Below, piece by piece: positions 1 through 32,000 of a stretch of 32,000 bases of DNA (position 1 is its first letter; each line of letters starts with the position of its first letter). This stretch comes from Promethearchaeum syntrophicum (GTDB taxonomy: Archaea > Asgardarchaeota > Lokiarchaeia > Sigyniarchaeales > Promethearchaeaceae). The stretch spans positions 3,180,001 to 3,212,000 of the forward strand of contig NZ_CP042905.2 in assembly GCF_008000775.2 (NCBI RefSeq). The letters are read 5' to 3'. The notes under the pieces were generated by a model. The model was not told the origin of the DNA. It searched no databases and saw only the letters and a list, made by a program, of their open reading frames with translations. The translations under genes were made by a program, and so were the position numbers.

Positions 1-239
1 TCATTTGCTTTTTCAAATTGTATATCTTTCTTATCAAAGATATGAAATAATTTTGGAAAATCTTGGCGATTTTGTTCAAATGGATATTGGAATCCTTTAT
101 CTATTCCTATTTTATAATAACCTTGATCCCAACCAATTTCGGAAAAAAAGGCTAAGGTTGTTAAAAATTGTATGATTAAATCTGAATCGACTAAATTTTG
201 TTGAGCAATCTCTTGTATTTTTTCTAAATAATCATCCAT
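1..239 (-). CDS. hypothetical protein, N-terminal fragment (ORF runs off the left edge)
   Basis: ATG at 239 (complement) opens a stop-free frame down to position 1, 79 codons reading MDDYLEKIQEIAQQNLVDSDLIIQFLTTLAFFSEIGWDQGYYKIG... It is absent from the ORF track because the window edge truncates it. No motif recognised. Confidence 0.4.
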   Translation of the reverse strand, partial: MDDYLEKIQEIAQQNLVDSDLIIQFLTTLAFFSEIGWDQGYYKIGIDKGFQYPFEQNRQDFPKLFHIFDKKDIQFEKAN

Positions 240-604
240 GTAAAATCCTCAAAGTGAGAAAAATACCGACTAAATGAAAAAAGTCGTATTTTGTTTTACT
301 TGAATAATAATGGCTTTTATCCCTTAATAAAATTTTAGACCGTATTATTATTGCTTGATCCCTCCCTTTTTTATCTTGTGATATATATTTTCTTCGTTTA
401 CAATTGAATGGTTTTGTTTCTTTTTATTTTGGCATATTTTTCATTTTTCTTCAATTTTTAAAATATATCACCATAAATAATAGCAGAAGGTTGTAAGAAA
501 AATTCTTTTTTTATCTCATATCCCTTTTTGATTGCTGAATTTAAGAAAAAATTATTTCTCCTTTATTAAAATCACATATATATAATTACAAATTAAGTAA
601 AAAC

Positions 605-1675
605 ATGAGAAAAAAAAATGAATATATGAAATTACAGAAATCTTTCAAAAATAAGAAATTATTTATCATCCAATTTTCAACCACTGATATTTTTCAAAAA
701 CCGTCTATAGCAACACACTTTTTTGCATTAGATTATTTTAAAGACACTGAAGTTTCAATCGAATATACCTCAAATAATTTCTTTTATCAAATTGAAAAGT
801 TCTTTAAGAAACATAAAAAATATCACTTCGCTTTCTGGAATTATAATCATATTTATAAGATTTCATTGCTAATCCCTGGAATTTCCCTTACGGAAAAAAA
901 GGTAATAGAAAGAAACATTATTGATCTAGACGATGCGTTTGAGTTTTTTTCTGAAGAAAAGAAAACTCGATACTTAAAACGCCAGAATCAAAGTATCGAT
1001 AAAAGATATTATTTTAGTCTTTTGAATGGATATAATATTGATGAATCTTTTTGGAAAACTGGTATTGTCGAAAAGGATTTGCGGGATGCAATAATTTTGA
1101 GTAATTCTTGTAGATTAAAATGCAAAGTAATGAGCTTTTTAATAACCAAAATGAAGGATGGAAGAGTAAAATTTGATCATAATGAAGAATTCATGAGAAA
1201 AACAATAAAATTCATGGAATTGCAGAAAATTTCATCTGATCAGAGTACAAATACAATTAATTTTTACAACAACATATGGAATCTAATAAATAGAGATATT
1301 AGAATTAAATGCCAGACAAAATTTCATGATGGATATTTCGCGGATTCAGTGGAAGCAGCATTCAAAGAAATAAATACGAGAGTAAAAACATATTATCATG
1401 ATTTAAAAGGAGAATGGGGTGATGGGGCTTCCTTAATGCGGAATGCATTTTCAGGCATAGATCCTGTTATATCTTGGTTAGATCAAAAGGACCCATCATC
1501 ATCCAATATCCAAAAAGGGTTTGAACATATTTTTGCAGGAGCAATGATAGGAATTCGAAATCCTAAAGCCCATGCAAATTTGATCATCACTAAGGATCGA
1601 GCAATTCATTTTTTGTTTCTTGCTAGTTTACTTATGGATAAAATAGATGAGGCTAATATTAAAACCACCTCTTGA
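605..1675 (+). CDS. two-domain hypothetical protein with a C-terminal TIGR02391/Hypoth_Ymh-like (HEPN-like, RNPKAH) domain
   Basis: 356-aa ORF. The C-terminal ~110 aa (ASLMRNAFSG...FEHIFAGAMIGIRNPKAHANLIITKDRAIHFLFLASLLMDKIDEA) fit my recollection of the TIGR02391/Ymh signature (LMxxAF ... RNPxAH ... helical tail). RNPKAH is an Rx4H motif. The N-terminal ~220 aa are unrecognised. Confidence 0.75.
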   Translation: MRKKNEYMKLQKSFKNKKLFIIQFSTTDIFQKPSIATHFFALDYFKDTEVSIEYTSNNFFYQIEKFFKKHKKYHFAFWNYNHIYKISLLIPGISLTEKKVIERNIIDLDDAFEFFSEEKKTRYLKRQNQSIDKRYYFSLLNGYNIDESFWKTGIVEKDLRDAIILSNSCRLKCKVMSFLITKMKDGRVKFDHNEEFMRKTIKFMELQKISSDQSTNTINFYNNIWNLINRDIRIKCQTKFHDGYFADSVEAAFKEINTRVKTYYHDLKGEWGDGASLMRNAFSGIDPVISWLDQKDPSSSNIQKGFEHIFAGAMIGIRNPKAHANLIITKDRAIHFLFLASLLMDKIDEANIKTTS

Positions 1676-1746
1676 ATTTCTCTTTGAATAATAAATAATT
1701 AGAATCGTATGAATTTCATCGAATTTTTACCAATGATGATTAAAAA

Positions 1747-2835
1747 TCAAGTTTTTATTGTTTGAAATAATATTTGGTATAATCCGGAAATTTGTGAAAT
1801 AATTACACTCACAATTAATATTTCATCAGAAATTTCTTCTATATTTCCCAATTTTCCTTGAATTTGCTTTTGATTATTAATATCAATTAATAACCTCTGA
1901 TTTTCATGAATTATGATATTGGAATGGGCAAGTGCATGACGTATTTTTGCATAGATTTCCATTAATTGATTTTTTGTGGTCGGTACAATATCAAATTTAA
2001 AAAGAAGTATATAGAGCTCATTAACTTTCTCAATGAAATTATAGAGATCAATAAGCGATACTTCAATTTCATGAAAAATCTTGTAGGATAGGGTTTGGTT
2101 CAACCAAAAAAGATTTTTACACAAATACTTTAATCGATCCAATATCAAATCTTGTTCTTCTTTATCTTTTTTTGCTAAATTTGGTTGAAGAATTATGTTA
2201 ATTAAATATTCGTCATCTATTGGTAATACTCCGTTAAACATTGAAATACCTGCTAAGATAAAATTATATTTGGAACTATAATTCGGGGATATCTTATTCG
2301 AAAAGACTTTTACCAAGCGTTCTATGAACTTTTTTAATCTTGGTATAGAATTTGAATACCCTATAAGATGAATTAATTGGCGATAATTTAAATTGGTTGG
2401 ATCTACCTTTTCTATCGGAAAATTAAATATTTTCGCTATCTTTTCAATCCCCCATTTACATTGTTTCTCTGATATTTTATGCGTTTCCAAAAAAGATTCG
2501 GGGAGATAAAGGATATGTTTGAAAAAAAAAGGACGCCTAATAGGCTTGAAATCATATAAGGATAATGGATCAATAGATCCATTGCATTTTTTACAATTTA
2601 ACTTTATATCCTTCGGACATTTGATAAATTCAATTTCACCTTTTTTTATAATTTGGAGTTGTTTAGGAAAAAATCGAAACTTTATAACTTCATCGCATGA
2701 TTTGCATTTACATTTTGCGAGAATTTCTCCATACTTGTCTAGTTGAATATCCAATTTCTTCACCTCTATAAATTCATTAAAGAATTCCAGGTAATTCCCC
2801 GCTTTTCTAACATTTTTAGGATCTCCACATTCCAT
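1747..2835 (-). CDS. hypothetical protein: N-terminal zinc ribbon plus helical C-terminal region with an Rx4H (HEPN-like) motif
   Basis: 362-aa ORF with cysteine clusters CKCKSC ... CPKDIKLNCKKC (CxCxxC/CxxxxxxCxxC). The C-terminal helical region contains YAKIRHALAHSN (R-H-A-L-A-H = Rx4H). The ATG at 2835 overlaps the upstream FRG gene by 70 nt. An in-frame GTG at 2763 lies 2 nt after the FRG stop, so the true start is uncertain. Confidence 0.7.
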   Translation of the reverse strand: MECGDPKNVRKAGNYLEFFNEFIEVKKLDIQLDKYGEILAKCKCKSCDEVIKFRFFPKQLQIIKKGEIEFIKCPKDIKLNCKKCNGSIDPLSLYDFKPIRRPFFFKHILYLPESFLETHKISEKQCKWGIEKIAKIFNFPIEKVDPTNLNYRQLIHLIGYSNSIPRLKKFIERLVKVFSNKISPNYSSKYNFILAGISMFNGVLPIDDEYLINIILQPNLAKKDKEEQDLILDRLKYLCKNLFWLNQTLSYKIFHEIEVSLIDLYNFIEKVNELYILLFKFDIVPTTKNQLMEIYAKIRHALAHSNIIIHENQRLLIDINNQKQIQGKLGNIEEISDEILIVSVIISQISGLYQILFQTIKT

Positions 2836-3758
2836 GATGATGGATAGTTTATAATATAATGCTCGTTATCTTTGAATGATAACACTTCAAAATCTTCTTC
2901 TTTTTCCAATTCGAAAGTAGCTAGTAAATCACCTTTCTTTATTTCTTCCACAGCATTTTCAAGATTCATCATCGCATCCATGAATGGAACTCCAAAAAGA
3001 GGGGAAAAGACCATCCATCCACTTTGAGCAATCATTCTTGGAATTTCTTTTTTAGCAAGACCCAAATGGCTAGAATTAAAAGATCCCAGCAATAGTGATT
3101 TATTTAAAACATCTTGTCTGGCAATTTCAAATAAAATTTCTGCTTCCTCAATATTTGATGGGTTTTGAGGTGCTCCTATATTTTCTTCTGAACTTGTAAA
3201 ATAAACCCCCAATATTTTGGAAGAGTCCATTATTAAGCGGAGAATATTTAAAATCCAAACTCCAGAATCACCTTTATGAACTAAAGGTATAGATCTTTTT
3301 TTTTTTTCAGATTTTTTATAATCAACAGCTGAAAACCATAAAGCTACTAATAACCTAGAAGAAAAATCAACTAACCTAGTTCCACTCTCTAAATGTTGAT
3401 GTTTTGCCATTCGCTGAACGTAAAAAGGAAGATGATTCGAATAATTAATTAATCGAAATTCTTCTTTTTCTTGAGTTTCCTTAGATGGATATCTCCGTTC
3501 TAAAGCAGAAGTGATAGACCAACTGGGAGTTGAGCTTTTATCTTCATCCCAATTGTAGGTGTAATTTTGCCCTCTAAAAAGAAAGCCTGCTGCTTTACCT
3601 TCCTCTGTTCCCTTTACTTCAAATTTTTGTGCTAATTTGAACAAAATATCAATATTCTTCGGATTTAGAATTGATAATGATGTCTTTTGAATATAATTTA
3701 AATCTGGAAATTTGACTTGAAATTCCTTTTTTCTTAGTCGTTGAATCATTGGATGCAT
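2766..3758 (-). CDS. FRG-domain protein
   Basis: 330-aa ORF carrying the FLFRGQ motif followed by AKHQHLESGTRLVDFSSRLLVALWFS and later RMIAQSGWMVF. This matches the FRG family pattern (FRGQ ... QHxGxxTRLLDxT...AlxFA ... aQxGxF). Confidence 0.8.
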   Translation of the reverse strand: MHPMIQRLRKKEFQVKFPDLNYIQKTSLSILNPKNIDILFKLAQKFEVKGTEEGKAAGFLFRGQNYTYNWDEDKSSTPSWSITSALERRYPSKETQEKEEFRLINYSNHLPFYVQRMAKHQHLESGTRLVDFSSRLLVALWFSAVDYKKSEKKKRSIPLVHKGDSGVWILNILRLIMDSSKILGVYFTSSEENIGAPQNPSNIEEAEILFEIARQDVLNKSLLLGSFNSSHLGLAKKEIPRMIAQSGWMVFSPLFGVPFMDAMMNLENAVEEIKKGDLLATFELEKEEDFEVLSFKDNEHYIINYPSSWNVEILKMLEKRGITWNSLMNL

Positions 3759-3861
3759 GTAATTTCTTTAGTAAATACAATTTTTAAAGTTGACCAGATT
3801 TAGATAAATTGTACTCAAACCATGTAATTCTGAGAGATAGAATAAAATTGGGAAAATTTAG

Positions 3862-3958
3862 TGGGTCCGGGGGGATTTGAACCCTCGGAATCCAGCTTTC
3901 TCCATTTTAAGATTAAATACCGAAGGCTGGCGCCCAATCCAAACTAGACTACGGACCC
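3862..3958 (-). tRNA. tRNA-Arg(UCG) with a 22-nt intron at canonical position 37/38
   Basis: Minus-strand hand fold: acceptor GGGTCCG/CGGACCC, U8, D-loop AGTTTGGATT, anticodon stem CCAGC/GCTGG, loop CUUCGG|A, T-arm GAGGG-TTCAAAT-CCCCC, discriminator A. The intron ends sit in 3-nt bulges (GGU and AAA) separated by the 4-bp helix CUUC/GGAG, which is a BHB motif. Oddities are an A50.C64 mismatch in the T-stem and U at position 21. Confidence 0.8.
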
Positions 3959-4103
3959 GATATTATGAATGTAGAATTGTATTTGAATTTTTTTTTTCTC
4001 TTTGGGGGGATATAATATCAATGAAATTTGATAATTAGGTCGGAAAGAATGATTTTTCAACTATATTCAGCTAGTCCGTAAAGGATATTAAATAATCATT
4101 TGT

Positions 4104-4113
4104 AAAAAAAAAA
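4104..4113 (-). terminator. oligo-T tract (A10 on plus strand) downstream of the methyltransferase gene
   Basis: A run of 10 A lies 10 nt beyond the stop of the minus-strand CDS 4123-4671. Archaeal termination typically uses oligo-dT. Confidence 0.35.
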
Positions 4114-4122
4114 CCTAATTAA

Positions 4123-4671
4123 TTACAGGGATTTTTTCTTTAGAATGATCAAATGTTCTTTTTTTTCCTGCACTATAAACTTAGTAGTCGCAGTAATAGA
4201 ATTAATTGCTTTATTTTCATCCATATGGTGAATTTCTACTACCAGGTTTCCATCGGATTTTAGAACTCTATCTAATTCAGTAAGAATGGGTTTAACTTCT
4301 TTAAAATAATGGAAAACATCAAAGAGTAATATAACATCAATCGAATTTTCATTTAAACCTGTTTTACAAGAGGTTAAGATGGTTTCAATATTTGAAACTT
4401 TAGCTTTTTTCGCATTTTTTAGAACAAATTGTGAAGAAAGGGGATGCATATCTGCAGCAAAAACTTTTCCATTATCCCCTACTATTTGAGCAGCGGGGAG
4501 TGAATAATTTCCAGGACCACATCCATAGTCAAGGATTACATCACCGGATTGTATATTCGCTTCTTTAAGAATTTTTAGGGTTTTATCCTTTCCTTTAAAA
4601 ATTTTAAACATTAAGCACATTCCTCTAAATCCAAGATTACTCGCTAATTTTGACACGATTAAACTATCCAT
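4123..4671 (-). CDS. class I SAM-dependent methyltransferase
   Basis: 182 aa with motif I VILDYGCGPGNYS, an acidic residue ending beta-2 (VFAADMH), and post-I motifs IDVILLFDVFHY and LKSDGNLVV. Confidence 0.8.
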   Translation of the reverse strand: MDSLIVSKLASNLGFRGMCLMFKIFKGKDKTLKILKEANIQSGDVILDYGCGPGNYSLPAAQIVGDNGKVFAADMHPLSSQFVLKNAKKAKVSNIETILTSCKTGLNENSIDVILLFDVFHYFKEVKPILTELDRVLKSDGNLVVEIHHMDENKAINSITATTKFIVQEKKEHLIILKKKSL

Positions 4672-4814
4672 ATCTTTGATTTAGGGTTTTTCATGCTAGT
4701 TGAAAATTTTTTTTTATAGAAATGATCTGAGGTTTTCATTATAAATTTATGATGTTATTGTAAGGATTTAAACAATTTAGAGCCCGAAAATTATCACCAT
4801 ATTATCTATTCAAG

Positions 4815-5828
4815 TTATTCTACTGTTTTTTCGGTTTCATCATATATGATTGGGCCATAAAGGAGAGTATTTAAATTATTATTTATAAGAATAGCAAAAA
4901 AGATGGCCATTATAATCAATATCGGGTGGTACCATTCGAAATTTAAAACTGCAAATTTAATTCCGATTAAGACGGTTCCAACACATATCCCATGAAAAAT
5001 GAAAGAAATACCCCATCGTAATTCACCATATTTAGCATATATTTCAAATTTACCAGATTCTTGGTCCGGAACATGTAATATTTTGAAGTAGATCCAAATA
5101 ATTAGAAGTACTCCTGAAATATATCCCCAAAGAACATCGGTGGGATAATTTTCTCCAGAAATTACGCGAGTTATACCCATAATGATTCCCCAAGAAGAAA
5201 AAATAATAAAATTTAGGACAATTTTCAATTTATTTGGTGAGGTTAGTGAGATAAATGCAAGAGTTATCATTAATGTAGCCAATGTTGTAAATCCCGATGT
5301 GAAACAACCATTGAAAATCGCATCTGTAATCGAATATTTTCCAAATTTTAACATTGAAGTATAGAGATCGGGATTATAAAGGGCCTCTTCGGGATTTACT
5401 CGAGCAAAAAAGGTAGCAAGTACCCGATTAAAAACGAATAATACAATAGAGCTAGCAATAATAAATCCTGATCTAATACGGGTTAAAATATATCTTTCCT
5501 CATTTTTTGGCATTAACGTAATCAAATAAACGATTAAGGCAAATAAAAAGAGAAGAATTGAAAGATCTTGCCCTCCAAAGCCATCTCCATTAAAATTAAA
5601 ATAGGATTCATTCATAAAATTTGCAAAAGTTGGATCAACAAAAATTATGGTTGCATTTCGTACAAATTCTAAATCTCTATTCCAGAAATAGCTTGTGCTA
5701 AATAATCCTACCACTATTAAAGCGATTGTTGCAAATTGGGAGAAATCTTTGCCGTAGGTTGAAGTAAAATAGTTGGATCTTCGGTGTTTTTCGAACATAT
5801 TTTTATTGCATGAATAGATAGATAACAT
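4815..5828 (-). CDS. polytopic membrane protein, PAP2-superfamily-like with degenerate catalytic motifs
   Basis: 337 aa with many hydrophobic segments. TRVISGENYPTDVLWG has the spacing of PAP2 motif C3 (SRxxxxxHxxxD) with H replaced by N. FTSGF sits where C2 PSGH would be, with H replaced by F. Confidence 0.55.
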   Translation of the reverse strand: MLSIYSCNKNMFEKHRRSNYFTSTYGKDFSQFATIALIVVGLFSTSYFWNRDLEFVRNATIIFVDPTFANFMNESYFNFNGDGFGGQDLSILLFLFALIVYLITLMPKNEERYILTRIRSGFIIASSIVLFVFNRVLATFFARVNPEEALYNPDLYTSMLKFGKYSITDAIFNGCFTSGFTTLATLMITLAFISLTSPNKLKIVLNFIIFSSWGIIMGITRVISGENYPTDVLWGYISGVLLIIWIYFKILHVPDQESGKFEIYAKYGELRWGISFIFHGICVGTVLIGIKFAVLNFEWYHPILIIMAIFFAILINNNLNTLLYGPIIYDETEKTVE

Positions 5829-5899
5829 TGATTAAAAGACTTATTTGTGTTAAAAAAAAGGAAGTAAAAAGGGAATAAAAAAAGTATAAAGATGTTAGA

Positions 5900-8791
5900 T
5901 TAAATGGGGCGCGAATTCGCTTGGAAAATAGGATAAATAAAACTACTGAAAATCTGTGCATAACCATCTTGTAGGGAAACTATGGCAATTAAATCTTCTT
6001 CTTTTTTAGCTCGTGGGCAAAGAACAATTTCTTCTCCGTCTCGGGATACTGCATAGAAATCATTTGCGTTCTTCAAATTTCTAAATTGAATATTCCCTAA
6101 AACTTTCATTTTTTGAATAATAGGACCAAATGTAGCCAAATCCCAGGTTGTAGTATAGAGGAACCTGACTGATTTCTTCACGTATGCAACTTCGGAAAGT
6201 GCTTCCAGAATCTTTGGTTCTACGGTTGGAGTTATAATCGTGATAGTAGATTTAACCCTTCTCATAGCATCTATTATACATTCTAAAAGAGCTTTTGTCC
6301 CAAATACATGCCAAGTTCCACTTTCACCAAGAGGTTTAATGCTGGCTGCGCTTTGATTGATATCAGTAAGTTTATTTTCATTTTCTTCTGCAATATCAAT
6401 CCCTTCATCAATTACATTCATGAAAGATAAAGTGAAGTCTGCAATTGCATCTTTTGTATTTTGAATATTATCTGTTGTTGTTTTCACTAATTCCTGTTGC
6501 AAGTTATTAGAGATTTCTTGGTATTGGGTTTTATGTTCTTCAATCATAGCATGAAGTGTTTGTTCGAGATTTGTGGAATCTTCAGCGAATAATTTCATTT
6601 GCTCATCCAAATCATGGTGTTGTTTTTCATCAAGTTTTTCAACAATTTCCTTAAATTTCTCAATATGACCATTAACTTGGTTCTGTTGAGTTTCATTGAT
6701 AGTGGCAACTTCATTCTTAAAAAGTTCTATTTGTGGATTGATTTTGCCACTGATTTTTGTTTTACATTCGTTAATGTCTTGATCTACTCTTCTAATTAAA
6801 TCATCAATTGTCGCTCGGTAATCTGTTTTAACATCTTTTACTTCTTTTTCGAAATCATAAGAGTGAGAATCGTTTTTATCAGTATTTTCCTTTAAATGAC
6901 CTGTGATATCTCGAATTTGATTATTAGTTTCAACTGAAATATCGGTTTTGGCTCTTTCATGATCTCTATCCATGTTTTCATAATATTCGTTTACTTTTTC
7001 TTGAACGCTAGCATTAGAATCATCATTATATTTTAGACCCGTTTGTCTATGCTTGTTGAAATTCAATTCGTAATCGTCGCGATGTGTATGTAAACTATTT
7101 TCAAGTGAATCTTTCAATTTAATTGTAGTTTTCTGGCAATGCTCGACATTATGTTTCAAAGTTTTATCAATTTCTGAGGATAATTCTCCAGCTAAACCTT
7201 CAAATTCAGCATCTATCGTATCTTTTTGCTTACTGTCTAAGGATTCAGTATTAGCTTTTTGCTTACTGTCCAATGATTCAGTGATTTCATTGATTTGAGT
7301 TGTTAATGAATTTGTTGTATCACCAGTTACTTTGATATAATTGGCTGTACTATCTTCGAAATTTTCCCTCATTGAGCCAGAAATTGCTTCAATTCGCTCT
7401 TTCACTTCTGCGTACCTTTCTTTATATAATTTGTGCCTTCCAAACAGAAGTGACTTCCATGCACTGCCTCTTTTTGCAAGATGCTCAGTTAATTCACCAA
7501 AACTTGCACTGATTTCTTGAAGATTGTCTATTAAACTGACAGTATTGGATTTGAATGATAATACTTGGCCTGCTAAATCACTATGTTGTGTGTTAATTGA
7601 TTCGTTTAAATTATTTCTTAAATTTTCATTAGAATTTTCAAAATGTTCAATATGTTCAGCAAGCATACCCGAGATTTGAGTTTTTAAATCATCTATAATC
7701 TTTTTGAACCTGAAAATATATTTTTCCAGAATTTCTTCTAATTGTGGTTTCAAATTATCAGCATGTTCTCTATGATGTTCAACGTGTTCATCCAAATCTT
7801 GTTTACATTCGATCTCTAATTTATGAACCCGATCTTTGAAATCACCTAAGACATCATCAACGATTTGGTTTAAAGTGGTTTTTTGAGTTTGAACACCATC
7901 ATCAAATTTCGTTTTAAACCCCTCTGAATTATTTTTTAGTTTAGAATTTAATCCATCTAACACCGTATGAAGATTGTTTTCAAGTTTTTTCGTTTGACTT
8001 ATATGATTATCAGAGAATAATGCCAGTGCATTATTTAATTCCAAATTATCAGTAGAGAATTTTGATGTATTATTATCTAGGAAAATAACCGCTTCATCAT
8101 GTTTTAAATTAATTTGGTTCACAAAATTTTGATTTTCATCATCCAATTGTTCATGTAATTCTTGTTCTAATGTTTTTAAGCTAGTTTGAAGTCGATCACG
8201 AGCGCTTTCCGTAGTATTTTTAACGTTCTCTGTAAATTCAGTTCGAGTTTCAATAAATCTATCACGAGATTCAAAGGTGGCTCGTTGAATTTCATTTTCT
8301 AAGGGTTTACAGGTAGCATCAAATCTTTTTTGAACTTCTTCGATTTTAGATTTCTTATCTACATCATGCTGATCGCTTTTTTTAAAAATATCTTCTACTG
8401 CTGTTTTAACGGATGTATCAATTGTTTCTAAAGATTTGGTTTCAATGGAGTCTAAATTGGCGAATCTTATTGATTGATCGGAAAGGACCGAATCTTTAAT
8501 GTGTGTAATTTCTGCTCGAAATTTAGCCGATTCACTTACAAATAATTCGAAAAATGGTTCTAAGGGGATGTATCGATCGACAATTCCTTCGATTTTTTTA
8601 ATGAAATTTATCTCACATAATTTTTCAGTGATAAGTTTAATTTCTTGAAGATCTTTCTCTAAAATTCCCGCCACTTCTGATACAGTAATTTGTGGTTGGC
8701 TTAGGAAAACAAGATAAACTTCAAATTCAAAGTCGCTGAGGCCATAACGTGTGTATATTTCTTTAGTATTAATCTGTTCTTTTAAAGACAT
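5900..8791 (-). CDS. TrmB-like wHTH protein with a giant central coiled-coil region
   Basis: 963 aa. The N-terminal ~95 aa look like a TrmB-type wHTH (GLSDFEFEVYLVFLSQPQITVSEVAGILEKDLQEIKLITEKLCEINFIKKIEG). The C-terminal ~135 aa look like a TrmB C-domain (GTWHVFGTKALLECIIDAMRRVKSTITIITP...). The middle ~730 aa are charged, His/Asp/Glu/Lys-rich and helical or coiled-coil-like. Confidence 0.8.
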   Translation of the reverse strand: MSLKEQINTKEIYTRYGLSDFEFEVYLVFLSQPQITVSEVAGILEKDLQEIKLITEKLCEINFIKKIEGIVDRYIPLEPFFELFVSESAKFRAEITHIKDSVLSDQSIRFANLDSIETKSLETIDTSVKTAVEDIFKKSDQHDVDKKSKIEEVQKRFDATCKPLENEIQRATFESRDRFIETRTEFTENVKNTTESARDRLQTSLKTLEQELHEQLDDENQNFVNQINLKHDEAVIFLDNNTSKFSTDNLELNNALALFSDNHISQTKKLENNLHTVLDGLNSKLKNNSEGFKTKFDDGVQTQKTTLNQIVDDVLGDFKDRVHKLEIECKQDLDEHVEHHREHADNLKPQLEEILEKYIFRFKKIIDDLKTQISGMLAEHIEHFENSNENLRNNLNESINTQHSDLAGQVLSFKSNTVSLIDNLQEISASFGELTEHLAKRGSAWKSLLFGRHKLYKERYAEVKERIEAISGSMRENFEDSTANYIKVTGDTTNSLTTQINEITESLDSKQKANTESLDSKQKDTIDAEFEGLAGELSSEIDKTLKHNVEHCQKTTIKLKDSLENSLHTHRDDYELNFNKHRQTGLKYNDDSNASVQEKVNEYYENMDRDHERAKTDISVETNNQIRDITGHLKENTDKNDSHSYDFEKEVKDVKTDYRATIDDLIRRVDQDINECKTKISGKINPQIELFKNEVATINETQQNQVNGHIEKFKEIVEKLDEKQHHDLDEQMKLFAEDSTNLEQTLHAMIEEHKTQYQEISNNLQQELVKTTTDNIQNTKDAIADFTLSFMNVIDEGIDIAEENENKLTDINQSAASIKPLGESGTWHVFGTKALLECIIDAMRRVKSTITIITPTVEPKILEALSEVAYVKKSVRFLYTTTWDLATFGPIIQKMKVLGNIQFRNLKNANDFYAVSRDGEEIVLCPRAKKEEDLIAIVSLQDGYAQIFSSFIYPIFQANSRPI
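7222..7282 (-). repeat. 33-nt tandem duplication inside the coiled-coil gene
   Basis: ctttttgcttactgtctaaggattcagt (7222-7249) and ctttttgcttactgtccaatgattcagt (7255-7282) are 26/28 identical. They encode TESLDSKQKAN/TESLDSKQKDT. Confidence 0.8.
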
Positions 8792-9000
8792 TTCACCATC
8801 AACTTTTTTATTTTAATTTAATTACTTAATAAATATAATTTTATATGTCAACCTTTTATAATTTTTCTTATGTTTAAACGATCCTTTATGAAAACATCTA
8901 AGATCTTGAACATTTTCGATTATTAAATTATCTTACAAAAATTAAACAATAATAAAACATATATTAGGGTGTATTTCGCAAAGAAAATCATTAAGTTTGG

Positions 9001-10818
9001 GTGATCTCAATGGTTGCAAAAAAAAAAATCAGTGAAAGAAAGATTAGAAGTCCGATTATAACAGTTTTAGGACACATCGATCACGGTAAGACTACATTGC
9101 TTGATTATATTAGGGGAACAATTGTCCAAAAAAGAGAAGCAGCTGGTATCACCCAGCATATAGGGGCAAGTTTTTTCCCAATGGATACAATTTTAGATTT
9201 TTGTAAAGCGCCTGAATCTTTACGGAAAAAAATAACTATTCCAGGTTTATTAGTAATTGATACCCCAGGACACACAGCATTTATGAATCTAAGAAAAAGA
9301 GGAGGCGCAGTTGCAGATTTCGCCGTTTTGGTCATTGAAATGCCCACTGGACCCATGCAAACTACGTGGGAAGCAGTTAGAATCCTCAGAGATAAAAAAG
9401 TCCCATTTATAATCGCAGCCAATAAAATTGATAGAATAAATGGTTGGAAACCTGAAAAAGATGCCGATTTCATGGAGTCCTATAATAAACAAAATAAATT
9501 CACAAAGGAATTACTTGATAAATACCTATATGAGACAATTGGATTGTTTTATGAAGAGGAATTCCCTGGTATTGAACGTTATGATAGAATTCAAGATTTT
9601 ACAAAGAATTTGGCGATTGTTCCCACCTCTGCAAAAACCGGGGAAGGAATTCCGACTTTATTAATAGTCTTACTAGGAATAGTGCAACAATATCTCCAAA
9701 AAAAAATAGAATATACGGATGGACCTGCTCAAGGTGTCGTATTAGAAGTTAAAAAGGAGACAGGTTATGGAATGACTTTAGATTGTATTATTTTCGATGG
9801 TCATTTGGAAAAGGGACAACAAATCGTAGTCGGAGGTCTTAATGGTCCAATTACCACCCATATACGCGCCCTTTTAACCCCAAAAGAGCTTGATGAAATT
9901 AGAGATCCATCAAAAAAATTCTCCCAAAATGAGATCATATATGCAGCTGCAGGAGTAAAAATCTTAGCACCTGGAATTGAGGATGTAGTAGCGGGAGCAC
10001 CTTTACGGGCGGTTGGCTCAGAAGATAACATTGATGATATTGTTAAAATTATTAGGGAAGAATTAGAAACAATAAATATTTCTACAGATGATGAAGGAAT
10101 TATTCTTAAAGCAGATACATTGGGTTCTTTAGAAGCAGCAGCTTTACTTTTCAAACAGGAAGGATTTTCAATAAGAAAGGCAGAAGTAGGAGCAATTACA
10201 AAAAAGGATGTAGCTGATGCAGTGGCAGCCAGAGAAGTTGATGAATATTCAGGTCAAATCTGCGCGTTTAATGTAAAAATCCTCCCCGATGCTGAAAATG
10301 AAGCCTTAGATCAAAATATCAGGGTATTTCAATCTCCGGTTGTATACCGAATTGTAGAAGATTATAAAGAATATATTACTTCGAGGAAAAATGATGAAAT
10401 TACTAACGTAATGAATGAATTGACATTGCCGGGGAAGATTTCTATACTTCCGCAATATATCTTTCGTCGATCAGGTCCATTAGTTGTTGGGGTTTTAGTT
10501 GAAGGAGGAAAAATTATCCCGAAAATGAAACTTATAAATCAAGATGGAAAAACAGTAGGTACGTTACATTCGATTAAAAAAGATAATAAAAATGTTAAAC
10601 AAGCCATAAAAGGAGAAGAAGTAGCAATTTCTATCACTGGAGGCGTTCTTGGAAGAAATGTACACGAAACGGATAAATTATATCTGAAAGCCCCAGAAAG
10701 TCACATTAGACAACTTAGAACCAGATTTCGAGATGAATTAGCCCCGGAAACTTTGGAGATATTAATCGAATATGTGAAAATAATGAGAAAGCTCGACAAT
10801 CTGTATTGGGCAGCATGA
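9001..10818 (+). CDS. infB: translation initiation factor aIF5B (IF2-type GTPase)
   Basis: GTPase motifs GHIDHGKTTLLD, DTPGH and NKID, followed by archaeal aIF5B domains II-IV. The start is either GTG 9001 or ATG 9010. Confidence 0.95.
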   Translation: MISMVAKKKISERKIRSPIITVLGHIDHGKTTLLDYIRGTIVQKREAAGITQHIGASFFPMDTILDFCKAPESLRKKITIPGLLVIDTPGHTAFMNLRKRGGAVADFAVLVIEMPTGPMQTTWEAVRILRDKKVPFIIAANKIDRINGWKPEKDADFMESYNKQNKFTKELLDKYLYETIGLFYEEEFPGIERYDRIQDFTKNLAIVPTSAKTGEGIPTLLIVLLGIVQQYLQKKIEYTDGPAQGVVLEVKKETGYGMTLDCIIFDGHLEKGQQIVVGGLNGPITTHIRALLTPKELDEIRDPSKKFSQNEIIYAAAGVKILAPGIEDVVAGAPLRAVGSEDNIDDIVKIIREELETINISTDDEGIILKADTLGSLEAAALLFKQEGFSIRKAEVGAITKKDVADAVAAREVDEYSGQICAFNVKILPDAENEALDQNIRVFQSPVVYRIVEDYKEYITSRKNDEITNVMNELTLPGKISILPQYIFRRSGPLVVGVLVEGGKIIPKMKLINQDGKTVGTLHSIKKDNKNVKQAIKGEEVAISITGGVLGRNVHETDKLYLKAPESHIRQLRTRFRDELAPETLEILIEYVKIMRKLDNLYWAA

Positions 10819-10877
10819 TTTCTAATCACTAATAAAAAGAGTTATATTTCATTTATGGGTATCCATTGGATCAACTA

Positions 10878-10887
10878 TTTTTTTTTT
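10878..10887 (+). terminator. oligo-T tract downstream of infB
   Basis: T10 run 60 nt after the infB stop. Confidence 0.35.
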
Positions 10888-10976
10888 GGGAATTCTAAAT
10901 CCTGAAGTATTCGATTTATCTGGTTAAAAATGAAGCAGGAATTATTAATGAGAAAATCTCTGATTTTGATTTTTCT

Positions 10977-11020
10977 AATTTAAGAAAACAAGATAATTAT
11001 AGTTTTCTAATATGATAAAA
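10977..11020. repeat. 44-bp intergenic direct repeat, copy 1
   Basis: aatttaagaaaacaagataattatagttttctaatatgataaaa differs at 3 positions from the copy at 11154-11197. The offset is 177 bp. Confidence 0.85.
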
Positions 11021-11153
11021 AATAGTAATAAATGATAAAAAAAAGTATTTATGAATTTCGAGAAAAGCCCGTAAAGCTCAGCATCATTCAAGATTATTCA
11101 CTAATTATATATTAACCATATGATCCAAGTAATAACTCCTTAATTTTACTCCC

Positions 11154-11197
11154 AATTTAAGTAAACAAGAAAATTATAGCTTTCTAATATGATAAAA
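11154..11197. repeat. 44-bp intergenic direct repeat, copy 2 (about 43 nt upstream of the 11240 ATG)
   Basis: aatttaagtaaacaagaaaattatagctttctaatatgataaaa. It contains a TATA-like aaattatag, so it may be the promoter of the downstream membrane-protein gene. Confidence 0.85.
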
Positions 11198-11239
11198 GAG
11201 TAAGTAAGATTTATTAAACCTTTTTTATATATATACGTT

Positions 11240-12382
11240 ATGAATAAAAAGTATTCTAAAGATCTCAGTTTTCGCGATCTTCTAATTATTATAATGTTAT
11301 CACTACTACAAACAACTTTGATAACAGCTCTGTTGAATAACTTGATCTTTCAAGAAAATTTCTATCTGTACGCGGGCTTATTTGCATTTTTACTATTCCA
11401 ATTAGTTTTTATTTTTCCCCCCGGTTATCGTCAGCCCAATTTGAATGATTTTCGGATATTAATTAAGAAAATTTGGCCAATTTTACTAGAAATAATCTTA
11501 GAATTCGCTTTTTTTATATATTTCAAACAAAAAATAAATAATACTGGATGGGAATCCTATTCGTCCGGTACAATCACTATGTTTCATCATTATTCGTTTG
11601 TATATCATTTTATTTTACTCATTCCATTGTACACTTTTTGCTTGTGGCAATTTAAAAACTATCAAATGAAAATAAATATTGATAATGAAGCTATTCCTGT
11701 AAGCAATAAACAATTTCTTCAACACTTAATAATGAGTTTGATAACTATTGCATCTCCTTTTGCAATTTACTTATTAATTACTGAACTTGATGTAAACTCG
11801 AATTGGGAATCAGAAATGGTATATTTTGGATGTATGTTGCTTCCATTTATCCTAAATTTGATTGTTCTAAAGGCATTTCTCCCTTTTTCGGTTTTTCATC
11901 CTTTAAATCTAATTAAACTCTTAATTCTTTATCTTTCTTGGCATTGGATTGTCTTATGGAATGTTGCTTCTGTTATTATATATTATAACTCTGTTTTTTA
12001 TCAAGTCTTAGGATTGATTTCCATTCTTGGTATGTTAATATTGTTATATTATTTTCAACTGAACCTAGAAAAGTCGTGTGGTTTACCAATAGCTGCACAA
12101 CTCCCAGAAAATACACATATTTCAAACTTAGAAGGAAAAAAAGAACTTAAATTAACTAATCCACAATTTAATTGTCCGACGTGTGGTAATCAGTTAAATT
12201 CCCAAATGGTAAAAGAATTATCTGAAGAAAATAACATATTTTGTAGTTATTGTGGTGAAAAAATTCGATATCAAGAAGTTTTTCAGCTTCCTAAGGAAAA
12301 GATACTCTCCAAACATCAAGAAATTCTAAAAAAAGTCCAACAATCAAATTCTGAACTGAATTCTCATATTAATAATCCATGA
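11240..12382 (+). CDS. polytopic membrane protein with a C-terminal zinc ribbon
   Basis: 380 aa with roughly 8-9 hydrophobic segments. The cytoplasmic tail carries CPTCGN...CSYCGE (CxxC-x21-CxxC). Confidence 0.65.
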   Translation: MNKKYSKDLSFRDLLIIIMLSLLQTTLITALLNNLIFQENFYLYAGLFAFLLFQLVFIFPPGYRQPNLNDFRILIKKIWPILLEIILEFAFFIYFKQKINNTGWESYSSGTITMFHHYSFVYHFILLIPLYTFCLWQFKNYQMKINIDNEAIPVSNKQFLQHLIMSLITIASPFAIYLLITELDVNSNWESEMVYFGCMLLPFILNLIVLKAFLPFSVFHPLNLIKLLILYLSWHWIVLWNVASVIIYYNSVFYQVLGLISILGMLILLYYFQLNLEKSCGLPIAAQLPENTHISNLEGKKELKLTNPQFNCPTCGNQLNSQMVKELSEENNIFCSYCGEKIRYQEVFQLPKEKILSKHQEILKKVQQSNSELNSHINNP

Positions 12383-12398
12383 AAGGGGAATTTAAATA

Positions 12399-12659
12399 AT
12401 GCCAAAATCATCTAAAGAAAAACAAGAGTACGCTAATTTTCTTTTACAAAAAGGAATTTCTTATGCCCAAATCCAAGAAGAATTGAAAAATAGATATGGA
12501 AGTGGAATGTCCAACACAACACTCCAACGAATGATTTTAGAAACAGATCGAATCAAAGAATTGGAGGATAAAATGAAAGATATTTCCTTAGAATTAAAAA
12601 TGTATAAAAAGATGTATTATGAATTGTTAGAAGCCGTAAAAGAAAAAATCAAAGAATGA
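12399..12659 (+). CDS. small HTH-like / coiled-coil protein
   Basis: 86 aa, starting 16 nt after the upstream stop and preceded by a GGGG-containing RBS-like sequence. GISYAQIQEELKNRYGSGMSNTTLQRM looks like an HTH. The C-terminal half is a heptad-like charged helix. Confidence 0.5.
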   Translation: MPKSSKEKQEYANFLLQKGISYAQIQEELKNRYGSGMSNTTLQRMILETDRIKELEDKMKDISLELKMYKKMYYELLEAVKEKIKE

Positions 12660-12676
12660 TGAAAGGAAATCCATAA

Positions 12677-12686
12677 TTTTTTTTTT
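12677..12686 (+). terminator. oligo-T tract
   Basis: T10 run 18 nt after the stop at 12659. Confidence 0.35.
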
Positions 12687-12816
12687 AATGATACATTTTA
12701 AAATTTACTCGATTCCGAAACTTCTTGAAAAAGAGATGCATTTTACTATGCAGGGAAAATGGCCCGGGTACATAAAGATTATATTTTAATGACCTGACCA
12801 AGGTGAGTGATATCCA

Positions 12817-13224
12817 ATGAGTGAAGAATTAACACATAAAATCAATATTTCTGCTGGAAAAGACGCTCCAGAAGAATTTCGTGGTCAAACCAAAGTTATT
12901 CAATTAGATCCTTCTAAATTTCCTTTAGTGGGGAAAAAAATTGGAGAAACATTTAATGGTGGGATCATTGGTTTACCTGGTTATGAACTGAAAATTACTG
13001 GTGGTTCAGACCGTGGAGGTATACCAATGAGAATGGATGTGCACGGTCCTATAAAAAGAAGAATTTTACTTTCAAAAGGTCCATGTTATAAACCAAAAAG
13101 AAAGGGCATTAAACGCCGTAAAATTGTGCTCGGGAACGAAGTAACGGACGGAATCTCACAATTAAATTGTGTAGTGACTAAATTCGGAAAGGAAAAATTA
13201 TTCACTGCAGCAAAGGAGAATTAA
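12817..13224 (+). CDS. rps6e: 30S ribosomal protein S6e
   Basis: GYELKITGGSDRGGIPMRMDVHGPIKRRILLSKGPCYKPKRKGIKRRKIVLGN is the archaeal S6e core. A GGTGA RBS lies upstream. Confidence 0.93.
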   Translation: MSEELTHKINISAGKDAPEEFRGQTKVIQLDPSKFPLVGKKIGETFNGGIIGLPGYELKITGGSDRGGIPMRMDVHGPIKRRILLSKGPCYKPKRKGIKRRKIVLGNEVTDGISQLNCVVTKFGKEKLFTAAKEN

Positions 13225-13256
13225 AGAGCTTTATTGAAGAAACTCGGTGATTTAAA

Positions 13257-13439
13257 ATGGTAAAAATATTAAAGTGTTCATATTGTGGGAAAGATATAAA
13301 CCCGGGAACGGGAATGACCTTTGTAAAAGCGAACGGAGAAATCTTCCAATTTTGTACTAAAAAATGCAGAAAAATGAAGTTACAATTCAAGAAACCCGCC
13401 AGAAAAGTGCGTTGGACTCAATATTACGGTCAAAAATAA
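13257..13439 (+). CDS. rpl24e: 50S ribosomal protein L24e
   Basis: CSYCGKDINPGTGMTFVKANGEIFQFCTKKCRK is the L24e zinc-ribbon signature. Confidence 0.93.
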   Translation: MVKILKCSYCGKDINPGTGMTFVKANGEIFQFCTKKCRKMKLQFKKPARKVRWTQYYGQK

Positions 13440-13474
13440 GAAAACAGATTAAATAAACGTATAAAGGGTAATTG

Positions 13475-13483
13475 TTTTTTTTT
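13475..13483 (+). terminator. oligo-T tract after rps6e-rpl24e
   Basis: T9 run 36 nt after the rpl24e stop. Confidence 0.35.
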
Positions 13484-13540
13484 CCATTTTGTTGAATTTT
13501 TATCAAAAAAATGATTTTTTATTTTAAGAGTTTTAAAATT

Positions 13541-14032
13541 CTATTTGTTAGATAGCTCAGATATATACGTGATACCGTGTTCCACATAGAATTTTAAGAG
13601 AGTTAAAGCTTCTCCCCATCCAGTTGCACATCCCATGAAGGCCTTTCTACCAGATTCAGTATTGTGAAAACCAGATTCAGAAACTCTTACAATAATCCCC
13701 TTAGGTGATTCAATTAGTTCATAAGTGACAGTCGTTGCATAACTTGAATTATCTGGATGCCAGTTAAATTTAAAGTGATTTGGAAATTCTCTTTCCAATA
13801 CTTTCCCCTCATCTTCAATAATGCCTTGAGTGATGTTATTTCGATCAGAAGTCCATTTGAAATACACTCTTCCGCCAGGGGATTTAGCCACAAAAGATTC
13901 TGCTGTAAACCACTCATTCAATCCTTCTGATGTTGTCAGGAGTGTAAAAATTTTCCCGATATCTCCTCGAATTAATGTTCGCTGAATAATTTCTGTATCG
14001 AGTAATAGATTTTCATTTGAAGATTCAGACAT
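13541..14032 (-). CDS. SRPBCC-superfamily protein (AHSA1-like)
   Basis: ~160 aa with an IFTLLTTSEGLNEWFT... pattern typical of Aha1/START-like SRPBCC proteins. I prefer the ATG at 14032 (MSESS...) over the track's GTG at 14044. Confidence 0.7.
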   Translation of the reverse strand: MSESSNENLLLDTEIIQRTLIRGDIGKIFTLLTTSEGLNEWFTAESFVAKSPGGRVYFKWTSDRNNITQGIIEDEGKVLEREFPNHFKFNWHPDNSSYATTVTYELIESPKGIIVRVSESGFHNTESGRKAFMGCATGWGEALTLLKFYVEHGITYISELSNK

Positions 14033-14153
14033 ATATCTAACCACTCACTTTCCCAAAATAAATTTAATTGTTTCCAATCCAAATGTTCTTTTCCAAATAG
14101 ACTTCTTCATAAAAAATTTCAAATATTAAAAGAGAAATTATAATTAATAAAAA

Positions 14154-14675
14154 TTAATTTTCTCTTTTATAATAAGATTTGAAATAATTTTGCAGAATTC
14201 TGATATCGTTTTGAATTTTTGAAATTTGAAATTCCTGTAAACGAGTTTTTTGTAGATTTTTCATGATCGACCGTATATTTTGAATTGAATTTTGCTTGTT
14301 TCCAATCATTTCTTTGTACCACGGAAACATCCATAAATGAAAATGAGGACTCCTTTCTTCTTGGATAATTGTGATATTAAGAATACCCCCCAGAGTTTGA
14401 AGAGATTTTCTTGTCTGATAAATAAGTGAACTCAATTCCTCATAAACTATTTCATCCATTTCAGTAATTGAGGAAATATGATTTTTTGAAGCAATAATGA
14501 TGAATCCACTAAGGGGTATCAAAGGGTCTTGATGTATAACAAAATTTTTTGATTCATATATTAATCCAAATGGAGGATTAACTACTTTCTGTGCAATTCC
14601 ACATCCCATACAAATAAAGTTCCATTTTTTTTCCAAAAAATCTGTAAATTCAGATATTGTCTCAGGTTTTTTCAT
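14154..14675 (-). CDS. HIT-family nucleotide hydrolase/transferase-like protein (HxHxW variant)
   Basis: N-terminal CMGC pair and HQDPLIPLSGFIIIASKNH. The histidine-triad position reads PHFHLWMFP, so the third His is replaced by Trp. Confidence 0.7.
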   Translation of the reverse strand: MKKPETISEFTDFLEKKWNFICMGCGIAQKVVNPPFGLIYESKNFVIHQDPLIPLSGFIIIASKNHISSITEMDEIVYEELSSLIYQTRKSLQTLGGILNITIIQEERSPHFHLWMFPWYKEMIGNKQNSIQNIRSIMKNLQKTRLQEFQISKIQNDIRILQNYFKSYYKREN

Positions 14676-14760
14676 TATTCTTCTTTCATTTATGGTTTTT
14701 CAATTCATTCATATAAAAATTAAAGTTAAAAAAAAAATCTTAAGATTTGCTTGGTTTCGA

Positions 14761-15531
14761 TTAATCTTTTTTCTTCTTTTTCTTTTCTGGATTGATTTTT
14801 ACCATCAAGAATATCATCAGCCACATGACATAAAGAAAAATAACGCCCAGAACCCAACTACTTTCACCAGCTAACTCTAAGAGCCATTCAATCCCATAAA
14901 TCCCTGCTATAGCCATTATACCCATCATTATAATTTTCCCAATAAACATATAGAAAATTGATTTCTTCGCTGAATACTTAATAAAACCTAAAGGAACTAA
15001 TAGTAGACTATCTGGTAACGGTGTAATCGCAAAAATAGTTACAATCCATGGTATTGCCTTTGGATATTTCATAATGAGTCTTGCCCATCGACCTTGAAGT
15101 TCTGGATCATCTCGTTCAAGGATTTTCTCACTCCCCAATCCTATTACATAATCAAGCATGTCTCCAATGGTATTTGCAATAGCAGCTGCTAATGTCAGAA
15201 CGATAATAAATAATACTGCATTTGGAATTCGTGGGTTTAACCATGCATACGAGAAAGTAGATACTGATATCATATATGGAACAGGTATTGGGATCAATGC
15301 ACCTAAAAAACAAGCGAGCATTGTAAAACCTATCGCAGCCCATATAGATACCGAAGATGTGTCTGATCCGAACCAATTTGCTATGGACAATGCATCACCC
15401 ACATCAGGATTTAACCATGCAAGAACTGCAACAATAGTAATTAATACGAAAAAAATAATTAGAAAAATGTTTGATCCGTTTAATTTCGATTTTTTCTTAG
15501 ATTCACTCATATCATATAATTCATTTCTCAA
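14761..15531 (-). CDS. DedA/YqaA-type (VTT/SNARE-associated domain) membrane protein
   Basis: 256 aa and multi-TM. IANTIGDMLDYVIGLG and KYPKAIPWIVTIFAITPLPDSLLLVPLGFIKYS resemble the YqaA/DedA pattern. Confidence 0.6.
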   Translation of the reverse strand: MRNELYDMSESKKKSKLNGSNIFLIIFFVLITIVAVLAWLNPDVGDALSIANWFGSDTSSVSIWAAIGFTMLACFLGALIPIPVPYMISVSTFSYAWLNPRIPNAVLFIIVLTLAAAIANTIGDMLDYVIGLGSEKILERDDPELQGRWARLIMKYPKAIPWIVTIFAITPLPDSLLLVPLGFIKYSAKKSIFYMFIGKIIMMGIMAIAGIYGIEWLLELAGESSWVLGVIFLYVMWLMIFLMVKINPEKKKKKKD

Positions 15532-15619
15532 TCTTTAAGATTTTTGAGAGTTACATATGTGATTCCAAAATCGAAAATAAATTAAAAATTAATTAGAAAA
15601 AAAAGAAATGATGTATAGA

Positions 15620-15859
15620 TTATCGACGAATCTTTTTAGCTTCTCGTTCGGTTTCCCTAAGGATAACAATATCATCTTTTCGTACAGGTCCCTTTAAATT
15701 ACGAGTGATAATGCGTGCTTTATCCTTCCCATCGAGGACACGAACTTTACATTGCATTATCTCTCCAGTTAGTCCTGTTCGTCCAATAATTTGAATTACT
15801 TGGGCATAACTTTGAAATCTATCATCATCATAGCGTTTAGTTTTTTCTTTCTTTGCCAA
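15620..15859 (-). CDS. rps28e: 30S ribosomal protein S28e
   Basis: [51 protein letters not shown] is the S28e signature. Confidence 0.93.
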
Positions 15860-15875
15860 AATTCATTCCTCCGAA

Positions 15876-16244
15876 TTATTTCCGCAAGTTCGATGTTTGT
15901 TTTAGAATTTCTTTAAAATCTGCTTCAATAGATTTATCAAACTCGAGAATTGCTAATGCAGAACAAGGAGTATGGATTTCTGCTGCTTTTCCTAATTCGG
16001 CTTTGGTATTCACAAATACATAAGGGATTTTCTTTTCTTGAGCAATTGGAGGGAGATGCATTACAATTTCTGCTGGTGAAATATCACTGGCAATAACAAC
16101 CAATTTAGCTTTGGAACGTTCAATAGATTTTGTACATTCATTCATTCCCTTTTTAATTCGACCGTTTTTCTTAACGGTATTCTTCACAAAATCCAGTACT
16201 TTATTTTTTAAAGCATCTGGAACATCATAATCAACATAAGACAT
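15876..16244 (-). CDS. rpl7ae: 50S ribosomal protein L7Ae (k-turn binding protein)
   Basis: KKGMNECTKSIERSKAKLVVIASDISPAEIVMHLPPIAQEKKIPYVFVNTKAELG is the L7Ae/L30e family core. It lies 16 nt upstream of rps28e on the same strand. Confidence 0.95.
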   Translation of the reverse strand: MSYVDYDVPDALKNKVLDFVKNTVKKNGRIKKGMNECTKSIERSKAKLVVIASDISPAEIVMHLPPIAQEKKIPYVFVNTKAELGKAAEIHTPCSALAILEFDKSIEADFKEILKQTSNLRK

Positions 16245-16252
16245 TTTTTTTT

Positions 16253-16335
16253 AACCTCATCATCGGTTTTGCATAATTTATTCCAAAAAATGGAACTTTT
16301 GTAGTAAATCCAGCAAAAACCTCATCATTGGTCTT
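16253..16335 (-). promoter_or_regulatory. duplicated 18-nt element (RAUGAUGAGGUU in mRNA sense) in the rpl7ae leader; the proximal copy contains the likely SD
   Basis: Plus strand AACCTCATCATCGGTTTT (16253-16270) and AACCTCATCATTGGTCTT (16318-16335) are 16/18 identical. In mRNA sense the proximal copy reads AAAACCGAUGAUGAGGUU-A8-AUG. Confidence 0.5.
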
Positions 16336-16474
16336 AAAACCAATACATGAATAAAAGTAACATAATAATAAAATTTTTCGATACCAAATTATATCGAATA
16401 AAGAAAATAATCTCAAATTAAAACACAAAATTTTATTTTAATGACGTATTGTTTTATTGTGGAGCTGAAAAAAT

Positions 16475-16675
16475 TTGATCATTCCTGTGCGTTGTTTTTC
16501 CTGTGGTAAACTAATTGCAGATAAATATGAGAGATATATTGAATTAATGGGAGATAATCACCCCATTGAAGAAATTTGGAAAGAATTAGGAATTACCCGA
16601 TTTTGCTGCAAGAGAATGTTTACATCTCACGTGGAAATCGTTGATGATTTGCTCAAATTCAACCGACTGCAATAA
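16475..16675 (+). CDS. rpoN: DNA-directed RNA polymerase subunit N (Rpo10)
   Basis: MIIPVRCFSCGK...RFCCKRMFTSHV is the RpoN/RPB10 zinc-bundle signature. The apparent start codon is TTG. Confidence 0.9.
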   Translation: MIIPVRCFSCGKLIADKYERYIELMGDNHPIEEIWKELGITRFCCKRMFTSHVEIVDDLLKFNRLQ

Positions 16676-16701
16676 AAAAGCTTTCTCAATTTCCTATTTT
16701 T

Positions 16702-18966
16702 TTAAATTCCCAAAGATTCTTTTTCGTTTTTTGCACGTATTTGAAGCGTCTGATTACCTACCTTTAAGAATTTCTTCTCTGCATGATCATATTGTAAATA
16801 TGCTTTTTGTGGTTCTTTTAAAACTCTGTAGATGGACCCCATTTCTAAATGTATATGCCCTTGTTTAAATATATCGCCTTCTTCTTCCAAAATTTTTAAA
16901 GATTCTTCATAGCATTCTAATGCTTTTTTCCATTTGGCTGTTTTTTGATAGATCACCCCGATATTAAATTGATTATGCGCAATTTTAGATGGAATCTTTA
17001 AAACTCGATATTTTTGCAGGGAGCTATTCAGAATATCTAATGCTGGAACGAAATCATTTTTTAGGCGTTTAATCATTCCGATATTACTTTCTGCATCTGC
17101 AATTCCTTTTTGATCATTTAGATTTAAAAATATTCTTTGAGCATCAAGACATAATGTTAAAGCTTTATCTAAATCCCCAAGATCGAGAAATATAATGGCG
17201 ATATTCATGGAAATTTGTGCCTTTTCTGTTGGAAATTGCAAGTCATTAGCGATCTGGAATGATTGGTAGTAAATTTTAAGAGCATTATCCAAATCCCCGC
17301 GATTATGATAAAAACTTGCCAAATTGTTCAATTTTGAGATAACTCCTGATTGATTATCTAGTGCTTTATCAATTTTTATTGATTCTAATATTAATTGGGT
17401 CCCTTTTTGAATATCTCCTTTATTTACATATATAAGACCTAAATTCCCTAAAATTGTAGATTTTACATTAAGATCCCCAATTTTACTCTCTGATTTCAAT
17501 AATTTATCATAGATTACCAAGGCAGCATCTAGTTTTCCTTGAATTAATAAAATTTCACCTTTGTTCACAAGTCCACCAATAATTACTTCATAATCTTTGA
17601 GAATTATTGCGGTATTGATTGCTTTATCATATAGTCCAATAGCTTTATCAAACTCTCCCTTAGATCTAACAATTGAACCTAAATTGATATAAAAAGTCAT
17701 TTGCATTGATAAATTTTTAAATTTTTCTGCAATCTCCAACCCTTTTTTATAAAATGCAGTAGATTCTTCCTTTTTTCCCCATCTTTTATATGATAACCCA
17801 AGATAGTTATAAAAATACATTTCTTCTTGGAATTTTTCTTGTCTGTGAGAAAGATTGATGCCTTTTTTGGCACATTGTACAACCTCTTCATACATATTAA
17901 AATTTGAATAAATATTACATACAAATTTATACTTATCAACTTCCTTTATTTTTAATTGAAGGGATTGAAAAAAATCCTTAAATTCAGATTTTTCGCCAAT
18001 TTCATCTATTTTTACTGAATCTACTAAGATATCTTCTAAAATAAATTTCCATAAAGCATCTTTTATGAATTTTTGAGTATTAGTTTTAATACGATATACT
18101 TCCCCCTTGGTTTTTTTACCCAGATTAAAAAGAGTTAGATCAAGAGGTGTGAAATCAGATTCTGACTTTTTTCCTAATATATCAGATACTTTTTCAACTG
18201 TGATTGCATTATCCATAGAATGTTCAATCCAGATTAAACGTTTCAATGATTTTATATGACTTAACATAGGAGCAATATCAAAATCATCACTACCCGAATA
18301 TCCAATTACTACTAATGTTCGATCTATGAATATCTTTTCAATCAACGGCTTTTTAAAAGGCTCTATATCAAAAGTTTTACCCTCTTCCTTGTTACTTCCG
18401 AGTGCTTTCATCGTTGTAATGACAGAATCACTCGTTTTAGCGCCTGTGATTATGTTATACTTGGATCCGTGAATTTTAATAAGCGGATATCTGGAAGATT
18501 GAATAATTTGAGATAAATCAATATATTTTGTGAAATCTTCTCGGGTTATAATTGGAATAATATCTTTATGTTTTTCAGTAGAAATTATTTTTTTTAATGC
18601 GAATTCAATTAAATAATCAAAATTGGTAGTAATAACGTAATTTGCTTTTAAAATAGCATAGGCTAAAAATAAATGTATTAAATTTGGATGAGTAAATTTC
18701 TCAAAGTAATCTAACATTTTTAATTCATTATCAAACCTATTTTGAACTTGTTCAATTATCATTTCATACCGCAATCCTTTAATAGATTGGGATTTTGTTA
18801 ATTCTTCAGAGGGAATACATGATTCTAATAATACCCTAATAATAGATTTTGCAGAAGGTAGATTGGAAGGAGGATTCATTGAAATACCTGCTCCAACTAA
18901 AAAAGTATACATCATTCCTTTCTCAAAAAGATCATTCAGGGTTTTATCATTTTTTGTAAAAATCAT
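16702..18966 (-). CDS. SIR2-like (SIR2_2-type) domain fused to a TPR array of ~9 repeats
   Basis: 754 aa. The N-terminal ~260 aa carry FLVGAGISM, YVITTNFDYLIE, LIKIHGSKYN and LVVIGYSGSDDFDI, which are the GAGxS / TTNxD / hHGS / GYSxxD motifs of SIR2-like NAD-binding domains. From about aa 380 to the end there are ~9 units of exactly 40 residues, for example LGNLGLIYVNKGDIQKGTQLILESIKIDKALDNQSGVISK. Confidence 0.85.
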   Translation of the reverse strand: MIFTKNDKTLNDLFEKGMMYTFLVGAGISMNPPSNLPSAKSIIRVLLESCIPSEELTKSQSIKGLRYEMIIEQVQNRFDNELKMLDYFEKFTHPNLIHLFLAYAILKANYVITTNFDYLIEFALKKIISTEKHKDIIPIITREDFTKYIDLSQIIQSSRYPLIKIHGSKYNIITGAKTSDSVITTMKALGSNKEEGKTFDIEPFKKPLIEKIFIDRTLVVIGYSGSDDFDIAPMLSHIKSLKRLIWIEHSMDNAITVEKVSDILGKKSESDFTPLDLTLFNLGKKTKGEVYRIKTNTQKFIKDALWKFILEDILVDSVKIDEIGEKSEFKDFFQSLQLKIKEVDKYKFVCNIYSNFNMYEEVVQCAKKGINLSHRQEKFQEEMYFYNYLGLSYKRWGKKEESTAFYKKGLEIAEKFKNLSMQMTFYINLGSIVRSKGEFDKAIGLYDKAINTAIILKDYEVIIGGLVNKGEILLIQGKLDAALVIYDKLLKSESKIGDLNVKSTILGNLGLIYVNKGDIQKGTQLILESIKIDKALDNQSGVISKLNNLASFYHNRGDLDNALKIYYQSFQIANDLQFPTEKAQISMNIAIIFLDLGDLDKALTLCLDAQRIFLNLNDQKGIADAESNIGMIKRLKNDFVPALDILNSSLQKYRVLKIPSKIAHNQFNIGVIYQKTAKWKKALECYEESLKILEEEGDIFKQGHIHLEMGSIYRVLKEPQKAYLQYDHAEKKFLKVGNQTLQIRAKNEKESLGI

Positions 18967-19071
18967 TATGGTTTATTATTTAAATTTTGATATATTAAAT
19001 AATTCTCTACTATTGAAATCTGTAAAAAAAATAGTATAGAATTATTGGTAAAAATAAAAAAAGCAAAAAAC

Positions 19072-19794
19072 TTAAAAAGTGAAAGATATTTCATCGTCTT
19101 CTGATGGTTTTTTACCCTTTTTCTTCTTTTTCATTTCAGAAGGAACATAACTAGCAAAAGCTTGACCCTTTTCGATCGAAAGCGTATCCTCAACTTCATC
19201 AGAATACTGGATTTTTTTCTTTGAAAACCCGAATATCCATGAGTGAAGAATAAATACCGCTATTTGAAATGTCAAGCTTACCAAATGAATCATTCTCCAC
19301 GTATTAGAGCCATCGGTAATCACTAACATAATAGTGCCAGCAACTATTTGAGAAAATGTGATGGAAATAAACAGAAGAAATCCAGTAAATATTGTCACGA
19401 TATTATGTTTCCGAAATTGAATACACCCAATAAAATATACCAAAATACCAATAAATAATATAATTCCACCAATATTATACAGAGATTCAAAGAGCGCTCC
19501 AGTAAACCACGAAGTCATAATTAATCCTAATGCGATAATCATGATTCCTCCCCCAACTTTCAAAAATAACTTTCCTTTTATGAATCCTGAGGCTAATACA
19601 ATAATCAAGCCAAGATAGAACAAAATTGTCCAAATTACCCCCAAAGGACTTGTGCTACCACTAGTAAAAGATATTGAATCCCGGTAATTTTCCCATGATA
19701 AATCATTATTCATTGTATATCCTATAGCTATATTAAGAAAAATTCCACCAATAGTTGTGAAAACCGCCCCTATTATTGCCCCAATTTTAACCAT
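19072..19794 (-). CDS. polytopic membrane protein with a charged C-terminal tail
   Basis: 240 aa with ~6-7 hydrophobic segments and the tail KKKKKGKKPSEDDEISFTF. It is on the same strand as the SIR2-TPR gene and 105 nt upstream of it. Confidence 0.6.
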   Translation of the reverse strand: MVKIGAIIGAVFTTIGGIFLNIAIGYTMNNDLSWENYRDSISFTSGSTSPLGVIWTILFYLGLIIVLASGFIKGKLFLKVGGGIMIIALGLIMTSWFTGALFESLYNIGGIILFIGILVYFIGCIQFRKHNIVTIFTGFLLFISITFSQIVAGTIMLVITDGSNTWRMIHLVSLTFQIAVFILHSWIFGFSKKKIQYSDEVEDTLSIEKGQAFASYVPSEMKKKKKGKKPSEDDEISFTF

Positions 19795-19940
19795 TTAATC
19801 ATCTCCAATTCTATTTTATAATATTTAATATTAGCAATTTAACATTTTTTAACTTAATTTATTGTTACTTAGATCTTGGTTGTTAAGAATATTTCATTTC
19901 TTGGGATTTTCAAAAATTTTTTATCTTTTGTTGCATTTGA

Positions 19941-19948
19941 AAATATAT
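19941..19948 (+). promoter_or_regulatory. TATA-like box for tRNA-His
   Basis: aaatatat is centred ~24-25 nt upstream of tRNA position 1, and the preceding tttga is a possible BRE. Confidence 0.35.
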
Positions 19949-19968
19949 CTACAATCTCTTACTAAAAA

Positions 19969-20067
19969 AGCCGCGTATGTTAGTGGTAGACTTCCGGGTT
20001 GTGGTGTAATTTCTGAATGATTTTACGCAAATTCCCGGCGACCCTTGTTCAAACCAGGGCGCGGCTA
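19969..20067 (+). tRNA. tRNA-His(GUG) with a 28-nt intron at 37/38; A1:U72, A73, no encoded G-1
   Basis: Hand fold: acceptor AGCCGCG/CGCGGCT, U8, D-arm TGTT-AGTGGTA-GACT, anticodon stem CCGGG/CCCGG, loop UUGUGG|U, variable CGAC, T-arm CCTTG-TTCAAAC-CAGGG, discriminator A. The intron ends sit in bulges GGU and AUU separated by the 4-bp helix UUGU/GCAA, and the outer helix is GUAA/UUAC. Confidence 0.75.
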
Positions 20068-20198
20068 CTATTTTTATATCTTTTATTTTTTATTTATGTT
20101 TTTATCTATTTTGTGTAAAAATTTATAATATTTCTACAAAAAATAAAACTATTTTTTATTGATATCTTAATATTTGTTAGCTGAGTAGATAATAACAT

Positions 20199-20819
20199 AT
20201 GAAAGATTCTTATAATGAATATTTAGAATATGAGCAGAAGATGCAAAGAGAAGGATTATTTGAAGTAATTTCACAAAAATTTGAGATCAAAAAAGCAATA
20301 TATCCTGGTAGTTACATACATATCTCACCTTCTTTCTATTTTGAAGAAGTTGTATATATTGACAGTGATAAAAAAGCAAAGAAATTTTTTGCGGATAATA
20401 GTTTTGAGAAACTAATAAATCATAAAAAAAGGTATTCTAAAGAGATATGTTTCAGATTCTATCCTACCAATTTTAAAAATATACTACCTGAAGAAGAAGC
20501 ATATTTTGATTTGCTTATTTCGCAGTATGCAGGTTTTATTTCTAGAGAATGCAAAAAATATTTAAAAATTGGGGGAATTCTCTTAGTAAATAATTCTCAT
20601 GGAGATGCACAACTTGCAAAACATGATCCAGACTATGAATTTATTGCGGTGATCAATTTTAGAAATAAGAAGTTCTATTATTCAACTAAAAATCTTGACG
20701 AATATTTTATTCCTAAAAAAGAAGGATTAAAAATAGATTTGGAGTATTTTTTATCCATCAATAAAGGCATCGGATTCAAAAAATCAGCCTCGCACTACGT
20801 TTTCAGAAAAATACGATAA
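20199..20819 (+). CDS. hypothetical protein, possibly Rossmann/methyltransferase-fold
   Basis: 206 aa. The order AIYPGSYIHI / VVYIDSD / FDLLISQYA / LKIGGILLVNN mimics class I methyltransferase motifs I, II, IV and post-IV but lacks a GxGxG loop. This is a weak call. Confidence 0.55.
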   Translation: MKDSYNEYLEYEQKMQREGLFEVISQKFEIKKAIYPGSYIHISPSFYFEEVVYIDSDKKAKKFFADNSFEKLINHKKRYSKEICFRFYPTNFKNILPEEEAYFDLLISQYAGFISRECKKYLKIGGILLVNNSHGDAQLAKHDPDYEFIAVINFRNKKFYYSTKNLDEYFIPKKEGLKIDLEYFLSINKGIGFKKSASHYVFRKIR

Positions 20820-20835
20820 ATTTAAAGAATAATAT

Positions 20836-20867
20836 CGACGATCAATGTTCAATCTAGAGCGCGGCTA
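20836..20867 (+). pseudogene. degenerate copy of the tRNA-His 3' half (att-like remnant)
   Basis: GTTCAATCTAGAGCGCGGCTA (20847-20867) versus tRNA GTTCAAACCAGGGCGCGGCTA (20047-20067) is 18/21 identical. Over 32 nt the match is 25/32. The alignment is ungapped at an offset of exactly 800 bp, and the copy can no longer form a T-stem. Confidence 0.6.
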
Positions 20868-20888
20868 TGAATTTTCACATCATTTTAT

Positions 20889-21719
20889 TTATGAGATTTT
20901 TTTCTTCGATTTTGAAAACCCTCCATGATGGAATGCAATTTTACATTGTAGAGAATTATCAATACAGTAATTTTCAATATCTTGCTCTAGAAGATCCCAA
21001 AATGATTGATCTACACGAAGAGATTTATAGAATGGGAGGTAGTTTGGATAGGTTTTTTTAATTAATTTATATATTCTACCTACATTGTGCGGTCTAAAGT
21101 TTAAATTTTCAAAACGGTAGTAATCAGTAAATTTTAATGAGTATTGAATAATTTCCTGATAATCTGTTATTTTCGGAAAGATTGGTGAGATGAAAACATA
21201 GGTTTCGATACCTTCCTTATGAATTTCTTCTAAAGCTTTAAGACGATCAATAGGTTTTGAAGCGAAAGGTTCAATTTTTCGAGCAAAATCAGAATCTAAA
21301 GTGTTTAAAGACACTCCAACTTCTATATTTTCAAATTGCTTAAATAAATCAATATCCCGTGTAACCAATTGAGATTTGGTGAGGATTGAAATTCTGGCAC
21401 TTGTGTCTTTTAAACTGGATAAAATTTTCCGAGTATTTTCAAATTTCTTTTCTAATGGAAGGTAGGGATCTGTTACTGAACTAAATAGGATATTTTTTCC
21501 ATTATACTTCGCAGGTTTAATTTTTTCCCAGGGATAAGATTTAATATCCAAAAATTTTCCCCAGATATCTCCTTTATGATTGGTAAATCGTTTCATAAAT
21601 TCCGCATAACAATAAATGCAACCATGTTGACAACCAGTATAGGGATTAATGACATAATCGATAGCGGGGATATTACTTTTTGTAATAATACTTTTTGCTT
21701 CTCGAAATTCAATTTTCAT
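20889..21719 (-). CDS. radical SAM protein (SplB / DNA-repair-photolyase-like, COG1533-type)
   Basis: INPYTGCQHGCIYCYA carries the CxxxCxxC radical SAM cluster motif in the N-terminal context typical of SplB-like proteins. Confidence 0.85.
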   Translation of the reverse strand: MKIEFREAKSIITKSNIPAIDYVINPYTGCQHGCIYCYAEFMKRFTNHKGDIWGKFLDIKSYPWEKIKPAKYNGKNILFSSVTDPYLPLEKKFENTRKILSSLKDTSARISILTKSQLVTRDIDLFKQFENIEVGVSLNTLDSDFARKIEPFASKPIDRLKALEEIHKEGIETYVFISPIFPKITDYQEIIQYSLKFTDYYRFENLNFRPHNVGRIYKLIKKTYPNYLPFYKSLRVDQSFWDLLEQDIENYCIDNSLQCKIAFHHGGFSKSKKKIS

Positions 21720-21838
21720 TATGATCTAATCTCTGTAATTTATGAATTAATCTTTCTATAACTTTCTTATTTGAAAATAAAATATTATCGTATAAAATTT
21801 ATATAGTCTTAAGTGTAATAATCTGAAGTTATGGCGGC

Positions 21839-21854
21839 TCTCGATATATCGAGA
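21839..21854. repeat. perfect 16-bp palindrome TCTCGATATATCGAGA
   Basis: The sequence is self-complementary when read directly. It lies between the wHTH gene stop (21917) and the radical SAM start (21719). A second small hairpin, ATTCC-atcc-GGAAT, follows. Confidence 0.8.
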
Positions 21855-21916
21855 TAAAATACCGATTCCATCCGGAATTTAGTAAAATAAAATTAGTTCA
21901 ATTTTTTCATTTAAAT

Positions 21917-22579
21917 TTACTTTTCTTTGATTTTCTTTTGAAATTGGGAATCAGAAACTTGGGGACTTGCATTTATTATTGCAATATAATTTTTGACGTG
22001 ATCAGGATTCTTTTTTTCCTCCGATTTGATAAATTCATTCAATTTTTGCTCCAGTTCTTTTGCTAGTTGACTAAATTTGAAATATTCTCGCTCTGAAAGG
22101 GGATAAAAAGAAAGATAATATTTAGGATCTTCTAGCAAATTTTTTCTTTGATCTTCAATAGTGTCACCGAGTAATTCAAGACTTTGTGGGGTATTACGCA
22201 AGATATTTGCAAATAAATTAGCTACGGAAATTAATGAATTTTTTAACTTGAGAATTATATCTTGCATTTCATGAGGAGAAAGGGAGCCCAATTCTGAAGA
22301 GGTAAAGTGGGGGAGAGGTTCCATGAATTTAAGATTCAATCGATAATGTTTTGCAAATACCCCCCTTACTTTTTCATCATATGTCGTCAAAAGTCCAGCA
22401 TCTACCATTTTTCTCAAGCGACGTGAAAGAGTGGGTTTACTTTTATCAATCAGGATATCAAAATCAGAGAGCGACAAATCTGAATGTGTCAATATTTGAA
22501 AAAATATCTGCAAATTGGTTTCTTCTTGCAATATATCAAAAATTTGGATTCGATCTATTGGAACGATTGGAGAAGCCAT
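21917..22579 (-). CDS. winged-HTH transcriptional regulator (ArsR/MarR-like N-domain)
   Basis: LSLSDFDILIDKSKPTLSRRLRKMVDAGLLTTYDEKVRGVFAKHYRLN is a wHTH recognition helix plus wing. The C-terminal half is helical. Confidence 0.7.
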   Translation of the reverse strand: MASPIVPIDRIQIFDILQEETNLQIFFQILTHSDLSLSDFDILIDKSKPTLSRRLRKMVDAGLLTTYDEKVRGVFAKHYRLNLKFMEPLPHFTSSELGSLSPHEMQDIILKLKNSLISVANLFANILRNTPQSLELLGDTIEDQRKNLLEDPKYYLSFYPLSEREYFKFSQLAKELEQKLNEFIKSEEKKNPDHVKNYIAIINASPQVSDSQFQKKIKEK

Positions 22580-22640
22580 AATATTTCACACAAATTTAAT
22601 GAAAAATTCAAGAATTTATTATTTCATAAAGCAATGTATT

Positions 22641-22733
22641 ATGAAATGATTTCAAAACATTTAAATTGATCCATTTCATTATATTATTTGTTATGAAATG
22701 ATTTCATAAATCTTATTTAATGAAATGATTTTA
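22641..22733. promoter_or_regulatory. three copies of a 14-15-bp palindromic operator-like site (ATGAAAT-G-ATTTCAT)
   Basis: atgaaatgatttca at 22641-22654 and at 22693-22706 (this second copy extends to the perfect palindrome ATGAAATGATTTCAT), and atgaaatgatttta at 22720-22733. Extra ATTTCAT half-sites lie at 22621 and 22673. All are in the divergent spacer next to the wHTH gene. Confidence 0.55.
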
Positions 22734-22780
22734 TAATAAACATTAACAAAAAAGTGATTACCGAAGTGATTCGCAAACCT

Positions 22781-23233
22781 ATGATATCCCCAACTCAAAT
22801 AAAATCCTTAATATTATTAATCTTGTTTGTAGCATCTTTAGTAGTTTTGGTCATTCCATTTGAATCAAAAAATAGTTCCTTTATTTCAATACATCGCCGT
22901 ATGGGATTTATCCTCGGAGATAAATTTTGCGGTGAAATGAGTCTCACAGGCAATTTAGCATCTCAATGCGATCAAACCCAATTGTACATAAATCACAAAT
23001 TACAATCGAATGCCTCAGGAAATCAAGTAAATTATGATTTTAATACGAATAGATTTCCCTTAGGTCACAACGAAATAAGACTCGTTGGATTACGAAACAA
23101 TGATAAATGCGCTGAATTCATTCGCATTGTCGAATTTATTCCTATTAAACAAAGTATTACATATTTTTTGCTGTTTAGTTTTATCATTCTTACAGCAATT
23201 GCTATTTTTTTGACATCAAATCATTACATCTAA
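22781..23233 (+). CDS. hypothetical bitopic membrane protein (N- and C-terminal TM segments)
   Basis: The track ORF starts at GTG 22754, and I prefer the ATG at 22781 (MISPTQIKSLILLILFVASLVVLVIPF...). The C-terminal TM is ITYFLLFSFIILTAIAIFL. No family recognised. Confidence 0.55.
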   Translation: MISPTQIKSLILLILFVASLVVLVIPFESKNSSFISIHRRMGFILGDKFCGEMSLTGNLASQCDQTQLYINHKLQSNASGNQVNYDFNTNRFPLGHNEIRLVGLRNNDKCAEFIRIVEFIPIKQSITYFLLFSFIILTAIAIFLTSNHYI

Positions 23234-23559
23234 ACAGATTTCCTTCATTCGTTCTTTTTTCAATGTCTTTTTTTATTCATGAACCTCATCCAATAATTTT
23301 TTTTTTTCTCTCTATCATTTTCATTTTTTTGTAACAAGATTGGAAAAATTTGACCCATTATGCAAAATTTATGACAAAAAGAGAACATTTATAAACTTAA
23401 AGAGCAGAAGTAATATGGTCATCTCTCATGACTGAAATGATGGAAAGTTGGCTTTTAATTTTATAATGACGATTATGTCATTATCCATATGAGAACAATT
23501 AATTAATTTCTTTGGTTGTGAGAGATGATCGGATGTGTTATGTAATTATGGTGTTTAAC

Positions 23560-24168
23560 ATGAAAACAAAAAATATAAAAGCCAAATTGCTTGTTTCGGG
23601 GTTGATACTGGTAATTCTTGTTACTAATGTTCCTTTCAGTCAAGCTACAGCCGATATACGACCAATAGAAGATTGGAATGTGAATAACCCATATGGGGCA
23701 CCAGGATTTGCCGATGCAGTAAATGTGCTTCATTTTAATTGGGATGAACAGATATATGATTGCGACTTCTCTGGTTTTGTTTTAGAGCAAGTTGTGGGTG
23801 AAGGAAGAGTCAAACTCTCGATTAATTTGCAAGTTGATGAAGTTAGATGTGTCGTGCATACAAGACAACCGGGATGGTGGATGTACCCTCCAATTTTTGA
23901 TGGGAGAGGTTGGTATAATTTCTATTGGGTATTTGAATATAATGCAGAACCAGGTGATCCAATTCCAAATATATGGGATATCTACGGAATCCCTGAGCTC
24001 GAATTAGAAGAAAAGATCATGAAAATGACTGGGAAAGCTAAAGATTCAGAAGGAGCAACCGTTTTTATTAATCAAATAGGGATGTTTAAACCGGATTATA
24101 CGGGTAATGCTCCACACAACTACCCTTATGGATTTTGGCCAGTTGAAATTATCCGTCTGAAATTATGA
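23560..24168 (+). CDS. secreted hypothetical protein (Trp/Tyr-rich)
   Basis: The internal ATG at 23560 gives a classical signal peptide, MKTKNIKAKLLVSGLILVILVTNVPFSQATA. The track's TTG start at 23512 adds 16 unlikely residues. Confidence 0.65.
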   Translation: MKTKNIKAKLLVSGLILVILVTNVPFSQATADIRPIEDWNVNNPYGAPGFADAVNVLHFNWDEQIYDCDFSGFVLEQVVGEGRVKLSINLQVDEVRCVVHTRQPGWWMYPPIFDGRGWYNFYWVFEYNAEPGDPIPNIWDIYGIPELELEEKIMKMTGKAKDSEGATVFINQIGMFKPDYTGNAPHNYPYGFWPVEIIRLKL

Positions 24169-24189
24169 ATAGGTTAACGTTTTTTTAAT

Positions 24190-24225
24190 CTCATCGCATA
24201 ATATTTTGCAGATGAGCCTTTTTTT
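24190..24225 (+). terminator. hairpin plus T7 tract
   Basis: CTCATCGCA-taatatttt-GCAGATGAG (6-bp stem plus an imperfect 3-bp extension) is followed by ccTTTTTTT, beginning 22 nt after the stop at 24168. Confidence 0.4.
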
Positions 24226-24770
24226 CCCTTCTTCCCCCATTTTTTCCATTAACTAATTTTTGATTCCCAAGACGACAATTTATTAATGTTTTTTTTTTTT
24301 TCTACTTTCAGTAAATAATGAGACAAAAATCGACAATCAGTGAAAATCATTAATTTCCTTTTTACTTAAATATTTGGGACATTTGAATAGAATTAAAAGA
24401 ATCTACGCTATTTGGGCACGATAATTCCAATGTATACTTGGAATTTTAAATTCTTGGTATGTAGAAATGAGATCGATTTATTCATTCAATGAACATTATT
24501 TTAAATCTAGGCAATTTTTTACTTAGAATTTAAAAACATAAATTATGGTATAGCTATGTCAAGATCAGGTAATTCTATCATAATTTTTAACTTATTTAAT
24601 AAAAAATATATTCCGCTATCCTAACTCATTATTTTGATAGAGATTGGACTAGTTTGAATCTTGATATTTATAGAATATTGAACTTGAATTAATCATACAC
24701 TGACTTTTAAAAAAAAAACTTTATTCTCAAATCCAAAAATTTTTGTTTTAACGAACATATCTGAAGAATT

Positions 24771-26201
24771 ATGGAAGAGAAACCTCAAAAGCGGAAAAGG
24801 AAATTAAATCTTCAAAAACCGTCTGGGACTATTGACTTTTTTCCAGAAGAAATGGAAAAACGACGGTGGCTTATTAGAACTATCGAAGATCTCTTTAGAA
24901 AATTCGGGTTAGAGCAAATTGAAATACCGATGTATGATTTTTTCGAATTATACAAAGTGCGCTCTGGAGAAAAAATAATTAATGATATCTTTACTTTTTA
25001 TGATCCCCCAAAACACCGTGTTGAGGAAAATCCCCCACTCTATGCATTACGACCAGAATATACTGCTTCATTAGTGCGTTGTTATAATTCAACTGAATTG
25101 ATGTATAGGCCTAAACCTCAGAAATTTTTCTATATTGGACCATGTTATAGGTATGATGAACCCAAAAAAGGAAGATATCGACAATTTACGCAAGCAGGGA
25201 TAGAGATATACGGATCAGACACAACATCAGCGGATGCTGAAATGTTAATAGTGGCCATTGAACTGATGAAGAAACTAGGAATCAAGGACTATGTTCTCAG
25301 AATTAACGATTTAACTATTTTAAGAACATATTTACAATCTAATAATTTGGAACTTGAAGCACAAAATAAAATATTTGGGATCATCGATCGGATAACTAGT
25401 TCTTTACGGAAAGGGGAAATAGGGGCAATTCCAGATTTTAAAGAGCAAGATTATATTGATGATTATTATGCCTCTATGAATGATTTAGGAACAGATCGGA
25501 AGATTATTGAGAAATTAGAATCCTTTTTATATCTAGTGGGAACTCCTTCTAAAGTTCAAAAAGAACTGCAAAAACTCTTCAAATCCGAACCAGAGATGTT
25601 AATAATTATTCAAAATTCAAGGTTGCCAGAAGTCTGTGAATTAATCGAAGCAGCAGGAGTAAAGAAGAATGAGTATGTACTTGATTATGGAATCTCGCGT
25701 GGACTAGATTATTATACGAATACTGTTTTTGAAATAGATGTTCCTTCCCTTGGAACAGAAAAACAAGTTTGTGGAGGAGGCCGCTATAATAGCTTGATTA
25801 AGGAATTTGGGGGAGAAGAGACCCCTGCATTAGGTTTCTCATTTGGATTTGAACGTTTACTCATTGCTTTGGAAAATCAAGGCTCCATTAAAGAAAATCG
25901 CCCCCGAGCGGACGTATTTATTGGAACTAAAGAAGATACTCGTAAATTTGGATTGAAAATTGCTCAAAAATTGCGTAATTCTGATCTCTCAGTAGAGATT
26001 GATATTAATAACCGTTCATTTAAGAATGTAAGTTCATTAGTTGATCGTTTGAAGATCCCCTTTCTATTATTTATTGGTCCAAGAGAGTTTGAATCTGGCA
26101 AGTTTACCTTAAAGAATTTTATTACCAAAGAACAATATCAAGAAATTAGCTTAAAAGATGTTGTAAAAGATATCAAACAATATAAAAAAAACAAGAAGTA
26201 A
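24771..26201 (+). CDS. hisS: histidine--tRNA ligase (HisRS, class IIa)
   Basis: Motif 2 is FFYIGPCYRYDEPKKGRYRQFTQAGIEIYG and motif 3 is CGGGRYNSLI. The protein also has LRPEYTAS, a C-terminal anticodon-binding domain and a basic N-terminal extension (MEEKPQKRKRKLNLQK). Confidence 0.95.
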   Translation: MEEKPQKRKRKLNLQKPSGTIDFFPEEMEKRRWLIRTIEDLFRKFGLEQIEIPMYDFFELYKVRSGEKIINDIFTFYDPPKHRVEENPPLYALRPEYTASLVRCYNSTELMYRPKPQKFFYIGPCYRYDEPKKGRYRQFTQAGIEIYGSDTTSADAEMLIVAIELMKKLGIKDYVLRINDLTILRTYLQSNNLELEAQNKIFGIIDRITSSLRKGEIGAIPDFKEQDYIDDYYASMNDLGTDRKIIEKLESFLYLVGTPSKVQKELQKLFKSEPEMLIIIQNSRLPEVCELIEAAGVKKNEYVLDYGISRGLDYYTNTVFEIDVPSLGTEKQVCGGGRYNSLIKEFGGEETPALGFSFGFERLLIALENQGSIKENRPRADVFIGTKEDTRKFGLKIAQKLRNSDLSVEIDINNRSFKNVSSLVDRLKIPFLLFIGPREFESGKFTLKNFITKEQYQEISLKDVVKDIKQYKKNKK

Positions 26202-26223
26202 AACAAATCCAATTTTTCTTTTT

Positions 26224-26802
26224 TCAGCTCGATTTTATCCTACTTAACACCAAAATGGTAAGCCAAACGAAGAAGCTCCGCAAGAAAAACACAACCCCGA
26301 CAAAAAGGATACTAAATTTAATAGTAGCCATAATACCTGCAATCAAGGGGATAACTGGTGAAAAAACTGAAGGATTATTTAGCATAGTAAGCAGAAGAAT
26401 ATTTTCAATACAATCAAAAACCCCTGCCAAGAAGGGAGTAAAAGTCATATAAAGCCCAATGAGCTGAGTTTTTCCTGTAAGTTTACGGGAGACCAGGAGG
26501 ATTAATCCCGCAAGAAGCGCTCCGTAGCTCAGGATATATAAGAAGTCCCAATATATTCCATTAGCATGCAAAATCATTCCATCTGAGCCCCAAGCTGCAA
26601 AAATTTCAGATATTCGACTAGCCGTCCAAGCAAATTCAAAATCTAAAATGCCATAATTAGGAACTTCTTTTGGTAAGGAAGCAAAGATAAGCTGGTTAAT
26701 TAGAAGGAAAATTGTTAATCCAATGCATGTTATTAAGAGAATTACCCAATTTCTCGGGGATTTTTTCATTTTATCGATGTTCAATTTAATTTTCCTCTTC
26801 AT
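26224..26802 (-). CDS. hypothetical membrane protein
   Basis: 192 aa with ~5 hydrophobic segments. Its start overlaps the upstream ORF by 17 nt, which implies an operon. Confidence 0.6.
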   Translation of the reverse strand: MKRKIKLNIDKMKKSPRNWVILLITCIGLTIFLLINQLIFASLPKEVPNYGILDFEFAWTASRISEIFAAWGSDGMILHANGIYWDFLYILSYGALLAGLILLVSRKLTGKTQLIGLYMTFTPFLAGVFDCIENILLLTMLNNPSVFSPVIPLIAGIMATIKFSILFVGVVFFLRSFFVWLTILVLSRIKSS

Positions 26803-27637
26803 CTTTAAAATTAGGAACTTTTTTCTTAAAAGCGAGGTCTTCTAAGGATACTACGGAATTACCTGAATTTTTAGTATATTTATTTTTTTTGTCAAAATCC
26901 GAAAGAATATTCATAAGATCTGGGTCATTTTTACTTGATTTTTTATTGTTATCTCCAGATTTTTTATTTTTTTTATCGTGGTTTTCTTCTGAAATCCTGA
27001 TTGGTGATGTTTCTGATGACCATTCAATCCAATCTTCGGTTTTCTCCGATGAAAGACGTTTCGGGATTGGAGTCAGTGTATATTTTTTTTGAGAATCGTG
27101 GGAAGGATGAGAATTTTGGATTTGTTTAGGTTTTACAAGATTAGAAGTATTCTGAGATTTTTTAATAGGTATAGGTTTGGGAGGTTTCTTTAGATTTTCT
27201 CTTGATGTTTCTGAAATATTTACAACTGTTTCTTTAAAAATTTCAACTAAATCAGGGTATTGGGAAATATCATCTTTAAGTTTTTGCAATTCTGTAAAAT
27301 CTGATTTATCTTCCCAATTTTCAGTTGCAGTTTTTTTTAATTGTTCAGCTTTGAAAGTTTTTCCAGTAATTTTTTCCAATCGTTCGATCATTTCTTTTAA
27401 GTACATCACAATTTCTGTCTGCGTTAAATCCCTGCTTGAAATTTCACTTGATCTGTATTTAGTTTGGAAATAGGAATACTCATCAGATATTAACCCAAAG
27501 ATTTTAGTAATTGATATAAACTGATCTACTAAAAGAAATATCGATATATGGGCTTTTTTTTGTTGCAATTCACGGATAAACTTTGAAAAATCTAAATTTA
27601 GCTGATCAAATGAATCTGGATTATCTTTCATTCTCAA
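26786..27637 (-). CDS. hypothetical protein (helical N-domain, low-complexity charged C-half)
   Basis: 283 aa. The N-terminal ~150 aa are helical and the C-terminal half is rich in K/S/N/P/E (KPPKPIPIKKSQNTSN...KKNKKSGDNNKKSSKN). No family recognised. Confidence 0.5.
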   Translation of the reverse strand: MRMKDNPDSFDQLNLDFSKFIRELQQKKAHISIFLLVDQFISITKIFGLISDEYSYFQTKYRSSEISSRDLTQTEIVMYLKEMIERLEKITGKTFKAEQLKKTATENWEDKSDFTELQKLKDDISQYPDLVEIFKETVVNISETSRENLKKPPKPIPIKKSQNTSNLVKPKQIQNSHPSHDSQKKYTLTPIPKRLSSEKTEDWIEWSSETSPIRISEENHDKKNKKSGDNNKKSSKNDPDLMNILSDFDKKNKYTKNSGNSVVSLEDLAFKKKVPNFKDEEEN

Positions 27638-27774
27638 TAAAATTCAATTTTTAAACCTTAAAATTTTTTTAGAAAAAACAAAAGGAATGATAAAAAGAAA
27701 AAAAAAGGATTATCTAATCTGAATCTTGGATTCAAAATATCTATAATTCAATAGAATCAATCTAAAAAAAATTT

Positions 27775-28026
27775 TTAATATCGATCGCGTCGTTCTCGAG
27801 CTTGGAATGGAGCAGCCTCTGTAACATTTACATTTTTTGCTTCCAATCCTTTCTCGCCTTGATTAACATCGAATTCGACCTTATCATTTTCATTTAAATT
27901 TGCAAATTCGTCGTTCTTAGTAACAATTGCTGTGTGATGTACAAATACATCCTTGTCTCCTTCATCGGGGGTTATAAACCCGAACCCCTTACGGGCATTG
28001 AACCATTTTACTACGCCTGTGGCCAT
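27775..28026 (-). CDS. csp: cold-shock domain protein (CspA family) with a short basic C-terminal tail
   Basis: [34 protein letters not shown] contains the RNP1 (KGFGFI) and RNP2 (VFVHH) motifs. The start is trimmed to the ATG at 28026. Confidence 0.9.
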
Positions 28027-28263
28027 ATTTTTCACGTATTTTATATATTTTTTCAAAGGAATTTTTGAATTTTTTAAAATTGGTAATTTGAATCTAAGAA
28101 ATATTACATTATTGAAAAGAAGAATTTATTCCAAAAGAACCATGTTCTATTAAAAATTTTCTGCTCTCATTGCAGACTACTAATCTTACCTAAGAAAAAT
28201 AATCATCCTTCTGTATAAAAGTTTCTGATAATAATTTTCAAATTCGATGAATAATATTTAATT

Positions 28264-29100
28264 TTGAAAAATCTCATGCTTGAAAACAAAAAATTATTCA
28301 TTTTAGACATGGATGGAGTGATATTTTTAGGGCAAAAAGAACCTATCCCATCAGGAATTAGAGCAGTCCAGAAACTTCGTTCAATGGGAAAGCAAGTGGT
28401 TTTTTTAACAAATAATTCATCCAAATCAAGAGATTCATATAAGCAATTTCTATCTCATATTGGAATAACGTGTGAAATCGAGGATATCTATACATCTGGA
28501 TATCTTACTGCCCAAATCCTTTCGAGATTATATCCATCAGCAACAATTTTTGTTATTGGAGAAGAGGGGCTAATATCCGAATTAAAATTAGAAGGATTTA
28601 AAATTCTTAATGAAGAATTTCCAAATGTTGAGAATGAAGAACTGATTCCAAACAATATGGAAGCAGATTTGGTTGTTGTAGGTTGGGATAGAAAAGTAAC
28701 CTATAATAAATTGCGAACTGCTATGACCTTGATAAAAAAAGGGGCAAAATTTTATGCGACTAATGATGACGCTTCATTTCCCGCACCGAATAATCAATTA
28801 TGGCCTGGAACCGGAGCAATAGTTGCATTTTTATCGACTGCACTAAACGAGAAACCAGAAAAAATATTTGGTAAACCAAACCCCGAAGGCATTCTATCAG
28901 TCCTTAAAAATTATAACATATTACCCAGTGAAGCGGTGTTAATTGGAGATCGATTAAACACAGATATCCTTGGAGGAAACCGAGCCGGAATTGTCACTAT
29001 TGCAGTTGAAACGGGAATAAATAATCGGAAGGATCTAGTAAATACTCCTCACGATCAACATCCAACGTATTTTTTTACGAATCTTGACGAGCTTTTATAG
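28264..29100 (+). CDS. HAD-superfamily hydrolase, subfamily IIA (NagD-like phosphatase)
   Basis: FILDMDGVIFLG (motif I DxDG), FLTNNSS (motif II), GKPNP (motif III Lys) and IGDRLNTDILGG (motif IV). The start is TTG 28264 or ATG 28276. Confidence 0.85.
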   Translation: MKNLMLENKKLFILDMDGVIFLGQKEPIPSGIRAVQKLRSMGKQVVFLTNNSSKSRDSYKQFLSHIGITCEIEDIYTSGYLTAQILSRLYPSATIFVIGEEGLISELKLEGFKILNEEFPNVENEELIPNNMEADLVVVGWDRKVTYNKLRTAMTLIKKGAKFYATNDDASFPAPNNQLWPGTGAIVAFLSTALNEKPEKIFGKPNPEGILSVLKNYNILPSEAVLIGDRLNTDILGGNRAGIVTIAVETGINNRKDLVNTPHDQHPTYFFTNLDELL

Positions 29101-29155
29101 AGAACTTTTTTTAAGAATTAAGGTTTTTAAAAGCTAGAAAAAATATTTAACTTTT

Positions 29156-29980
29156 TTGAGGAAGATTTTTTTGGAGAAAAATAAAGATATTAACGAGTTA
29201 ATTGCTCGTCTCGGAGATCGTAATACAAAAGCTCGACTCGACGCTGCTAATATGTTAGCAAGATTAGGAAATAAAGCATTAGAACCTGTGACCAACCTTT
29301 TAAATCATGATGATTCTTCGTATCGACGCATTGCCGCATACATTCTTGGAAAAATTGGAAATACTGTAGGAGATTCAGATTCAGTTGAAAGTTTAGTTGA
29401 AAATTTAGTTGAATCTTTAGGAGATGATTCACCAGATGTTAGAAAGAGCTCAGCTCAAGCATTAAATAGAATTGGAAAACCATCAATTCAACCACTAATA
29501 AAAGCTTTAGGAAATATTTCAAAAGATGTACGAGCCAGTGCAGTATGGGCATTAAGCAAAATGGGAAATATGGTAGTGAACCCATTATTAGAAGTCTTAA
29601 ACAGCCCAGTTAAAGATGTACGAGCCAGTGCAGTATGGGCATTATCCAAAGTTGGAAATCCATCTATAGCCGGTTTAATTAGCTTAATGGAAGATCCAGA
29701 CAAAAATACCCGTGAATCAGCAATTTGGGGTCTCGCAAAAATTGGAGCTCCTGCAATTGAGAAACTTGCGGAAAAATGGCACGTAAGAATTGGTAGTGAG
29801 GCGCTTGAGGGAGAAAATGAGACAGATTCTGTTGATATTTCTGATTTGATCTCAGGTGGAGAGGCTTCAATCAAACAGTGGATAAAATTCATGATAGATA
29901 ATCGTGCGCCGAAACCAGATGAATTCACTCCTGAGGTATCTGAAGACGAAGAAAAACCTAAATCAGAAGATAGTGAGTAA
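29156..29980 (+). CDS. HEAT-repeat (PBS-lyase-type) protein with an acidic C-terminal tail
   Basis: Repeated D/SxxVRxSAxxALxxxGxxxxxxL units, for example DVRASAVWALSKMGN, DVRASAVWALSKVGN and NTRESAIWGLAKIGA. No ATG lies near the 5' end, so a TTG start is likely. Confidence 0.8.
   Translation: MRKIFLEKNKDINELIARLGDRNTKARLDAANMLARLGNKALEPVTNLLNHDDSSYRRIAAYILGKIGNTVGDSDSVESLVENLVESLGDDSPDVRKSSAQALNRIGKPSIQPLIKALGNISKDVRASAVWALSKMGNMVVNPLLEVLNSPVKDVRASAVWALSKVGNPSIAGLISLMEDPDKNTRESAIWGLAKIGAPAIEKLAEKWHVRIGSEALEGENETDSVDISDLISGGEASIKQWIKFMIDNRAPKPDEFTPEVSEDEEKPKSEDSE
29522..29644 (+). repeat. perfect 33-nt duplication at 90-nt spacing inside the HEAT-repeat gene
   Basis: aaagatgtacgagccagtgcagtatgggcatta occurs at 29522-29554 and again at 29612-29644, 33/33 identical. 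Confidence 0.9.
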
Positions 29981-30019
29981 AAAACTCGTTTTATTCAAAT
30001 AATATAATAATAATTTCAA

Positions 30020-30029
30020 TTTTTTTTTT
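30020..30029 (+). terminator. oligo-T tract between convergent genes
   Basis: T10 run 40 nt after the HEAT-gene stop and immediately beyond the kae1-bud32 stop. Confidence 0.35.
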
Positions 30030-30033
30030 CAAA

Positions 30034-31779
30034 TTATTTAGTTGATTCTTTATTTCTTTCAATATTATAGCGACCGCGTAATTCTATTTGGTTTATTCTT
30101 GAAATTATAGCTTGAATTTCATTTTGATCTGAATTTTCGAATTTAGAGTAACCCAGAATAAATTGATCGTAGAGAAATGGAAAATATTTGCCATGAGTAC
30201 TACTGATAACTCGCTTGAATAAATGCAAATCCATAGCTTTCTCTTCAATTCCAATATCGCTCTCCGCTAAACCAAAATCTATGAAAAATAATTCACCCTT
30301 TTGGGTATAAATTATATTGGATGTAGTCAAATCTCCATGCATACGCATTGTTTGATGGATTTTTGCTAACCAATATCCAATTTCTCGAAATATTTTCTCT
30401 AATTCTTTATTTGATAAATCAGGAATCACATCTTTTAATCTAGATCCCTTTATGTATTGCATCACAATTAATCCCTTATTGGGATTGATTTCAAATATCG
30501 ATGGAACTGGGATTCCACATTTGAATAATTCAATTAAAGTTCGCCCCTCTTTAATTGTGCGTGAATATCGTAGGTTACTATCAATTTCACTAATTCTGTA
30601 TTCTTTTGAAAGTCGATACTTAATTAAAACATCGCGATTAAACCATTTAGAATGAATTAAAACAGCTTCTGCCCCACGTCGTATGATTTCGCCTGTAAAA
30701 TTGAACTCTTGTAAAATAGTTTGCTCAGACTTTTTTAGTTCAATTATAGGTTTCTCTTTTTTAGATTCATTAACTTTATCTTTCAGACTATTACGCCAAG
30801 GAATAGGTACCTCATCCATTCTCCACTTAGGTAAGATTTTAGTTTCAGAAATTTCGGTTTTTTTTGATGTTTTATATTGTAAGATACCTGTCCAAGCAAT
30901 CATTGCTCCATTATCGCCTGCATATTTTAGGGGGACAACATGAAATTCAATCTTATGCTCATCGCTTATATTTGAAATCATTTCCTGTAATCTTTTATTT
31001 GCTGCGACGCCTCCAGTTACTAAAACCGAATTTTTCTCAGTATGCGCGATTGCCCGTTCTGAAACTTCAGCTAACATTGAATATGAAGTCTCTTGAAGAG
31101 AATAGAACAGATCGGCTTGATTTTTTTTACTAGTTTCTTCTTTTGACTTTTTCCAGATTGCAGTATAAAGTCCAGAAAATGACAGATCCATCCCTTTGAC
31201 GATATATGGAAGATTAATATAATTTGTTCCATATTTTGCAATTTCTTCGATTTTTGGACCCCCCGGATGAGGAATGCCATAATCTCGGGCAACCATATCG
31301 ATCATATTGCCAATTGCCAAATCTAAAGTTTCTCCAAAAATCTGATACATACCCGAATCAAAAGCACTTATTATTGTATTTCCTCCTGAAACATAAACCG
31401 TAACAGGATCATATACATTACATAAGAGTCGTCCAATTTCTACATGGGCGATACAATGATTTACTCCAACTATAGGAATGTTTAACTGCAATGATAGAGA
31501 ACGGGAGATTGCTGCTCCAACACGTAGACAAGGTCCTAACCCAGGTCCTTGACTGAAAGCAATGAGGTCTAAATCGGAAAATTCAATATTTGCTTTTGAA
31601 ATGGCTTGTTTTAAAACTGTATCAAAAACCGTGTAATGATGTTCGACAACATCAACCGGTTTTAAGCCTCCCGTTTGGGGTTTAAATGCATCTGAGATGA
31701 GGCTTAAAATTTTCCCCTCATCATTCACTATCCCAACGCTAAATGTATGTGCTGTTGATTCAATTCCCAAACAAAGCAT
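30034..31779 (-). CDS. kae1-bud32: Kae1-Bud32 fusion protein (tRNA t6A37 threonylcarbamoyltransferase fused to Bud32 kinase/ATPase)
   Basis: The N-terminal half is MLCLGIESTAHTFSVGIV...HCIAHVEIG...GGVAANKRL (Kae1/ASKHA fold). The C-terminal half is RGAEAVLI...HGDLTTSNIIY...FIDFGLAE (Bud32 RIO-like kinase). The start is trimmed to the ATG at 31779. Confidence 0.92.
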   Translation of the reverse strand: MLCLGIESTAHTFSVGIVNDEGKILSLISDAFKPQTGGLKPVDVVEHHYTVFDTVLKQAISKANIEFSDLDLIAFSQGPGLGPCLRVGAAISRSLSLQLNIPIVGVNHCIAHVEIGRLLCNVYDPVTVYVSGGNTIISAFDSGMYQIFGETLDLAIGNMIDMVARDYGIPHPGGPKIEEIAKYGTNYINLPYIVKGMDLSFSGLYTAIWKKSKEETSKKNQADLFYSLQETSYSMLAEVSERAIAHTEKNSVLVTGGVAANKRLQEMISNISDEHKIEFHVVPLKYAGDNGAMIAWTGILQYKTSKKTEISETKILPKWRMDEVPIPWRNSLKDKVNESKKEKPIIELKKSEQTILQEFNFTGEIIRRGAEAVLIHSKWFNRDVLIKYRLSKEYRISEIDSNLRYSRTIKEGRTLIELFKCGIPVPSIFEINPNKGLIVMQYIKGSRLKDVIPDLSNKELEKIFREIGYWLAKIHQTMRMHGDLTTSNIIYTQKGELFFIDFGLAESDIGIEEKAMDLHLFKRVISSTHGKYFPFLYDQFILGYSKFENSDQNEIQAIISRINQIELRGRYNIERNKESTK

Positions 31780-31858
31780 AAAAAATCCTCTTACTCCCCA
31801 AAATCCCATTTACTTAAATAATTATATCTAAGAAAAAAAATAGAAATCAATATTAATT

Positions 31859-32000
31859 TTAGCGCGCTTTATGTTTCGCCGGAATTACTTTTCCAGTCTT
31901 TTTGAACATCGTATACCCACATCGGCCACAATGCTGACGATCGTAGTGATCAGCCATAAAATTACCTGGTCCACATTTAGGACAAGTTTCTCGTGATCGA
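31859..32000 (-). CDS. rps27ae: 30S ribosomal protein S27ae, C-terminal part (5' end outside the window)
   Basis: My own reverse-complement translation gives ...[46 protein letters not shown], which contains the S27ae zinc ribbon CPxCG...CGxCG. The ORF is not in the track because of edge truncation. Confidence 0.85.

Follow-up and report, generated by a model that had tools for sequence, protein, structure and literature searches.

A defence-type SIR2 domain joined to a TPR arm in Promethearchaeum syntrophicum: an uncharacterised member of an Asgard SIR2_2-TPR family

A real, uncharacterised gene of Promethearchaeum syntrophicum fuses a SIR2 domain of the defence type, predicted to consume NAD, to a TPR arm with a predicted binding role, and it belongs to a large paralogous SIR2_2-TPR family that is both Asgard-wide and Asgard-restricted. 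The gene is located in the window analysed here, a stretch of 32,000 nucleotides (contig NZ_CP042905.2, positions 3,180,001 to 3,212,000), in which it occupies 16702..18966 on the minus strand and encodes 754 amino acids; this ORF, that of a 240-aa membrane protein upstream (19072..19794, minus strand) and the gap of 105 nt between the two were all found exactly as the initial annotation had given them. The product is 100% identical to the NCBI entry of the species (P0001), in which it is described only as a "tetratricopeptide repeat protein". The AlphaFold2 (AF2) model of the whole protein has a pLDDT of 89.7 and a pTM of 0.83. No NTPase, Ago, SLOG or HerA domain was found in the protein by Pfam, PADLOC or the AF2 model, and these agree with the earlier description of a direct SIR2-TPR fusion having no such domain or neighbour.

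The N-terminal domain is a defence-type SIR2 that retains the catalytic Asn and His and is more similar to SIR2 proteins of immune systems than to the classical sirtuins. This predicted NAD+-binding domain of the SIR2_2 ("SIRim") type was assigned to aa 1-310 (18037..18966, minus strand) on the basis of conserved columns, Foldseek and motif alignment, and the AF2 model has an alpha/beta domain up to about aa 310. In the Pfam search, aa 111-242 matched SIR2_2 (PF13289) with an E-value of 8.9e-10 and 39.3 bits against a gathering cutoff of 24.5, and the classical SIR2 family PF02146 gave no match in the protein. The full motif set read previously from the sequence, GAGIS (S29), TTNFD (N115, D117), KIHGS (H166) and GYSGSDDFD, is present, and a family alignment of 48 sequences has these motifs and the residues S29, N115, D117 and H166 either invariant or conserved to at least 90%. 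The motifs of the family profile correspond one-to-one to those of the SPARSA SIR2 (GAGtS, TTNFD, KIHG, GYSGrDe). Both the placement of the N-domain inside the SIR2_2 family and the alignment of its catalytic-position Asn and His were borne out. The profile also places the Asn motif on N99 of Sir2Tm, the match to which (E 9e-3) is limited to the NAD-loop and Asn motifs, and it reaches ThsA at E 0.38.

A separate model of the N-domain has a pLDDT of 83.5. In Foldseek comparison of the N-domain with the PDB, the immune NADases SPARSA, DSR2, SIR2-HerA, KomC and Avs5 span E-values of 6e-7 to 3e-3, the SPARSA SIR2 (8jl0_A) being the best at 6e-7 and DSR2 (8yg1_C) following at 4e-6 with a TM-score of 0.60 on the target, whereas the classical sirtuins Sir2Tm and SIRT5 reach just about 0.04. 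The region after the Pfam match (aa 243-310) is a conserved C-terminal extension of the SIR2 domain, with strands at 243-260 and 289-295 and an invariant W246. What had been taken for a linker of about 100 aa is therefore mostly this structured extension, and in the AF2 model about 30 residues separate the SIR2 domain from the first TPR helix.

The remainder of the protein, aa 339-754 (16705..17952, minus strand), is a TPR superhelix defined by AF2 helices in a 40-aa register. The Pfam model TPR_12 matches with an E-value of 2.1e-33, and many further TPR models match over roughly aa 385-750. Because the 21 helices of the AF2 model follow one another strictly every 20 aa between 342 and 750, the arm consists of ten full 40-residue units and a capping helix (10.5 units), in place of the about nine units counted at first. 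The unit consensus is NlG.IY...Gd.dKAL..Y.kslkI...L.d, and the mean pairwise identity of the units is 19% in the 40-aa register, showing that they are old and diverged; the encoding DNA has no tandem repeat at the DNA level. The best structural matches of the arm are TONSOKU and the peptide-binding TPRs of LGN/Pins/GPSM2 (E 1e-10 to 2e-11). These eukaryotic proteins have, like the target arm, a 40-residue TPR superhelix, which is wound around extended peptides, but the likeness is one of fold (about 18% identity) and they have no enzyme domain. The omega value is 0.12-0.14 for the arm versus 0.18-0.20 for the SIR2 domain. The array taken at first for a sensor thus shows no acceleration relative to the enzymatic part, and with its old, diverged units this means that an arms-race signature is lacking.

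No named defence system could be assigned to this architecture, as was supposed from the beginning: PADLOC made no system call, none of its system models being matched, and gave only weak domain-level matches (generic TPR, and Aga_SIR2 at 8e-9, confined to aa 107-238 of the target), and the SIR2-TPR family was not described in the defence catalogues or literature searched. As a correction to the initial description, the architecture has a precedent: DSR2 is also a single chain, in which an N-terminal SIR2 NADase is followed, with no NTPase, by a long alpha-solenoid of repeats whose ligand is a protein (PMC11850899). Mutation of its S51/N133/D135/H171 abolishes NAD+ depletion (PMC11850899), and the S...N-x-D...H pattern is shared with the target as a motif pattern, not as a residue-level alignment. 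The correspondence of a single-gene SIR2 with an NTPase-less helical-repeat arm is likewise an analogy of design, not shared repeat ancestry: DSR2 of Bacillus subtilis, a bacterial protein of about 1000 aa, contains a MID domain, has HEAT-like repeats and forms a tetramer that senses phage tail tube protein, whereas the target is archaeal and has 40-residue TPRs. Sequence identity between the two is about 20% in structural alignment, and the DSR1/DSR2 models of PADLOC gave no match to the target at E-values up to 0.1.

SPARSA (SIR2-APAZ) ranks first by structure (8jl0_A), by sequence profile (E 1.3e-3) and among the PADLOC domain matches, and the TTNFD and KIHG motifs of its SIR2 are identical to those of the target. 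SPARSA has APAZ and a short Argonaute, whereas the target has no APAZ domain and the window has no Ago gene, and on these grounds SPARSA was ruled out. Avs5 and other SIR2-STAND-TPR proteins (eukaryotic SIRim NLR-like proteins and SAMD9/9L) combine a SIR2-type effector with TPR-like repeats, and Avs5 (9nc9_L) matches the N-domain at E 2.7e-3; their oligomerisation is driven by a central STAND/NACHT/P-loop NTPase, in contrast to the target, which has none in Pfam and AF2. Thoeris ThsA was ruled out because the C-terminal part of the target is TPR only, with no SLOG/Macro, and no TIR ThsB is nearby, and SIR2-HerA (Nezha) because no HerA is found among the neighbours. TIR and Ago genes were both absent among the scanned ORFs of the window.

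We propose, with about an even chance of being right, that the protein is a single-chain, TPR-gated NAD+ hydrolase with a logic like that of DSR2, and most simply an abortive-infection-type antiviral NADase. The SIR2 domain, whose class and intact catalytic set are evident, would be an NAD+-consuming enzyme governed by its own repeat arm. The groove of the arm, LGN-like in its modelled fold, may close around a peptide or protein in extended form. If the protein works like DSR2 and other SIR2 immune effectors, binding of a ligand to the arm would relieve autoinhibition or cause oligomerisation, and NAD+ hydrolysis would follow. The neighbouring membrane protein would have no part in this mechanism.

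This membrane protein (DSAG12_03388; coordinates as above, supported by hydropathy and homologues) has about six hydrophobic segments, predicted to be transmembrane, and a charged C-terminal tail by hydropathy; the conserved tail, predicted to be cytosolic, ends in ...PSEDDEISFTF, and none of 33 homologues has a Pfam domain. It had been suggested that the gene could be co-transcribed with the SIR2-TPR gene, and the two might then form a two-gene system, for example a membrane effector or anchor with an NADase sensor. The two genes share a strand and are 105 nt apart, their adjacency is kept in all five loci (5/5) that have an intact orthologue and enough upstream sequence, and the acidic C-terminal peptide ...EDDEI[TS]FTF is strongly conserved, acidic C-terminal peptides being a kind of ligand often bound by TPR domains. 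Furthermore, the best PADLOC match of the SIR2 part is the Argonaute-associated SIR2 class, and membrane effectors are used by some short-pAgo systems (PMC11788926).

Such a two-gene system is nevertheless improbable. The membrane gene is kept at the syntenic locus in three relatives (L008, L009 and L010) after loss of the SIR2-TPR gene, is found in two others (L011/L012) in another context and with no intact SIR2-TPR gene, and is under purifying selection in comparisons involving L008 and L009; its tail is equally conserved in relatives having no SIR2-TPR gene, and this neighbour is not shared by any other branch of the SIR2-TPR family. In the spacer (105 nt; 18967..19071, minus strand, by sequence reading), runs of T6, T7 and T5 come directly after the upstream stop codon and are followed by T8, and a TATA-like TTTAATATAT box is located about 25-35 nt before the ATG of the SIR2-TPR gene. 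By the general features of archaeal transcription these would be an oligo-T terminator and a TATA box, and the membrane-protein gene is probably transcribed separately. DSAG12_03388 is a neighbour and not an obligate or dedicated partner of the SIR2-TPR gene.

By its flanks the locus is probably not a defence island: the SIR2-TPR gene is bordered by core genes (RpoN, L7Ae, S28e, aIF5B, HisRS and Kae1-Bud32). The neighbour recorded earlier as rpoN is present, and its identity is the archaeal RNA polymerase subunit N (Rpo10/RpoN; 16475..16675, plus strand; PF01194, E 1.6e-23); it is convergent with the SIR2-TPR gene, with stop codons 26 nt apart, and its position is kept in all syntenic loci. 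On the other side lies tRNA-His(GTG) (19969..20068, plus strand), which has a 28-nt intron in the anticodon loop (after base 36 of the ARAGORN 72-base numbering, tgtgg-intron-tcccg) and was detected solely by ARAGORN with intron mode, together with the spliced sequence; default ARAGORN and Rfam miss it. Its 3' 20-mer recurs with 3 mismatches (17/20 bases identical; 0.00 expected by chance) as a direct repeat at 20847..20866 on the plus strand, 800 bp downstream of the original tRNA-His 3' end, so that both the tRNA and the att-like relic reported initially are real. Between them lies an orphan ORF of 206 aa (20199..20819, plus strand), on the opposite side of tRNA-His from the SIR2-TPR gene, which gave no match in Pfam, PADLOC or NCBIfam, nor any with tblastn when compared with relatives at their syntenic loci. 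The idea of an insertion hotspot needs correction: the att repeats do not enclose the SIR2-TPR gene, which lies among core genes and whose variability is due to deletion in relatives with no visible insertion. A VapBC-like pair is found 2-3 kb from the locus in relatives.

Within the family, the protein is a paralogue that occurs in Promethearchaeum-like genomes only. The gene is intact in MK-D1, L001/L002, L003-L005 and L013; L008 has only a remnant in which aa 1-14 are fused to aa 564-673, and it is absent from the syntenic locus in L009 and L010. Its deletion from the corresponding locus of close relatives shows that it is dispensable; comparison with orthologues gives a dN/dS of about 0.15, meaning purifying selection. 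Retention under purifying selection together with deletion in sister lineages would suit an accessory sensor that is of use under some conditions. Searches of IMG/VR viral contigs and of phage records gave no relatives, and a direct link of the gene to viruses is therefore lacking. Since the family as a whole conserves all four catalytic-position residues and the Gly-rich NAD loop, which are intact in the target, since the dN/dS of the SIR2 domain is low (the 0.18-0.20 given above) and since at least four lineages have an intact ORF, we regard it as most improbable that the protein is a catalytically silent scaffold, its SIR2 fold kept structurally in a TPR adaptor, or the gene merely on its way to loss, even though it has decayed in a sister lineage, NCBI annotates a TPR protein only and SIR2_2 in Pfam scores a modest 39 bits.

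The SIR2_2-TPR family comprises at least 344 clusters at 50% identity with E-values below 1e-30, and 240 loci among GTDB species representatives, with many divergent paralogues of 450-3154 aa in variable contexts; one branch (group 9) also has variable gene contexts. The branch nearest to the target is a group of about 803 aa (38% identity; 33-39% over the full length for its proteins), annotated as "tetratricopeptide repeat protein", which shares the architecture and motifs of the target and is about 50 aa longer. Among the fetched loci it occurs once per genome with almost constant length. In 23 of 27 loci its gene lies directly upstream of the gene for NadB, a genuine L-aspartate oxidase, and in the same orientation; in 22 of 27 it is divergent from one to four (1-4) LMWPc phosphatase genes; and in 14 of 27 a gene for a MacroD-like ADP-ribose-binding protein is located no more than 6 kb away. 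Genes for ADH synthase and subtilase are also syntenic with this branch, and the synteny spans MAGs labelled Prometh-, Hermod-, Hod- and Odinarchaeota. Its occurrence as a single copy among those loci and its linkage to NadB, LMWPc and Macro genes, a metabolic context, point to a cellular rather than an antiviral role. The initial annotation had named single-copy housekeeping homologues outside defence islands as an outcome that would speak against a defence function; this applies in part, by way of the ~803-aa branch, and the target itself is dispensable.

A less probable but possible reading follows from this branch: the target would be a lineage-specific duplicate of the ~803-aa gene with no role against viruses, acting as a regulatory or housekeeping NAD+-dependent modifier (ADP-ribosyltransferase, deacylase) or as an NAD+/ADP-ribose homeostasis factor, with the TPRs recruiting an endogenous partner. 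Besides the kinship and gene linkage of the ~803-aa branch, its SIR2/Macro neighbourhood recalls the pairing of sirtuin and Macro in reversible ADP-ribosylation operons such as SirTM/Macro, and the target lies among core genes under uniform purifying selection. However, the target has lost the context of that branch, no NadB, LMWPc or Macro gene being found beside it among the ORFs by Pfam, and it is dispensable. Every solved structure resembling its domain is an immune NADase, and the SIR2_2-type proteins with matched structures are described as NADases, not as protein modifiers. For the TPR-gated NAD+ hydrolase, the trigger could be viral or equally endogenous because the ~803-aa branch is wired to genes for NAD+ synthesis and ADP-ribose handling.

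More tentatively, the undescribed Asgard NTPase-less SIR2(SIRim)-TPR family may have had an ancestral NAD+/ADP-ribose switch, the ~803-aa form coupled to NadB, LMWPc and Macro, from which duplications gave ligand-gated conflict NADase sensors such as the MK-D1 gene, with a link to eukaryotic SIRim-TPR-like proteins (a lead is bioRxiv 10.1101/2024.09.18.613514). Both defence and NAD/ADP-ribose regulation stand as readings of the SIR2-TPR gene.

SIR2-type NADases recur as effectors in the immunity of prokaryotes and have relatives in human innate immunity, which gives interest to the question of how such effectors came to be connected to sensors, whether before eukaryogenesis or around it. If the family were only a TPR adaptor or ordinary regulator, the value of the present result would be modest and at the level of annotation. 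An abundant Asgard family, missed by defence finders, has its effector directly on a eukaryote-like arm of 40-residue TPRs with no NTPase, and since one member is in the first cultured Asgard archaeon, the proposals are testable. If the split between a NadB/Macro-linked switch and diversified sensors is true, a regulator of NAD metabolism would have been recruited into conflict systems, or the reverse.

The gene at 16702-18966(-) encodes a protein of 754 aa, identical to protein P0001 of the cultured Asgard archaeon P. syntrophicum MK-D1, in a chromosomal window with a G+C content of about 30%. The initial annotation of a SIR2-type domain fused to a TPR array has been confirmed, and its interpretation of the domains agrees with Pfam, motif conservation and an AlphaFold2 model. 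In Pfam, aa 111-242 match SIR2_2 (PF13289; score 39 bits, cutoff 24.5), and roughly aa 385-750 match TPR_12 (E 2e-33) and many further TPR models. In a 48-member alignment of the family, G25, A26, G27, S29, T114, N115, D117, K164, G167, G222, Y223, S224, G225, D227, F229 and D230 are invariant, and at least 90% of members have H166 (invariant in a 12-sequence N-domain alignment). The model obtained on the family alignment (pLDDT 89.7, pTM 0.83) has an alpha/beta domain up to about residue 310 and, in residues 342-750, 21 helices with an exact 20-residue period. These make up ten 40-residue units plus a cap, with the consensus NlG.IY...Gd.dKAL..Y.kslkI...L.d. Most of the part previously taken for a linker of about 100 aa belongs to the SIR2 domain as a folded and conserved extension, which includes an invariant W246. 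Since mean pairwise identity among the TPR units is only 19% and no DNA-level tandem repeat was found in this region, the array is old, and a recent repeat expansion has been ruled out.

For classifying the domain, the N-domain was modelled alone (pLDDT 83.5) and then compared with solved structures. It matched SPARSA SIR2-APAZ (8jl0_A, E 6e-7), DSR2 (8yg1_C, E 4e-6, TM-score 0.60 on the target), SIR2-HerA (E 1e-5), KomC (E 3e-5), Avs5 (E 3e-3) and, only at E about 0.04, classical sirtuins. The solved representatives of its class matched here are NADases. The best structural matches of the C-terminal arm were the TPRs of TONSOKU and LGN/Pins/GPSM2, which serve in eukaryotes as scaffolds enclosing extended peptides. 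A phmmer search of PDB with the single N-domain sequence gave no relevant match, and a 12-sequence N-domain profile was needed to obtain sequence matches there. With the family profile, GAGxS, TTNFD, KIHG and GYSGxD align one-to-one with SPARSA SIR2, and the Asn motif aligns with ITQNID of Sir2Tm. The pocket residues S51, N133, D135 and H171 of DSR2, in which H171A or N133A/H171A abolished NAD+ depletion, form the same pattern as the residues of the target (PMC11850899). Because of this residue pattern and the motif alignment, the SIR2 domain looks catalytically competent.

For the target, PADLOC gave only a weak domain-level match to Aga_SIR2 (aa 107-238, 8e-9) besides generic TPR models, and matches of the same kind were obtained for representatives of other family branches. 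Among the window ORFs scanned, no STAND NTPase, SLOG, APAZ, HerA, TIR or Ago was found as a domain or neighbour of the target. The protein and DSR2 have in common a SIR2 effector fused directly to a helical-repeat sensor, whereas they differ in the type of repeat, in size, in phylogenetic domain and in profile membership. By this analogy, we give an even chance to the target being a TPR-gated NAD+ hydrolase, DSR2-like in its logic. No paper on SIR2-TPR proteins was found in the literature searched. The sole paper found there joining SIR2, TPR and Asgard was the SIRanc preprint, which names 496 Asgard genomes in its methods only and describes TPR-like fusions in eukaryotic SIRim proteins only. 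SIR2, DSR and TPR have zero occurrences in an Asgard defence survey (PMC11291487).

The target is flanked by core archaeal genes. The neighbour previously called rpoN is present at 16475-16675(+) and encodes RNA polymerase subunit N; L7Ae, S28e and a VTT-domain membrane protein are also found, with aIF5B, S6e, HisRS, a HAD hydrolase and Kae1-Bud32 farther away. Promethearchaeum-like contigs keep the order radical SAM, membrane protein, SIR2-TPR, RpoN, L7Ae, S28e and VTT, with tRNA-His placed between radical SAM and membrane protein from the window alone. Among these loci (L numbers), the SIR2-TPR gene is intact in MK-D1, L001/L002 and L003-L005. In L008, just 571 bp separate the membrane gene and rpoN, and a remnant of aa 1-14 (10/14 identical, E 0.045 alone) lies beside one of aa 564-673 (56%, E 6e-31), which in our reading marks the loss of about 1.65 kb from inside the gene. 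The corresponding 550-bp gap in L009/L010 has no significant similarity to the target. Since the gene is intact in some contigs and deleted in others at the same locus, it is ancestral to the clade and was lost later in some lineages. The dN/dS of the intact genes is 0.15 to 0.17 (0.18-0.20 for the SIR2 part and 0.12-0.14 for the TPR part), and no accelerated evolution of the TPR arm was seen. Judging from the sequences, the gene is functional but dispensable, and we regard a catalytically silent scaffold or a decaying gene as very unlikely. A mobile two-gene module, to which L001 had drawn attention, was dismissed, because L001 retains RpoN downstream and the radical-SAM gene upstream and is thus the same ancestral locus.

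The ORF at 19072-19794(-), upstream of the target, encodes a 240-aa protein whose charged tail follows about six hydrophobic segments, and no match to it was obtained in Pfam, PADLOC or NCBIfam. Its 33 homologues have about 240 aa; in L008-L010 the protein is kept beside the SIR2-TPR deletion, and in L011/L012 it is found in an unrelated context. The cytosolic tail (window 19072-19230), YSDxVEDTLSVExGQAFASYVP...KKKKK...PSEDDEI[TS]FTF-COOH, has been kept by almost every full-length homologue, with or without an adjacent SIR2-TPR gene. This tail, which is better conserved than the protein's own transmembrane helices, looks like a docking peptide for some partner. The 105-nt spacer between the two genes has T6, T7 and T5 runs at its start and a T8 run later, and contains TTTAATATAT about 30 nt ahead of the SIR2-TPR ATG; the oligo-T runs and TTTAATATAT look like an archaeal terminator and promoter. 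Since the membrane protein is kept without SIR2-TPR, its tail is conserved in either case and the spacer is terminator- and promoter-like, we conclude that the adjacency is an ancestral gene order. A two-gene system of the target with the membrane protein, which their adjacency on one strand had suggested, is accordingly quite improbable.

ARAGORN with introns allowed found a tRNA-His(GTG) gene at 19969-20068(+); its D-stem is weak, its anticodon loop contains a 28-nt intron, and its spliced sequence folds as a cloverleaf. This mode was the sole detector among the modes and tools run; the gene was missed by ARAGORN in its default mode and by Rfam, with the gathering cutoff as well as by E-value (up to 10). 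The HisRS gene (24771-26201) is located 4.7 kb away. The last 20 nt of tRNA-His recur at 20847-20866 with three mismatches (17/20 identical, 0.00 expected), and the bracketed 800-bp segment (20069-20866) contains a 206-aa orphan ORF alone, which is absent from the loci of relatives; the segment is probably a remnant of an integrated element. In L001 (2465-6523), a JGI metagenome contig, a UvrD-family helicase gene is flanked by two radical-SAM copies, one complete and one partial (aa 118-273), suggesting that the same site near the tRNA has undergone an insertion accompanied by duplication. On the basis of these two cases, the tRNA-His flank is a small hotspot. Insertion of SIR2-TPR at tRNA-His was rejected, since the gene lies on the opposite side of the tRNA and outside the att bracket. 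The earlier proposal of a defence locus that is partnered by the membrane protein and placed in an insertion hotspot is borne out only in part.

The radical-SAM protein (20889-21719(-)) resembles "radical SAM mobile pair protein B" (TIGR04470; 245 bits, short of the 410-bit cutoff) and the PADLOC candidates PDC-M41B and PDC-M30B (about 4e-8). Just upstream of its gene, a VapBC-like antitoxin/PIN pair is found in L003, L008 and L009, and none was seen at the corresponding window position. An intron-bearing tRNA at 3861-3958(-) was labelled SeC(tca) by ARAGORN; this label is probably an artefact of intron placement, because the anticodon becomes TCG (Arg) once the 22-nt intron is put at the canonical 37/38 position. 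Beside it, 605-3758 encodes a Hypoth_Ymh-domain protein (PADLOC PD-Lambda-3_B-like, 1e-11), an unannotated 362-aa ORF and an FRG-domain protein (PDC-S15-like, 3e-8), which together look like a small defence-like islet. A 963-aa protein at 5900-8791(-) combines, in an unusual architecture, a TrmB-type HTH at its N terminus with a long helical region resembling apolipoproteins.

Close full-length orthologues of the target are few (P0002-P0004, 78-84% identity), and another close orthologue, in L013, is 85% identical over the N-domain. The next relatives, hundreds of proteins of about 803 aa, are only 33-39% identical and come from MAGs labelled Prometh-, Hermod-, Odin-, Hod- and Sigynarchaeota; a paralogue of 804 aa, P0078, is also present in MK-D1 itself. 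A search with the N-domain alone gave 1789 cluster representatives at E < 1e-3 (344 at E < 1e-30), spanning 263-3154 aa, and the taxon-named hits in the sample are all Asgard (Loki, Hel, Thor, Hermod and Prometh). GTDB species representatives contain 240 family loci, multiple genomes carrying at least two copies, and the best 80 of the 240 are labelled Asgard or "uncultured archaeon" except for two contigs. These two, L060 and L091 (DATKTW010000104.1 and DATKTW010000016.1), belong to a MAG labelled "Candidatus Nanopelagicaceae bacterium" and are likely mis-binned or mislabelled Asgard contigs, since their G+C of 31-34% and protein identity fit Asgard. No relatives were found on IMG/VR contigs or in phage records, and plasmid-borne relatives are distant SIR2-only proteins (25-28% identity).

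Clustering of these family loci separated three main groups from a large number of long singletons (roughly 1000-1835 aa). Group 8, to which the target belongs, has 7 loci (689-757 aa from the first ATG, 753-757 aa where complete), and group 9 has 20 loci (771-824 aa) without recurrent neighbours. Group 12 (L006, L007, L014-L037, L041 and L086; for example, L007:6170-12081) has 27 loci, each genome among them with a single copy that encodes about 803 aa. NadB is located directly downstream on the same strand in 23/27 loci and is a genuine L-aspartate oxidase (NCBIfam NF006567; 686 bits, cutoff 629). One to four tandem LMWPc phosphatase genes are directly upstream and divergent in 22/27, a MacroD-like ADP-ribose-binding protein is encoded within 6 kb in 14/27, and ADH synthase and subtilase are found farther downstream. 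This synteny spans several Asgard lineages, is no defence island, and links the conserved branch of the family to NAD+ synthesis and ADP-ribose handling; the neighbourhood is possibly an NAD+/ADP-ribose module. It also favours the reading of the target as a cellular NAD/ADP-ribose regulator or protein modifier, which we regard as possible but rather unlikely; the target itself shares none of the NadB, LMWPc, Macro, ADH synthase and subtilase neighbours. No description of the NadB/LMWPc/Macro arrangement was found in the literature searched. The Asgard-wide family and its NadB/Macro-linked core may constitute an NAD-signalling system of their own, with a relationship to eukaryotic SIRim proteins.
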